Below are positions 1 to 64,000 of a stretch of DNA of 64,000 bases, one piece after another. The DNA comes from an uncultured delta proteobacterium (GTDB taxonomy: Bacteria; Desulfobacterota; Binatia; UBA9968), in contig CAWFJP010000029.1 in assembly GCA_963816145.1 (NCBI GenBank), positions 1 through 64,000 of the forward strand, in the 5' to 3' direction. Under the pieces are notes generated by a model that was not told where the DNA came from, did not search any database, and was given only the letters and a program-made list of their open reading frames with translations. The first letter of the stretch is position 1. The number at the start of each line of letters is the position of its first letter. A program made the position numbers and the translations under genes.

Positions 1-103
1 AGATAAATTATTATTACCAATTGTTTTCAGCAAGTTCAGGATTCAATTTTTGTTTAACAACTTCACTGCATTCTCATACATTTTTGGGTCGAGTGTTTCC
101 AGT

Positions 104-540
104 TCACTTGTCTGTGTTCCTTTCACTGTACGATCTTCTGTCAGCATTGATTTCCCCATCAGGAAGGTTCAACCAGATGGCCATACCAGCTTGTCTGAAC
201 GCGCTTAACGCCGATGCAATTGCCTCTTTTCCTCCTCGGTCAGATAAGACGAAGCTATTACCATCGCCCGTAGATAGTTTTTGTTCCTTCGGACCAATCT
301 TTTCCTTATATTCAACAAGTGTTCGCGGAGGAGTAAGCCCATAAATGTTCAGCGTGAAATGGCAATCAACAAGGCTAACATGTAAGTCGCGTAGGTCGGC
401 TCTTAATTTGTCTTTTAAAAAGTGGTCGACAAACCATCTCTCGTGTTCAACGAGGCTTCACTTGTTCCCGTAGGAAAGTGTTACTGCGACTCCCAAAAGT
501 GTGAAAGATCCATTCCCAGTGCCGGCCAAATAGCATCCAT
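104..540 (-). pseudogene. Degraded low-GC gene encoding a protein with one N-terminal TM segment
   Basis: Manual translation MDAIWPALGM//FTLLGVAVTLSYGNK*SLVEHERWFVDHFLKDKL...: one frameshift and an in-frame TGA at 458-460; AT-rich. Confidence 0.4.
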
Positions 541-923
541 GAATTAATCTACATTTATAATTCAAGGGAGCAGACCTCAGATGAGGCATACAAGAAAGAC
601 GTGAGGTCTAGGATTTGCCATGCCCAAATCAGATGTTTTTAAAAATTCGCCATGGTCTAAAGTGAGGAATTTAAAAGCAGAACACAGAAACTGAGCACCG
701 GAACGATTGTCCCGAAGAAATCGGAAATACGACTCAAGACTTCGAACAGTGCTGTCGGGTCAAACATCATGAATAATCTTGGTGGGACGAGCAAACACAC
801 GCTCTTGCGATAGGCACAATCTCCATCATTGGCTACTCGCCTCATTTAGATCTCTACACGATTTTCGCGTGGAAATCTCTCTCTCATTCCATATGCCTCA
901 GGCAGGAGATGAAGAAGGAATGA

Positions 924-1103
924 TCATTTCCAAGTACCGCCGTTTATGGCTTTTTTAATGTCATCCATTGTAGCCTTAACCGTCACTTCAGTGCCGCCTT
1001 TCAATTCTACAATCAAGTATCCGGGAGCGGCATCCCCCTTCACAAAGCCAAAATTGTCACGATTGATTTCTACCTCCTCATTGTTTTTGTTCTTAAATTG
1101 CAT
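924..1103 (-). CDS. Small hypothetical protein, 59 aa, absent from the ORF track
   Basis: GGAGA RBS, then ATG at 1103; MQFKNKNNEEVEINRDNFGFVKGDAAPGYLIVELKGGTEVTVKATMDDIKKAINGGTWK*. Confidence 0.6.
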   Translation of the reverse strand: MQFKNKNNEEVEINRDNFGFVKGDAAPGYLIVELKGGTEVTVKATMDDIKKAINGGTWK

Positions 1104-1115
1104 GGGTTTTCTCCA

Positions 1116-1250
1116 TTATCGTTCGAATACAATCCACCATAGCCCGTCAATTACAACTACCAGAATTGCCGCAAACAGACTATAGAGAAAAATGAATTCG
1201 CCCCAATTCCCTCTGTTAACGCTTGCCAACAAGCCAAACGCTCCAACTAA
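1116..1250 (-). pseudogene. 3' fragment of a membrane protein gene, truncated at the transposase-associated repeat
   Basis: Hydrophobic LVGAFGLLAS...FIFLYSLFAAILVVVIDGLWWIVFER*; no plausible start before the element end. Confidence 0.4.
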
Positions 1251-1258
1251 GTGGGCAT

Positions 1259-1470
1259 TGGGGCCTGCGTATTGATTTAATCTCAGGGCTCCTGCTAGCT
1301 TTCGCTCCATGGCACGCAAGCCCAGAGTCGAGTATGACGGAGCGTTCTACCATGTGATTGTCCGCGGCAATCAACAGCAGCGAACTTTTCATGATGACCA
1401 GGACCGCATCGCCTACCTGGAACGACTGGAACATTATCGCCAGCGTTATGGATTTCGGCTCTACGCCTAC
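1259..1470 (+). pseudogene. Truncated duplicate of the Y1 transposase 5' end, with a degenerate left repeat
   Basis: 1309-1470 encodes the same first ~54 aa as 1541-1700 with synonymous differences; upstream ggggcctgcgtattgattta resembles caggcctgagtattgactta. Confidence 0.85.
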
Positions 1471-1487
1471 GTCTGGCAAAAGGCATG

Positions 1488-2493
1488 GGGTCAGGCCTGA
1501 GTATTGACTTAATGTCTTCTCTTCTGCTAGTTTTCGCTCCATGGCACGCAAGCCCAGAGTCGAGTATGACGGCGCGTTCTACCATGTGATTGTCCGCGGC
1601 AATCAACAGCAGCGAACTTTTCATGATGACCAGGACCGCATCGCCTACCTGGAACGCCTGGAGCATTATCGCCAGCGCTACGGATTTCGCCTGTACGCCT
1701 TCTGCTTGATGTCCAACCACGTCCATTTGCTGCTCGAAACCAAAAGCGTGCCGCTTTCCAAGATCATGCAAGGGATCCAGTTCAGCTACACCCAAAGATA
1801 CAACCGGCGCCATCGCAAGGTCGGCCATCTGTTTCAAGGCCGTTACAAAGCGATACTGTGCGATCGAGATGCGTATTTGCTTGAACTGGTGCGCTATATT
1901 CATCTCAATCCCGAACGGTTGAAAGTGCCCGTCGATCCGTGGCGGTACCGATGGAGCAGTGTCGGCGCATACCTGGGTAGGATCGGTCCGGTCAAAGTCG
2001 ATACGCAGGAGGTCCTCCGCCAATTCGGCAGCCAAGTTGGGACGGCCCGGCGGGCGTACCAGAGATTTATCGAAGAGGGGATGAAGCAGGGGCATGACGA
2101 GAAGTACTACCAGACCGTCGACCAACGCTTTCTCGGCGAGGATAGTTTTGTCCAAGAGGTAGCCCAGCGCACCGAAGCGAAGGAGATCGAGATAAAAGGG
2201 AAGAGGGCAAGTTTTGCCCGGCTGTTAGAAGCGGTCTGCGCGTTGCGTAAGGTGGACAGTAAAGCGTTGTTGCAGGCGGGACGACAGCGGCAGTGGGTGG
2301 CGGCCAGAGCGCAGCTGGTTTATCTGGCGCGGGAGTGGAGCGAGATAACGACCAAGGAGTTGGGGCGGCGGCTGCATCGGGACGCGTCGATGATTAGCCG
2401 GTTGTACGGTTGGTACCAGGGGCATCGCGATAAACAAACGGAAGAGAGGCTGGCCGGTGAACTGGCTAAATAGTCAATACTCAGGCTTGACCC
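1488..2493 (+). mobile_element. Y1 HUH transposase element bounded by 22-bp inverted repeats (STIR-type)
   Basis: gggtcaggcctgagtattgact (1488-1509) vs agtcaatactcaggcttgaccc (2472-2493), one mismatch. Confidence 0.75.
1541..2473 (+). CDS. REP-associated tyrosine transposase-like (Y1_Tnp) protein with C-terminal DnaA-C-like HTH
   Basis: YHVIVRGN, CLMSNHVHLL (HUH), GHLFQGRYK, YIHLNP, YRWSS motifs; C-terminal AR..LVYLARE...ELGRRLHRD. Confidence 0.9.
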   Translation: MARKPRVEYDGAFYHVIVRGNQQQRTFHDDQDRIAYLERLEHYRQRYGFRLYAFCLMSNHVHLLLETKSVPLSKIMQGIQFSYTQRYNRRHRKVGHLFQGRYKAILCDRDAYLLELVRYIHLNPERLKVPVDPWRYRWSSVGAYLGRIGPVKVDTQEVLRQFGSQVGTARRAYQRFIEEGMKQGHDEKYYQTVDQRFLGEDSFVQEVAQRTEAKEIEIKGKRASFARLLEAVCALRKVDSKALLQAGRQRQWVAARAQLVYLAREWSEITTKELGRRLHRDASMISRLYGWYQGHRDKQTEERLAGELAK

Positions 2494-2592
2494 TGTAGCT
2501 GCTTTAGCTGTGACGGGCGTTGGGTGAGGGGGGAAAGGCGTAAAGCTTCATGATTTCTTTCTCCTGTAAGAAGATAACTATCTGCCGGAAAC

Positions 2593-3195
2593 TTATGCTG
2601 CGCGCCGAGGCTGGCGAGGTCCTTTGTCCTGAACCAGCACCGAGAGTTCATCCGTGTCGATATCGTAGACGCAGCCGTAGATGTCGAGGTGTTTGGGAGT
2701 GCCCCGCGATGCTCTCACCAGGCGGCTGTCGTGCTCGAGCGACGCTGCATAGTCGCTGATACAGATGCTCGCGCGCTCGTAGAGATCCGAGATATCGCTG
2801 TCATGCTCGTTCTTGTAAGCATCGACGATGCCGTCAGCCGTAAAACTTGTCGCACCGCAATTCGTGTGATGCACGATAACGATATTCTTGATGCCGAAAA
2901 GATGTTGCGCCACCGTGATTGAGCGGAGCGCATCGATGGCTCGGCCACCGGCGACGACGACCTCGAAAAGCGTTGTCGTCGATGCGATCTTTTTGCCCTG
3001 CGAATCCGTGATGATTTTCCCGGGATACACCTCGCCGAACTGCCGAGCGACGGCAGCCGGGATGCCAACGGCGCGCGGGTCATAGCAGTAAACGACGACC
3101 GTTCGCAAGGGAACCGCCTTGGCGAATTCCTTGCGCATCGTCGGTTCGTCGAAGCCCGGCTGTTGCGAAAACACGTAAGCGTCAAAATTTTTCAT
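2593..3195 (-). CDS. Beta-class carbonic anhydrase
   Basis: CYDPR and HTNCG zinc ligands, AGGR, GCVYDIDT. Confidence 0.85.
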   Translation of the reverse strand: MKNFDAYVFSQQPGFDEPTMRKEFAKAVPLRTVVVYCYDPRAVGIPAAVARQFGEVYPGKIITDSQGKKIASTTTLFEVVVAGGRAIDALRSITVAQHLFGIKNIVIVHHTNCGATSFTADGIVDAYKNEHDSDISDLYERASICISDYAASLEHDSRLVRASRGTPKHLDIYGCVYDIDTDELSVLVQDKGPRQPRRAA

Positions 3196-3470
3196 AGTCT
3201 CCTCCGTAAATAATGGCAGCGTCGTTTACAGTATCCATTCCATAAATCGCCGATCAGGATTCGTAACCGACGCACCGTGCACGGCTTGGTGTCACGCCGC
3301 GCGTCTCCCAGCCGGCTTATTCGTCAATTTCCATACCTGAAGAAACCTGCGGCAGATTCTCTTGCTCCGTTGCCCAACGGCTGAAATCGCGCCGACAAAG
3401 TTATCCAGGAGGAAAGATCGAGCCCAACTGGCTCGGAACTGAAATGAACCTGGTTAACTAAGCAACTCCT

Positions 3471-4859
3471 TCATCCCGCCGGCTTGATATTCTGGTTCAT
3501 CCGGAAAAAATTCGTCGGGTCGTATTTCTTCTTGATCTCGAGCAGCCGGCTGTAAGTCGCGCCATAGGCGAAGGCGACGCGGTCGCTTTCATCCTCGGTC
3601 AAGAAATTGATATAGGCGCCGCCGCTGGCGAACGGCTGGGATGCCGCGAAGAATTCGCGCGCCCATGCGATACCGCGCTGGTCATCATCGGGCGACTCCC
3701 AGCGCCCGTGCACATTGATCACATAATTGACGTCACGGTTCGAGTAGGCCATCGCCTCGGGAGCCACGCGACTTGTCTGGCCGCCGAGCGTCGCGACAAA
3801 AATCTCGCACTGGGCCGACGGCAGCTTGCCGGCGTATCTAATGATCGCGTCGATGGCGCCGTCACTTAGCCGGGTCAAATTGTGCGACTTCCAGTAATTG
3901 CGCGCACCGCGCGCCAAGAGCGGATCGAAGGCCTGCTCCCAGGCCGTGTACGGCTGGACACCGATGTGTTCGCCATGCGCCGTGCCGAACCGGCGCAGCG
4001 GTGCGATCAGTTTCTCACCCTCGGCGGCGTCACCTGTGTAGCACAGGGCGAGCGCTATGATTTCTTTGCCGTGGACATTCTCGGGGAGAAAAGGCAGCGG
4101 CGGCGCTTTCCGCGCAACCATCCAGACGTTGAGTTCGTCCGGCATCGACTCGGTAAAACCGGCGAACTGCTGCAGCACCGATCTCGCCTGCTCGAACGGG
4201 AAAACCATGAGCCCGCTCAGCAAGTCCGGGCCGACGCGATGGAGCTGGAATTCAAAACGGCTGACGATACCGAAATTGCCGCCGCCGCCGCGCAGTCCCC
4301 AGAACAGGTCGGCGTTTTCGGTTTCGCTGGCGCGCACCGCAGTGCCATCGGCGAGGACTATATCCGCACCGAGCAGGTTATCGACTGTCATACCGTACTT
4401 CCGACTGAGCCAGCCAAAGCCGCCGCCAAGCGTCAGACCCGCGACGCCCGTGGTCGAATTTATGCCCAGCGGTGTGGCGAGACCGTGTTTCTGAGCAGCC
4501 GCGTCGAAGTCGGCGAGAGTGCAGCCGGGCTCGACGGTCGCGCGCCCGACGTTCGGTCGCACCTGCACGTTTTTCATTAAGGACAGGTCGATCATTAGAC
4601 CATCGTTGCAGACGGCGTTGCCCGCGATGTTGTGGCCACCGCCGCGGATCGATACGAGCAGGTTGTTGATGCGCGCGAATTTAACCGCCTGGACGATATC
4701 TTCCGGCGAGACGCAGCGAGCGATCAGCGCGGGCCTGCGGTCGATCATCGCGTTCCAGATCTGGCGCACGTCGTCGTAGTTCACGTCGCCGGGGAGCAGC
4801 ACTTCTCCGCTGAATCGCGACCTGAATTCACGGGTTTTTGATTTTTCTAAAGCCTTCAT
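3471..4859 (-). CDS. FAD-linked oxidoreductase (FAD_binding_4 + BBE domain)
   Basis: RGGGHN, GLTLGGGFG, LFWGLRGGGGNFG, YINF...KYDPTNFF; start taken at MKALEK after GGAGAGG. Confidence 0.9.
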   Translation of the reverse strand: MKALEKSKTREFRSRFSGEVLLPGDVNYDDVRQIWNAMIDRRPALIARCVSPEDIVQAVKFARINNLLVSIRGGGHNIAGNAVCNDGLMIDLSLMKNVQVRPNVGRATVEPGCTLADFDAAAQKHGLATPLGINSTTGVAGLTLGGGFGWLSRKYGMTVDNLLGADIVLADGTAVRASETENADLFWGLRGGGGNFGIVSRFEFQLHRVGPDLLSGLMVFPFEQARSVLQQFAGFTESMPDELNVWMVARKAPPLPFLPENVHGKEIIALALCYTGDAAEGEKLIAPLRRFGTAHGEHIGVQPYTAWEQAFDPLLARGARNYWKSHNLTRLSDGAIDAIIRYAGKLPSAQCEIFVATLGGQTSRVAPEAMAYSNRDVNYVINVHGRWESPDDDQRGIAWAREFFAASQPFASGGAYINFLTEDESDRVAFAYGATYSRLLEIKKKYDPTNFFRMNQNIKPAG

Positions 4860-5008
4860 GGTCCTCTCCGTTCGAATTTTGTTTTTTTTCGCCTTGCGAT
4901 GCAGCAGCATTTGGAAAGATCTCAATTGCGCGAACTATGCCAAATTCACAGCATGGCAGTTCACCTTAAAAAATCGCAACTTACTGAGATATGGCAGAAC
5001 AAACAAAC

Positions 5009-5039
5009 CACGGGATTTCGTGAATTACGAAAATCCGTG
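5009..5039. promoter_or_regulatory. Imperfect inverted repeat in a divergent intergenic region, possible operator
   Basis: cacgggatttcgt-gaatt-acgaaaatccgtg, 11/13 arm match. Confidence 0.3.
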
Positions 5040-5227
5040 AGCAGAAACGATGAATTTTCGTGAGTCGCCCTAGCGTTGACGCTCGATACCGAGCGCTCTG
5101 ATCGTGAACTGAGGGTCGTCGGTTTGATGCCAACAAAGAAGATGAGCAAAGAAGCCTCGCTATGGACAGAAGCGGGAGAAATAGACTACTGATAGGTCGG
5201 GGTAAGTTGGTCAAAAGGAGTGAATAG

Positions 5228-6232
5228 ATGAGAATTGAATCCCGCCTGCGTGCTGCGATCTTGTTGTTACTTTTCGGGATCGGCCTCGACGTTCCGCCCT
5301 CGTCAGCGCAGGAAAAAAAGACCATCCGGTTCGTTACCGTCAGTCTCGGTTGGAATTCCGCCCTGCCGTTTCGCGTTACGATTGCGCGCGGTTTTTTCAA
5401 GCAGCAAGGACTGCAGGTCGAGCCGATTCTTATTCGCGGCGGGCCGGCAGCCATCGCGGCTCTCGCCTCGGGCGAAGTCGATTTTGCCGGCATCGGCGGC
5501 GCCCAAGCGGTATTCCGGAGCCGCGCGCGCGGCTTGGACCTGACGATCATCGGCTGCACATCGAACACGACGAACTATATTCTGCTCGGTCACAAGAAGA
5601 TTCGCACCGTCGAAGACCTCAAAGGCAAAATTATCGGCACCACCGGCGCCGGGAGTTTTTCCGATTTTGCGGTGCGGGCGTTCCTGAAAAAACATAACAT
5701 CAACCCGGACAAAGACGTTTTCCTGCGCAGCATCGGGGACACACCGCTGCGTGCGGCAGCCATCGAAAAGGGCATCATCGCTGCGGCTCCGTTCGGAAGC
5801 GAAGAAGCGGTGCGTCTGTTGAAGGCGGGCTATTCGCTGATCAGCAACTTCAGCGAATCGTTGGGAGTCCCGCAGAACGTTCTCGTCACGCGCAGCGAAG
5901 TGCTGGAAAAGTTTCCGGAGACCAGCAAGCGCACACTGAAGGCATATATCCAAGGCATGCAGATCGCGAAATTCAACAAGAAGGACGCAATTAAGGCGGG
6001 CTACGAATCCGGGCTGACAGGAGATCCGGAAGTGGTTAACGCCTCGTGGGATCTTTACTCACCCGGCCTGACCGGCGATCTCTCGATTGCGACCGCAGGC
6101 CTCCAGCAGATGCTCGACGAAGACGTCCGCACCGGCCTGATCGACAAGAGCTTCACACTCGATCGAGTGATCAACGACCGCATCCTGAAACTCGCTCAGC
6201 AGGAACTGAAAGCGGAGGGCAAACTCAGGTAG
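5228..6232 (+). CDS. ABC substrate-binding protein, NMT1/THI5/SsuA-like
   Basis: Signal peptide; GFFKQQGLQVE, ALASGEVDF, VEDLKGK. Confidence 0.85.
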   Translation: MRIESRLRAAILLLLFGIGLDVPPSSAQEKKTIRFVTVSLGWNSALPFRVTIARGFFKQQGLQVEPILIRGGPAAIAALASGEVDFAGIGGAQAVFRSRARGLDLTIIGCTSNTTNYILLGHKKIRTVEDLKGKIIGTTGAGSFSDFAVRAFLKKHNINPDKDVFLRSIGDTPLRAAAIEKGIIAAAPFGSEEAVRLLKAGYSLISNFSESLGVPQNVLVTRSEVLEKFPETSKRTLKAYIQGMQIAKFNKKDAIKAGYESGLTGDPEVVNASWDLYSPGLTGDLSIATAGLQQMLDEDVRTGLIDKSFTLDRVINDRILKLAQQELKAEGKLR

Positions 6233-6357
6233 TGATGCATCCCCCACAGGCACTCTAGAATTCAACTCCACAACTTCTTGCTCGCGATCGCCGCGCCCTC
6301 AGCCGTCCAATAGCGATGATGTGAGCTGGCCCGGATTTGACGCGCACCGTCTGGGAA

Positions 6358-7362
6358 CTATTTTTTATACAGGGCGCTGATAAATCCGCTCTGGTCGATC
6401 CGTCGGACGAACGATGGATCGACGATGAGATTCGGATCGGTTTGTTTTGCTTGCGGGTAGTGCACGGAAATCATATCCAGCGCATTGGCAATCACCTGCG
6501 GCGAAGGTGCCGGCACCGACTCAAGTCCCGCGACGGTGTGTTGATAGGTGTCTTCGAGGAGTTCCTCGCTCGCGCCGCGCATGTATTTCCGCCAAACGGC
6601 GAAACTCTTTTGTTTGTTGCTTTTGAAAATCGCCACCGACTCGATGAGAGCCTTCAAAACTCTCTCGATCATCTGTGGGTTCTTTGCAATCGTGGTTCTG
6701 AGAACGGTTACGGCGTGCTGCGGATAGGTCAATCCGAGGGCGTCATAGTTGACCAGCTCGAAAAATCCCTTGCTCTTAGCCAAGAAGCTCGCCGGAACCG
6801 ATAACGAAGTTGCGTCGACGACGCCCCGCTCCAAAGCTTGCAGCATAAGCGGCGGTTCGCCGATCGGCATGAGCTTTACATCCCGATCGGGAGAGAGTCC
6901 CCATTTGCGTGTCATCACGTAACGAACCAAGATGTCGTTGAGCGCGCCTGGCCGTCCCGTGGCGACCAGCTTGCCTTTCAGGTCTTCGGGCTTTTTGATT
7001 TCGCTTTTGGAGAAAATGCCGCCGCCGAGTTTGTTGGAGAGCAGCGCCACGATCACCTGGTCCTTGACACCGAGAACATGCGAAGTCATGGCGCCGCTTC
7101 CCGAGGCAATCACGAGGGGAGTTTCGCCGCTGGCGAGCAGTTGCTGCGGACGGACTCTGCCGGCATAAACGGCTCTCAGGTCCACGCCGTACTTTTTACC
7201 CACGCCATCCTCGACGGCGAGCCATAATGGCCCGTAATATCCCGAGAAGGAAGAAAACCCGATAGTGACGCTGTCGAGCTGCGCGGCGGCGAATCCGGCC
7301 GACACGCAACCCATCCAGGCAAGAAGGAAGCTCACAGCGAGCATATTTTTCTTAAACGCCAT
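6358..7362 (-). CDS. ABC substrate-binding protein, NMT1/SsuA-like
   Basis: Signal peptide; PEDLKGK, PDRDV, QSGFISALY C-terminus. Confidence 0.85.
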   Translation of the reverse strand: MAFKKNMLAVSFLLAWMGCVSAGFAAAQLDSVTIGFSSFSGYYGPLWLAVEDGVGKKYGVDLRAVYAGRVRPQQLLASGETPLVIASGSGAMTSHVLGVKDQVIVALLSNKLGGGIFSKSEIKKPEDLKGKLVATGRPGALNDILVRYVMTRKWGLSPDRDVKLMPIGEPPLMLQALERGVVDATSLSVPASFLAKSKGFFELVNYDALGLTYPQHAVTVLRTTIAKNPQMIERVLKALIESVAIFKSNKQKSFAVWRKYMRGASEELLEDTYQHTVAGLESVPAPSPQVIANALDMISVHYPQAKQTDPNLIVDPSFVRRIDQSGFISALYKK

Positions 7363-7545
7363 AGTACCTCATCTGTGAAATTAACTCGGAGTTGCGACGG
7401 TGATCGAACAGTCGGTTCTGGGGTCACATCCTGCAAGCACATATTCCCGCTTCGCTCTCGGATCCGTCCGAGGTGTCGTTTCCGTCGAAAACACCGCGAT
7501 GCCGTGTCCGATAGACGAGAGGAGAGCGACGCAAACTTCGCCGGA

Positions 7546-8625
7546 CTAATTCCCCTTTACGCTTTTCAGAAAGCCGCTTTGCTCGAGCTCTCTGACAAAC
7601 TGCAAATCCACCACAGATTTTGTGTCGAAGTCGCGCAGCTTCGGATTGCGCTGGGCAAGTTCCTTGGCGACGAGATCGAAACCTTCGGTCGGCGGCATAG
7701 GAACCTCGTTATACAGACGCCGGGCGGCATCGAAGGCGGCGCCCATTACCTCGCGATTCTGGAAACGCGCGTAGCGGGAGATAATCGCCAGCGAGCCTTC
7801 TCTGTTCGTCTTCAAATAGTGTAATGCCTGCGCCAGGGCTTTTACGTAGCGCAGCACGGTGTCACGCTTCTCCTTGACGTAGCGCTCGCTTGTCACGGCG
7901 CCGCCCATCGGGAAGGGGGTTTTGCTGGCGACGTAATCGACGAGAACCTTATAGCCGAGGCGCTTCGCCTGCTGAAGCTCGAGATCCTGAGCGACCATGA
8001 ACTGAGCGACGCCCGCCGACATCGCCTGCAAACGCATCGGCGTGTTGCCGATGGCGCGGAGCGAAACGTCGCGATCCGGATCCAGCCCGAGCGCTTTCAG
8101 GCCGATGCGCATCACGGTGTCGGCCGCGGTTCCGGGCATATGATTGGCGCCCACTTTGCCCTTCAGGTCCGCCGGAGAATTGATCGAGCTGTCGGCGATC
8201 AGATAGTACGGCATTACGTTGATGTAACCCGCGACGATGACCACGGGCGATCCGGCCGCGCGGGCGTTGAGCGTTGCCGGACCGGTGGATTCGACGATCT
8301 GCGCCTCTCCCGCGATGAGCGTCTGCATGGTGCGCGGGCTGCCCTCGACAAACACGATCTTCACGTCGAGTCCTTGCCGCTCAAAGAAACCCGCGTCCTT
8401 GGCGATCCAAAGCGGGGTGGAGCTGCCGATGGTCACGGATTGATAGGTAGTCGTCACCTGATCGGCGGCACGCGCGGCCGCAGCGGTAGCGGCGAGAAAA
8501 ATCAGCGCGACAACAATTCCATTGAAATGAGCGCTTGTCGCGCGCCAGTGCGTCGGCGCAAAGCAGAATCTTAATCTGATGCGGTCTTTTTCTATCGGCA
8601 TAAGAGGCCAAATACTCCAGTACAA
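7546..8625 (-). CDS. ABC substrate-binding protein, NMT1/SsuA-like (start uncertain)
   Basis: PLWIAKDAGFFERQGLDV, PADLKGK, ELEQSGFL. Confidence 0.85.
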   Translation of the reverse strand: MYWSIWPLMPIEKDRIRLRFCFAPTHWRATSAHFNGIVVALIFLAATAAAARAADQVTTTYQSVTIGSSTPLWIAKDAGFFERQGLDVKIVFVEGSPRTMQTLIAGEAQIVESTGPATLNARAAGSPVVIVAGYINVMPYYLIADSSINSPADLKGKVGANHMPGTAADTVMRIGLKALGLDPDRDVSLRAIGNTPMRLQAMSAGVAQFMVAQDLELQQAKRLGYKVLVDYVASKTPFPMGGAVTSERYVKEKRDTVLRYVKALAQALHYLKTNREGSLAIISRYARFQNREVMGAAFDAARRLYNEVPMPPTEGFDLVAKELAQRNPKLRDFDTKSVVDLQFVRELEQSGFLKSVKGN

Positions 8626-8912
8626 AAGGAAAGTCTACGCCTGCTCCCCGTTTGAATTGTTGGGCCGTTCTCCCGGCCACCGGCACCTCCCGGCTGCGCG
8701 ACTAATTAGCTTTGCGATTGACTGCCGGCGTTATCGGTCGCCCAGGCAAGGCGATTTTTAGCGCTGAAAGGCAGCATTAGCGGCCATCGTTTCAATTCCG
8801 GCCTCGGCAATCCGCCGACGACTTGGGGATAATATTCGAATGTGACAACCACTGAATCGATTTTGGTTCTGGCGATCGTATCCAAGCGCTGCCCCAAGCT
8901 GCAAGCAGGCGA

Positions 8913-9686
8913 TTATCGCGATGCGACGATGAACAAGCGCGGAAACCGAAGCAGGACTTTGCCATCGTAGCGGGCTGGATACGCCCTGGCGATCCGGGCG
9001 GTATATTCGGTCAGGAAAGCCGCTCGCGCCGTGTCATCGAGCGCGTCGAGGAATGGCCGCAACGCCGAGCCCTTGAACCACTCGACAATCGCCTCTGGCC
9101 CGGCCATGACGTGATTGTAGACGATGTGCCAGACGTCGAGATGGCGGGCGAGCGGCCGCAACAAATCGTAGTAGTCTCCTGGCCTCGGCAGGTCACCGCG
9201 CGTAGCATTCTCGAGTGCCGGGTGGCCCGCGTAGGGCCCGCGCTCCGTCACTTCCCGCATTAGCGCGAGTGCCGGCTCGTTGGTATTGTCCGGCATCTGT
9301 ACGGCAAGCACGCCGGAGGACGGCAGCGCGTTGAGCAGTCGCGCTAGCACCGCCGGATGGTCAGGCACCCACTGAAACACCGCATTGGCGAACAAAAGAT
9401 CGGTACGCTCCGGCGGATTCCAAGTCACAAGATCACCCTGCACGAAGCTGCGGCCGGGTAAGCGCTCGCGCGCCTGGCGCAGCATGTCGGACGAAGCATC
9501 GAGCCCGATCACCTCGGCTTCGGGAAATCGCTCGATCAGAAGCTCGGTGGAATTGCCCGGCCCGCAGCCGAGATCGAAGACGCGCGCGGCGTGATCCAGC
9601 GGCACCTGGGCGAGAAGATCGCGCGAGGGCCGAGTGCGATCGTCTTCAAACTTGAGATATTGCCGAGCGGACCAGTCGTTCATCAT
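8913..9686 (-). CDS. tam: Trans-aconitate 2-methyltransferase
   Basis: [50 protein letters not shown]. Confidence 0.92.
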
Positions 9687-9830
9687 CGCGATGTCTAGAA
9701 ATTAAAGAACCTTTTCCGACAATGATATACCCCCGCAGCGCCGAGCGCGTCAAATCGAACAGACTATAGAAGAGTGTCAGCGCCAAAAAGCAGCCAACGG
9801 AGTCAGACCCCAATCGGTTCCCGCTTCGCC

Positions 9831-10814
9831 TCACACCCTGAACGTGCGCTGCGTGCTGTCGGGGAACAGGGTTTCGAGCGCCATCGGCTGCGGGATCAGT
9901 CCTTGCTCGTGCATGTAGCGCACGAACGTCTCGAGCGTGTGGCGATTGCTCTCAAGTCCGTAGGGCCAGAAGTCCTCGCCCATCAGGTCCATGGTCTGGT
10001 AGGCGTGCTCGACCAGGAACGGTAGACTGAGCGGCAGCGCGCTGGTCTGGGTCAGGTCGGCCATCGCCAGATCTTTGGCTTCCGAGAACGCCTTGAACAG
10101 TGTGAACGCCACCCAGGGGTTGGCGTCGAGAATCTCTTTCTTGACCACCAGGGTGTGCATGATGGGAAAAATCCCGGTGCGGCGGAAATAGTCGCGCTCG
10201 ACCTCGAACGGCTGCTCGAAGAGCCGCCGCACCGTTTTATTACCTCGGCGAAAGGTCGAGGGCGTCCTGGCGGTGACCAGCGCGTCGATCTCTCCACTCT
10301 CGAGCATTTGCGCCAGCGAGCGGTCGGCGGGCGCGAAGCCGACTCTGACTCCCGGCGGCTCGGCGGGCTCGAATGGCAGGCGACCGGGCTCCTCGAGCCC
10401 GCCTTGCACCCATTCAACGTCGGCCGCGCGCACGCCGTAGTCGTCTGCGAGGATGCCGCGCGCCCACACCGCGGCGGTCATCTGGTACTCGGGCACGCCG
10501 ACGCGCTTGCCGCGAAGGTCCTGCGGTCTGTGGACGCCCGAGCCGTCATAGACGAAGATGCACGACTGGCGGAAAAAGCGCGACGGAAAAACCGGGATGG
10601 CGACGAGGTCGTCGGCGCCGCGACCGCGGCGCACAACATAGCCGCCGAGCGAGAACTCCGAGGCGTCGAACTCACGGTGCTGAGCCATGCGCCAGAAGAT
10701 TTCCTCGACGCGCAGCATGATGTAGGTCAAGTCGATGCCCTCTGCCCGGACCCGACCGTCACGGAGCGCCTCCGTCCGATCATAGTGGCCCGCGGCCAGC
10801 GTCAAGCGCAGCAT
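9831..10814 (-). CDS. 4,5-dihydroxyphthalate decarboxylase-like protein (SBP fold)
   Basis: YDRTEAL.DG, EIFWRM, PVFPSRFFR, GVPEYQMTA, GIFPIMH, WPYG. Confidence 0.8.
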   Translation of the reverse strand: MLRLTLAAGHYDRTEALRDGRVRAEGIDLTYIMLRVEEIFWRMAQHREFDASEFSLGGYVVRRGRGADDLVAIPVFPSRFFRQSCIFVYDGSGVHRPQDLRGKRVGVPEYQMTAAVWARGILADDYGVRAADVEWVQGGLEEPGRLPFEPAEPPGVRVGFAPADRSLAQMLESGEIDALVTARTPSTFRRGNKTVRRLFEQPFEVERDYFRRTGIFPIMHTLVVKKEILDANPWVAFTLFKAFSEAKDLAMADLTQTSALPLSLPFLVEHAYQTMDLMGEDFWPYGLESNRHTLETFVRYMHEQGLIPQPMALETLFPDSTQRTFRV

Positions 10815-11049
10815 AGCTTCCTCCGGGTGCGGATGTTCTGTCAGCTGTCAGACTTGTCTAACTCTACTAACGTTGGATGTGGCAAAATGATGCCGTGCCA
10901 TGCGCGGGTATATGCCGAAAGACTGCTCTAGACGTGATCGCCCGTAGCAATGACCGGGAGAAGTACGAGTCGGTCAAACTGTCGCGCAGCCCACTGTTCG
11001 TGAAACCGGGGCTCGCTCAATTCGACCCCGTTGTCCGCCCGAGCGAAAA

Positions 11050-12075
11050 TTACGCGGCGACTGTTTCGCGCTGCGCGCCCTTGGCGAGCCGCGCCATCAT
11101 CGCTGTGGCATTGCGGTGCATGATCTGCGCGCGGGCTTCCTCGCCGATCTGCGCGTCTGCGAGCGCTTTGCTGGTCCACTCGCAGCCGAATTCGGTTCCG
11201 TCGGTGCCGCAGACGATGCGCTCGGCGCCGTACAAGCTCACCGCCGCCTCGATGGCGCGCGCGCCGAACGAGTTGCAATCAACGAACACTTTGGCGCGGC
11301 GGAAGCGCGACGACGGCAGTTCTTCATTCGGCGTGTCCAGTAGTTGGCGGTGATCCATGCGCTCGATCTCGTACGGAATATTGCCGCCGAGATTGTGCAC
11401 CAGGACCGTGGCATCGCTGTACGGCGCGAGGTAGTCGGTCATGCACAGCGTTACCATCACCGAGGACAGGCTCGCCTGCATGTCGAGCGTGCCGTTGCGG
11501 CGGCGCGCGTTGTCGGTGTCGCCGGCGACCTTGGGAAACGTGTCGCCGGGCCGCGGCCCGTGGTGGATGAAAACGATCGCTCGGTGCCGATTCGCCACCT
11601 CCAACAGCGGGCGCATGTTCTCGGCGTCCTTCTTGGTCAGAAAACCGTTTCCCGGCACTTGCGCGCCGACCACGCCCGGCAGCGCCAGCGCGCGCTCGAA
11701 CTCGGCGGCGGCGGCAGACATATCCACCAGCGGCAGCGCGGCGAACGCGCTGAAGCGCCCCGGGTGTTTCTGGCAAATCCCCGACAGGGCGTCGTTGACC
11801 ATCTGACACAGCGGCAGCGAAACCTCGACCGGTTGCGACTCAATCCAGCAGAAGGCGCCGAGCAGCGACAACACGCTGGTGCTCACGTCCTGGCGAGCCA
11901 TCCTGGCGAGATGGAATTCGACGTCATCGAAGGCCTTGGACACCGGCTCCTCGCCGATCCGGCTCTTCACCACTTCTACGCCGTCCGGATTGCGCACGAT
12001 GCGCGGTTCCTTGGTGCGGGCGCGCAGGGCGTCGATCAGTTCGGCCGGTCTCCAATGGGCATGCATGTCGATCAT
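11050..12075 (-). CDS. Amidohydrolase family 2 (ACMSD/LigW-like)
   Basis: IDMHAH, FSAFAALP, FIHH, HNLGG, GTD. Confidence 0.85.
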   Translation of the reverse strand: MIDMHAHWRPAELIDALRARTKEPRIVRNPDGVEVVKSRIGEEPVSKAFDDVEFHLARMARQDVSTSVLSLLGAFCWIESQPVEVSLPLCQMVNDALSGICQKHPGRFSAFAALPLVDMSAAAAEFERALALPGVVGAQVPGNGFLTKKDAENMRPLLEVANRHRAIVFIHHGPRPGDTFPKVAGDTDNARRRNGTLDMQASLSSVMVTLCMTDYLAPYSDATVLVHNLGGNIPYEIERMDHRQLLDTPNEELPSSRFRRAKVFVDCNSFGARAIEAAVSLYGAERIVCGTDGTEFGCEWTSKALADAQIGEEARAQIMHRNATAMMARLAKGAQRETVAA

Positions 12076-12190
12076 GGCTAGCTCCTTTGCTTATCGTTGA
12101 ACGGATTGACCGCGAAAGTCCCAGCCTGTGCCAGGGCGTTTGCCATCTATGGTGCAATCTATTTCAACCGCTATAGTGAAGCAAGCGCTT

Positions 12191-12325
12191 GGTAGTGGTT
12201 CAGTTAGATAGAGATCTCTCACTTCGTTCGAGATGACAGGGCGACTATTCTGCTGTCATTTCGAGCGAAGCGAGAAATCTTTCTCAGATTGAAAACGTCC
12301 GCCCGACTCAAACTGAACCACTACC
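12191..12325. mobile_element. 135-bp MITE with GGTAGTGGTTCAGTT terminal inverted repeats and an 8-bp flanking repeat, carrying a GTCAT REP pair
   Basis: TIR ggtagtggttcagtt / aactgaaccactacc; aagcgctt on both sides (12183-12190, 12326-12333). Confidence 0.75.
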
Positions 12326-12556
12326 AAGCGCTTTCTCGCGCCCGGGATGCTGGGCCTGGGTTTAAATTGTGGCTTATCCGAACGGATTCCAGTTCCGGAA
12401 TTTACATCCAAACTTTGTTTAGGAATCTTCATCGTGCGGCTAACCGGCTGATTGTTTCTCGCGAGGTAGTATGGACTCTAATTCCGTATTTGTCGGGCGG
12501 TTCGGAACTCGTGTCGTGCAGGCCGCGGGGTCTGCTAGTCTAGGAAAGTCAATTAA

Positions 12557-12786
12557 TGTCGCTTTCGGGGACGGTTGAAATCCCTCGCCTTGAGGCGAAG
12601 AGAGGGTTTGTCATGCCGGCGCAGGCCGGCATCCATCTTCGCGCGCGCTGCAAGTCCCAAACGAAACCTGGATTCCGGCCCCGGATCAGGTCCGGGGCAG
12701 GCTCTACGCCGGAATGACGACCCCGAAGAGTCGACTTCCAGTCGACAAAATTACAACCCCTCGGTTTAAAGCCGATGGTTGTTCAG
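12557..12786. repeat. Non-coding element with two IS200/IS605-like end hairpins and an internal GTCAT REP
   Basis: aatccctcgccttgaggcgaagagag and acaacccctcggtttaaagccgatggttgttcag; internal gtcatgccggcgcaggccggcatcc...cgccggaatgac. Confidence 0.5.
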
Positions 12787-12852
12787 TAAGTTGCAAGGCG
12801 ACTTGACCCTATTATGTTTTTTGCTATCGACATAGACGGGGAGGGCTGATCG

Positions 12853-13707
12853 ATGCCGCTGAACATGCAAGCTTTGTCGGACAAGTTCGGTGTCGCCATC
12901 ACGGGCGTAGACTTGTCAAAAGAGCTGGATGAAAAACTCTTCAATGAGATTGTCGATGTCTTCGTCAAGAAGCAGGTGGTGGTTTTCCGCGATCAACAGA
13001 TCGAGCCGCAACATCAACTTGCTTTCAGCCGAAGGTTCGGGCCGCTCGAAATGTTGTTCGACGAGGACCAGCGGGTGCCGGGCTTTCCGGAAGTTGCCAT
13101 CCTCTCCAATGAGAAGGTCGACGGTAAATTCATCGGCGTCGTCGCGGCCGGTGATTTCTGGCATTCGGACCAGTCCTACAGAAAACAGCCCTCGCTCGCG
13201 ACCATGCTCTACGCCCATAAGCTACCCAGGCACGGCGGCGATACGGAATTCGCCGACATGCATGGCGCCTATGAAAGCCTGCCCGATGAGATCAAAAAGC
13301 GCATCGAGGGGCGCATGGGTATTCACCAGCGCAGCAAGCTGGGCAATCCCCGCGTCGCGGTGACCCGGGAAGGCGGCGAGGAATATTACAAAAGGCAGGC
13401 AACTAAGAATGTGCTCCATCCGATTGTCCGAACCCATCCGGTATCGGGTCGCAAGGGTCTTTATGTCTCGCCGCGTTTTACCGTCGGCATAGAGGGCATG
13501 GACGACACCGAGGCGCAGCCGCTGCTCGACACGCTATTTGCCTACCAGACGGCACCGGGAAACGTGTATCGTCATAAATGGACCCTGGGCGAATTTGTGA
13601 TCTGGGATAATCGCAGCGTCAATCACCAGGCCTGCGGCGGATATGCGATGGACGATATTCGCTTGCTTCATCGCACATCGACGATCGGCGACCAGCCATT
13701 CGCGTAA
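12853..13707 (+). CDS. TauD/TfdA family Fe(II)/2-oxoglutarate dioxygenase
   Basis: WHSD, GGDTEFAD, HPIVRTHP, WDNRSVNH, LHRT. Confidence 0.92.
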   Translation: MPLNMQALSDKFGVAITGVDLSKELDEKLFNEIVDVFVKKQVVVFRDQQIEPQHQLAFSRRFGPLEMLFDEDQRVPGFPEVAILSNEKVDGKFIGVVAAGDFWHSDQSYRKQPSLATMLYAHKLPRHGGDTEFADMHGAYESLPDEIKKRIEGRMGIHQRSKLGNPRVAVTREGGEEYYKRQATKNVLHPIVRTHPVSGRKGLYVSPRFTVGIEGMDDTEAQPLLDTLFAYQTAPGNVYRHKWTLGEFVIWDNRSVNHQACGGYAMDDIRLLHRTSTIGDQPFA

Positions 13708-13890
13708 CTCAGTGACCGTCGGGAGAATGATCACCGGCGAATGCCAGCGACGCAGGAATGCCTTCAGCGCTGTGATCGGCAAATTCGGCCAGTAGCTCAT
13801 TCCCACGTCATCTGCTTAAAGACTAACTTATCCAACTGTTGTGACGTAAACGTGTCACCCTTTGCGGTTCTCGCGCAGAGACGACGTTGA

Positions 13891-14310
13891 CTATCGATAT
13901 GCGTCGATCCAACTCAATTCGATCGCAGGCTGGCTCCCCTCGAAGATCTCCATCGGCAATTCGATGTCCATCGACTTCGGCGTTGGTTGGAATTTGTCAT
14001 GCCGTACGGAAAGGTCTCGTTGCCCGTGACCGCGGACGATGAATTGCTCCAAGCTAACGAAGGCGCGGCCATCGGGATAACGAAAACTGACAATTGTTTT
14101 CGCCGGCCAATTGCCGTCGTTAACTCGGATGGTCGCCGCGCCGATTCCCGACAGGCTGATAACGATAAAGATTGTCGCGTCGCCCCGCGCCGATACTTGA
14201 ATCGAGTCTTCGGACTTGCGGGTGATAATCTCGTAGCTGGCGGTCGTAGCCGAATAGCCAACGCAACCGCTGAATAGTATCGCCAGTTGGAAGATGCCCA
14301 GGATGCGCAT
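13891..14310 (-). CDS. Hypothetical lipoprotein
   Basis: MRILGIFQLAILFSGC lipobox-like N-terminus; ends WIDAYR. Confidence 0.55.
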   Translation of the reverse strand: MRILGIFQLAILFSGCVGYSATTASYEIITRKSEDSIQVSARGDATIFIVISLSGIGAATIRVNDGNWPAKTIVSFRYPDGRAFVSLEQFIVRGHGQRDLSVRHDKFQPTPKSMDIELPMEIFEGSQPAIELSWIDAYR

Positions 14311-14411
14311 GGAAGGTTTGCAGACTCCGACAAGCCGAAATATGACTCCACCGGTGATTGAATTAGGCCCAGGGATCCGGCAACGAACGGCCCAAGGGCT
14401 AATCAATTCGC

Positions 14412-15872
14412 TTAGGCACTTGCGGCCGGCGACGGCATCGTCAATCTCAACTCATCGGCCACTGTTTGCTCGACAACGGTGCCCTTGAAGAAGTTCGGGT
14501 TGTTACGCGTGTGCAGTTGCGCAGCATTGGCGAAGGTGAATTCGCGGAAATCCTGTTCGGTGACGAATTTCTTCTCGACCATCTCGAACGCTTCAGGAAT
14601 GACATTTGTGAAATCAGGCACATCGAAATGAGTAAAGTCGGAGCTGAAGACCGGCCGCAGGCGATAGCCCATACGGGGATCGAAGGCCCACATCGTCGTT
14701 CTGTCGTCGGACTCGCAACCGAAGTAGAAATTGCCGGAGAAGAGCCGCCGAATATCGTCTTTCGATTCGATACCTGCCGCGGCAAAATCGTCGGCGATAA
14801 ACTCCGGCCGCGCTAGTTCCTCGACGCTACATTCCGGCCGCAAGAAGTCCAGACTATTCATGATCGCGTCGGCATTGGCTTTCAGCCTGGCATCGCCATA
14901 CTTGGCGATAAATTCATGCATCTCGGCGATGTTGGTGGCCTTGGGGTTTTGTAAGCCGGCGGGGCGGCGCTTTTCCCAGTGTTCGATCAGATCGGCGCAT
15001 AGCTGACAGGCCCAGCTGACGCCGCCTTCCATGAAACCGAAATTGAGAGTCGGGTAACGTCGCACCAGCCCGCCGAGGAAAACGCCCCGGGCGAAAGCGT
15101 GGTTCGATGCGGCGAAGTGGCCGATATGGTTGTAGGTGAAGTTGCTGATGGAGCCACGATCCGGCCAGCGGCCGCTGCCCGAGTGTTGGGTTACGGCGAC
15201 GCCGAGTTCGACGCAGCGCTGCCAAAATGGATCGTAATTAAACGGGCTGTCCAAGGCGATGTTATCGCAGTACCAGGGGGCTTTCTTGGCATCTATGCCT
15301 TCCGCCGCGCTGGGGATCGGCCGCTCCTGGTTTCCTTTGAGCATGATCGCTCGGTAGCCCAGCTTGTCGACCGCGTAGACGAGTTCGTCAACGGCTTCTT
15401 CCGGTGTGTGGCAGGGAATGATCGCGACCGGCGCAAACCTTGCGGAGTAGGGCGCGAACATGTCAGCCGTCATCCGGTTGTAGGCGCGGGCCGCGGCGCA
15501 GCGCAGGTCATTCTCGCCGATACCGTTGAGGGCGAGTCCAAGGCTCGGATAGATCAGCGCGAAGTCGATACCCAGCTCAGGCAGCCGCTCGTTCAGCAAG
15601 GCCGGCAGCAGCGCGGTGGCCTTGTCGAGGGTATTGCTCGTGACGCCCCACCAGTTGCTGCGCCGGGTGCGACTTTGCTGGCGCTGTTCCCACGTTGCGC
15701 GGTACCAGGCGTGATTGCGCTGCCAGAGCGCTCTGACCTGGTCGACAGATTTAGCGCCGCCCACTTCGCACAAGTACTCAAGGAAGACCGGCACCGGTTC
15801 CAACCAGTGGCCGTCACCATCGATCACTGGGTGTTTCAGGCTGTCGTGTATCTCTGCGGCGCGATTCTTCAT
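14412..15872 (-). CDS. Amidohydrolase family protein (paralog of 23158-24609)
   Basis: PVIDGDGH, YDPFWQRC, FMEGG, YFGCESDD, FSSDFTHFDV; RBS AAAGGAG. Confidence 0.88.
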   Translation of the reverse strand: MKNRAAEIHDSLKHPVIDGDGHWLEPVPVFLEYLCEVGGAKSVDQVRALWQRNHAWYRATWEQRQQSRTRRSNWWGVTSNTLDKATALLPALLNERLPELGIDFALIYPSLGLALNGIGENDLRCAAARAYNRMTADMFAPYSARFAPVAIIPCHTPEEAVDELVYAVDKLGYRAIMLKGNQERPIPSAAEGIDAKKAPWYCDNIALDSPFNYDPFWQRCVELGVAVTQHSGSGRWPDRGSISNFTYNHIGHFAASNHAFARGVFLGGLVRRYPTLNFGFMEGGVSWACQLCADLIEHWEKRRPAGLQNPKATNIAEMHEFIAKYGDARLKANADAIMNSLDFLRPECSVEELARPEFIADDFAAAGIESKDDIRRLFSGNFYFGCESDDRTTMWAFDPRMGYRLRPVFSSDFTHFDVPDFTNVIPEAFEMVEKKFVTEQDFREFTFANAAQLHTRNNPNFFKGTVVEQTVADELRLTMPSPAASA

Positions 15873-15886
15873 AGTAACGGCTCCTT

Positions 15887-16363
15887 TCAAATGCACGGAT
15901 GGGGGTGCAGAGGATCGACCCAGTAGACCTGCTCCGGCGGCTCGGCGGGCTCGATATCCAGGTTGATGACGATGGGGTCTTGACCGCTGCGCACGAGTAC
16001 GCAACTGAGAACCTCGGTCTTGCTCGCGTTGATCTCTTGATGGGGCACGAACGGCGGGACGAATATGAAATCGCCGCGTCCTGCCTCCGCAACAAACTCC
16101 AGGTGTTCGCCCCAGCGCATACGCGCCCGGCCGTCGACAACATAGATAACACTTTCTAATTCTCCATGATGGTGCGCCGCCGTTTTGGCGTTGGCATCAA
16201 TATTCACGGTGCCTGCCCAAATTTTGCCGGCCCCCGTCCGGGCATGGGTGATTGCCGCCGCTCTCGTCATACCGGGGGTTTGCGGTGTATTGAGATCGAG
16301 TTGCGAGCTCGGAACGATCTTGACTCCGTGCTCACGCCAATTGGGCGGTGACTCAGAATTCAT
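15887..16363 (-). CDS. Cupin domain protein
   Basis: HHHGELES, GDFIFVPPFVPHQEIN. Confidence 0.88.
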   Translation of the reverse strand: MNSESPPNWREHGVKIVPSSQLDLNTPQTPGMTRAAAITHARTGAGKIWAGTVNIDANAKTAAHHHGELESVIYVVDGRARMRWGEHLEFVAEAGRGDFIFVPPFVPHQEINASKTEVLSCVLVRSGQDPIVINLDIEPAEPPEQVYWVDPLHPHPCI

Positions 16364-16415
16364 TCCATCCTCCTGAAATATTCGGCTAACATCTGCCTAG
16401 GGTTCTGGCGCGTTC

Positions 16416-17426
16416 CTATCGCCCGCCAAAGATCTCGTGGAACAACTTGGCGTAGCGCTCGAAATTGTCCAGGACCTCGGCTGGAGCGAAGGCGGGCTTG
16501 ATGTTCTCGATGAGCCGGGCTTGATCCGGCGGTGTGTCGATCCGGTCCGGAATGCGATTCATGCCGCGGATCACTTCCTGGCCGCGCTTGGAAAGCACGA
16601 AGTCGATGAACAAGCGCGCCGCGTTGGGATGCGGCGCCTTGGCGGCGATACCCGTGGGATGAATGTTGGCAAAGACTGGATTCAAATAGACCCAATCCAC
16701 CGGCGCACCGGCGGGCTTCAAAACCTCGAAGGTTTGCGAGTAGCCGCTAAGCGCGCCTTTGAACTCTCCGGCGGCGACCAGCTGCGCGAGCAGATTACGG
16801 CCCGAGCGCAGTTCAGTCTGCTTGGCCAGCTCACGCATATATGCCATGCCTTTTTCCTCGCCCATCGCTTTGAGCGTCGTGCCAAACCACTCATAGGCGC
16901 GGGCTTCGATCGTGATCTGGCCCTTCCACTCGGGCTTGAGCAAATCAGCGAAAGACTTCGGCACGCTGGTCTTGGCCACCGCCCGATTGTTGTAGCCGAA
17001 CGCGCCATAATTCGTATAAGTCGATGTCCAATTTGCCTGCGGGTCTTTATAACCGTCGCGGAAATATTTGCGCTCCGGCGAATCATAGGGTGAAAACAGT
17101 CCGCGTTTTTTGATCGCGTTGCCGTAGAAGCTGGTCGTGACGATCACGTCGCATAGATTTTGCCCGGCGCGATTTTCGCTGACGAAACGCTCCATCAGCG
17201 CCGCGTCGTTGCTGCGGTAGTAGGCGGCATCGATCTTCGGATAAGCCTGCTTGAACGCATCGAGCAAAGTTTTCGAGTCGGCGGCGGTGAAAGTCGCGTA
17301 CATCATCAGCTTACCTTCGGTCTCGGCCTTCGCTTTCAGATCCTGTGCATTCGCCGGCAAGCTAGCAAGCCAGAATCCAGCGCCAATCGCGAAAAACAGC
17401 GTTGTGACAATACGAAATCTGTCCAT
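16416..17426 (-). CDS. Extracellular solute-binding protein (Fe3+/thiamine-like cluster; paralog of 26084-27103)
   Basis: Signal peptide; AETEGKL, DLLKPEWKG, APHPNAARLFIDF. Confidence 0.85.
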   Translation of the reverse strand: MDRFRIVTTLFFAIGAGFWLASLPANAQDLKAKAETEGKLMMYATFTAADSKTLLDAFKQAYPKIDAAYYRSNDAALMERFVSENRAGQNLCDVIVTTSFYGNAIKKRGLFSPYDSPERKYFRDGYKDPQANWTSTYTNYGAFGYNNRAVAKTSVPKSFADLLKPEWKGQITIEARAYEWFGTTLKAMGEEKGMAYMRELAKQTELRSGRNLLAQLVAAGEFKGALSGYSQTFEVLKPAGAPVDWVYLNPVFANIHPTGIAAKAPHPNAARLFIDFVLSKRGQEVIRGMNRIPDRIDTPPDQARLIENIKPAFAPAEVLDNFERYAKLFHEIFGGR

Positions 17427-17695
17427 GATTCCATTACTCCAAAGTTGGTGCTCGGGTCTTTACTTTTGTGGTTTATCCTTCGTTGCCAAGATTTGGCTTA
17501 TGGCCGGATAGTGTACTCCAAAAATCTCGCCGGCAACACAAATTGCGAGTTGGCCAAATAGTCAGGTATCACGAATGGGGCGCTTGACGTTATCGCCCTA
17601 TCGAGAAAAGGCGCTTTGTAGGAAATCGACAAAGAGGATACTCTGGCGAAGAATCTGTCTGGATTGAAAAAAGGTAAGGAACAGAAAACCAATCA

Positions 17696-19639
17696 ATGTG
17701 CGGAATTTTCGGCGTTCTGCAGCATGAATCTGACCGCATACCAGATGAGCGCCGTGTCGAAGCATCGGCCGCTCTGATGCATCATCGCGGGCCCGATCAC
17801 CAAGAGATATATCTGGGTGAGGGAATTGGTCTCGCTCACACCCGGCTTTCACTGCTCGACCTCCAACCGCGCAGCAATCAGCCCTTTTGGGATCGCCGGG
17901 GTCGATACTGTCTCGTCTACAACGGAGAAATCTACAATTATCGAGATCTGCGTAACGAGCTTGAAGAACGAGGGATCGAGTTCAGGACCACCAGCGACAC
18001 CGAAGTTCTCCTTGAATCCTTGATCCAGCATGATGTTGAGGCCGTTCTTCCGAGACTGGAAGGGATGTTTGCGTTCGCTCTCTACGACAGTCACGAGCGC
18101 GTGCTGACAATCGCGCGGGATCGCTTTGGCATCAAGCCCCTTTTCGTCTACGATCAGCAGGATTCATTTATCTTTGCATCGGAGATTGCGGCCATTCGTC
18201 CATGGATCAGGCTCGAGGCGGATCTATTATCGATCTCGTCTTACCTGCAGGACCCTACTGGCCAACAAGGATCGGCAAACGGTTTTTCTTTTTTCAAACA
18301 TATAAAGATTCTAGCGCCGGGTACCCTGGCTACCGTGCGGCGCGGCAGTCGGGCTCACTACAGCCGTTTCTTTTCTTTGGGCGACTTCTGGAATGCTGCA
18401 GAAGGCGAGCGCCTGGAGCGCCTAAAACCGACCCAAGTGGTAGATGAAGTCGAGGAAAAGCTGCTGAAAAGTGTCAAGATGCAGCTCGTGGCAGATGCGC
18501 CTGTAGGAGCGCTCTGCAGCGGGGGCGTGGATTCTTCGATCATCGTCGCCATGGCCTCGCGGTTTCACAGTGGTCTCGCGATTTTTCATGCTGATGTGAT
18601 CGGGCCTGATAGCGAACAGAGTGCTGCCGCTGCCCTTGCGAAACATTTGAGACTTGAACTGAAAACAGTAAAGGTGGTTGACCGCGATGCCGTCGAGATG
18701 ATGCCTGAAGTGATGGCGCATTACGGATATCCTTTTACACTCCACCCCCACGCGGTGCCATTCCTGATGGTGTCCCAATTGGCGCGAAGCAACGGTGTCA
18801 AGGCGGTCCTTACGGGAGAGGGATCGGATGAATGCTATATCGGCTATCCTTCGACCATCGTCGGCTTGCGAGATTTCATGGTCCGATTGCCCCTACGGAC
18901 CTACCATTCATTTCCGCGATTGATCCGACTGCTGTTGCGAGGTCAGTATCGCGGTCTGATCAGCGAAATCAGGGCTCTTAGTCCGAAACCCGATGATGTT
19001 TATAAGCCCACGGCATACGTGTCCGTGCCCTCACTGCAAAATCGGTTTGATAGGGAACTGGAGTACGATGAAATCCGCAGTCATATCCAACGCATCACCG
19101 GCGAACCTGTGGATTACAAGGAAATGACCTCCATGGAGCGAATGAGCTATCTCCTTCGTACGCTACTGCACCGAAACGACTGTCTCGGGATGGCTGCGAG
19201 CATCGAGTCACGGTTCCCGTTTCTCGACAGCCGTCTCGTGAAATTGGCCATCAATCTGCCGTATCGTTACAAAGTACGATTCTCCCCGCGGGTACTAGAG
19301 CGGGAACATCCGTTTTTACGAGACAAATGGGTGCTCCGGAAAGTCGCGGACCGTTATCTACCGGCCTTGTTGTCGCAAAGAAAGAAGCGCGGATTTCCGA
19401 CAAGCGCGCAAAGTCGCATGGATATACCGACTGAGTTTTTTGAAAAATCGTTTGTTGCCGATCTGTTTGACCTCGATCGGCGGGCGATCGAATATTTGAT
19501 TGAGCATGCAGACAGGGGGCTGAAAAGGAGGCTTCTCCATCTCGAAGTTTGGGCACATGTGTGCCTGCATGACGCGCCGCGGACCGAGATTCTTGCAAAA
19601 CTGAGGAATCACATTACGGTCCGGCCAGAACTTCGTTAG
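17696..19639 (+). CDS. asnB: Asparagine synthase (glutamine-hydrolysing) family amidotransferase
   Basis: MCGI, HRGPD, NGEIYN, SDTEV, RDRFGIKPL, SGGVDSS, GEGSDE, ESRFPFLD. Confidence 0.9.
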   Translation: MCGIFGVLQHESDRIPDERRVEASAALMHHRGPDHQEIYLGEGIGLAHTRLSLLDLQPRSNQPFWDRRGRYCLVYNGEIYNYRDLRNELEERGIEFRTTSDTEVLLESLIQHDVEAVLPRLEGMFAFALYDSHERVLTIARDRFGIKPLFVYDQQDSFIFASEIAAIRPWIRLEADLLSISSYLQDPTGQQGSANGFSFFKHIKILAPGTLATVRRGSRAHYSRFFSLGDFWNAAEGERLERLKPTQVVDEVEEKLLKSVKMQLVADAPVGALCSGGVDSSIIVAMASRFHSGLAIFHADVIGPDSEQSAAAALAKHLRLELKTVKVVDRDAVEMMPEVMAHYGYPFTLHPHAVPFLMVSQLARSNGVKAVLTGEGSDECYIGYPSTIVGLRDFMVRLPLRTYHSFPRLIRLLLRGQYRGLISEIRALSPKPDDVYKPTAYVSVPSLQNRFDRELEYDEIRSHIQRITGEPVDYKEMTSMERMSYLLRTLLHRNDCLGMAASIESRFPFLDSRLVKLAINLPYRYKVRFSPRVLEREHPFLRDKWVLRKVADRYLPALLSQRKKRGFPTSAQSRMDIPTEFFEKSFVADLFDLDRRAIEYLIEHADRGLKRRLLHLEVWAHVCLHDAPRTEILAKLRNHITVRPELR

Positions 19640-19657
19640 AGGGGTGGTATTGGCGGT

Positions 19658-19830
19658 GTCTTCGAGCCAACGACGATCGGCGAACGTGATCCGGAAATGA
19701 TGCAAGACTTGCCCGGCAATGAGAAACGCTTCATCGAAAAAGCGATCGGTGTCGGTAGGACTCTGGTCAATGGCGAAGCGCTGATCAACAAAGGCGAGCA
19801 TGCCGGGGCGTTGTCTGAAAGTGCCTTGGG
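19658..19830 (+). pseudogene. 3' remnant of an N-acyl-D-amino-acid deacylase-like gene
   Basis: Manual translation VFEPTTIGERDPEMMQDLPGNEKRFIEKAIGVGRTLVNGEALINKGEHAGAL resembles the D-aminoacylase C-terminus (DLPG..R...TLVNG...G.H.GALPG). Confidence 0.6.
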
Positions 19831-19873
19831 CGGCGCCAAGAGGAAGCGAACAGGGAAGAGACCGGGGTCAGTC

Positions 19874-19970
19874 TGAGTTAGCCCGGGATTGACGGACATC
19901 GAAAAAGGAGACAGGAAAGTCCCATGATGTGTTCGATGATCAAGCGCAAGAAGTACACGTCGGAGTTAAG
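19874..19970 (+). mobile_element. IS3-family left-end remnant
   Basis: TG-initiated tgagttagcccgggattgacggaca followed by MIKRKKYTSE (OrfA-like start), then truncated. Confidence 0.5.
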
Positions 19971-20344
19971 CCTTTTCCCGTAGCATCGCAAAAACCTCGG
20001 CGGTCTCGGCGTTAGGAAGTGGTTCATTGCTTGCGTGAATGGATTTTGCGTCCGCTAAAAAAATCTCACGTCTACGTTCATATTTTGAATTTCTTCAGCG
20101 AGATTCCCAAGAATATTCTTGCTTAGGCCAGCCAAATCGGCAGGTTTGCCCGCAGCAATGGATCCCTTTGTCATTTTCTTGAGGTGGGAAACTCGATCAT
20201 GGTCGGAAAATTGGATCAGACTTTTCTTTCCCAACTTTCTTTTTAGATTGTTGTAGCGTAAAAGTCGGAATCGGCGCTCTGGCCCCCTGCGTCATCTTCA
20301 CCGCACCGCGCCAGAGCTGAAACTCACCCCGGAAGAGGAAAACC

Positions 20345-21457
20345 ATGACGCAAGCCAATCCATTACGAGTAGGTCTCATCGGAGCAGGCGGCAGATGGGG
20401 GCCGCGGGCGCATGTGCCGGCGCTACAGGGCGTGCCTGAGACCGAACTTTACGCCATGTGCACCGCGCATGCGGAGACCGCCCAGGCGGCGGCGGATAAG
20501 TTCGGCGTCGAATGCGCTTACGGCAGCGATGCAGCATTGAATGCCGATAAGCGAGTCGAAGCGGTGGCGGTCGCGGTGCGCGTACCGGCGCATTATCAGC
20601 TGACGAAAAACGCCCTCGAAGCGGGCAAGCATGTCTTTTGCGAATGGCCGCTGGGCGCGAATACCAAAGAAGCCGAAGAATTGGCCGCGCTGGCGCGTCA
20701 GAAGAATCTGCGCACCATGGTCGGCTTGCAGCGTCGCGCGTCGCCCGCGTATCTGTACATGCGTGAGCTGATCGAGCAAGGTTACGTCGGCCAGGTGCTG
20801 GCCGTGAACCTGACGCTGATGAACAGCGGCGTATTGACCCGCCCGTCGGATCGCACCTGGCAGCGCGATGTCACGCTGGGCGCGAACACGCTGACGATTA
20901 CCTTTGCCCATGTGCTCGACGCCATGTGCATGGTGCTCGGCGAGCTCACCGAATTGTCCGCCATCGTCAGCACGCAGGTGCCGCAGTGGTTCGAGACCGA
21001 CACAAAAAAATATGTCGATGTCACATCGCCCGACAACATTATCGTTCAGGGCCGGCTGGAAAGCGGTGCGGTAGTCAATGCCTGCTGCGGCGTCCAGCCG
21101 TACCACGGCAGCGGCCACCGTTTCGAAATCTACGGCAAGGAGGGCACACTGGCGATAATCGGCGGCGGCGAGGGTGGCGAGGAGCGCCGACGCAAGGTCA
21201 TGGGCGGCCATAAAGACGACAAGGCGCTGCAGGAGTTGACTGTGCCGGAGCGCTTCACCTGGGTGCCCCAAGGCGTGCGCGACGGCGGCGCCGCGTACGA
21301 CGTCGGCCAGATGTGGGTCAAATTTGCCGAAGCGATACGCGCCGGCACGAACGCTGATCCTAATTTGCCCGACTTCGATCACGCGGTGCGCCGCCACCGC
21401 ATGTTGGATGCCATCGTGCGCGCGTCACAGACCGGGCAGCGGCAGAAAGTTGTGTAA
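20345..21457 (+). CDS. Gfo/Idh/MocA family oxidoreductase
   Basis: LRVGLIGAG, AGKHVFCEWPLG, VGLQRR. Confidence 0.9.
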   Translation: MTQANPLRVGLIGAGGRWGPRAHVPALQGVPETELYAMCTAHAETAQAAADKFGVECAYGSDAALNADKRVEAVAVAVRVPAHYQLTKNALEAGKHVFCEWPLGANTKEAEELAALARQKNLRTMVGLQRRASPAYLYMRELIEQGYVGQVLAVNLTLMNSGVLTRPSDRTWQRDVTLGANTLTITFAHVLDAMCMVLGELTELSAIVSTQVPQWFETDTKKYVDVTSPDNIIVQGRLESGAVVNACCGVQPYHGSGHRFEIYGKEGTLAIIGGGEGGEERRRKVMGGHKDDKALQELTVPERFTWVPQGVRDGGAAYDVGQMWVKFAEAIRAGTNADPNLPDFDHAVRRHRMLDAIVRASQTGQRQKVV

Positions 21458-21526
21458 CTTTAGCGAAACATTTCCGTGGCCTGCGCCAATGATTCGGAAT
21501 CTGAAGGCATTCGGAGTCGGAAATTT

Positions 21527-21668
21527 CTCCCGCCAAGGCGCAAAGTCGCCAAGGCCGGATTAAGTGTCATTTCGACCGGAGGGAGAAATCTTACTCAGAT
21601 CCCTTGCGGTCGCTCGGGATGACACGCCTCCGCCCGGCACCTTTGCGGACTTGGCGGCTTTGCGGGAG
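21527..21668. repeat. CGCCAAG-type palindromic repeat with a nested GTCAT REP
   Basis: ctcccgccaaggcgcaaagtcgccaag...ctttgcggacttggcggctttgcgggag enclosing gtcatttcgaccggagggagaaatct...cgggatgac. Confidence 0.7.
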
Positions 21669-21804
21669 ATACTCCAAGATTTGCTTGCGATGCCGCCGCG
21701 CTTGGGCGTAGGTCGATCAGCGATGTCGATTTCTCGCCGCCTAACGGCTGGGTTCGGAGTGTGCGCTCGAAAGCACCCAGCGCAACTAATCCGCGCTTAT
21801 GGAA

Positions 21805-22797
21805 CTACTGCTCCATGGTGCTCGGCGCGAATACTTCATCGAGGTTAAGCAGCCGCGGCGTCAAGCCTTGCTCGACGGAATACTGCGCCGCGGTTTCCAA
21901 CACCCGCCGATTGGCTTTGATGCCGTATTGGACCAACGGAGTCGCGAGAGCGGTTTTTGCCTGCGCCGGCAGCAGGCCGGTATCGAGGTAGTAACTGACA
22001 TGCTCCATGCGTTGTTCGTCGGCAATGGCGTTGGCGCGCTCGAAGGCCTTGTAAAGATTCAGTATTGCCCAGGGATGTTTCTCGGCGATTTCCCTTTTGA
22101 GGGCGACGCAGTGATTGATCGGATAGAGTCCGGTCTTGGTGAAATACCTTACGCCTTCAGCTTTCGGATCCGGGAATAAATATTTGATCGCCGGGTGGTG
22201 CCACAGGTCGGCGCTGCTGCGGTCGACGAGATTCTGGTTGACCAGATAATGCAGCGCGGCGTGGAGTTCGCCTGAAAGCATCATCGAGCCGATGTCTTTG
22301 CCGTGCGGAATCTGATGGATCGTCACGCCCGGCGGCGCTGTGAATTCGGTGGCGCCGCCGTGGCTGCGTTCGGGAGTGCGCTCCATCCAGAATTCCATGT
22401 CTTTCGGCGCGACGCCGAACTCATGTTGCAGCGCGCCGCGAATCCATAACGCACCCGTCTGCTGGTATTCCGGCACGGCGACGCGTTTGCCTTTGAGATC
22501 GGCCGGAGTGTCGATCCCGGCATCGCGTCGGACCAGAATACCAGTGTGAAACAAACGACGGGTGGTGAAGATCGGCAAACCGACCCAGCGCTGATCGCCG
22601 TGGGCGATGGCTATCAGCAGCGACGAGAACGACATATCGGACAGGTCGAAGTCGGCAAAGCGGAGCTGGCGCCAAAACAACTCCGACGCGTGAACCGGCG
22701 ACATGATCAGGTCGATGCCATCGGGTTTCACGCCGCCGTCAAATAGCGGCCAGGTGCGTGGATTGGGCGCCATGCCGACGCTTAACTGGATATTCAT
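21805..22797 (-). CDS. 4,5-dihydroxyphthalate decarboxylase-like protein (SBP fold)
   Basis: ELFWRQL, LPIFTTR, AVPEYQQTG, GLYPINH, YGIKANR. Confidence 0.8.
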   Translation of the reverse strand: MNIQLSVGMAPNPRTWPLFDGGVKPDGIDLIMSPVHASELFWRQLRFADFDLSDMSFSSLLIAIAHGDQRWVGLPIFTTRRLFHTGILVRRDAGIDTPADLKGKRVAVPEYQQTGALWIRGALQHEFGVAPKDMEFWMERTPERSHGGATEFTAPPGVTIHQIPHGKDIGSMMLSGELHAALHYLVNQNLVDRSSADLWHHPAIKYLFPDPKAEGVRYFTKTGLYPINHCVALKREIAEKHPWAILNLYKAFERANAIADEQRMEHVSYYLDTGLLPAQAKTALATPLVQYGIKANRRVLETAAQYSVEQGLTPRLLNLDEVFAPSTMEQ

Positions 22798-23157
22798 TGG
22801 TTGCCCTCTAAAGTCGCGGTTCGGATTACGGTTTGGTTAACCCCACTTCATGTTCCGGCAATTCTCCTAATAACAAGATAAGCGCTGCCGTGACAACCGC
22901 GGAATACACTTTATCCGGGGCAGGGCATGGGATATTTCTCGGCGAGAGTTAAAATGCGAGCTGGTTTGTTTGACGATATGGGCCAGTCGTTCGCCTGAAT
23001 CAGGGATTCACCGGCTACTCATCAATGGATCATCGTTTGCCCCAATTCATTGCTCGGCGCGGAGTTTAGTCCGCAGTCGATCTTTCGTGCGATCGATTGC
23101 GATTGACGACTCGGCGGTTTAGCGATTATAGAGGAAAGTAAATTAGCGGGAGGAGCA

Positions 23158-24609
23158 GTGATCATGAAAAGTCGAGCCCAAGAGATTCATGACGGGCTGA
23201 AGCATCCGGTGATCGATGGCGACGGCCATTGGATGGAATCGATTCCGATCTTCCTCGAGTACCTGAGCGAAGTCGGCGGTGCTAAATCCGTCGACCAAAT
23301 GCGAGCACTCTGGCGCGGCCGGGACGCCTGGTACCACTCCACGTCGCAGGAGCGCCAGCACAATCGTACGCGTCGCGCTATCTGGTGGGGTGCGACCAGC
23401 AATACCCTTGATAAGGCAACGGCCTTGCTGCCGGCATTGCTGGACGAGCGGCTGCCCGAATTGGGCATTGACTTCGCGTTGATCTATCCGACGTTCGGGC
23501 TCAGCATCAACGGCATGTCGCAAGGTGACCTGCACCTGGCCGCAGTCCGTGCTTACAACATGATGACGGCCGATATGTTCGCGCCGTTTGCCGCCAGGTT
23601 TGCACCGGTAGCCATCATTCCCTCCCATACACCGGAGGAGGCCCTTGATGAACTGGAATACGCGGTCAAACAGCGCGGTTTCAAAGCGATCATGCTGCGC
23701 GGCAACCAGGAGCGGCCGATCCCAAGCGCGGCGGAGGAAATCAAAGACCGCCAGAAAGCGGCGTGGTACTGCGATACCATCGCGCTCGACAGCCCCTATG
23801 ACTACGAGCCGATTTGGCAGCGCTGCGTCGAGCTGGGCGTGGCCGTCACCCAACACTCGGGCAGCGGCCGCTGGCAAGATCGCGCGTCCATCAGCAACTT
23901 CACCTACAACCATGTCGGCCACTTCGCCGAATCGAACCACGCCTTCGCCCGTGGAGTATTCCTGGGCGGACTGGTGCGCCGCTACCCGACCCTCAATTTC
24001 GGCTTCATGGAAGGCGGCGTCAGCTGGGCCAGTCAGATGTGCCTCGATTTGATCGAGCACTGGGAGAAGCGGCGCCGCGCCGGATTGCAGTACCCGAGCG
24101 CAACCAATGTCGCCGAACTGCAGCAGCTGATCGGCCGCTATGGCGATCGGCGGCTGAAAGCTAGCGCCGAGGCGCTCATGAACAGCCTGGATCCATTTCG
24201 CCCGGAGTGCAGTCTCGAAGAGCTTGGCCGGCCCGAACATGTCACGGACGATTTTGCAGCGGCAGGCATTAACTCAAAAGACGATGTTCGGGCAGTCTTC
24301 TCCGGCAACTTCTATTTCGGCTGCGAGGCCGATGACCGGGGAACCATGTGGGCCTTCGATCCGCGCATGGGCGTCCGGCTGCGGCCGGTGTTCAGTTCCG
24401 ATTTCACCCATTTCGACGTGCCCGATTTCAAGGAGGTGATTCCTGAAGCGTTCGAAATGGTCGAGAAGGGGTTCGTGACCGAGCAGGATTTCCGCGAGTT
24501 CACGTACACCAACGCCGCGCGCCTGCACACGCGCAACAACCCGGACTTTTTCAAAGGCACTGTCGTCGAGCAAGCGGTGGCCAATGAGCTGGGGCTGAAG
24601 ACGGCATAG
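23158..24609 (+). CDS. Amidohydrolase family protein (paralog of 14412-15872)
   Basis: Same motifs as the paralog, with long identical stretches; GGAGGAG RBS. Confidence 0.88.
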   Translation: MIMKSRAQEIHDGLKHPVIDGDGHWMESIPIFLEYLSEVGGAKSVDQMRALWRGRDAWYHSTSQERQHNRTRRAIWWGATSNTLDKATALLPALLDERLPELGIDFALIYPTFGLSINGMSQGDLHLAAVRAYNMMTADMFAPFAARFAPVAIIPSHTPEEALDELEYAVKQRGFKAIMLRGNQERPIPSAAEEIKDRQKAAWYCDTIALDSPYDYEPIWQRCVELGVAVTQHSGSGRWQDRASISNFTYNHVGHFAESNHAFARGVFLGGLVRRYPTLNFGFMEGGVSWASQMCLDLIEHWEKRRRAGLQYPSATNVAELQQLIGRYGDRRLKASAEALMNSLDPFRPECSLEELGRPEHVTDDFAAAGINSKDDVRAVFSGNFYFGCEADDRGTMWAFDPRMGVRLRPVFSSDFTHFDVPDFKEVIPEAFEMVEKGFVTEQDFREFTYTNAARLHTRNNPDFFKGTVVEQAVANELGLKTA

Positions 24610-24719
24610 GCAGTAGCGCAAAAAGAACCGGCGGCATTCTAATTTACCGCTTCTCGAACGTCACCTGTGCAGCATTGACAGACCTGCAATCACGTTCGGG
24701 TCGCTACGCTCGCCTCGGC

Positions 24720-24938
24720 CTAGGCGTACATGAGCCGGCCTTTCGGTGCTGGCACGGGGCGCTTAAGTTCTTTGGCAGTTTCAATCCACTCACGGATGAT
24801 CACTTCGACATTCGCCAGCGCTTGCTTGTAGGTCTTTCCATCGGCTGCGCAGCCTGGCAACTCCGGAACCTCGGCGATGTAGGACTGGTCTTCTTCGCTC
24901 CAATAAATGATAATCTCGTACTTCAAATTATTTGTCAT
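24720..24938 (-). CDS. hicB: HicB family antitoxin
   Basis: YEIIIYWSEEDQSYIAEVPELPGCAADGKT...PVPAPKGRL. Confidence 0.88.
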   Translation of the reverse strand: MTNNLKYEIIIYWSEEDQSYIAEVPELPGCAADGKTYKQALANVEVIIREWIETAKELKRPVPAPKGRLMYA

Positions 24939-25195
24939 GATCTATCTACTCCGGAAAGATGATACTTCAAGATCAACCCGCGTACTTGTTTTACCTGGTA
25001 AGGTTTTGCTTTGTTTCCTTGAGGCTGAAGATTGATAATCTCCTCAACGCCGTTCATTGTGAAGATGTGATGGTCGCCACGAATACGTTCTGAAAAACCT
25101 AAACGCCGTAGTAAGTTGCGCAGTTGATTGAAAGGGATATTCGCATCAGAGGCGCCACGAAGGATGCGAGAAAGCAATTCATCAAATTTGGCCAC
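24935..25195 (-). CDS. hicA: HicA family toxin
   Basis: LLRRLGF..RIRGDHHIF, KAKPYQVKQV; 4-bp overlap with hicB; AT-rich. Confidence 0.88.
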   Translation of the reverse strand: MAKFDELLSRILRGASDANIPFNQLRNLLRRLGFSERIRGDHHIFTMNGVEEIINLQPQGNKAKPYQVKQVRGLILKYHLSGVDRS

Positions 25196-25343
25196 ACCGC
25201 ATTTTATATACCATTTGCGTGTCGACGCCTAGCACCTGTTACCAATACGGGTAGTTCTGTGACTTGCCGAAGCATGATCGCTGGGCTTACCGCTTGATAA
25301 GACTTTGCGACTAGGATATTCGAGCGGTTAATCGGAATAGAAA

Positions 25344-26081
25344 GTGAGTAGCGAAAATATGTACTACGGATCACGCGGGATTGTCGGACTAGTTAAGCCG
25401 ACTTATCGACCAGGGTCGATGGAGAGTTTCATCAAGCTGATGCCCGAGGGGGTTGGTTTCATACCGGCACATGCCGGCGTGCGTGCGGGCAACGAGAAGG
25501 AGCTGCAAGAGGCTTTGACCGTCGCCGAGAAGAAAGTTGCGAGATTGGCCGAGCTCGGAGCGGATGTGGTGATGATCATGGGGGCGCCGCCGACCATGGT
25601 GCGCGGGCATGGCGCGGACCGGCAGATCGCCGACTCGTTGACGGCGAAGTACAAAATTCCCGTCACCGTCGCGACCATCGCTCAGGTGGATGCGTTTCGC
25701 GCCCTCGGCATGAAGAAGCTGGTGGGGGTGACTTATTTCCAAGATGATATGAACCAGCGCTTCGCCAAGTTTCTTGAGGACGACGGCTTCGAGGTGAAGG
25801 CGATGAAGGGCATCGAGGTGCCGTTCAAGGATGCCGGCAAACTCGCGCCGGAGGCGATCTACAACTTCGCCAAAAAAGTCTTTCTCGACAGCGGCAAGGC
25901 CGACGGCATCTACATGCTCGGCGCCGGCTGGCACAACTTACCCGTGATCGAGATGTTGGAGAAGGATTTGAGGACGACCGTGCTATCGAGCATTCCAGCG
26001 CAGGTGTGGGCGACCAAAAAGATTCTCAATCTCAACGAGCCGTTGCCGGGCTATGGGCGGCTGTTGGCGGAGATGCCGTAA
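25344..26081 (+). CDS. Asp/Glu racemase / maleate isomerase / arylmalonate decarboxylase family protein
   Basis: RGIVGLVKP, AFRALGMKKL, IEMLEKDL, GYGRLL. Confidence 0.8.
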   Translation: MSSENMYYGSRGIVGLVKPTYRPGSMESFIKLMPEGVGFIPAHAGVRAGNEKELQEALTVAEKKVARLAELGADVVMIMGAPPTMVRGHGADRQIADSLTAKYKIPVTVATIAQVDAFRALGMKKLVGVTYFQDDMNQRFAKFLEDDGFEVKAMKGIEVPFKDAGKLAPEAIYNFAKKVFLDSGKADGIYMLGAGWHNLPVIEMLEKDLRTTVLSSIPAQVWATKKILNLNEPLPGYGRLLAEMP

Positions 26082-26083
26082 CT

Positions 26084-27103
26084 ATGCGTTCAAAGTTCAA
26101 AGTTCAAGGTTCAAGGATTTTGCAATCCATGGCTGCCGCATGGGTGTGCCTTTGCGCCGGTGCAGTTTGGGCGCAGGATGTTAGAACTCTAGCCGAGGCC
26201 GAAGGCAAGGTGGTTTTTTACGCGGCCTTCAATGCCACCGACACCAAGACTTTGACCGACGGTTTTCAGAAGCTTTATCCGAAGATTGAAGCCAGCTTTT
26301 ATCGTGCCACCGATGCGCAGTTGATGGAAAGGATCCTCACCGAATTCCGCGCCGGGAAACCGCTTGTCGATGTGGTGATGAGCACCAGCTTCTACGGCCA
26401 CAATCTCAAGAAGCGCGGCCTGCTGGCGGCTTACGATTCGCCGGAACGCAAGTTTTATCGCGACGGCTACAAAGATCCGCAGGCGACTTGGACATCGATC
26501 TATACCAACTATTCGGCCTTCGGTTTCAACACGCGCAATGTGCCGCGGGCGAGCATCCCCAAGACGCATCAAGATCTTCTGAAAGCAGAATGGAAGGGCA
26601 ACATCGGTATCGACAGCCGTGCCTATGAGTGGTTCGGCACGATGCTCAAAGCGATGGGTGAAGAGAAAGGCCTCGCCTTCATGCGCGAACTGGCCAAGCA
26701 GGTCGGCCTGCGCAATGGCCGGACAATCCTGGCGCAACTGGTTGCCGCCGGCGAATTCAAAGGCGCGCTCAGCGCGTACTCGCAGACCTTCGAGCAGATG
26801 AAGCCGGCGGGTGCGCCGGTGGATTGGGTTTATTTGAATCCCGTGTTCGCCAACATTCATCCTGTCGGTGTCGCGAGCAAAGCACCCCATCCCAACGCTG
26901 CCAAACTGTTTATCGACTTCGTGCTGTCGAAGCGCGGCCAGGAGCTGGTGCGCGGCATGAACCGGATTCCCGACCGCACCGACACACCGCCCGACCAAGC
27001 GCGCTTCATCGAAGGCATCAAGCCCGCCTTCGCGCCTGCAGAAGTGCTTGAGAACTTCGAAGGCTACGCCAAGCAATTTCACGAGGTCTTTGGCGGAAGA
27101 TAG
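26084..27103 (+). CDS. Extracellular solute-binding protein (paralog of 16416-17426)
   Basis: AEAEGKV, APHPNAAKLFIDF; start could be 26084 or 26129. Confidence 0.85.
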   Translation: MRSKFKVQGSRILQSMAAAWVCLCAGAVWAQDVRTLAEAEGKVVFYAAFNATDTKTLTDGFQKLYPKIEASFYRATDAQLMERILTEFRAGKPLVDVVMSTSFYGHNLKKRGLLAAYDSPERKFYRDGYKDPQATWTSIYTNYSAFGFNTRNVPRASIPKTHQDLLKAEWKGNIGIDSRAYEWFGTMLKAMGEEKGLAFMRELAKQVGLRNGRTILAQLVAAGEFKGALSAYSQTFEQMKPAGAPVDWVYLNPVFANIHPVGVASKAPHPNAAKLFIDFVLSKRGQELVRGMNRIPDRTDTPPDQARFIEGIKPAFAPAEVLENFEGYAKQFHEVFGGR

Positions 27104-27177
27104 CGCGAGCGGAGGAATAGAGCGTTCCAATCGTTCCAGTCGTTCAAGCCCCCGGATCAAGTCCGGGGTCCGTTCAA

Positions 27178-27350
27178 GCCCCCACCTCTATCCTCCCCCC
27201 GAGGAGACTGTGTCGTAATGAGTAAATGCCCCACATCTGTCATCCCGAGCGCAGCGAGGGATCTCGTGTTTTCAGCCACATACGAAGAAGAGATTTCTCG
27301 GCTTCACCTCGAAATGACAGTTGCGACACAGTCTGGAGGCGGGGGAGGAG
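27178..27350. repeat. Three-level nested repeat: C-rich hairpin, MITE (27204-27335), GTCAT REP
   Basis: TIR agactgtgtcgtaa / ttgcgacacagtct flanked by gag on both sides; host tcctccccc...gggggagga; internal gtcatcccgagcgcagcgagggatct...gaaatgac. Confidence 0.7.
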
Positions 27351-27448
27351 TCGGATTTCTTTCGATCTGTGAATCGACTGCGTAAGTTGCAATCACCTCG
27401 CGATCTGCCGTACAACATTCAAAGAACATTTCCGGAGGACGGTAATTC

Positions 27449-28867
27449 ATGCCACAGGATTTGCGTAGCTATATCGATCTGATTCGCGACAAGAAGTTGC
27501 TGCTCGATATTAAGAAGGAAGTCGATCCATTGACCAACCTGGCCGGTCTCGCCTATCGCGGTGAGAACGAGCAAGGCAAAGCGACGATGTTTCATAATCT
27601 CAAGGGCTATCCAAACTGGACCGCGGTGAGCTACATGTGCGGCAGCCGGGAGAAGATGGCGCTGGGGCTGGGCACAACCAAAGACAAAGCCTTGACCGAG
27701 CTGGGCGGACGGATTGCCAAAGGGTTGATCAAACCGAAAATCGTCGAAGACGGACCAGTGAAGGAGATCATCTGGAAAGGCGACGACGCGGACCTGGGGC
27801 GGATTCCGATTCACGTGCATTCGGACAGCGACCGGGGCGTGCCGTTCATCGGCTCGGCGATGCAGTTCGTCAAAGATCCGGAGACCGGCACGCAGAACAT
27901 CGCCTTGCAGCGTGATCACATCAAGGGGCCCAAGAAGATGGGCATCTTTGTTCACCCCAAGCGCCACACCGATATCTGCATGCAAAAATATTGGCGACAA
28001 GGCAAAGCGATGCCGGTGGCCACGGTGATCGGTCATCACCCGGCCTATTACATCGCGTCGACCTGGACGACCAGCTATGAAACCGACGAGATCGATATTA
28101 CCGGCGCGCTCTTGCAAGAGCCGGTCAACATGGTGCGCTGTGAGACCATCGATGTGATGGTGCCGGCGGACGCCGAGATCGTCATCGAAGGCGAAATCCC
28201 GCCCAACTACATGGAAGACGAAGGGCCGTTCTGCGAGCATGCCGGCATGACCCACGGCACGCTGCAGCAGCCGATCATCAACGTCAAATGCATCACCATG
28301 CGCAAGAAGCCGATCTACTACGCGCTCCAGGGCGGCCGGCCGATCTCCGAGTCACAACCGTTGGATGGCTTCCCGATGGAGTTGGTTTTATACGCGCGCA
28401 TCAAGGACGTCGGCGGCTTCATCGATGTGAAAGATGTCGTTGCACTGCCCTATGCCGGCGGCAGCCATATCATCGTCGTGCAGATGACGCCGCGTAAGAT
28501 GGGCGAAGTGCGCAGCGCGCTGATGGCGCTGCTTTCGAGCCCCTATCTTCATCCGAAGATCGGCATCGCGGTCGACGAAGATATCGATCCGCACAACGCG
28601 CAATCGATCATGTACGCGATGTCGACTCGGGTAAATCCCAAATCCGACGTGCTCATTATTCCCGATACGTTGTGTCACACCGGCGATCTGACCGCCGAAA
28701 TCGTCCCGGTCAGCGGCGCGCATATGGGCTTCCATCCGCGCATCGGCTCGAAGATGCTGATCGACGCCACCAAAGGCCCGGTGCTGAGCGACGAGCTCAG
28801 AAACTATTTCGAACCGGTGAAGCCGCAGGGGCTGGTGAATGTGAAGCTAGAGGACTTTCTCGGATAA
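27449..28867 (+). CDS. UbiD family (prFMN-dependent) decarboxylase
   Basis: DLRSYI, VPADAEIVIEG, EGPFCEHAG, VDEDIDP, KMLIDATK. Confidence 0.9.
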   Translation: MPQDLRSYIDLIRDKKLLLDIKKEVDPLTNLAGLAYRGENEQGKATMFHNLKGYPNWTAVSYMCGSREKMALGLGTTKDKALTELGGRIAKGLIKPKIVEDGPVKEIIWKGDDADLGRIPIHVHSDSDRGVPFIGSAMQFVKDPETGTQNIALQRDHIKGPKKMGIFVHPKRHTDICMQKYWRQGKAMPVATVIGHHPAYYIASTWTTSYETDEIDITGALLQEPVNMVRCETIDVMVPADAEIVIEGEIPPNYMEDEGPFCEHAGMTHGTLQQPIINVKCITMRKKPIYYALQGGRPISESQPLDGFPMELVLYARIKDVGGFIDVKDVVALPYAGGSHIIVVQMTPRKMGEVRSALMALLSSPYLHPKIGIAVDEDIDPHNAQSIMYAMSTRVNPKSDVLIIPDTLCHTGDLTAEIVPVSGAHMGFHPRIGSKMLIDATKGPVLSDELRNYFEPVKPQGLVNVKLEDFLG

Positions 28868-28923
28868 GAGATCAACCACAAAGTTCACAAAGCAGGAGCG
28901 CGATGAATCGCACCCGGATACCT

Positions 28924-29000
28924 CACCACGAAGGCACGAAGGACACGAAGGTTTCAAAAAAGAATTTCCGAACTTCGTGCTCTTCGTGTCCTTCGTGGTG
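28924..29000. repeat. CACCACGAAG-type palindromic repeat
   Basis: caccacgaaggcacgaaggacacgaag...cttcgtgctcttcgtgtccttcgtggtg; other copies at 55079 and 61524. Confidence 0.85.
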
Positions 29001-29022
29001 AATCCATCTGGTGGGAATTGAA

Positions 29023-29799
29023 ATGAAAGTCGTCGTTAACGGGGTTACCAAAGAATTCGTTACCGCCCAGGGGACGACCCGGGCGATCGGCGGCGTCAAC
29101 CTTGAGGTGCGCGACCGGGAGTTCTTCGGCATCATCGGCCCCACCGGCTGCGGCAAGACGACACTCCTCCACATCATTGCTGGCTTGGAAGCGCCAAGCA
29201 CCGGTTCGGTCCAGTTTATCGGCACGCAAAAAGGCAAGTCGCCGGTGTCGATGGTGTTTCAAGAGTCGGCGTTGATGCCGTGGCGCAGTGTCGAAGAGAA
29301 CGTGCCGCTGGGCGCCGAGTTTCGCCATGAGGAGCCATCGGTGCTGAAACGGGTCAGTCGGTTTTTTCTCGACGTGGTCAAGCTGTTGGATTTTGCCGGC
29401 GCCAGGCCCCATGAGTTGTCGGGTGGCATGAAACAAAAGGTCGCCATCGCCCGCGCGCTCGCCAACGATCCGGAAGTTATTCTGATGGACGAGCCCTTCG
29501 CGAGCTTGGACGCGCAGACCCGCCTGCTCATGCGCGAGGAACTTTTGCGCATCTGGGAGCGCGACAAGAAGACTGTCATTCTGGTGACCCACAACATCGA
29601 CGAAGCGGTGATGCTATGCGATCGCATCGCGGTGATGAGCGCCCGGCCGGGATTGATCAAGAGCATCGTCACCGTCGACGTGCCGCGCCCGCGCACGATG
29701 AAAAGCATGCGTGATCCGGACTTCGCCGCTTGCATGGACAAAATTTGGAACCTGATGAAGTACGATGTCGAGTCTGCAATGGAACGCGGCCGGCCGTGA
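29023..29799 (+). CDS. ABC transporter ATP-binding protein (NitT/TauT family)
   Basis: GPTGCGKT, LSGGMKQ, LMDEPF, VTH. Confidence 0.92.
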   Translation: MKVVVNGVTKEFVTAQGTTRAIGGVNLEVRDREFFGIIGPTGCGKTTLLHIIAGLEAPSTGSVQFIGTQKGKSPVSMVFQESALMPWRSVEENVPLGAEFRHEEPSVLKRVSRFFLDVVKLLDFAGARPHELSGGMKQKVAIARALANDPEVILMDEPFASLDAQTRLLMREELLRIWERDKKTVILVTHNIDEAVMLCDRIAVMSARPGLIKSIVTVDVPRPRTMKSMRDPDFAACMDKIWNLMKYDVESAMERGRP

Positions 29800-29849
29800 C
29801 GACGTTTTGCTTACTAAGCCAAGGAGTCTAACCCAAAGAGCTTGGTGTA

Positions 29850-30142
29850 GCGCAGCCGCTACCGAAATTCGGAATATCTCGCGCAAAGCTCGCAAAGGAG
29901 GCAAAGGAAAAGAGATAAATTTCCGAACTTCGCGTCCTTGGCGCGCTTGGCGCGAGGAATATCCGAATCCGAGGGCGAGGCGGCTTCCGGGCAATTTGCG
30001 CTAGCCGCGCAAATTATCACGGATAAATGTCGTACAACGGCCACATAGAAAGAAGATTCGGATTCGGAGAATTGGCCGCAGAGAACGTAAAGAACTCAAA
30101 AAGAAATTCGGAGCTGTAGGGGCGGGTTTAAAACCCGCCCTT
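29850..30142. repeat. Cluster of intergenic repeats: CGCAAAG-type palindrome and GTAG REP
   Basis: ctcgcgcaaagctcgcaaag...cttggcgcgcttggcgcgag; gtaggggcgggtttaaaacccgccct. Confidence 0.6.
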
Positions 30143-30209
30143 ATCTGCTTGCATTTGTTTTTTCAGACACTAGAGTTGGTCGTAACTTTCACGTTCGGAA
30201 GGAATTTTG

Positions 30210-30932
30210 ATGAAACTCTCCATGGCAAAATGTCTTCGATCGCCAGTCGTTTTTGTCGCGATGGCGCTGCTGGCCGCGTGTTCGGCATCGGCGCCGAATT
30301 ACAGCGCGGTTTTGACCAATCCCGATCGTCCGGCCAATGAGCGCGAACTTGACGCGGCGCGCAAGCCGAATGAGGTACTGGCGTTTTACGGCGTGAAGAG
30401 TGGCGACAAGGTTGCCGATCTCTGGGCCGGGCGCGGCTACTACACGGCGATTCTCTCCGAGATCGTTGGCCCGACCGGTGTCGTCTATACGCAGAACCCG
30501 AGTGCTCGCGATGAAATCAATCAGCGCTGGAAGGGCGCGAAATTCGCCAACGTGCGCGTCACCGACGGCGCTTTCGATAAGCTCACGTTGCCTCAGGACG
30601 GTTCGTTGGACTTTGTGTTGATACACTTGAACTATCACGATGTCGCCATCGAGACGCGTCCGCTTATGAACAAGCGGGTTCTGGCGGCGCTCAAACGGGG
30701 CGGCATCTACGGTGTGGTCGATCATTCGGCGAAAGACGGTTCCGGCAATGAGGCGGTGAAGACGCTGCACCGTATCGACAAGCTGCAGGTCATCAAAGAT
30801 GTGACCGCGGCGGGCTTCAAACTGGCTAAAGAAGGCACCATGCTGCGCAAGCCGGAAGATAGCCGCGATTTCAACGTCAACAAAGAACGCAATAAGGACG
30901 ATCGCTTCGTGCTGGCGTTTGAACGCCCCTAA
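30210..30932 (+). CDS. Predicted class I SAM-dependent methyltransferase-fold lipoprotein
   Basis: LLAAC lipobox; RKPNEVLAF, VADLWAGRGYYT, LNYHD, VVDHSA, DRFVLAF. Confidence 0.8.
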   Translation: MKLSMAKCLRSPVVFVAMALLAACSASAPNYSAVLTNPDRPANERELDAARKPNEVLAFYGVKSGDKVADLWAGRGYYTAILSEIVGPTGVVYTQNPSARDEINQRWKGAKFANVRVTDGAFDKLTLPQDGSLDFVLIHLNYHDVAIETRPLMNKRVLAALKRGGIYGVVDHSAKDGSGNEAVKTLHRIDKLQVIKDVTAAGFKLAKEGTMLRKPEDSRDFNVNKERNKDDRFVLAFERP

Positions 30933-30956
30933 GGCGAGAAAGACTGGGAGTTAGTT

Positions 30957-31673
30957 ATGATCAAGCGCCTTTTGGCAACGTTTGTTTTCGCGTTGGCCGG
31001 AATTTTTCTGGCGGGGTGCGCTGCGACTTCGACGCCCAATTATTCAGCAATTTTGACCAATACCAACCGTCCGCAAGCGGAACGAAACATCGATGCCGTG
31101 CGCAAGCCGAACGAGGTGATGGCGTTCTTTGGCGTGAAGGACGGACAAAAGGTCGCTGACATCTTCGCTAGCCGGGGTTACTACACGGCGATCTTGTCCC
31201 AGTTGGTCGGACCTCAAGGAATTGTCTATTCCGCCAATCCGGCGCCGCGTCAGGAATTGCACGACCGGCTGAAACAGCCGGGCATGGGTAATGTGCGCGT
31301 GATCGATGGACCGTTCGACAAGCTGGCGTTGCCCCAGGACGGTTCGCTCGATTTTGTTATACTCCATCTCGACTACCACGAGATCGCCGCCGAAATTCGG
31401 CGCCCGATGAACGCGCGCATCTTCGCCGCGTTAAAGCGCGGCGGCAGTTATGGCGTGGTCGATCATTCGGCAAAAGACGGCGTCGGCGACAGCGAAGCGA
31501 AAACCCTGCACCGCATGGACAAGCTGCTGGTGATCAAGGAAGCGACCAGCGTCGGCTTTCGCTTGGCCGAAGAAGGCAAAATGCTCAGCCGCCCGGAAGA
31601 TACCCGTGACTTCAGCGTGGTCAAAATCCGCGATAAGAGCGATCGTTTCGTGTTGAAGTTTGTCAAGCCGTAG
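30957..31673 (+). CDS. Predicted methyltransferase-fold lipoprotein, tandem paralog
   Basis: LAGC lipobox; VADIFASRGYYT, LDYHE, DRFVLKFVKP. Confidence 0.8.
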   Translation: MIKRLLATFVFALAGIFLAGCAATSTPNYSAILTNTNRPQAERNIDAVRKPNEVMAFFGVKDGQKVADIFASRGYYTAILSQLVGPQGIVYSANPAPRQELHDRLKQPGMGNVRVIDGPFDKLALPQDGSLDFVILHLDYHEIAAEIRRPMNARIFAALKRGGSYGVVDHSAKDGVGDSEAKTLHRMDKLLVIKEATSVGFRLAEEGKMLSRPEDTRDFSVVKIRDKSDRFVLKFVKP

Positions 31674-31695
31674 CTTGTGGCATGCCTGCAAATTT

Positions 31696-34587
31696 TTATT
31701 TGAGTTGGTCGAGCAGTTCGTTCGCGGCTTTCAAATCCGGCGTGTCGAAGCCTTCGGTGAACCAGCCGTAGATTTGTGCCAGCATTCGTTTCGCTTCTTT
31801 TCCCTTGCCGGTTTTCTGCCACAGCCGACACAGGCTCATGGTGGCACGGAGTTCCAGAGACTTGGCTTTTTGGCTGCGTGCTAACACGATGGCGTTATTA
31901 AAGCGTTCTTGCTTCGCGGTTGTCCCGCCGGCGGCCTCGCCTTGGAGACGCCACAGCTCGGCATCATAGTAGGAATCTTTTGTGATCTTACTCAGCGCCA
32001 AGCCTCGATCGATGGCGGCGCGGGCCGCAGTGCGATTTTTCGCCAGCAACCATGCCTCCGTTTCAAATGCGTAGAACACGGGCTTGGAATTGTCCGCACC
32101 GGTAGCTTTCCACCGACTGACGCCTTCTCGTATCAGTTGCATTCCTAAGTCGAGATCGCCAAGCTTGCACTTGGCTGAACCCTTCAGGATCGTGGCTAAT
32201 GCAGTCCAATGGTCAAACCCGCTCTCACTGGCGACGTGCAGAGCCGAGTCACACCAATACAAGCTCGTTTGCGGATCGCCGCTGTAGGTGAAGTAGGTCG
32301 CGATCAAAGCATAAGTGAGCGCTTGATCGTAGGGCGTCGGATATTGACGAGCGAATTCACTCGCATTGTCGATTTCCACCAAGGCCCGGTCGGGAAAGCC
32401 CAAGAACCACAATGAATGGGCATTGTATGTACCGGCACCGAGCAATGGATTCCAACCGCAAATCGACGCGGCGGCTTCAGCGTGTTTGGCGTTACTCGAA
32501 GTTGCGACCTTCGCCAGATTGTGGTGCGCCTCATTAAAACGACCCAGATAAAAATCGGTGATGCCGACTGACATCGAGGCGATCATGTTAAATTCCAACG
32601 TCTTTGTTGCGTTTGGCAACAGTAACCATTTCGCTGCCCAAAGCGCGCGCCAGCGGCAGGTCGGCGTGAACCGTATGAAATAACCAAAGTCCAAAGAACG
32701 TTCGAAAAAGCAAGTGATCGTTGTCGTTTCGCGCGAAAGTTCACGAGCCTTCGAGAAGGCTGCTCTTGCCTCGGGTGCGGCGAACCCCTGTGAGTTTGCG
32801 TATGCGACACCGAGAAGGAGCTGAAAGCTAAGCTCGATATCGTTAACCGCCGCATCTTTCTTGAGGTGTCCGATCAGGGACAACCCCTTGGTGGCGTGAA
32901 TGATGGCTTCGTCATAGCCGCATTTCCCGTGGGCGATTTGCGCCGATGCCAACAGATACTTCACTGCCCGTGCGTAATCGCCGCCGTGCTCGAAATGCAA
33001 CGCCAGTTCGGCGGCGACCTGATCGGTCGCGCCAGCGTAGGCTGCTTCGGTTCGCGCCCCGATCGCTTGGTGCAGGCGTCTACGCCGCGCTTCATCGACC
33101 CGTTGGTAGACGACGTTTTGGTACAAAGCGTGGACGAAACTATAACGCGGTGTGCTCCGTGCCATTGGGCCTGGTGCGCAAACCCGAATATTGTAAAAAC
33201 TGACCGCGCCTGGCCAAGTCGCGATATTGACACTCGGCATGCTCTCGCGCTGCGTTCCAACACCGGCGCGATCATCGCGACCGAAAACGTCGTGCCGGCG
33301 ATGCTCGCCGTCTCTCAGAGTTCCTGGTCAGCCGGGGCAAGGGCATTGACCTGCCGGTCGATCAAATCCCTGATGGTTCCCGGCACTTTGTCCAATTCGC
33401 TGTTGTCGAGCAATTTCACCGCGCCGTTTTCCCGCACGATGGCGTCACGGTCGACCAGATAATCCGTCACATTGACCATGAACAGCGGATTGCCCTCCGA
33501 GCGGCGATACACCGCTGCGACAGAACCGGCTGCGCCACGGCAGTCAGTCTCAAAGCGCGCCGCGAGATATTCGCCGACGGCGGCTTGATTTAAAAGCTTG
33601 ATCGGTAAATGGGCACAATAGTTGTGCAGTTGCAGTTCGGTTTTGAGGTCTTTAAGCGGGTGGTTGAATTGTTCGACTTCATCTTCACGGTAAGTGCCGA
33701 TGATCATCAGCCGCGCCGCTTCGCGGCGGCGCGCCAGGTAAGCGATCAACGCCAGCGTCGAGGGGTCGAGCCAATGAAGATCTTCGACATACCAACAGGA
33801 CCGTTCGGGTTTTGGCGATCTCTTCTAGAAACGCGGCGATCTCGCGCAACCGGCGTTCGGGTGTCACGCCCAAGTTTTGGCGCGCCAGCTCGGCGCTCTC
33901 GTCGGCGCTGACTAGCCCAGGTAGACTTAGCAACCAACTCGGCGCCAGGCGGCGCAGAGCCGCGATCGCCACCGCCCCGTCGGGCAGCTTGCACAGCCGG
34001 TCCAACATATCGAGGATCGGCAAGTAGGCCTCGCCGGCGCCGTACTGCTCGATACATTGGCCTTGGGCGACGACGACGCCTTCGGCAAGCGCAGCGCGGA
34101 CAAACGTTTCCACCAGCGTCGTCTTGCCGATGCCGGCTTCGCCGGTGACGAAGACCATCTGCCGCCTGCCGCCGTGGGCTAGTTCCAAATGGCGCTGGAG
34201 CCCTGCCAGTTCGCTCTGCCGGCCGACGAAACGATTGAGCGACGATGACTCCGAGCCGTCGGAACCAATGATCCGAACCGGCGCGATGAAACGATAGCCG
34301 TCGCGTCCGACGGTGGCGATATATTGCGGTTTTACCGGACTGTCGCCCAGCGCCTTGCGCACCGTGCCGAGGGTTACCTTTAATGCCGCGTCATGGACGC
34401 TGGCGTTGTCCCATACATGGCGCAAAAGATCTCTTTTTGAAATGACCTGATTGGGATGTTGGGCGAGAAAGCAGAGCAGGCGAAAGGCCTTGCCGCGCAG
34501 CGCTATGCGCACGCCGTCGGCATAGAGTTCTGTCCCGACAAGATCGAGACTAAAAGGGCCGAAAATAAGTTGTTGATCGTTGGTCAC
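31696..34587 (-). pseudogene. Winged-HTH (OmpR/CadC) + AAA ATPase + TPR-like regulator, multiply disrupted
   Basis: FGPFSLD...YIATVGRDGYRF, FVGRQSEL, GEAGIGKT, EDLHW (frameshift ~33790), EGNPLF, in-frame TGA at 33315, further shifts near 33250-33150 and 32730-32590; C-terminal SLELRATMSL...WFTEGFDTPDL. Confidence 0.85.
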
Positions 34588-34844
34588 CGGTGCCTAAGCC
34601 GTTGTTGTTATAACTAGCCTCACAGCGCCGCGATTCTCCTGCGGTATAACACCGACCTGTTTCAAATATCAACCGGCGAAATCCGGCGGTGGGTGGCGGA
34701 CTTATGAGTTACTGGGTTCGACTCATGTCGAGTCGATCGGCGATGTTTGGTTGGCGGGAAGCGTTTCGCCGATAATAGTGCCTGCGCAGTCGAGTCGGTC
34801 TCTCAGACCGCTTGGAAGCAAAGAATATTCGAAGTCCGCGAAAA

Positions 34845-34854
34845 AATTTTACCG
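34845..34854 (+). promoter_or_regulatory. AATTTTACCG motif upstream of the collagen-protein gene
   Basis: The identical 10-mer occurs twice at 36574-36595. Confidence 0.45.
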
Positions 34855-34987
34855 CTTAAGGATTGTTGCGGTCTCCCCGTCTTGTCATAAATCGCGGCGA
34901 TTCATGTTCGTATGGCTTGAATAATTTTCTTCGACCGCAAGCGAAGTCACTTGCAGTTGAACTAATACCGACAGGAGATCGAAATAA

Positions 34988-36220
34988 ATGCGATTAATCA
35001 AAATGGCTGGTACCGTTGGGCTAGCGTTGGCGCTGGCGGCTCATTTATGTGTGCCTGGTGCGTCCCATGCTACCGACGTCAAACTCACCAGTGATAGCCA
35101 CACTTCATCCAGCAAGTCCTCATTCAATTTCTCTCTCAATAGCAGCCTGAGCATTTCCAGCACCGAAAAAGGCTTTTTACAGTTCGATCTGACCGATCTC
35201 CCCGCGGGGGTGGGTAGCTCAGATGTCGAGCGAGCCAACGTAAAAATTTATGTCGCTAACTTGACTACCCCCGGAAGTTTCCAAATCTGCCCGGTAACCA
35301 GCGCTTGGAGCGAAGGGACCATTACGCATAACAATGCACCGGGTTTTAACTGCGCGATTGCGTCGGCAAACGGCTCGGTTGGATCCGGAGACCGTCAACA
35401 CTATATCACGGTCGACGTGACGAGCATCGTCAAGTACTGGTTGGATAACCCTGGATCGAATTATGGCGTTGCGCTGACATCAACGTCGTCTGCGAATTTT
35501 GCGATCGACAGCAAAGAAGGCCCCGACGGCCGGGATGCCAAACTTGACGTCTCGCTATTTGATACCGGCGCGCAAGGTCCAGCCGGACCCGCCGGGCCGC
35601 AAGGGCCGCAAGGTCCGCAAGGCCCGGCTGGCGCTGATGGAGCTACTGGAGCGCAAGGGCCGATCGGACCCACCGGACCGCAAGGACCACAAGGTCCGGC
35701 TGGCGCTGATGGCACTACTGGTCCCCAAGGGCCAACTGGAGCTACTGGTCCACAGGGGCCCAGCGGTTTCGGTAGGCTGGTGCTTAACCAGTCGTGGTCG
35801 CTTGGGACGGCTGTTTCTGCGGTTGGGACTGGCGAAGGCCGGTGGAAGAATGTTCTGTTGTCCGTATTGAATCCGGTTGAATATACCGTTAACGGCGGTC
35901 CTCTGCTTATAAATATGAATATTGTTCTGACTGGAGGAAGCACTGCGACCTGTCGTCCCATGATCGATGACCTATGGGCTGGCGACTATAGTGGACTCGT
36001 AAAATCCCCGAACGATCCTTTTTGGACCGAAGGAAATATAGCTGTCGGCGGGCTTGGCGGATCCCACAGCTGGAGCACAACACGGATCTATACTGGCATA
36101 CCCGCGGGAAATCACACATTTGAGATACAGTGCGCAACGGACTCCGGTGTTTTGCAGGTCAATCAAACGAGTGGTAGCAGCGTTACGTATTCTTATTGGA
36201 GCGTGATTGAGTTGCAGTGA
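34988..36220 (+). CDS. Exported DNRLRE(CBM96-like)-domain, collagen-repeat protein with C-terminal beta head
   Basis: Signal peptide; [32 protein letters not shown]...NYGVAL, SKE; about 22 Gly-X-Y triplets. Confidence 0.8.
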
Positions 36221-36573
36221 ACGGGACAATATTCCTGTGCTTCCAAAAGTCACGTCGGGTTGAATCATTTCGCAGCCTCGTAGGCCCAGTTGGTATGCAA
36301 TGGAATCCGGGATCGGATCGGGACTCGGATTTTCCTTGGATGCAGACGGTCTACGAGGCTTCGGTCCTTACGTGACGACACGCCCCATTTTAATCTCTAT
36401 GCGGCAATTTCGCGCAACTTGCTGCTATTGTTTGAACGATTAAATTCCGATTCAGTCGCTGATTAATCGGTGTGCGCGATCGCGTCAATTGTTGTGACTT
36501 GACGCGATCGAACCCTCCTCACGCCTTCCGCAGCGCGGCGATCTTAAATATTCGTCGAAAGCCTCAGACAAGA

Positions 36574-36595
36574 AATTTTACCGATAATTTTACCG
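36574..36595 (+). promoter_or_regulatory. Tandem AATTTTACCG direct repeat (12-bp period) upstream of the kelch gene
   Basis: aattttaccg-at-aattttaccg. Confidence 0.5.
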
Positions 36596-36977
36596 TTCGC
36601 GATTGAGCCCAGAGCGCCACTTATGCGAAGTGGGTGAAAATTTATCCGAATTTTTGTCTTGTTTTGTCGGAGAAGGGCTACATCAGGTGAGAATGCCGAG
36701 CTATCGGGTTTGGGTGACGAGCGCCAAGCAAGGTAATTCCACTTTCAATAGCGAGAAAATTACGGCGCTTCAGGCGAGATATGTGACGACCACGAATAGA
36801 ACGCACGAGGACCACATGCATCGTGGCGATCGACAACGCATCTTGGGTGACGATTCTGAGTTGCGGCGAAGGGGAGCTATGAAGATGGCAATCTATCAGA
36901 GCGAGTTTTTTCTCGGTGCGTTATTACCCTCTGCCCTACGTCTAGCAACCTAAACTGAAGCTTATCGGAGAAAAATA

Positions 36978-39900
36978 ATGACTAAACTCCGTCCGCTGGG
37001 ATCAGCACACAAAGCCGTGTTTTTATTAGCTTTGGTTTTTGTGACCGGCTTGAGTACGCCCCAGGTGGCACGAGCCGATGGTTGGCTACTCGGGTCTGGT
37101 ATGAGCACTGCTCGTTATTTACACACAGCGACGCTGCTGACGGATGGGCGAGTGCTGGTGACGGGTGGAACCACGGGCAATATCGCTATCGCTAGCGCGG
37201 AGATCTACGATCCAACGAGTAACAGTTGGACGCCAGGGAGTGGCGCCGGGTCAGTGCCGTCGATGAGTACGACCCGTTTTTTACACACAGCGACACTGCT
37301 GACGGACGGGCGAGTGCTAGTGACGGGCGGTTGCACATCGAGCTGCTCTACCGCCAGCGCGGAGATCTACGATCCGGCGAGTAACAGTTGGACGCCAGCG
37401 AGTGGCGCCGGGTCAGTGCCGTCGCTGAGTACGGCTCGTAATTCCCACACAGCGACACTGCTGACGGACGGGCGAGTGCTGGTGACGGGTGGACACACGG
37501 GTAGTGTCGTTACCGCCAGCGCGGAGATCTACGATCCAACGAGTAATAGTTGGACGCCAGGGAATGGCGCCGGGTTAGTGCCGTCGATGAGCACGGCTCG
37601 TTTACCACACAGCGACACTGCTGACGGACGGGCGAGTGCTGGTGACGGGCGGGTACACAGTTGAGCTGTGCTATACCGCCAGCGCGGAGATCTACGATCC
37701 GACGAGTAACAGCTGGACGCCAGGGAGTGGCGCCGGGTCAGTGCCGTCGATGAGCACGGGTCGTGTTTCCCACACAGCGACACTGCTGACGGACGGGCGA
37801 GTGCTGGTGACGGGTGGACACACGGGTAGTGTCGGTACCGCCAGCGCGGAGATCTACGATCCAACGAGTAACAGCTGGACGCCAGGGAGTGGCGCCGGGT
37901 CAGTGCCGTCGATGAGCACGGGTCGTGTTTCCCACACAGCGACACTGCTGACGGACGGGCGAGTGCTGGTGACGGGCGGACTCACGAGTAGTGGCGCTAT
38001 CGCCGGTGCGGAGATGTATGAACCAGATAATATTCTCATCGACCAGACCATCCTCGTAACGCAAAGCGCACCGACCAGCGCGGTGTATGGAACAATATTT
38101 AACGTCGCCGCGACGGGTGGCGGCTCCGGCAATGCCGTGGTCATCGCAGCCTCAGGCCCCTGCTCGGGTGGCGGTAATAGCTCCGCCTTCATTACTATGA
38201 CCAGCGGCACAGGTACTTGCACCGTAACCTTTAATCAAGCCGGTAACACCGCCTATCTGCCGGCGCCAACGGTGACACAGTCGGTAACAGCGCTCGCTGA
38301 CGACACACCGCCCGATACGACCATCACGTCTGCAGCGGCCAATCCCACCAGTAGTACCTCTGCGACTTTTAGCTTCACATCGACGGAGCCGACCGGTGCG
38401 ACTTTTCTTTGCAGTCTGGACAATGCGGATTACACAATTTGCACCAGCGGGATTTCCTACAGTGGATTGCTACCGGGAAGTCACATCTTTCGGGTGAGCG
38501 CCGTTGACGCTGCTGGCAACGTCGACCAGTCGCCCGCGAGTCACAATTGGACGATCAATGCACCGGACACCACACCGCCGGAAACAACGATCGCTTCCAA
38601 GCCATCTAGTGTGACTAACAAAACCAACGCAACTTTCACCTTCGCGTCCTCGGAGGCGGGTAGCACGTTCGTGTGTAGTCTCGACGGAGGTACGTTCACT
38701 GCTTGCATCAGCCCCCAGAACTACACAGGTCTGGCAAATGGCAACCACAGTTTTCAAGTGCAAGCGAGCGACTCGGCCGGTAATCCTGATCAGTCACCTG
38801 CTAGTTACAACTGGACGATTGATAACAGCTTAATAACCGTCTTACAGGGTACGATAACGGATCGGTCGACGGGTTTACCGATCGTTGGGGCGTCGGTGAC
38901 AATATACGGTCAGGGTAATGCCACGGTTAACACCGATAGTAACGGGGCATACTCGTTTACTGGCCAGCAGTATCCATTCACAGGTTCGGTCACTCTTGGT
39001 GTTACGGCCCGAGGGTATTTTGCGAGTATGACCTCGGTCAACATTGTTGCGCCGTTCCCGGTAACGGTCGATAAATCTCTGTTGCCTGGTGGGATAATTC
39101 TCGGGGGTACAGTGACCGATGCCGGCACAAACCAGCCGATCGCGAGTGTAGGCGTCTGCTATTCGGGAGGCCTTAATTTTTATGATCTCGATGGGTTCTC
39201 CGGTGGCAGTATACGTAGATGTGCAACAACGGATCTTTCGGGAAATTACTCTTTAGACAGTTCGGTACTTGTCGAGGCCGCCGCCACGGCGGGAGCAACG
39301 GGTCAGTTTACGGCAAGTGCAGCGGGTTACCTTAACCTCACTCAGAATGGGCTTCACATCGCACCACCATACCCAGTCACACAAAATATTGCCCTGACAT
39401 GGACAGGTTTAACAACTCAGACGACAGTCGCCACGGTTCCGGCGGGGCTCGTCATAACCGTCGACAATGTTAATTACATATCACCGCAAACATTCATATG
39501 GATTCCTGGTAGCGTTCATACAATTGCGACGACATCGCCTCAGGGAACATCTGGCACGCAAATCGTTTTCAATAACTGGAGTGACAACGGGGCAATTTCA
39601 CATACTCTTGCGGCACCAAGCACTAACAGCACGCTGACTGCAAATTTCACAACGCAATATCAGCTCTCCACATCCGCGAGTCCATCGTCCGGTGGATCCG
39701 TGACTGCTGGAGGACTGTTCAATCCGGGTGCGTCTGTGGTCATCACTGCGACGCCAGCTGCTGGATTCCACTTTACCGGATTCACGGGCGATCTTTCGGG
39801 TACGACCAATCCTCAGACGGTTGTCATGAATGGGCCGCGAAACGTGACCGCGACCTTTGCGCTGATCGTATTCCCGGATACGACTATCACCTCTGCTCCG

Positions 39901-41661
39901 CCTTCACAGACAAACAGTAGCAACGCGAGCTTTAGTTTCTCATCGACCGAGGTGCCGAGCACATTCGAGTGCAGCCTTGATGGCAGCGCGTTTGCGTCCT
40001 GTCTGAGTCCGGCGAGTTACGGACCGCTAGCGGATGGAAATCATACGTTCCAAGTCCGCGCGACGAATCAATTCGGAGACACTGATCCAACACCGGCGAG
40101 TTACACTTGGACGATCACGACAGGGGATATCACTCCGCCTGAAACAACCATCAGCGGGAGTCCGGCGGCGGTGACGACCGCGACCAGCGCGAGCTTTACG
40201 TTCACGTCGAGCGAACCGGGGAGCACGTTCCAATGCCGTTTGGATACGGCGGCGTTTGCAACCTGCACGAGTCCGCGGAACTTTACGGGACTGGCGGTTG
40301 GATCGCATATCTTCGAAGTGCGGGCCACGGATGCTGCCAACAATACCGATCCGTCCCCCGCAAGCTTCACCTGGGTAATCGACCGGACGGCGCCGAATAC
40401 GACGATCACGTCCGGCCCGTCGTCGCCGACCAATCAGACCAGTGCGACTTTCACCTTCGAGTCTAACGACGCGGGCAGCACCTTTCAGTGCCGCCTCGAT
40501 ACGCCGACCTGGACGCCGTGTACGAGTCCGATCAGCTACAGCGTATTGACGGCGGGCGGGCATACGTTCCGCGTGCGCGCCATCGACCCGGCGGGCAACA
40601 CCGACGGTAGTCCAGCGGTGTTTAGCTGGACGATCGATCTGACCGCGCCAAACACGACGATCACGAACCCTCGTCCGACGGATCCAAGCAACAGCACAAT
40701 CGCGACGTTTACCTTCACGGGGAGCGTGGCCAACAGCACGTTTGCATGCAGTCTGGATACTGCACCGTTTGCGCCGTGCTCATCGCCAGCGACATACAAC
40801 GGCTTGGCGGACGGCAGCCACAGTTTCCAGGTGCAGGCGACGGACCCGGCGGGCAATCCCGATCCGACTCCGGCGGTGTTCAACTGGACTGTGGACACCG
40901 TCGCGCCGGATACGGCGATCACGAGCGCCCCGCCGTCGTTATCGAACAGCGGCGGCGCGAGCTTTACCTTCAGCGCGAATGACACCGGAGCGACTTTCCA
41001 GTGCAGCCTGGACGGTGCAGCATTTACCAACTGCAATAGTCCGCGCAATTACACGGCACTCGTCAGTGGAGTGCACACTTTCCAAGTGCGGGCACGAGAC
41101 CTTGCGGGCAACGTCGATCCAAGTCCAGCGAGCTATGGCTGGACGGTGGACCGCACCGACCCGATCGCGACGATCACGTCGGGCCCGCCGACGCCGACTA
41201 ACGTGACGACGGCGACCTTCACGTTTGCCGCAGACGATCCGGCGGCGACTTTCGAGTGCCGCTTGGACGGAGCTGCCTTCGCGGCCTGCACGAGCCCAGT
41301 CAATTTCTCCGGCTTGGCCAACGGCAATCGCAACTTCCGCGTGCGCGCTACTGATGTGGCAGGAAACATTGGACCCGTAGCCCTCTACACATGGACCGTG
41401 GATACCACGCCGCCCAATACCAACATCACGGGAAATCCGGGCACGATAACGACCAGCGCCACGGCGACGTTCACATTCACGGCGAACCAGGCGGACAGCA
41501 CTTTTGAATGCAACGTCGATAATGCTGGGTTTACGAGCTGTTCGAGTCCGGCGACGTTCAATGGGTTCGCAGTCGGAACCCATAACTTCCAGGTGCGCGC
41601 CATCGACCCGGCGGGAAACACGGATGCTACGCCAGCGAACTTCAACTGGACGGTACAGTAA
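36978..41661 (+). CDS. Large exported protein: six kelch repeats, Ig-like repeats, carboxypeptidase-regulatory-like and B-repeat-like domains; split by a frameshift near 37603
   Basis: Signal peptide; R..HTATLLTDGRVLVTGG...SAEIYDP x6; nine PDTTI...TF.CSLD...HTF.VRA.D.AGN.D..PA...WT units. Confidence 0.85.
37101..38025 (+). repeat. Six coding tandem repeats of 162 bp (unit 4 is 163 bp, unit 6 partial)
   Basis: Unit starts at 37101, 37263, 37425, 37587, 37750 and 37912. Confidence 0.95.
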
Positions 41662-41742
41662 GGGACAAAGAGAAGTGGTTTCGGAAAAACGAGTGTTCAA
41701 TATTCTGAATGGAATGAAACAAAGAAATAAGGATGGCCAGTA

Positions 41743-42375
41743 ATGATTAAGCGATCTATTTTCGCCGTGTTGGTGATTAGCGGGTTTTGGAGTTCCACTT
41801 ATACCGTGGCGCAAGATCAAGTTCCACCCCCTGTCTTTAAGGACGGCGATACCTGGCAAATCAACATTAGTAGAAAAGGTCAGATCGCAAGTTCGACCGA
41901 TGTGAACGAAGGCCTTTATGAAATTGTCTTCGCGCAAGGTAAAGTTCAGGTGTTTAGTGTAAGCGGCACCGAGAAAACTGTGGTAGATACGTCGCCGGAG
42001 AGCACGGGCGAAGGCTTGTTGGGTGCTATTGGAAAAAACGAACGCCGCCCCGATCTCAAATTTCCGTTGTCGATCGGCCAAAAATGGGACTATCAACTTG
42101 TTGTTCGGCCCGCTGGCTCTCGTCAAGATCAGCGGAGGTCCGCGGAGGTTACTGTCGTAGGGCAGGACCAGGTAACCACGCCCGCCGGAACTTTTAAGGC
42201 GTACAAACTTGTGCGCAGCGAAAGCTGGACGGTAGGCAGAGGGGGCATGAACAGCAGCACCTCCACTTATTTCTACAGCCCTGAGACCCGAAGTATCGTA
42301 AAAAGGACGACCGAAAACACGAACAACCCAGGAACCACAACTAATGAGTTAGTTAAGTTCACACCTGGCAAATAA
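41743..42375 (+). CDS. Exported hypothetical beta-rich protein
   Basis: Signal peptide; PVFKDGDTW, FPLSIGQKW, VTTPAGTFKAYKL, YFYSPE. Confidence 0.7.
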   Translation: MIKRSIFAVLVISGFWSSTYTVAQDQVPPPVFKDGDTWQINISRKGQIASSTDVNEGLYEIVFAQGKVQVFSVSGTEKTVVDTSPESTGEGLLGAIGKNERRPDLKFPLSIGQKWDYQLVVRPAGSRQDQRRSAEVTVVGQDQVTTPAGTFKAYKLVRSESWTVGRGGMNSSTSTYFYSPETRSIVKRTTENTNNPGTTTNELVKFTPGK

Positions 42376-42415
42376 AGCGTACCCAACAGTGAGCCACTGA
42401 GGCTGAGGAGGATAA

Positions 42416-43981
42416 ATGAAACTCGGCAATTCGCTCGTTGTGCACTCTGTCGCCGCAATCTTAATTGCACTGGCTATGTTGGTATCAGTACCTGCCAACG
42501 CCGCCCCCATCCAATTGGGCTCAAATTCCATCAACATGTTTCGGGATACGCGGGGAGCTAATGATCTTGGCTTCAATCAGGGAGATCGATTCAATTTCGG
42601 TGCAAACGTTCTCGGCGGATCGGCAGGTACGACATTAGGGGCCGTCTATCCCCCCACTGGCTTCACGGTTTCCCAGTTCGCATGTGATCCGTTGGCCGTG
42701 AATCCGAATTTTTGTTCTCGTTCAACAGTCTTTGATCCCAACCGACTAGCGCAACCATGGACACTGATTTTTCAGAACGGTCCCGACGAGCTGCGCGTTT
42801 CTGGACCCGCGTTACTAGGAGTAAATGGAAATAGCATCTTGCAGCCAGTTCCGTTTCCCGTAGATGTGACCATCTCAGGCGCTGGTATAACGCCAACGAT
42901 ATCATGGACTGTACCCAACACTTTCGTGCCCGACGGGTTTCGGGTAAATATTTATGACAAAAGGGACCATCTGGGGCCGGATGGAAATCCGGACCTTATC
43001 CACAGCAAAGAGCTACCGAACACCGCCACGTCGTACACACTTCCCGAAGTTTTTGAGGATAGTGGATTTTCACTCGTAGTAGGAGGACTCTACACCATCG
43101 GATTTCAGTTAGTCGAAACCCGCAACCATGTTCCGTTTGTCAGAAACGCCGATATACTCCGCCGATCAAATTCCTTTTTTGCGTTCAGTCCGCTTCCTGG
43201 TTCGGCGCCGCCGAATGTTGCCTTACCGACAGTCGTGAATGGCGTTTACAACTTCAGCGTCACCCAGGTTGGTCCGAATGCCACCACCTTTATCGATCCG
43301 CCGGTGGCGGTCGGTTACGATTACGCCATCGGCCCTGGCAATCCCAATTTTAAATCGGTGCTCTTGCCAGAAGCTGGCGACAACATTTTTGACATCCATC
43401 TCTGGAATGGCATTGCGTATGCGTACCATGCAACCGTTGGCTCTGGTTTTGAGTACGTATTTCCTCCGGGCGGGGTAGATCGCTTTCGTGTATTAGGAAT
43501 AGAGGCCTCGGCCGGTCTGAGCCCAAGTAATGTGACCGCATTCATTACTGGTTTGAAGTTTGCATCAACAGGGCAGTTCACCGGCACGATGACGCCGATC
43601 GTAGCCGAGGCATTCTGCTCGAGCCTGGGTGACGATCCGAAACCATCTCTTCTGGACCAGGATATTTACACGGTACAGGCCATCCAAGGAGAAGATCTAC
43701 GCGTACGCTTGGAAAATATAAAAAATGAGAACACCGATAAGCGCGCTTCGCTCATTCTCCTAGACAATATCAGCCGCGTTAACCTCCTCAAAGTAGATAA
43801 CGGTAGCCTCCCAAATCAAGTGAACGCGGTTCTGCCGGCCACGGGCGAATACCTTATTGTCGTGGGTGAACAGCCCCTGATCGCGCGCGGAAATAGGTTT
43901 AGAGGCGACTACTGCCTGTCGGTTCAGTCATCCGCCGGAGCATCACAAACGCTTCAACCGACAGGATGGGTCGAACAATAG
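42416..43981 (+). CDS. Exported hypothetical protein with C-terminal PPC-like domain
   Basis: GGAGG RBS, signal peptide ending ANA-API; FIDPPVAVGYDY...FTGTMTPI block; DQDIY...LPATGEYLIVV. Confidence 0.7.
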   Translation: MKLGNSLVVHSVAAILIALAMLVSVPANAAPIQLGSNSINMFRDTRGANDLGFNQGDRFNFGANVLGGSAGTTLGAVYPPTGFTVSQFACDPLAVNPNFCSRSTVFDPNRLAQPWTLIFQNGPDELRVSGPALLGVNGNSILQPVPFPVDVTISGAGITPTISWTVPNTFVPDGFRVNIYDKRDHLGPDGNPDLIHSKELPNTATSYTLPEVFEDSGFSLVVGGLYTIGFQLVETRNHVPFVRNADILRRSNSFFAFSPLPGSAPPNVALPTVVNGVYNFSVTQVGPNATTFIDPPVAVGYDYAIGPGNPNFKSVLLPEAGDNIFDIHLWNGIAYAYHATVGSGFEYVFPPGGVDRFRVLGIEASAGLSPSNVTAFITGLKFASTGQFTGTMTPIVAEAFCSSLGDDPKPSLLDQDIYTVQAIQGEDLRVRLENIKNENTDKRASLILLDNISRVNLLKVDNGSLPNQVNAVLPATGEYLIVVGEQPLIARGNRFRGDYCLSVQSSAGASQTLQPTGWVEQ

Positions 43982-44395
43982 TGGACTGCGCCCCATTGAC
44001 TGGAGAGAAAAGGTAAGAATTTGAGGGAAGGTGCGATCGGCTCAAGCGGCGGGTAGGATAACTCGCCACGAGGAGTCGATCGATGGGAAAGCAGAGACGG
44101 AAATTTGAAGCGGGGTTCAAACAGCTGATCATCAGCGAAATCGAATCGGGGTTGCTGTCGGTCACCGCGGCCAGCCGTAAGTACCAACTCTCCGGTAGCG
44201 TAATCGATCGTTGGCGACGACAGGCCCGGCAAAGTGCTCTTGAGGCAGCACCGTCGGTCGTGAAAAGGCTTTGGAACGTGAGAACCGCGAGCTCAAGGAG
44301 AAACTGGCTGAGCTGTATCTGGAAAACGCCCAGCTAAAAAAACCCGGGGACTGGCTACGCCAGCGCAGAAGCGTCATACCTCCGTGATCACCGCC
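43982..44395 (+). mobile_element. IS3-family remnant: left end and frameshifted OrfA, no OrfB
   Basis: tggactgcgccccattgactggagag end; MGKQRRKFEAGFK...RW//EKALERENRELKEKLAELYLENAQLKK; A7 slippery run near 44336. Confidence 0.75.
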
Positions 44396-44463
44396 GTGGG
44401 TTGTCCGAAGGTAACGTAAAGAATGTCACCATCGGGATCGTAGGTGATGCGGATTGCTTTCAT
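44374..44463 (-). pseudogene. DUF2283-like N-terminal fragment truncated at the IS3 remnant
   Basis: MKAIRITYDPDGDILYVTFGQP. Confidence 0.6.
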
Positions 44464-44483
44464 CGATTTTCAAGAGAGAGAAA

Positions 44484-44855
44484 TCATCGCCGCCAATGAT
44501 TGAGAATGTGGACTTGGTATTCGATCGGTACGGCGGCGGCAACGAGGCTATCGATGGCGGAGACAATTTGCGCTCGGCTCATGTTCTTGCTCGCTTCTTT
44601 TTGCTCGTAAATGAGCAAGATACCCGAGTGCATGAGATGCGCGGCTTGCCAGTCCGAATGTAGTTCGAGGAAATCAGCGGGGTCTTTGGTCAGCAATGTT
44701 TGACGATTGCGCGCAGCAAATTCGAGATGTTGACGGTCTGAAGCGCCGACTGTTCCGGCCAGACGGGGAGTGGTTACGTCGTGGCCGGAGCGGCGCAGGA
44801 GAGCGATTAGCGTGTCATCGTCGGCACAATCGTCGAGGTAAAGCGACAGCGGCAT
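44484..44855 (-). CDS. DUF5615 PIN-like (VapC45-like) toxin
   Basis: LYLDDC, LRRSGHDV, GASD..HLEFA, LLTKD..DF, HSGI. Confidence 0.8.
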   Translation of the reverse strand: MPLSLYLDDCADDDTLIALLRRSGHDVTTPRLAGTVGASDRQHLEFAARNRQTLLTKDPADFLELHSDWQAAHLMHSGILLIYEQKEASKNMSRAQIVSAIDSLVAAAVPIEYQVHILNHWRR

Positions 44856-44860
44856 GGGCT

Positions 44861-45136
44861 CTAGAGATGACCACTCGCATGCAGCCTCCGGCCCTCTTCG
44901 TCGGTTTCACTGTCCACCAGGGTTTTATTGCGCCGGTAATAATCAAGCGCCTCAAGCACGGCTTGCACCGGCAAAGCGAAATTCTTCGCTGTCTGCTCGG
45001 GCGTTTCCCCTTCGCGCAGCATGGTCGCGAGCAGATGCCAAACATGCATGTTGCGCCCGCGAATCCAGAGAATTTTCCGCCATGCATGGGGGCGCGCTTC
45101 GAGATGGCTATACACGGGCTCGGCTTGGGCTTTCAT
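44861..45136 (-). CDS. DUF433-like antitoxin
   Basis: IRGRNMHVWHL...GETPEQTAKNFALP..AVLEALDYY. Confidence 0.75.
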   Translation of the reverse strand: MKAQAEPVYSHLEARPHAWRKILWIRGRNMHVWHLLATMLREGETPEQTAKNFALPVQAVLEALDYYRRNKTLVDSETDEEGRRLHASGHL

Positions 45137-45293
45137 AGTGCGAAATTTACCATGCCCAGCTTGAGACAGACAAGGGGAGCGCATCGGGGCTCGGATGATC
45201 TCTCGTAGCGCCGCGTTCGAGCGCCGCGAACCGCTTGAACGAGTATGGGGTATGTGTTCAGCCCACTTTTGATCGTGATGATGGATCACTGAG

Positions 45294-45617
45294 ATGGCGG
45301 AACCCGATCAAAGGACCCATCGCGTCATGAGCTTAAGTAACCGTAATCGTCGGTTTCTCTATTGCCACGATTGCAACGCCGTTCATCGCGTTACGCCGTT
45401 CGACTCGGCGCCGGTTTATGAGACAGACGGCGCGGAGCTTCGTGAAATTCCCCGGGACGACCGGCGCGATTTCTGCGACCGCCACGTCGGCCATGGGATG
45501 GGAGAACTTATCGCCATTGACGATCGGCGCCGTGAGCCTGACGGATTCGTTGAACCGATGACGGTCAACAAAATTTTATCCCGCGAAGTTTCAGGACCAG
45601 CATCGCTGAGCCGTTGA
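45294..45617 (+). CDS. Hypothetical CxxC protein, possibly a fragment
   Basis: LYCHDCNAVH...FCDRHVGH; C-terminus looks degenerate. Confidence 0.4.
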   Translation: MAEPDQRTHRVMSLSNRNRRFLYCHDCNAVHRVTPFDSAPVYETDGAELREIPRDDRRDFCDRHVGHGMGELIAIDDRRREPDGFVEPMTVNKILSREVSGPASLSR

Positions 45618-45845
45618 CCTATGAGGTGCTTCCCCGCCAATTGACGCTGTGGGAATTTGGCGCAGAATTGATGACGAAAGGCGGAACGACGGCTAATCGA
45701 GGTTCACGGCCGCGGTATCACAGCCCAGTCGCAAGAAAAAAAGCCCAGTCCCGAAGCTTTGAAACAGTCGAAATGGCGTTGTGAACTGACTTCATCGGTA
45801 AATTGGCCCAACCCATCGCCTTGTCGGCTGGTTGAATCGCCCATG

Positions 45846-45986
45846 CTAGCGCCGCCCGCGACTCAGCATCGCGGTCGGTGTGATCCAGTCTTCGATCCTG
45901 AAGCCCGCGTTCACTCTAAAATCGATGTCGCCGATGCGCCGCAGGGAAAGTCGTTGCCTGTGATAATCTTTCTGCAGGTCGATAAA
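45846..45986 (-). pseudogene. Diverged duplicate of the 3' end of the DUF1329 gene
   Basis: FIDLQKDYH...RIGDIDFRVNAGFRIEDWITPTAMLSRGRR* aligns with 46872-47012. Confidence 0.85.
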
Positions 45987-46155
45987 GTCCACAGGTGACA
46001 GGACTCCTCACTCGGGCCATTGGCCGTACCCTCTCGGAAATTCTCCGATGCTGTAATTTCGCTTAGTCATTGAGTTTCTTTAAAATCAGGCGGCGATCTA
46101 GGTATGTTCACCCGCTCGCCAGGGACGATTCGACCGGTCATGATTACGCGCCGAA

Positions 46156-46184
46156 TTGACAGGTGTTACCGGCTGGGGTAACGT
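46156..46184 (+). promoter_or_regulatory. Sigma70-like promoter overlapped by an inverted-repeat operator
   Basis: TTGACA-N17-TAACGT; gttacc-N6-ggtaac. Confidence 0.6.
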
Positions 46185-46194
46185 TATTTTGTAG

Positions 46195-46389
46195 ATGGGC
46201 AAGGTGCGGCGAGGAGGTTTGGTTTTTGTTTGGTGGAAGGGAGATCACCCACCGAGGCATGTGCATGTCTACCGAGACGGCAAGCTGTTACTAAAGTGGG
46301 ATCTCGACAACAGAAAGGCAATGAAAGGCAGCGCGACGAGACGTATAGTCAATTTGATTGACGGTCTCGAATCGGATGGAATCCTATGA
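46195..46389 (+). CDS. DUF4160-like putative toxin
   Basis: WKGDHPPRHVHVY. Confidence 0.7.
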   Translation: MGKVRRGGLVFVWWKGDHPPRHVHVYRDGKLLLKWDLDNRKAMKGSATRRIVNLIDGLESDGIL

Positions 46390-46853
46390 AAATCTATTCG
46401 GTGAAATTCAATAATAAGCGGAAAATGTTCGAGGCCAAGACTTCGTCTGCGAATTTTGCATTTCCCTATGTTAAATCCGATCCGGCGCCGACATCGGATA
46501 ATCCGGTCGCGCGAGTATCCGTCGATAAAGAGATCGGCGCCGAAGGATTTACCTACGAACTTGCGTCAGGTGACACTGGATCAATCCATATCGAACAGAT
46601 TCTGGAATATAATAACGATCCGAATTATCTCAGGGACCAGCTACTGTACAAATTAACTCTGGAGGCGCAAAAGAGGGTTGCCGAAACGCGGCTGTCCAAA
46701 CGCGAAATTATTCGCCGGCTCGGCACCTCGGCGACGCAGTTTTATCGCCTATTGGATCAAACTAATTACAGCAAGTCCGTCGATCAGCTTGTGTCCTTGC
46801 TCCAGGTTTTGGATTGCCAGGTCGATTTACTGGTAAGCGCCAAGAGCGCGTGA
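46386..46853 (+). CDS. Putative antitoxin with C-terminal HTH
   Basis: 4-bp overlap with upstream gene; LSKREIIRRLGTSATQFYRLLD. Confidence 0.7.
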   Translation: MKIYSVKFNNKRKMFEAKTSSANFAFPYVKSDPAPTSDNPVARVSVDKEIGAEGFTYELASGDTGSIHIEQILEYNNDPNYLRDQLLYKLTLEAQKRVAETRLSKREIIRRLGTSATQFYRLLDQTNYSKSVDQLVSLLQVLDCQVDLLVSAKSA

Positions 46854-46871
46854 TCGCGTCCCTGTCATAAT

Positions 46872-48212
46872 CTAACGCCTCCCTCGACTTAACATCGCGG
46901 TCGGTGTGGTCCAGTCTTCGATCCTAAAGCCCGCGTTCACTCTAAAATCGATGTCGCCGATGCGCAGCTGAGGGAAATAGTTGCTGTGATAGTCTTTTTG
47001 CACGTCGATGAACATTACCCCTGAAAGTTCTCGGGCGGTCGAGCCCATGTTGTCTGGAATGCCGGTATCCGTGAGAATGAAGACCAAAAATTTATAAAGC
47101 CTGCCTGCTCTGTCCCAGATGTCGGCGGTTTGTGCGCGACGGTAGATCGCGTCGATGTACATTCGCTTTCGACTATACGGCGATTCGGCGGGCGGAATGC
47201 CATCGACGATGAGCATCTCCGGTCGGAGCTCCCAAGTCGAACGGGGGAATTTATCGTTCGACTCGACGAAACTAAACGGATCGCGGTTACCCGCTGGCGC
47301 GAAGTGACCCTTGTTGGACGGCGACGGCGCCAGCATGGGCTTGCGCCCGACCAGTGTCCACTTCCAGGTAAGCAGAGGGTCGTTGTGCAATCCCAAGTCG
47401 CTGACAAATAGTGCCGAGTAAGGGCTCGCCGGCTCGAATCTTTGGGTTGACGGCACTCGACGCGTGCGCCGCAGCGCAGGAATGTAAAGATCCGTATCTG
47501 GCAGCCTCGTGTTGTCGTAGTAAATCGTACTGAGCGAGGCGAGGCCATAAACATCGAACGGTTTCAGAAACGTCAAGACCGCGCGGTAATGTTCGTCTTT
47601 ATAACCCTGGATGACCGGTTTCGGTTCCTTGGCGATCCGTCCCACGGTTTGCACGGCGACGACAAACGCAGTGCCCTCTCGCACCACTTCGCCGTGGCTG
47701 TCGATATTTTTTTCGCTGGCAATTTCTCGCACGTCGTCATAGCGCGTGAGATTGGATTTATGATTCCACATCGCCTCAAGGCCGCTCGTCGGCTCAGGAA
47801 ACGGATCGCCGCCGATCCACGGCTGGCCGTCGTTGCTCCAGAGCTGACCCTTCTCATCCAATACCGCCTTGCCTTTGTTGCGCAGCGTCGCTTGTACCCA
47901 ATAGGGAGCGATGATGGCGTCTGCGGCGGTTGCGGCTTCGGCAATTTTGATCTGGGCGCCGCGCGTGAGTTCGAGGAGAAGCCCTGCCGGGCTAAAGTCT
48001 TTGACTAAGTCGGCGTTGTCCTTGGAAATGATCATTCCCGGTTTGACTCGGCCGCTGGTAAATTTTTCAATTGACAAAACTTCGTCGGGATAAGCGGCGG
48101 CGATGCTTTTGCCGGTGCCAACTAAACTCAATGCCGGTTGCAATAATCCCGCGCCGGCCCAGGCGCCGGTTTTTTTGAGAAATTGTCGTCGCGACCATGA
48201 CGGACCGTTCAT
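46872..48212 (-). CDS. DUF1329 domain protein with Tat-like signal
   Basis: SRRQFLK; G.PFPEP..GLEAMWN, YIPALRRTRRV, WELRP, PYSRKRMYID, IWDRAGRLYK. Confidence 0.85.
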   Translation of the reverse strand: MNGPSWSRRQFLKKTGAWAGAGLLQPALSLVGTGKSIAAAYPDEVLSIEKFTSGRVKPGMIISKDNADLVKDFSPAGLLLELTRGAQIKIAEAATAADAIIAPYWVQATLRNKGKAVLDEKGQLWSNDGQPWIGGDPFPEPTSGLEAMWNHKSNLTRYDDVREIASEKNIDSHGEVVREGTAFVVAVQTVGRIAKEPKPVIQGYKDEHYRAVLTFLKPFDVYGLASLSTIYYDNTRLPDTDLYIPALRRTRRVPSTQRFEPASPYSALFVSDLGLHNDPLLTWKWTLVGRKPMLAPSPSNKGHFAPAGNRDPFSFVESNDKFPRSTWELRPEMLIVDGIPPAESPYSRKRMYIDAIYRRAQTADIWDRAGRLYKFLVFILTDTGIPDNMGSTARELSGVMFIDVQKDYHSNYFPQLRIGDIDFRVNAGFRIEDWTTPTAMLSRGRR

Positions 48213-48233
48213 AGGCGTGTTCTTCCTTCCCAC

Positions 48234-49706
48234 TTAGAAGCCATAGGTAAAGCGGAAGAACGCGCCGTCGGCCCAATAGAAACTACCCAGGCGCCCGGCT
48301 CTTTTTTCGGCGCCGCCGAACTCGTTGTAAAAGAGATCCAAGCGGGTGTTGGTGCCGATCTCCCAATGGATGCCTGGCTGGAACCAGTGGCTGTCGTCGG
48401 TGTCGACTACGCCGAGAAGCTCCAACGTGACGCGTTTTTGAAAAAGCGGTTGCTGCAGAAAAAGCGAAAATTGATGCACGGCTTGGTCCACTTTTGCGCC
48501 ATTGGCTCTAACCTTGTTTAAGCCGTTACCGCCGGTGAAAGTTTCGAAGAACTGAAAACCGATACTCATCGAATCCAAATCGGGAAACACGTTTGTCGGT
48601 CGGTCCACAGCGAGGACAGTTTTCCATACAGGCCTTTCCACTATCTTGAGCGCCGCCGCTCCGTTCTGAAAAGGCGCATTGGGCGTGACCGTGGTCTCGG
48701 CACGTAAAACAGCACCGGCGCTTTGCCAGACGTAATTGGTCGAGCCGCCGACGATGTAGATCCGTGGATGTTTGCCATCCAAGCTGATTTGCGCGAACGG
48801 CGGCGCCGGCAGCGGCGAAAAACTTTTAAAGATGCCAGTCGCATCATCATTGGGCTTGGTGATGAAATTAAGCGAGAATTGCACGCCAGCCGCTGTGCCG
48901 GTCAAGCGGCCGCCGACCGTCGGTTCGCCTTGATGAACCTGATCGTTAAGCTTTGCGACGCTCGGCACGACGTTGTAGGGCGATCCTTGAGCGGGCAGGA
49001 TCGTCGGCACCACGGCGCCAGGATTGAGCAGGAATTCCGCCGTCAGGTCGGGAATCGTTGTGTTGGGAATGGTGTAGTCGGCGCGCAAGAACCATTGGGG
49101 TATGCGGATCGCGTCAAATTCTTCAGCGGCGCGATCAAATTGAAGTGATTGGCTTAGATCGAGTGGATTGACCGTATCTAAAACTCTCAGAGCCACCGCC
49201 TCGCCCCAGGCGATCGATTGTTTCCCCATACGAAGCCATAGGTTGCCTGATCGGTAGTCGACATAGGCTTGCCAGAGCTCGGCTCTGAAATCCTTCCCGC
49301 CAGATCGAAGCATCACCCCTTCGCCGCCGCTAAATTTTGCCGGCAACGATTGGTATTAAGGCAAGCGGGAATCGGCTGATTTAGTGATGTCGTGAAACAA
49401 GCGGGGCTGGAAAAAGGCGGTCCAGTTATCGTTGAATTTGCCGAAGACTCTCAGGTCGAGCAGTTGGCGCAATAACAAAAAATTCGGCACGCCGGGCGGA
49501 TCCAACAAACCGTAGTTATTAGGGTTGGTATGTCCAGTCGCCGGATTTGCTGTGAATTGATAGTAGCCGGTAATTTCGAACGGTCCAATCTGAGTTTGGG
49601 CTGCTGCACCACTGTGTAACCCCAGGGTGACAAATAGCGTTGCCAAATAGAGATAAAAACCGTGCCCACTTTGAACTTTTCGATGATGTCGTCTCCAGGT
49701 GACCAT
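48234..49706 (-). pseudogene. DUF1302-like outer-membrane beta-barrel with a premature in-frame TAA (49356-49358)
   Basis: The two ORFs are in the same frame; AYVDY...LRMGKQSIAWGE...LDTVNPLD; C-terminal RFTYGF. Confidence 0.75.
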
Positions 49707-49712
49707 AGCTTG

Positions 49713-52100
49713 TTAAGTTAGAGGTAGTTTGGCGCCTCGCGTGATGAATTTGGGTTTGATCGCAGAAACCAGCAGGGGAATCAAGATCAGAGCAGAGATC
49801 ATGTTGATGACCATTAAGGCAGCGATCACCAGGCCCATATTTGCCTGAAAGCGCACACTGGATAGGACATACCAGGGCAACATCCCGACGACGAGTGTGC
49901 TCCCCGTGAAAAAAACGGCTCGCCCGGTTGTCGAGATGGCGCGGCATACCGATTCATCGTAGTTATTGTGCAGCGGGTACTCTTCACAGATTCGACTCAT
50001 GAGGTAAATCGCATAGTCAATCCCTACACCAGTGCCGATGGCAAGTACCGGCAACGTGTTCACGTCCAGGCCGATGTCCATGTAGGCCATCACGCTTGTT
50101 GCAGCGAGGTTGGAGAAATTGACCGGAACCAGCAGAATCAATGCGGCAAGAACTGACTTGTAGGCGAGACTGCACATTACGAAGATCACCGTCATCACGA
50201 GGAGAAGAATCTCAAGTTGCGACCGCACGACGGTTTCATTGATGGCACCAATCAGTCCGATGGTTCCAGACGCCAGGCGAAGTTCGCCAGCGCTCGAGTC
50301 TTGGATGTGATCCACAGTTTCAAATGCTTTGGCCCGCTGCAAAGCGCGCTCGACAGTTTCGCTTCGATGATTCTTATACCACACGTTTATACTTGCTGCT
50401 GTTAAATTTCGCGTAAACCAGCGGTCGGAATCGCCGGGTCCGGTCCCGCTCAATGCCAATTGAGCGATCATCACCGCATCCGCTTGATTTTCCGGCACCA
50501 AGCCCCATTTCGGCAGGCCGCCGTGCAGCAAGCGATTGGTCGCGGTAACGAGGTCGGCGAAAGAAAATGTAGTGACGACGTCGGGGTCGAGTTCCATATA
50601 TCGTTGGAAGCGTTGCATGGTTTCTAACGAAGCGGGCTGGTGGATCGACGTCTGCGGTTCGCGGATTTCCTGAACGACCTGTAATATGTCGAACCCTGCA
50701 AACCGTTCATTGATTTTGCCGACGGCCTTGTTGTAGGCGCCATTGGGCCAGAGCAGTGCGGTTCCCGGCTGAGAATCGCCGACAGGAAGTTGGCGGATGG
50801 CCAGCGCCGAGCCAATCGCGGTGGTCAGCAGAATGAGTCCCGTAGCCCAGGCAAGTTTTCCACGACTCAATTGGAAAATGACTTTAAGAGACCGCTCAAC
50901 GCCGCGATCGAACCCTGCCAACGCCGGTGAAAGCAATCTGACAGTGACCCGTGCAGGGACTTGTCCGATCACCTGTGCCGCGTTGGGTGGCGGCGATAGA
51001 AAGGAGAGGACGATCGGCGTCAACAGAACATTGGCCGGAATCAGGCTCAGCGCCCAGCAGCCGGACACGATCGCGATTTTTTCGACCAGCGGGATCGGCG
51101 CGATGGCAATAAAAAATAATCCCGCCGCGTCCGTCAAGATCCCGAGGACTCCGGGCGGGAATATCGAGACCAGTGAACCTATGCAGGCCTTTTTTTGGTT
51201 TTGAGTCGCCGCATAGATTTCGAAATAGCGTTCACAGGCCTGAATCGCGTGGCTAAACGACCGCGCAATTAATAGCATGGGGAGCACCATCATTAGAGGA
51301 TCGAGGTTGATCTTGAGGACGGCCGCGATTCCTAACCCCCAAATCGAGGTAACGACCGAAACGACGATCGGCGTCAATGACCCGGCAACGTTGCGGACGT
51401 GAAGAACCAGAAGCACAACCATGCAAAAGAGTGTGGCTGCAAATATCACAAACGTTTGTCGCCGATAAAAATAAACCCAACCGGTCAGTAGGGGCGGGCC
51501 TGCGGCGTAAATCTCATGGTCGCTATCATTGAGCGTGCTAATGATCTTGTTCGTCCCATCAAATATAACCTGGTAGTCAACCAGCCTTTCCACGAAGGTG
51601 GCCTGAATCACAGCCGCATCCTCCTGGGGCGACACCAGCACACCGAATACTTCGGGAGATGAGCGAACCTTGGCGCGGAGAGTTTCCAAGTCCTTAGCAT
51701 CACGGGGGACGGGGCCGACAAGAAAGTTGGTCGATTGGATTCCGTCGGCAGCAGCTTCGACATGCTTGATTTTGGCGGAGGCTATTGAGAGCACTTGATT
51801 GTGATCGACTCCGGCAATCAAATCTACTTGTCTGGTTGCCTGCTGAATTTTCGTAAGAGTGTGCGGATTAAAAATGGTTCCCTTCTTCACCTGAATGACG
51901 AGATAGACTGAAAGCGGCGAGCCAAACTGAGGATATTTTTCGAAGAGCTTTGTAGCAGGATGGTTCACGGGGTAAAGATCACGGAAGTTGGTCGCGATCA
52001 CGAGATGGCACGCTTGCCAGGCAAAAAAAAGGGTGAGAAGGAGAATCGCCAAGACGGCCGATATGCGGTGGTCGTAAAGGCGCTCACCCCATCGTCTCAC
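49713..52100 (-). CDS. RND/MMPL family transporter
   Basis: Two sets of TM bundles; SHAIQ, GVGIDYAIY, TTGRAVFFT. Confidence 0.9.
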   Translation of the reverse strand: MRRWGERLYDHRISAVLAILLLTLFFAWQACHLVIATNFRDLYPVNHPATKLFEKYPQFGSPLSVYLVIQVKKGTIFNPHTLTKIQQATRQVDLIAGVDHNQVLSIASAKIKHVEAAADGIQSTNFLVGPVPRDAKDLETLRAKVRSSPEVFGVLVSPQEDAAVIQATFVERLVDYQVIFDGTNKIISTLNDSDHEIYAAGPPLLTGWVYFYRRQTFVIFAATLFCMVVLLVLHVRNVAGSLTPIVVSVVTSIWGLGIAAVLKINLDPLMMVLPMLLIARSFSHAIQACERYFEIYAATQNQKKACIGSLVSIFPPGVLGILTDAAGLFFIAIAPIPLVEKIAIVSGCWALSLIPANVLLTPIVLSFLSPPPNAAQVIGQVPARVTVRLLSPALAGFDRGVERSLKVIFQLSRGKLAWATGLILLTTAIGSALAIRQLPVGDSQPGTALLWPNGAYNKAVGKINERFAGFDILQVVQEIREPQTSIHQPASLETMQRFQRYMELDPDVVTTFSFADLVTATNRLLHGGLPKWGLVPENQADAVMIAQLALSGTGPGDSDRWFTRNLTAASINVWYKNHRSETVERALQRAKAFETVDHIQDSSAGELRLASGTIGLIGAINETVVRSQLEILLLVMTVIFVMCSLAYKSVLAALILLVPVNFSNLAATSVMAYMDIGLDVNTLPVLAIGTGVGIDYAIYLMSRICEEYPLHNNYDESVCRAISTTGRAVFFTGSTLVVGMLPWYVLSSVRFQANMGLVIAALMVINMISALILIPLLVSAIKPKFITRGAKLPLT

Positions 52101-53152
52101 GGTGCAGCCGCCTTTCTCTTGGATAGACTGTTGTCCATCGAAGCGAAATGAATCCTGCGAATGATGCCGGCTTGACCGACAATGACCGCAGCGTCAGCAC
52201 CACCCGAAACGCCGCTCAGCCAAGTTGGATTATTGGAGGGATCGAGATTGCGCCATTCTAAGCCGCCATTATTTGTTTGTAGCGCTATGCCTTGTCCGAC
52301 GATCAGTCCGCGTTGGCCGTCGATCCAAACTGCGTACAAATCTTTTTTAGTCCCGGCGTCGATCTCATGCCAGGTTTGTCCTCCATCGTTTGTCTTCAAG
52401 ACCGTTCCGCCCGTGCCTATGGCCCAACCGGTGAGCCGGTCACGAAATCTAACCGACGTGATCTGAGGGGAGCCGGCCCCAAACCGTCTCGCGTTCCATG
52501 AACTGCCGCCGTCCTTAGTATGAAGCAGCAGGCCAAACTCGCCGCCCAACCAGCCTTCTTTATCATCGAGGAAATAGACGGTATTGAGGTTTGGTTCCAG
52601 TTGGCCGCTCTCGTGGATCAGCCGCGGTACGAGCCGATTCCAGGTTAGGCTGTGCCTTGTCCAGTGCACTCCACCGTCATTAGTCGAGAGCAGCGTGCCA
52701 AAAGATCCGGCGATAAATGCGCGGTTGGCGCTTGGGGCGTTCACTTCAAGAAGATGAGTTTTTGTTGTTGAGTCTCCTACTTGCCAGGTTCGACCGCCGT
52801 CGGCTGTCGTTAAGATGATGCCGCCGCCGCCGACGGCAAAGCCGTGAAGCTCGTCGGCAAACGAAACCGACGTCAATGGTTTGCGGGTTCCGCTAATTTG
52901 CGCGTTCCAGTTTTTGCCACTATTGGAAGTATGGAGAATCTTGCCAAATTTTCCGACCACCCAGCCCGCGCCGTGCTGAGTAAGATGAATCGAATAAAGC
53001 TCGTCGTGGGGCGTGAAATGCCGTTCTCGAAGAACGCTCGTCGAAGTGTTCTTGTTCGAAGGAGCTGATGCCCGAGTTGTGAGGTGTCCGAAGATGGTCG
53101 CTATGGCAAAGATACCAAGTGTCACTAATCGTGGGTGGCGTAGCCTGGTCAT
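52097..53152 (-). CDS. YCF48-related BNR-repeat beta-propeller protein
   Basis: Repeated GW.VG..G.IL.T.DGG.TW; overlaps the RND start. Confidence 0.85.
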   Translation of the reverse strand: MTRLRHPRLVTLGIFAIATIFGHLTTRASAPSNKNTSTSVLRERHFTPHDELYSIHLTQHGAGWVVGKFGKILHTSNSGKNWNAQISGTRKPLTSVSFADELHGFAVGGGGIILTTADGGRTWQVGDSTTKTHLLEVNAPSANRAFIAGSFGTLLSTNDGGVHWTRHSLTWNRLVPRLIHESGQLEPNLNTVYFLDDKEGWLGGEFGLLLHTKDGGSSWNARRFGAGSPQITSVRFRDRLTGWAIGTGGTVLKTNDGGQTWHEIDAGTKKDLYAVWIDGQRGLIVGQGIALQTNNGGLEWRNLDPSNNPTWLSGVSGGADAAVIVGQAGIIRRIHFASMDNSLSKRKAAAP

Positions 53153-53203
53153 TTGGCAATGAAAATTCAACTTAGATCCGCGACTGGCGCGGAATATAAT
53201 TAA

Positions 53204-53832
53204 TCCAGGGTAAACCCCCGGCTTTGCCGGGGGACTCACAAAGTTTGACTTTTCGGGCAATCGAGAAAAAGCCTCCAAATCGTGAACCGCTCAAGGCTCA
53301 ACGAAGAGGAGGCTAGAGTGAACAACAGCACAGAAAATCTAAAGCACACCCGATGGGAATGCAAGTATCATGTGGTGTTCATCCCGAAGTATCGACGTAA
53401 GGTGATGTATGGGTCGATACGGCAAGAACTAGGGTCGATCATACGGGAATTGGCGCAACAGAAGGAGAGCCACGTGGAGGAGGGGCATCTTATGGCAGAT
53501 CATGTTCATATCATGCTGTCGGTGCCGCCGAAGTACTCGGTGTCCGGGGTGGTGGGATACATCAAGGGGAAGAGTGCGATAGCGATCGCCCGAAAGTTTA
53601 TGGATCGCAAGAAAAACTTTGTGGGGCTGAACTTTTGGGCGAGGGGATACTATGTGTCGACGGTAGGGAGAGACGAAGCGCAGGTACGTGCTTATATCAG
53701 GGAACAGGAGAAAGAAGACCGTCGGCTCGATCAACTAAAGATGTTCAAGTAACACGCATGCCGGCGTAGCCGGCCAGACCGCTTTGAGCGGTTCACAATT
53801 CAAGCCTCCGGCTTTGCCGGAGGTACATGACT
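53204..53832 (+). mobile_element. IS200-type insertion sequence (tnpA only)
   Basis: End hairpins cccccggctttgccggggg and cctccggctttgccggagg; TTAA beside both ends. Confidence 0.85.
53318..53752 (+). CDS. tnpA: IS200/IS605 family transposase
   Basis: CKYHVVFIPKYRRK, DHVHI, IKGKS, FWARGYYVSTVG, YIREQ; GAGGAGG RBS before GTG. Confidence 0.95.
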   Translation: MNNSTENLKHTRWECKYHVVFIPKYRRKVMYGSIRQELGSIIRELAQQKESHVEEGHLMADHVHIMLSVPPKYSVSGVVGYIKGKSAIAIARKFMDRKKNFVGLNFWARGYYVSTVGRDEAQVRAYIREQEKEDRRLDQLKMFK

Positions 53833-53944
53833 TAAATCGTTGGTCAGCCGATCGGTGGCCGTGTTTCACCGCCTGAGGTTCATAGTGTTTCTTGCGTCAC
53901 GACGTCAACATTAAGTCGTCGGTTATTTGCCGGAATCCTGGGTT

Positions 53945-55021
53945 TCACCGCAGCGCCGGTACGACCTGTTTGGTGAGCAAGTTGATAGCCTCGTCATAAT
54001 CCGGGCCGAGCTTGGCGAAGGCGACGTGGTCGTAGCCCAGTTGGCCGGCGGCGCCGGCCAACTCGATGATTTGATCTCTGACTTCTTCCGGTTTTCCCGC
54101 GGCGTAGTAGCAGCGCACCATATGATCGCTCACCAGTGCGGCGGCTTGTTCGATGGTGGCGCCGGACTCGAAGGCTTGTTTGAGCTTCAACACCTGCTCG
54201 CGGGCGACGCCCATCTTGGCGTACTCGTCCGGCGTGAAGCCCAAAGCTTCCCATTGCAGGATCGAGTGGGCGACCTGGCGCCGGGGAAAATCCAGGGCGC
54301 GCTCGCGATCAGCCGAAATCGACACGTTCAACTCGCAGACTTTGCGTAAACGCTTGCCGGGATCGACAGCTTTCGCTGCGGCGTCGGCGGTGGCGAGCAT
54401 GCCTTCGAGCCGCCCGGCTTTGAGCATGGGAATATAGGTTCCCGAGCTGATCAAGCCGTCCATGATGCGGCCGCACATGCGCAGCGACTGCGGCCCGTTG
54501 CCGCCGCCGTAGAATTTGAATTGCGTTTTGGGCTTGAAGGCGAGCGAGAATTTGCCTTTGGGGTTGAGGCGGTAGAATTCCGTTAAAAAAGGAAAGTCGG
54601 AATACGGGAATTTTTCGCCGGCGAGCGCGCGGCGCAGTAGCCCGGTGGTTTCGCTGACCATGGCGATGGGTTTCAGCGCTTGGACATGCTGCGGCGACTG
54701 GCCGAGGTCGCCGCGGGCGATGCCGATGCTGATCTCGCGCCCTTCACAGAGTTCGGAGACGGCGGCGAAGGCGTCCGCCATGTCTAACGGATTGTGAAAA
54801 TAGGGCACCATGATCGCTGTGCCGAGACGAATCGGCACCTGAGCCGCGATGGCGCTCAGCACCACCATCTGGTTGCGGTAGCGAATGTTGTCGTTGAGCC
54901 AGATCTGGGTGAATCCGCTATCGGCGCCGAGCTGCGCCAACCGTATGAGGTCACGCAGGGCATAGTGATTGGCCAGATGGGTGACGAATTGCAGGCCGAG
55001 TTCGCCGGTGAAGATCGCCAT
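53945..55021 (-). CDS. LLM-class flavin-dependent oxidoreductase (Mer-like)
   Basis: GFTQIWL.D, IRLGTAI..P, GGNGPQSL..CGRIMDG, VVPAL. Confidence 0.85.
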   Translation of the reverse strand: MAIFTGELGLQFVTHLANHYALRDLIRLAQLGADSGFTQIWLNDNIRYRNQMVVLSAIAAQVPIRLGTAIMVPYFHNPLDMADAFAAVSELCEGREISIGIARGDLGQSPQHVQALKPIAMVSETTGLLRRALAGEKFPYSDFPFLTEFYRLNPKGKFSLAFKPKTQFKFYGGGNGPQSLRMCGRIMDGLISSGTYIPMLKAGRLEGMLATADAAAKAVDPGKRLRKVCELNVSISADRERALDFPRRQVAHSILQWEALGFTPDEYAKMGVAREQVLKLKQAFESGATIEQAAALVSDHMVRCYYAAGKPEEVRDQIIELAGAAGQLGYDHVAFAKLGPDYDEAINLLTKQVVPALR

Positions 55022-55078
55022 AATTATGTGTTCATGGTTGCTGCGAATTGGCGGCAGGGAGATGGAAAATCAATTACT

Positions 55079-55355
55079 CACCACGAAGACGCGAAGGACA
55101 CGAAGGTTTAGAAGTAATATTTCCGAACCCTTCGTGCTCTTCGTGCCTCCTTAGAAAATGCATTTGCAGGTACGATCTCGGCGACGAATTGGCATGAGGC
55201 TTCCGTCATACCGGCGAAAGCCGGTATCCATCCCCTCCCGCCCCTGGATGCCGGCCTGCGCCGGCATGACGAATCAAAAAAAAATCATGGGGTGGTGGGA
55301 TGGTTGCAATTTCATATTCTGTAGACGAGCGTAAGCTCATGGACACTTCGTGGTG
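55079..55355. repeat. CACCACGAAG repeat interrupted by a ~199-bp CT-flanked mini-element that contains a GTCAT REP
   Basis: cttcgtgc-CT-[ccttagaaaat...ggaca]-CT-tcgtggtg. Confidence 0.7.
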
Positions 55356-55375
55356 AAGATTGTCTGTTGTACAGT

Positions 55376-56317
55376 TTAAATTTCGGTTACGTTTCGCACC
55401 TTTAGTTTCTTGCGCTTGGCCTGATCCAGAACGAATTTGCCAACCACCAGATCTTCGTCGGCGATACCGTTGGATTGAAAAAAGATGCGCTTGGGGCGTG
55501 GTTCGGGCATGCCGCCAGCGACGAATTTCTCCAACGGCATGATGTCCTCCCAACGGGCGATGCGGCTTTGGCAGGCTTCGACCAGGTCGCCGCTGTCGGC
55601 TTTGGCGGCGCCGATGTCGTCGGTGACGATCAGATCCATGCGCCGGATCAGGTTGTTCGAAACTTCATGTTTCACCGTGGAGTTGGCGCCAATGGACGCG
55701 ACCAGCACTTCAGACTTGAGATTGTTGCCGGTGGCTACCGGCGTGGCCGAATCCGTCGACACCACCAGGATGTCAGAGAGTCCTTCGCACTCGTCGATGC
55801 TGTCGACTTCCTTCCAGTCGACATTGACGACTTTGCTCATCTGTTTGACGAAATCCTTGCGCCGTTTGGGCGTGCGGCCCCAGACGACCACTTGTTCGAT
55901 ATCGCAGGTTTCAAGAATCGCTTCGACCTGGAACGTTGCCTGCCAGCCGGGGCCGATGACGCCCAGGACTTTACTATTGGCTGGAGCGAGGTATTTGGCG
56001 GCGACCCCAGTGGCGGCGCCGGTGCGCAGGCTGCTCAGGTAGGCCATGTTGACGATGCCTTGGATGCCGCCCTTGCCGCCGTGAAAAAGCGTGACGATAT
56101 TGGCGCCGGCGGCGTAGGAGCGCAGGCAGATCAGATCGGAGTCCTGGTGCCAGGCGGCCATCATATTGAGCTGCTTTGAGCTGCCCTTGAGACGGCGGCG
56201 CGGCACGTTGCGCATCTTGCCGGCGGCGCGGTCACGGAACATTTTGTCGACCAAGTTGACGGCTTGAGACATGGTGATGAGCTTGCGAGTTTGCGGTTCG
56301 CTGATGATGAGTGCCAT
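55376..56317 (-). CDS. Ornithine cyclodeaminase/mu-crystallin family protein
   Basis: LRTGAATGVAAKYLA, GPGWQA, SIGAN, FQSNGIADED. Confidence 0.88.
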   Translation of the reverse strand: MALIISEPQTRKLITMSQAVNLVDKMFRDRAAGKMRNVPRRRLKGSSKQLNMMAAWHQDSDLICLRSYAAGANIVTLFHGGKGGIQGIVNMAYLSSLRTGAATGVAAKYLAPANSKVLGVIGPGWQATFQVEAILETCDIEQVVVWGRTPKRRKDFVKQMSKVVNVDWKEVDSIDECEGLSDILVVSTDSATPVATGNNLKSEVLVASIGANSTVKHEVSNNLIRRMDLIVTDDIGAAKADSGDLVEACQSRIARWEDIMPLEKFVAGGMPEPRPKRIFFQSNGIADEDLVVGKFVLDQAKRKKLKVRNVTEI

Positions 56318-56510
56318 AGCTAGAAAATCCTCCCAGCGTTGTATAGCCCAGGAAAAGTGACGGGGCAAGGTGCAATTTTGCTGCCGCCAATGTCTAAACG
56401 AGAAAAAGCCTTGACCGTACCGGCGGATCGCCGCAGAATGAATTTAAATTGGCACCGCACCGGGTGCGTCGCAATAATCTGCCGATTCAAGTCGAGAGTG
56501 AGCATGTGAG

Positions 56511-57275
56511 ATGGCACAATCTACGATCCAAACCCGGCTTTGCCCTCATTGCGCCAACAGCATAGCGCTGGACACGTTGACCTGCCCTTACTGCAAGGAA
56601 AGCCTCAACGCTGCCGCTGCCTTGCCGCAGTGGCCCAGCCCGGATGACGACGCGCCGGCGGTTCAAGTCGAATCCAAGCGCGAAGGTATGCCGCTGGGCT
56701 CAAAGATTATTTTGGTCTTAGGTCTCTTCATGTTCGCACTTGGCGTGTACCTCGTCGGCGGACAAAACGAGCGCAGTGATCTCGCGCCGCAACTCGATGC
56801 CAAGGATAAAGAGCTGCAAGATCGGCAAGACAAGATCAAATCCCTCGAAGATCAGCTGGCGCAGGCGCGGGAGGAGTTGAAAGGCAGCGCCGCGCAGCTT
56901 GAAGCGCTTAAGGCTAAGTTTGCCGTCCAGGAAAAAAGTTTAGCGGCGGCACAGAAGCAGGGTAAAGACATCAATCGCCAAGTGGGCAGATTGGCGAGCC
57001 GTCCTGCGGACGCGCCATTGCCGCCGGTGCGTCCGCGTGAGCCCGCTCCGGCGCCGCGCCGCGCATTCGAACCGGGTTTGTATCAAACCGTGCGCTCCAC
57101 CGCGCTGCACGAGGAACCGATTGCTGGCTCGCGGGTGCTGACGCGGATCGGCGGCGGCACGCAAATCACCGTGGTGCGCGGCGTCGGTGAGTGGCTCGAA
57201 GTGCGCTCGAAACATGGCAACCCGCCCGGCTTTGTTCGCGCCGATGATGCTAAGTTCGTCGGCAGAGCCAATTAG
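56511..57275 (+). CDS. Zinc ribbon-TM-coiled coil-SH3 domain protein
   Basis: CPHC/CPYC, one TM helix, heptad region, GEWLEV...GFV. Confidence 0.75.
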   Translation: MAQSTIQTRLCPHCANSIALDTLTCPYCKESLNAAAALPQWPSPDDDAPAVQVESKREGMPLGSKIILVLGLFMFALGVYLVGGQNERSDLAPQLDAKDKELQDRQDKIKSLEDQLAQAREELKGSAAQLEALKAKFAVQEKSLAAAQKQGKDINRQVGRLASRPADAPLPPVRPREPAPAPRRAFEPGLYQTVRSTALHEEPIAGSRVLTRIGGGTQITVVRGVGEWLEVRSKHGNPPGFVRADDAKFVGRAN

Positions 57276-57870
57276 CTCACCGCGGCGATTTCAACGCCGC
57301 AATCATCGCACTGCGGCTGCTCACAAATGTTTTTTGTATATTTCGGTTCGTGTCAACACTGATATCGGCTCTAGCGGCGCTCGAGAATCCGGGCCGCTCA
57401 GGAATTATTGCTGTGAAAGAGCCTGTTCTCGCGGAGCACTTCGTTTCCCTTGGCGCTCGTCACCCTAGTGGTTCACGATAGGTTACAGATTTTCGCCATG
57501 GCAAAGCCCAACACCATGATTCAGTGTTTGTGTCCGACCATCGGCGCGGTCGGCCGGTGAGCATATATGCGCTTGATCATGGGCTCCTGCCGGCGGTGTC
57601 GATGTTGGCAGGGAACAGGGATCCCTGGCGGGGTGGCGACGTTGATCTTGATGGGCGCGATCGTCATCGTGCTTGCTGTACTTATCGTTAACTCCGCCTC
57701 TTGAGGCGGGCACAACTAAATGGGGTTTCGAAAGGGGGGGCGAGCATCCCCTTTGCAATATTGAAATTGGCGGCGGGGTTAAATCCCCGCCCGCGAACGG
57801 GTTCGTTTAATGATCGCTTGTCGCGCGCCGGTAGTGCGCGAGTTGAGTCTGTCGTCCAAGAGTTGGCTTA

Positions 57871-57900
57871 TTGACTTAGCCGGGGCGCGATTCCTATGAT
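57871..57900 (+). promoter_or_regulatory. Sigma70-like promoter
   Basis: TTGACT-N18-TATGAT upstream of the GGAGG RBS. Confidence 0.45.
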
Positions 57901-57922
57901 GCCTTGGTATTTTGGAGGCGTT

Positions 57923-59134
57923 ATGAATCTAGTCGCGCCGGTGACAGTTCTTGCAGTTGTCTTCACATTTGCGTCAAGCGCCGCGGCCCAGGGTTTTCGC
58001 GGTTTCGCAACAGGTGGTGGAAGCTCGTCAGGTTCAGGACAGTCCGGCACGACCGGCAGTCCGAGCCGTAGCGGCACGAGTGGTTCCGGGACCATTACGA
58101 CCGCGCCGGGACCAAGCGTCCTACCGGGACCAGGCGTGCCCATTCAGAGCACGCCACGGGCCGCCGTGCCACAGGTTACTGTGCCACGATTCGTTCCCCC
58201 GGTCGTTCACGGTGGCGTACCCCTCGCTCCGCACGGCATGCCTGGTTTGGGGACCATCACGACCGCGCCGCCACCAGCCGGCGCGCCGGCGACGAAAGGG
58301 CAGATTCCTCGTGCTTCACCCGGCGGGACGCCGCGCGTCGCTCCCCGAATGCCATCTGGTGGCGGTTTTGCCATCACTCCGCTGGTCCCACTGCACCATC
58401 CGCCAGGCGGGGGTATCGATAGCGGGCGACCACCGCATCGGCCATCCCACCCGCTACGACCGCCCTTTAATCGATTTTTTCGCCATCCGGGCATCATAGT
58501 TTTCGGCAGCCCTTTTTACCCTTACGCACCTTACTACTACCCGTACACTGTGGTTACTGAAATGGCGCCGGGAGTGCTGCGCGAAGAGCGCCGTTATGCC
58601 GACGAACCGCCCGCCGGATCGCCTACCCCGAGCAGTGATCAGCTAGGGCCGTTCGAGCCGATGCCGCAGGAAGTAGTCGATCGCATGTTGTGGCTCGCGA
58701 ATGTGAAAGCGGGAGACCTCCTCTACGATCTTGGCGCGGGCGACGGCCGTGTGGCGATCGCTGCGGCAAAGAAATACGGTATCAAGGCGGTGGGCTTTGA
58801 GATCGATCCAAGTCTGGTCAAGCTGGCGCGTGAGAATGTGCGCAGGCAGGGTGTCGAGCACCTGGTGGAGATTCGCCAAGAGGATATTTTGGCGGTGGAT
58901 ATGTCTTTGCCATCGGTGGTGACGTTGTATCTCTCTTACGACGGTAATCTAGCCGTTAGACCGAACCTGATGAGCCGCCTCAGGCCGGGTGCGCGCGTGG
59001 TTTCGTACGGGTATGACATGGCGGAGTGGCAGGCGAAGGTGTCGGAAAGCTACCGCGATAATTCCGGCAATAGTCACATGATTTATCTGTGGGAGATCGG
59101 CGGCCCGCTGGTTTTCGGCGCCGTGCGGCCGTAG
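57923..59134 (+). CDS. Signal peptide + Pro/Gly-rich region + class I SAM methyltransferase domain
   Basis: YDLGAGDGR, GFEID, VVTLYL, LRPGARVVS. Confidence 0.8.
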   Translation: MNLVAPVTVLAVVFTFASSAAAQGFRGFATGGGSSSGSGQSGTTGSPSRSGTSGSGTITTAPGPSVLPGPGVPIQSTPRAAVPQVTVPRFVPPVVHGGVPLAPHGMPGLGTITTAPPPAGAPATKGQIPRASPGGTPRVAPRMPSGGGFAITPLVPLHHPPGGGIDSGRPPHRPSHPLRPPFNRFFRHPGIIVFGSPFYPYAPYYYPYTVVTEMAPGVLREERRYADEPPAGSPTPSSDQLGPFEPMPQEVVDRMLWLANVKAGDLLYDLGAGDGRVAIAAAKKYGIKAVGFEIDPSLVKLARENVRRQGVEHLVEIRQEDILAVDMSLPSVVTLYLSYDGNLAVRPNLMSRLRPGARVVSYGYDMAEWQAKVSESYRDNSGNSHMIYLWEIGGPLVFGAVRP

Positions 59135-59293
59135 GCGCGGCAAACGAAAAAATCCCGACCGTGCACTGGAGCCTACTTAGGCGCAATGGCACTGATCATC
59201 GAACACCCACCTACCCTGAAGTAACAAGAATTCTCAAATATCTTCGCTGCCGCAAGCCGAGTCGGTGCGGTAACGGAGATTTTTGATTCTTTA

Positions 59294-60238
59294 CTAGGCG
59301 TAGAGTTTATCAATAAACCCGGTGTCGTCGATCTTGCGCAGATAGTGTAAATCCCAGGGCTCCATTGGTCCGATGTGATGCATCTTGGGATCTTTGCCGA
59401 CGTCGAGGTCGTAGACATTTTGGATTGCCGCGGGCAGCGGGTAGGGTTTCTTGTTCAACAGCTTGGCCCACTCGCGCTGCAGGTGCTCGTAGTATTCGTC
59501 CTCCTGCAGGCCGTAGCGCGCCGCGAGGTTTCTTTTCAGGATCGACACGACCTCTTGCGGCTTGGTCTTGAAAAAGTGCAAGGCTTCGATGAAGCCTTTA
59601 AGAAATGCGTCGACGGTTTCCGGGTTTTCCTTGATGTAATCGCTGGTCGCGAGCAGAGTGGTGTTGTGAATCACTGGACGGTCGGGCAGGGCGAGAATGT
59701 GCAAGCCCTTTTTGATCCCGTAGAGGTCGAAAGGCATATCGACCAGTGCGCCGACCGCTTTACCCGAGGTGATCTCGTCGACGAATTCTAAGAACTTGCC
59801 GGACGTGTCGTCGATCACGTCCATGTTGATTTCTTCCGGTTTCAGACCGCAATCTTGCAAGACTGCGCGCAGATTGCCCGATACGCAGGGGGCTTTGGAA
59901 TGGCAAACGATCTTTTTGCCCTTGAGGTCTTCGACGGTTTTGATTTCCGGCCGGACTACGAGGCGGTCGTCCCAGTTGTTCTGTGCCTGGGCGAGGTAGG
60001 TCAGGCGCTTTTCGCCCTTGGCTCGCTCCCGATAGGTTTCATGATGGAGTCCACTCAAAAAATCGATCTCGCCAGCGAGGGCGAGCTTGGCGCGGTGCGC
60101 CATGGTCGGTGCTTTGGCGCCGCCGACAATATGCAGGTCGATCTCGAAGCCGTATTTTTCCATGACCTTAGATTCTTTGAACACATAGAGAAAGGGGAGG
60201 TGGGACGAGTCGCTGGCCAATAGGTCTAACGTGCGCAT
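59294..60238 (-). CDS. NMT1/THI5-like SBP-fold protein without signal peptide
   Basis: GEIDF, VEDLKGK, IDDTGFIDKLY; AAGGAG RBS before MRTLDL. Confidence 0.8.
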   Translation of the reverse strand: MRTLDLLASDSSHLPFLYVFKESKVMEKYGFEIDLHIVGGAKAPTMAHRAKLALAGEIDFLSGLHHETYRERAKGEKRLTYLAQAQNNWDDRLVVRPEIKTVEDLKGKKIVCHSKAPCVSGNLRAVLQDCGLKPEEINMDVIDDTSGKFLEFVDEITSGKAVGALVDMPFDLYGIKKGLHILALPDRPVIHNTTLLATSDYIKENPETVDAFLKGFIEALHFFKTKPQEVVSILKRNLAARYGLQEDEYYEHLQREWAKLLNKKPYPLPAAIQNVYDLDVGKDPKMHHIGPMEPWDLHYLRKIDDTGFIDKLYA

Positions 60239-60533
60239 GAATTTCTCCTTAACCGGCTTGATAATCAATCAATATTGGTTTCGTTCAAAACGTTCAAGCC
60301 GTTCAACCGCTTTGCTCCGTTCAAACCGTTGGAAGACTTCCTACGATTCGAAAGGATTTGTTGGCATTCAAAAATTTCGATTACCGGCATTCCACACCTT
60401 TGCTTCCATCACTATTCGCTGATCGTCGGTCGTTCTTGCTGGGCCAGAAACAAGACCAAGGGCATCAGGGCGTGCGCTTCTTGGTCGCCGCGGACGATCG
60501 ATGTCCGCTTCGCGACTCGCATCTTTTGTGAAC

Positions 60534-61487
60534 CTAGATGCCCATCTCCCGCTGCACGTCACGCAGCAGGGTCATGTCATGGGCGATGCTCACCGGGATG
60601 TAGGTCTTTTTAGTCTGCTGTTGGATGAAACCCCATTCGATACTGAGGTCCTCGTCGGTGAGCAGCCCGTTCTTGCTGAAACCTGGCTTCGCCAATTCGA
60701 GCGAACGTAACGCGTCCTTTTCATTGGCCCGTGTCCAATCCATGAGAATCTTGATGGTCTCTTTTGGGTTGTTCTGCAACAGCTGAAAACTCCGGAGCGT
60801 GACGCGAATCACACGTTTGATGAGGTCGGGGTCTTTCTTGATCATATCTTCATGGACACCGAGGCCGGCGATCGGATGGGCGACGATCTCGGCGGTATTA
60901 CCGAGCAGGCGATAGCCGCGGTTCTCCATCTGCACGTTGGTCGGCAGCGGCATCAAGCTTCCCTGGGCGATATTTTTCTCCATCGCCGCCACTCGAGCCG
61001 GCGTCGCGCCCATGGCGAGCAGTTGGTACTCGCCTTTCTTCAAACCGAAGTGCTGCAAGTGTTTCTCCGTCAGAATCGCTTGGGTGTTGCCGAATGAACT
61101 GACGGCGAAGACTTTGCCTTTTAGATCGGCCGCAGTGTTGATCTCCGGGCGCGTGACCAAGGAAAAGAATGGCCGTGAATTGAGCGCGGCCACCAGTTTC
61201 GTTCCCAACCCTTGCATGGCGCCGTTGAGAACCGGTGATATATTTAACGAGAAATCGACATGGCCGTTGGCGAGCGCGACGGTGGCGACGTTACCGTTCA
61301 TCTGGATCAATTGCGGCTCCAGCCCTTCGCTGCGAAAGAAACCCTTGTCGATAGCGACTTTGACCGGAAACCAGGTCATGCTGATGGCCGAGTAGGAGAG
61401 CGTGACTTTGCGCGCGTCGGCGCACGCGGCGGGATCGGCTTGCACTAAGGTCAATCCAAGCACTGCCAGTGTGAAAAATCGTTTCAT
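60534..61487 (-). CDS. ABC substrate-binding protein, NMT1/SsuA-like
   Basis: Signal peptide; KGFFRSEGLE, ADLKGK. Confidence 0.85.
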   Translation of the reverse strand: MKRFFTLAVLGLTLVQADPAACADARKVTLSYSAISMTWFPVKVAIDKGFFRSEGLEPQLIQMNGNVATVALANGHVDFSLNISPVLNGAMQGLGTKLVAALNSRPFFSLVTRPEINTAADLKGKVFAVSSFGNTQAILTEKHLQHFGLKKGEYQLLAMGATPARVAAMEKNIAQGSLMPLPTNVQMENRGYRLLGNTAEIVAHPIAGLGVHEDMIKKDPDLIKRVIRVTLRSFQLLQNNPKETIKILMDWTRANEKDALRSLELAKPGFSKNGLLTDEDLSIEWGFIQQQTKKTYIPVSIAHDMTLLRDVQREMGI

Positions 61488-61523
61488 AGTTTTGTCTATG
61501 CGCGCGTATTGTCAGAATGTTTT

Positions 61524-61593
61524 CACCACGAAGATCACGAAGTTCGGAATTCTATTTGCCTGAAACCTTCGTGTCCTTCGTGTCTTCGTGGTG
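61524..61593. repeat. CACCACGAAG-type palindromic repeat
   Basis: caccacgaagatcacgaag...cttcgtgtccttcgtgtcttcgtggtg. Confidence 0.8.
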
Positions 61594-61603
61594 AGAACCG
61601 ACT

Positions 61604-62434
61604 TTACTTTTTCTGCGGGATTTCCAACGGCAGATCCGTGCGGTCGCCCCATTCCTTCCAGGAGCCGATGTAGTTGCGCACTTTCGGATATCCCAGCATT
61701 CGCAGGGCGATGTAGCCGTGCGCCGCGCGGTAGCCGCCTTGGCAGTAGGAGTAGACTTCTTTGTCCGGTGTGATGCCGGCTTTTTCGTACATCGTTTTCA
61801 AGTCTGCATTCGATTTGAACTTGCCGTCGGTATCGAGGTTGTCGGTCCATTCGATGTGGATCGAATGCGGGATCGCGCCACCCCGGGCGGCTCGTACCAG
61901 TGTGCCGAAATGTTCGCCGTCGCTGCGGGTGTCGAGGATGGCCGTGTCCTTTTTATCGAGGGAGCGCAAAACGTCGTTCGCTGTCGCGAGGACTTCGCGT
62001 CGTTCGGCGGTTTTGAACGACGCGGCTTTGGGCACTGTCGCCGCGCTCGTCACCGGCGCGCCGGCGGCCGTCCAGGCTTGCATGCCGCCGTCGAGCATTT
62101 TCACGTTCGGATGGCCGAAGTACTCCAAGAACCAAACGCCGCGCGCCGCGCGCATGCCGGAGTTATCTTCGTAGAAGACGATTTCCTTTGCCTCGCTGAC
62201 GCCGCGCAGTTCAAGCACATGGTGGATCATGAACATAAAGGATTTGAGCGGCGCGTCGCCGGTGTCGACCAGACTCAGGCCGAAGAGATCGAAATGAGTG
62301 GCGCCGGGAATATGCCCCTTGGCGTAGTCTTCCGCTGGTCGGGTGTCGATGACGCAGAGATTGGCGGAGCCGAGTTTGCTCTGTAGTTGAGCGACCGTGA
62401 TGAGCAACGTGTCGCGGGTGTATTGCTTTTCCAT
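61604..62434 (-). CDS. Two-domain rhodanese sulfurtransferase
   Basis: GHIPGA, LDGG, YCQGGYRA, NYIGSWKEW. Confidence 0.92.
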   Translation of the reverse strand: MEKQYTRDTLLITVAQLQSKLGSANLCVIDTRPAEDYAKGHIPGATHFDLFGLSLVDTGDAPLKSFMFMIHHVLELRGVSEAKEIVFYEDNSGMRAARGVWFLEYFGHPNVKMLDGGMQAWTAAGAPVTSAATVPKAASFKTAERREVLATANDVLRSLDKKDTAILDTRSDGEHFGTLVRAARGGAIPHSIHIEWTDNLDTDGKFKSNADLKTMYEKAGITPDKEVYSYCQGGYRAAHGYIALRMLGYPKVRNYIGSWKEWGDRTDLPLEIPQKK

Positions 62435-62458
62435 AGGCTCCCTATAACACTAGTCGAA

Positions 62459-63604
62459 ATGACACTGCAAATTATGCCGGCGCGAAAAAGTCTGCGACGA
62501 TTATCCTTGCTCACGCTCGGCCTGATCAGTTGCTGGCTAACGGCGGCAAGCTTCACCTATCAGCTTGCCTTGCCGGGGCGGAAACTGAGTTTCCCAGCCG
62601 ATCACTATTCCCATCCCGACTTCAAAACCGAATGGTGGTACTACACCGGCCATTTAGAATCAGAAAGCGGTAAACGCTACGGCTATCAGGTGACGTTCTT
62701 CCGCTTCGGCTTGCGCGAGCGACAGAACGAGTTAAAAAACGCGCCGCTCTTCAGCGAGCTTTATATGGCTCACTTCGCCCTGTCGGATCTGGTCGCGAAG
62801 AAATTTACCTTCCGTGAGCGCATCAATCGTGGCATCGCCGGCAAGGCCGGCGTGCGCGGCGACGGTGATAAAGCGGGCGCGGCGACGAATCGCATTTTGG
62901 TTTGGAACGAAGATTGGAAACTTATCGGCGATGATCGCAATCACGGGATCCAAGTGAATGATCGGGGCAGGCAGTTACGCGTGAACCTAAAATCTCTCAA
63001 AGCGCCGGTCCTCCATGGTCAAAATGGCTTGAGCCAGAAGGGCGAAGGCGAGGGGCGAGCGTCTTACTACTATTCTCTGACACGCATGCAAACCGAAGGC
63101 GAGTTGACCGTCAACGGCAAATCCGAGAAAGTCCGCGGCCTCACCTGGATGGACCACGAGTTCGGCAGCAATCAATTGCGTGAAGATCAAGTCGGCTGGG
63201 ATTGGTTCAGCATCCAGCTCGATAATCAAACCGAGTTGATGCTCTACCTCATGCGCCGCAAAGACGGCTCGGTCGATCCGTATTCCAGCGGCACACTCGT
63301 GGGTGCCGATGGGACGACAAAAAACTTATCGAACAAAGATTATCGGATCGACGTACTTGAACGCTGGAAGAGCCCGTCGAGCGGGGCGACTTACCCGATG
63401 AAGTGGAAAGTGACCGTCCCCTCGGAATCCATTGAGCTAGAGATTGTACCGGCATTTCCTGACCAAGAATTAATCACCAACCGCAGCACAAGAGTGACCT
63501 ATTGGGAGGGTGCGGTGCAGATTGGTGGAACTGCACGCGGCAAATCGGTTAGCGGCAACGGTTATGTCGAGTTGACGGGATATGCGGGAAAGTTGACGAT
63601 TTAA
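62459..63604 (+). CDS. CrtC/AttH-like lipocalin-fold secreted protein (carotenoid 1,2-hydratase family)
   Basis: FPADH..HP.F.TEWWY.TG, ASYYYS, WMDHEF, GWDWF, YWEG, GYVELTGY; start could be 62459 or 62474. Confidence 0.85.
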   Translation: MTLQIMPARKSLRRLSLLTLGLISCWLTAASFTYQLALPGRKLSFPADHYSHPDFKTEWWYYTGHLESESGKRYGYQVTFFRFGLRERQNELKNAPLFSELYMAHFALSDLVAKKFTFRERINRGIAGKAGVRGDGDKAGAATNRILVWNEDWKLIGDDRNHGIQVNDRGRQLRVNLKSLKAPVLHGQNGLSQKGEGEGRASYYYSLTRMQTEGELTVNGKSEKVRGLTWMDHEFGSNQLREDQVGWDWFSIQLDNQTELMLYLMRRKDGSVDPYSSGTLVGADGTTKNLSNKDYRIDVLERWKSPSSGATYPMKWKVTVPSESIELEIVPAFPDQELITNRSTRVTYWEGAVQIGGTARGKSVSGNGYVELTGYAGKLTI

Positions 63605-63610
63605 TCGCAG

Positions 63611-64000
63611 ATGAATCGCGCCGAAAAACTCGTCAGTACCGTAGCCCGGCGAGGCTTGCTCATTGCCGGCGACCGCATTCTAGTCGCCGTCTCCGGCGGA
63701 CCGGATTCGGTGGCGTTGCTGGATGTGTTGCATGAGTTGCGCGACGAGTTCGCGCTTCATCTGGAAGTGGCGCATTTGCAGCATGGGATTCGCGGGGACG
63801 AGGCCAGGGATGACGCGCGCTTTGTTGGCGGGCTGGCTGAAAAGCTCGGTCTTACCGTTCACCTCAAAGAAATCGACCTGCCGGAGCTTCGGGCTCGCGC
63901 CGGCAAAGGAAATATCGAGGCAATGGCGCGGCAGCAGCGCTATCGATTTTTCACCGACATCGCGCAACAGCGGGGGCTCAGCAAGATCGCGACGGCACAT
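63611..64000 (+). CDS. tilS: tRNA(Ile)-lysidine synthetase, 5' part (runs off the window)
   Basis: Manual translation ...ILVAVSGGPDSVALL...AHLQHGIRG...EAMARQQRY.FF...IATAH. Confidence 0.93.
   Translation, partial: MNRAEKLVSTVARRGLLIAGDRILVAVSGGPDSVALLDVLHELRDEFALHLEVAHLQHGIRGDEARDDARFVGGLAEKLGLTVHLKEIDLPELRARAGKGNIEAMARQQRYRFFTDIAQQRGLSKIATAH

Follow-up and report, generated by a model that had tools for sequence, protein, structure and literature searches.

Codon variation concentrated in the loops of tandem kelch blades in a predicted secreted bacterial protein

The window, a 64,000-nucleotide stretch of DNA from an uncultured delta proteobacterium, contains six kelch blade units with a 162-bp period at 37101–38025, in which variation is concentrated at eight codons per blade. 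The account we favor, and think probable, is recent amplification of a two-blade unit, followed by recombination between blades and divergence of the loops through ordinary mutation, probably with selection and with no mutator involved. The original prediction had proposed a dedicated diversifying system, with concerted evolution plus positive selection as its fallback; the fallback is the reading that the evidence favors.

Results

Architecture of the kelch array

The predicted run of six 162-bp kelch units is borne out by Tandem Repeats Finder and by Pfam. Tandem Repeats Finder reports 37101–38015 with a period of 162 and 5.6 copies (86% matches) and calls the array a second time with a period of 325 and 2.7 copies (90% matches). 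The blade is 54 residues long, and six blades would make up the propeller. Pfam Kelch_1 (PF01344) matches with an E-value of 7.9e-30. As assembled, the gene lies in two ORFs (Table 1); ORF 1 scores 102.5 bits for Kelch_1 (cut-off 20.1) and 99 bits for Kelch_4, and ORF 2 scores 65.7 and 70 bits, respectively. Kelch proteins of known structure are also matched, including SAKe6FE (PDB 8pjw, E 1.6e-45), KLHL20 (E 6e-30), and Keap1 (E about 1e-15).

The 33 N-terminal residues are signal-peptide-like and, from their basic start, hydrophobic core, and AxA, can be read as a Sec signal. The stalk downstream of the blades has Big_13, Y_Y_Y, OmpL47-type, CarboxypepD_reg, and InlB B-repeat domains. The exported kelch propeller on an Ig-like stalk that had been proposed thus agrees with the signal-peptide-like N-terminus and the Big_13, Y_Y_Y, and OmpL47-type matches, and on these sequence features the six-bladed propeller is predicted to form the head of a secreted protein. 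The residues ahead of the first blade form a strand in the model of a homologue, and the corresponding strand of the window protein probably closes blade 6. The annotated products of 228 aa and 1341 aa would then be two parts of a single secreted protein of ~1560 residues.

Table 1. Features of the kelch gene in the window.
Feature	Coordinates	Strand	Basis
Start codon and signal-peptide-like N-terminus (33 residues, ends ARA)	36978..37076	+	translation
N-terminal strand DGWLLGSG, resembles last blade strand NSWTPGSG	37077..37100	+	sequence
Kelch blade unit 1, 162 bp	37101..37262	+	tandem repeat, unit alignment
Kelch blade unit 2, loop CTSSCST, most divergent of the units	37263..37424	+	unit alignment
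Kelch blade unit 3 (identity to unit 5, 94%)	37425..37586	+	unit alignment
Kelch blade unit 4, 163 bp	37587..37749	+	unit alignment
Kelch blade unit 5	37750..37911	+	unit alignment
Kelch blade unit 6, cut short after strand C (AEMYEP)	37912..38025	+	unit alignment
Stalk, repeated Ig-like and beta-barrel domains, to stop codon	38026..41661	+	profile matches
ORF 1 as assembled: 228 aa, signal, blades 1–3, out-of-frame tail	36978..37664	+	
ORF 2 as assembled: frame +1, blades 4–6 and stalk, without its own signal peptide	37636..41661	+	

Variable codons and their position on the propeller

We defined a codon as hypervariable if it encodes three or more residues among the units. Eight codons per blade qualify: 4, 6, 7, 24, 26, 27, 28, and 29. 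In unit 1 these lie at 37110–37112 (codon 4), 37116–37121 (codons 6 and 7), 37170–37172 (codon 24), and 37176–37187 (codons 26–29), and the same offsets are repeated every 162 bp. Four of the eight had been listed before, and the lists were reproduced exactly; in units 1 to 6, codon 6 reads TAT/TTT/AAT/--T/GTT/GTT, codon 24 ACC/TGC/CAC/TAC/CAC/CTC, codon 28 ATC/TGC/GTC/TGC/GTC/GGC, and codon 29 GCT/TCT/GTT/TAT/GGT/GCT. The codon 6 of unit 4 that had been described as garbled lacks two bases, and the unit is 163 bp long. The NNY pattern claimed for the variable codons holds at codons 6, 24, 28, and 29 and fails at codons 4, 7, 26, and 27, so that four of the eight vary at the third base too.

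We placed the variable columns on a model of a 7-blade homologue (L025:2962-3984; pLDDT 96.9), which has four strands per blade. On this model, the D-A and B-C loops, on one propeller face, are where the variable residues are predicted to fall, in line with the earlier assignment to ligand-face loops. A single-sequence fold of window blades 4–6 alone (pLDDT 46.6) was unusable. In Keap1, the ligand pocket is built from the D-A and B-C loops (PMC12314335), and a binding function may be supposed for the window propeller as well.

Excess of change at first and second codon positions

The scaffold had been described as near-identical even at most silent sites, which overstates the case; silent differences occur in 13 of 36 conserved-residue columns (12 two-state and one three-state), and 8 of 28 four-fold sites vary, with a pairwise pi of 0.14. 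At codon positions 1 and 2, pi is 0.57 in the eight hypervariable codons versus 0.028 elsewhere, and pi of third positions is 0.26 in the variable codons versus 0.14 at four-fold silent sites. A minimum of 25 changes is needed at the 16 first and second positions of the eight codons, as compared with 9 at the 28 four-fold sites (P 1.2e-5); these counts come from six units only, underestimate the true number of changes, and refer to codons picked after data inspection. When all codons were simulated at the silent rate, the top eight codons by number of changes totaled 25 in 0.086% of 200,000 runs (P 0.00086). The excess at positions 1 and 2 of the eight loop codons (pi 0.57, versus 0.14 at silent sites) is larger than chance would give.

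Within the eight codons, positions 1 and 2 carry 25 changes at 16 sites versus 6 changes at 8 sites for position 3, or 1.56 versus 0.75 changes per site, a difference that is not significant (P 0.068). Position 3 of the eight codons, with 6 changes at 8 sites, compares with 9 at 28 in the silent scaffold (P 0.094). The third base of codons 6 and 29 is T throughout the six units, against the preference of the genome for C in these codon families; the loop codons thus share the young ancestor of the scaffold, and their fixed third bases look inherited.

Homologous arrays and relatives

The same columns are more variable than the rest in 88 of 88 homologous arrays, which come from 77 loci in many phyla. 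None of the 88 falls below the window array in silent diversity, its four-fold pi of 0.14 being the lowest of the 89 arrays; judged by silent sites, it would be the youngest of those compared. In most fetched homologues the blade is 48 residues long, and the blades come in sets of 7, 14, or 21. Five other young arrays were examined by codon position. In all five, the variable codons differ at the third position too, and these loop-codon third positions are more diverse than the silent scaffold; three of the five belong to genera that are presumably G+C-rich, so codon bias may lower their silent diversity. Among the young arrays examined, all have loop codons that approach saturation, and the loops of old arrays are saturated at all positions.

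Close relatives were sought by DNA and by protein. A DNA search for the array in relatives gave 0 matches in 40, and an exact 44-base scaffold core gave 0 matches in metagenome contigs. A 20-base scaffold word found 122 stretches in metagenome contigs, from which 80 loci were compared; none of the 80 is a close relative by DNA, the best matches to unit 5 covering 107 bases at 71% or 46 bases at 85%. Among the protein database matches listed at similar lengths, the only close one is the window's own 228-aa product, and the 119 others listed are at most 56% identical. The 120 matches listed among longer proteins have 38 to 57% identity.

Proposed amplification and exchange between blades

Median identity among units 1, 2, 3, and 5 is 0.82 for amino acids and 0.86 for nucleotides. 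Because the period of 325 matches better than that of 162 (90% versus 86%) and odd-numbered units differ from even-numbered ones in their silent states at codons 22, 25, and 39, we infer that a two-blade unit was the amplified ancestor of the array. All four combinations of states occur in 6 of 66 silent-site pairs (n = 6 units), for which recurrent mutation is another possible source. Unit 6 looks like a mosaic, its first 23 codons being the same as those of unit 5 bar one silent base while its loops differ, and the loops of units 2 and 4 have the hexamer GAGCTG in common, out of frame. The genome has one array only of this unit.

In the history that we favor, tandem duplication of the two-blade unit would have produced the six blades, and recombination within the array would still exchange segments between them; the scaffold would be alike even at silent sites because of this recombination. 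The D-A and B-C loops would diverge by ordinary point mutations and small indels, for which no dedicated mutator would be needed, and most likely these changes would be fixed by diversifying selection for binding specificity.

The same amplification and recombination might also suffice without positive selection if the loop residues are unconstrained. Mismatches in the loops would confine conversion tracts to the identical scaffold, so that the scaffold is homogenized and the loops drift. Since positions 1 and 2 are not significantly above position 3 inside the loops (P 0.068), unconstrained loops that escape homogenization may be enough, and positive selection is a likely rather than an established driver. 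Third positions of the variable codons lying above the silent sites of the scaffold, both here (P 0.094; pi 0.26 versus 0.14) and in the five other young arrays, likewise fit drift, as does the saturation of old loops at every position. However, four variable columns hold a single third base in all units, against the codon preference of the genome, and old drifting loops would not keep fixed third bases; moreover, changes per site are roughly twice as frequent at positions 1 and 2 as at position 3. We regard drift without selection as unlikely, though as an account to be taken seriously.

The frameshift in unit 4

In unit 4, two bases are absent between 37601 and 37602 (codon 6), and three bases are added in the post-GG loop at 37660–37674. 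The resulting frameshift produces a premature TGA stop at 37662–37664, and this two-base loss and three-base gain split the gene into its two ORFs; the gene is broken as assembled. A soil metagenome contig from run X2, the sole independent contig across unit 4 (depth 2.5), is in frame there with a different loop. The window and X2 contigs differ in unit 4 only at codon 6, by two bases, and in the post-GG loop, by one substitution and three indels of a single base each, all in a 10-base stretch; the other ~130 bases agree. Unit 1 is identical in all three metagenome contigs that cover it (runs X1, X2, and X4; three samples), and unit 1 and the flanks (36900–37275 and 37981–38300) show 0 differences from independent contigs. 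These comparisons rest on contigs of depth ~3 from public runs, with at most 27% of sampled words in any run, and cover mainly units 1 and 4, most of units 2, 3, 5, and 6 being uncovered.

The conflict with the one independent contig over unit 4 might mean that near-identical units were mis-assembled or mis-polished, in which case the frameshift and some of the variability would be unreal. An adjacent regulator gene is likewise split, over three frames. Yet the independent contigs agree with the window throughout unit 1 and its surroundings on both sides of the array, units differ from one another by substitutions with a codon structure rather than by random indels, and identical columns vary in 88 other arrays. 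Moreover, five of six neighboring ORFs checked have ordinary Pfam matches with no sign of splitting, one of these matches covering nearly the whole model; the sixth has no match. An assembly artifact is thus a very doubtful source of the pattern.

Two other treatments of the frameshift were set aside. A four-letter step through it was dropped, every candidate word having been found in frame in other units, and phase variation was discarded as a switch since the unit 4 frameshift has no simple-sequence tract.

Search for a dedicated diversifying system

Diversity-generating retroelements (DGRs), such as that of Bordetella phage BPP-1, vary a small number of codons, NNY among them, in an otherwise constant scaffold, and the window array resembles them in each of these respects. 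A DGR acting in trans would rewrite the six blades by adenine-specific mutagenic copying from an AAY template repeat. Four variable codons are indeed NNY and unable to become stop codons, and the 7.8-Mb genome encodes three reverse transcriptases (RVT_1 matches) and ten TIGR02436 matches, a four-helix-bundle family that we take to include Avd. However, all three reverse transcriptases score above the 300-bit cut-off of TIGR04416, the group II intron RT/maturase family (354.8, 358.4, and 318.4 bits), and no DGR-type reverse transcriptase was found in the assembly, which is 99.5% complete. No TIGR02436 gene lies on contig C29, which carries the window, or within 100 kb of an RT on C11 or C31. 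The suggested check for an RT and Avd thus yields group II intron enzymes with no four-helix-bundle gene near them or the array.

The template fares no better. A DNA search of the 7.8 Mb with the unit, to E 10, returned the six in-array copies, the remaining matches being 15–27 base stretches with E above 1, at chance level; the non-coding AAY copy that had been suggested is absent from the assembly. In no unit are adenines seen throughout at the variable sites, silent adenines are unchanged, and NNY fails at codons 4, 7, 26, and 27. Downstream of the array there is no inverted repeat; two lie upstream, at 36271–36363 and 36477–36510. Rfam gave 0 matches over the whole window. To our knowledge, kelch is not a DGR target fold, and we found no literature linking DGRs to kelch targets, judged by titles. 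The window array therefore differs from DGRs in its lack of a DGR RT, a template repeat, an adjacent accessory gene, and an adenine-specific pattern, and a DGR is refuted as far as a 99.5%-complete assembly allows; the residual chance is minute.

Silent donor cassettes, as used in antigenic variation, were also rejected; the other kelch genes (C11, C14, and C30) share no DNA with the unit.

A loop-targeted process independent of reverse transcription, such as error-prone repair or templated, perhaps out-of-frame, micro-conversion from one blade to another, could rewrite loop codons within a constant scaffold. The unit 4 differences between the window and X2, which are confined to two loops while ~130 other bases agree, would fit such a process, as would the out-of-frame GAGCTG of units 2 and 4 and the near-saturated loop codons of every young array examined. 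That X2 differs from the window exactly at variable codons is also what ongoing diversification would predict, a point against the reading that we favor. Against the process, the unit 4 difference may be assembly error or strain variation at a depth of 2.5, no candidate enzyme adjoins the gene, the unit lacks a donor copy in the genome, three of three contigs over unit 1, from three samples, are identical there, and the pattern is present in many phyla. We consider such targeting highly improbable. Equally slender is the prospect that the loops are rewritten faster than by point mutation, sparing the scaffold, with the unit 4 cluster of one substitution and five indel bases as a trace. A targeted mechanism would be important if true; the present data call for none. 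The dedicated system of the original prediction thus finds no support, given the absent DGR-type RT and template copy in the assembly, the failure of NNY at four of eight codons, the varying third positions in five other young arrays, and the uniformity of unit 1.

Discussion

Amplification with loop divergence, the reading that we favor, has parallels among known propellers. In Podospora anserina, the WD40 arrays of the HNWD genes evolve in concert, and four codons in each repeat are under selection (PMC1805685). [quoted passage not shown] They differ in having a WD40 fold within intracellular fungal NLR-like proteins, whereas the window array is kelch and belongs to a predicted secreted bacterial protein; in addition, ten paralogous HNWD genes exchange sequence and RIP adds to the mutation supply, as opposed to a single array here.

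Keap1, the KLHL proteins, and the designed symmetric SAKe6 proteins share with the window protein sequence similarity, a six-bladed kelch propeller, and D-A and B-C loops, which form the pocket in Keap1. These proteins are either designed or adaptors within eukaryotic cells, and their blades are differentiated or deliberately identical; the window propeller, in contrast, would be the head of a secreted bacterial protein, borne on an Ig-like stalk.

Also close are the highly repetitive propellers of Pereira and Lupas (2022; PMC9218822), which are defined by a median blade identity >60% across two or more successive blades. The families that these authors list include the Kelch superfamily, non-synonymous changes outnumber synonymous ones, and frameshift-disrupted examples include a kelch-like one from a Verrucomicrobia bacterium. 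The window array passes the same threshold with a blade identity of 0.82 and is alike in its low synonymous divergence (four-fold pi 0.14), which points to a recent origin, in its location near a protein terminus, and in its disruption by a frameshift. It is unlike them in that its amplified unit is apparently two blades; amplification in PMC9218822 is from single blades, with one two-blade case mentioned.

As the apparent youngest of the 89 arrays compared, the window array gives the known cycle of amplification, loop differentiation, and decay of propellers a clean bacterial kelch case. A scaffold frozen at its silent sites beside near-saturated loop codons can mimic a programmed diversity generator.

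Architecture of the repeat gene

The long gene lies in an assembly of 7.8 Mb in 31 contigs (completeness 99.47%, contamination 6.72%), and its predicted N-terminus, 33 residues ending in ARA, resembles a signal peptide. Pfam profiles identify the tandem units that follow as kelch repeats (Kelch_1, E 7.9e-30; Kelch_4, E 1.4e-28), and among solved structures the nearest are SAKe6, a group of designed kelch proteins (E 1.6e-45), followed by KLHL20 (6e-30) and Keap1 (about 1e-15). Tandem Repeats Finder reported periods of 162 (5.6 copies, 86% matches) and 325 (2.7 copies, 90% matches). The better matching at period 325, together with silent bases at codons 22, 25 and 39 that distinguish odd-numbered from even-numbered units, suggests that a two-blade unit was amplified into the six-blade array. 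With a median blade identity of 0.82, the array lies within the class of highly repetitive propellers, for which one report gives a threshold of 0.60 (PMC9218822); the two-blade unit, 54-residue blade and six-blade count are small variations on a known kind of propeller. Unit 4 has 163 bases, since codon 6 is short of two bases and the post-GG loop is three longer, and these indels divide the gene as assembled into two ORFs, 36978-37664 (228 aa) and 37636-41661 (1341 aa). In the deposited annotation the gene is called as the truncated product of 228 aa.

A paralogue of 852 aa (L113:9382-11940, on contig C13 of the same genome at about 198.4-200.9 kb) is 88% identical to the final 600 stalk residues and has no kelch head. 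It is one of four consecutive large genes that encode Ig-like repeats (518, 1033, 1231 and 852 aa). Apparently the stalk is a module common to several genes, with exchangeable heads.

Features of the kelch gene and its upstream neighbors on contig C29
Feature	Position	Strand	Remarks
Regulator: winged helix (Trans_reg_C), AAA_16, TPR	31696-34587	minus	three ORFs, in frames 1, 2, 1: 34587-33685, 33749-33315, 33240-31696
CBM96 carbohydrate-binding module, then collagen triple-helix repeats	34988-36220	+	gene directly upstream of kelch gene
Long gene (kelch head and stalk)	36978-41661	+
Short strand DGWLLGSG	after N-terminus, before the six tandem units	+	translated sequence
Six tandem units	starts 37101, 37263, 37425, 37587, 37750, 37912	+	sequence
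Stalk, ~1200 residues	3′ of unit 6	+	Big_13, Y_Y_Y, CarboxypepD_reg, InlB B-repeat and OmpL47-type barrel domains

Variation is concentrated in loop codons

The original prediction held that a few codons vary at positions 1 and 2 before a fixed third pyrimidine (NNY), amid nearly identical silent sites. Its four lists of codons proved exact on re-reading of the units. We count eight hypervariable codons, with at least three residues among the units (4, 6, 7, 24, 26, 27, 28 and 29); the NNY pattern fits four of them and is broken by codons 4, 7, 26 and 27, where the third base also varies. Silent variation is moderate, with differences in 13 of 36 conserved-residue columns and at 8 of 28 four-fold sites. 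Pairwise diversity in the eight codons is 0.57 at positions 1 and 2 and 0.26 at third positions, compared with 0.14 for four-fold silent sites and 0.028 for the first two positions of the remaining codons. A minimum of 25 changes at 16 sites (positions 1 and 2 of the eight codons) compares with 9 at 28 four-fold sites (P 1.2e-5), about five times as many per site. Because the eight codons were chosen after the data were seen, we ran 200,000 simulations of a liberal null with the silent rate applied to all 54 codons; in 0.086% of them the eight codons with most changes reached 25. The excess at the loop codons is more than chance.

We consider it fairly probable that this variability reflects ordinary mutation in the loop codons, fixed by diversifying selection on a putative binding face. 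Within the eight codons, the excess of positions 1 and 2 over position 3 (6 changes at 8 sites) is not significant (P 0.068), which weighs against a strong claim of selection and lends some weight to the main rival, that the loops are unconstrained and escape homogenization. That reading is nevertheless unlikely: codons 6 and 29 end in T in every unit, whereas in those codon families the long ORFs of the genome favor C (GTC 71%, GCC 77% and GGC 76%, among others). The fixed T indicates that these loop codons share the young ancestor of the scaffold, the conserved part of the blade, and are not old sequence spared by homogenization.

The post-GG loops of units 2 and 4 (37330-37345 and 37657-37674) share GAGCTG, a hexamer read in a different frame in each (TCG AGC TGC and GTT GAG CTG TGC, respectively), and look to be related through small indels rather than substitutions.

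Folding blades 4 to 6 of the window by themselves did not give a usable model (pLDDT 46.6). A seven-blade homologue (L025:2962-3984), modeled with an alignment of 35 propellers, reached pLDDT 96.9 and pTM 0.93, with strands A to D on repeat columns 9-12, 18-21, 33-37 and 42-45. On this mapping, codons 4, 6 and 7 fall where the D-A loop ends, and the B-C loop contains codons 24-29. Judged from the topology of a four-stranded antiparallel meander rather than from model coordinates, the two loops would lie on one face. In Keap1, the D-A and B-C loops are described as making up the ligand pocket (PMC12314335).

Loop variation across the kelch family

The repeat family is very large in bacteria, with 7795 of 8000 scored candidates at E <=0.001; the best 120 are 38-57% identical. 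A blade profile built from units 1, 2, 3 and 5 located 879 blades in 100 ORFs of 80 loci, the best 80 of 265 relatives found, at one genome per species. These homologous arrays (L025-L104) mostly have 7, 14 or 21 blades of about 48 residues, in contrast to six blades of 54 residues in the window, where six extra residues (GAGSVP) are placed in the D-A loop. Variation at positions 1 and 2 was higher in profile columns 6, 7 and 24-29 than in other columns in all 88 arrays with at least five blades (77 loci; hosts in Chloroflexota, Myxococcota, Gammaproteobacteria, Verrucomicrobiota, Elusimicrobiota, Acidobacteriota and others). Silent diversity forms a continuum from 0.15 to 0.79, and the window array, at 0.14, is the youngest of those compared.

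Five other arrays have silent diversity of 0.25 or less, although three of them come from Sorangium, Corallococcus and Pseudoduganella, G+C-rich genera where codon bias may lower this measure. In these five, loop diversity is 0.52-0.69 at positions 1 and 2 and 0.30-0.56 at third positions, the latter above the silent background in every case, and their codon tables follow no NNY rule (CAA, GAA, CGG and GGG are present). Such third-position variation, which the original prediction itself named as a sign against codon targeting, argues against a codon-targeted mechanism. A loop-targeted process of some novel kind is very improbable, the genes adjoining the array including no candidate enzyme.

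Search for a diversifying machinery

A reverse transcriptase (RT) of the type used by diversity-generating retroelements (DGRs), an Avd-like gene beside an RT, and a template repeat, components considered in the original prediction, did not emerge from the assembly. A DIVERSIFYING machine sought across the 7.8-Mb genome gave only three RVT_1 matches, all of group II intron type (354.8, 358.4 and 318.4 bits with the RT/maturase model; curated cut-off 300). A search of the whole assembly using unit 5 as query (E up to 10) recovered the six copies in the array, at 85-100% identity, and beyond them only 11 short stretches (15-27 bases, E above 1); as the only copies lie within the array, the assembly contains neither a template repeat nor a silent donor cassette. 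Further kelch genes on contigs C11, C14 and C30 had no DNA in common with the unit in this search. Four-helix-bundle genes (TIGR02436) are free-standing on C5, C11, C15, C30 and C31 (L105-L112), with none on C29 or within 100 kb of any RT. No inverted repeat was found 3′ of the array, and Rfam matched nothing in the window. A DGR is the least probable source of the variability, with hardly any weight left to it.

The ten TIGR02436 genes are many for a single genome. One RT (L003:1459-2526, on C11) is a 355-aa ORF flanked by response-regulator genes; its match to the RT/maturase model ends at 271 of 353, with no Pfam maturase-domain match, and it may be a truncated group II intron copy.

Probable blade exchange and the frameshift in unit 4

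All four combinations occur in 6 of 66 silent-site pairs, and unit 6 has a mosaic structure, matching unit 5 over its first 23 codons save for one silent base and differing from it in the loop. We compared the array with four soil metagenome runs of one study, which may include the source sample of the assembly itself. Public runs, all available as contigs, contain at most 27% of the sampled words; the contigs of the four runs cover unit 1, the flanks and a stretch across unit 4, leaving most of units 2, 3, 5 and 6 bare. A contig from run X2 (151 bases, depth 2.5) has codon 6 of unit 4 intact (GCT), where the window is two bases short, and reads GGT AGT GTC TAT in the loop versus GTT GAG CTG TGC TAT in the window; the rest agrees. 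The X2 loop has the sequence found at codons 26-28 in units 3 and 5. Together with the silent-site pairs and the unit 6 mosaic, it suggests that blades exchange sequence with one another inside the array. The array appears to behave like the WD40 arrays of Podospora HNWD genes, whose repeats are reported to undergo concerted evolution and to have four codons each under selection, lying on the interaction surface (PMC1805685, PMC2873952).

The X2 difference reflects either strain variation through blade exchange or an assembly error in unit 4. That mis-assembly of the near-identical units explains part of the variability is very improbable: the X2 mismatch and the split regulator nearby speak for it, but unit 1 is identical in all three covering contigs (X1, X2 and X4), no differences appear in the flanks (36900-37275 and 37981-38300), and five of six other adjoining ORFs have ordinary Pfam matches and no sign of a split (one covers nearly the whole model; the sixth ORF has no match). 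Homologues of the regulator in three relatives (G018, G012 and G023) are single open frames of 731-932 aa, and its division is either a second broken gene beside the kelch gene or further assembly indels. The kelch frameshift itself is about equally likely to mark a very recent pseudogene or a local assembly error; frameshift disruption of young propellers, a kelch-like case included, has been published (PMC9218822).

A stretch of about 2.9 kb (43981-46872) has no ORF of at least 200 aa, the longest being 170 aa, between a 521-aa ORF with no Pfam match and a DUF1329/DUF1302/MMPL gene group. Neighbors of the array also include a weak DUF3108-like match, transport and metabolic genes, and the CBM96-collagen gene, whose product is likely another secreted binding protein.
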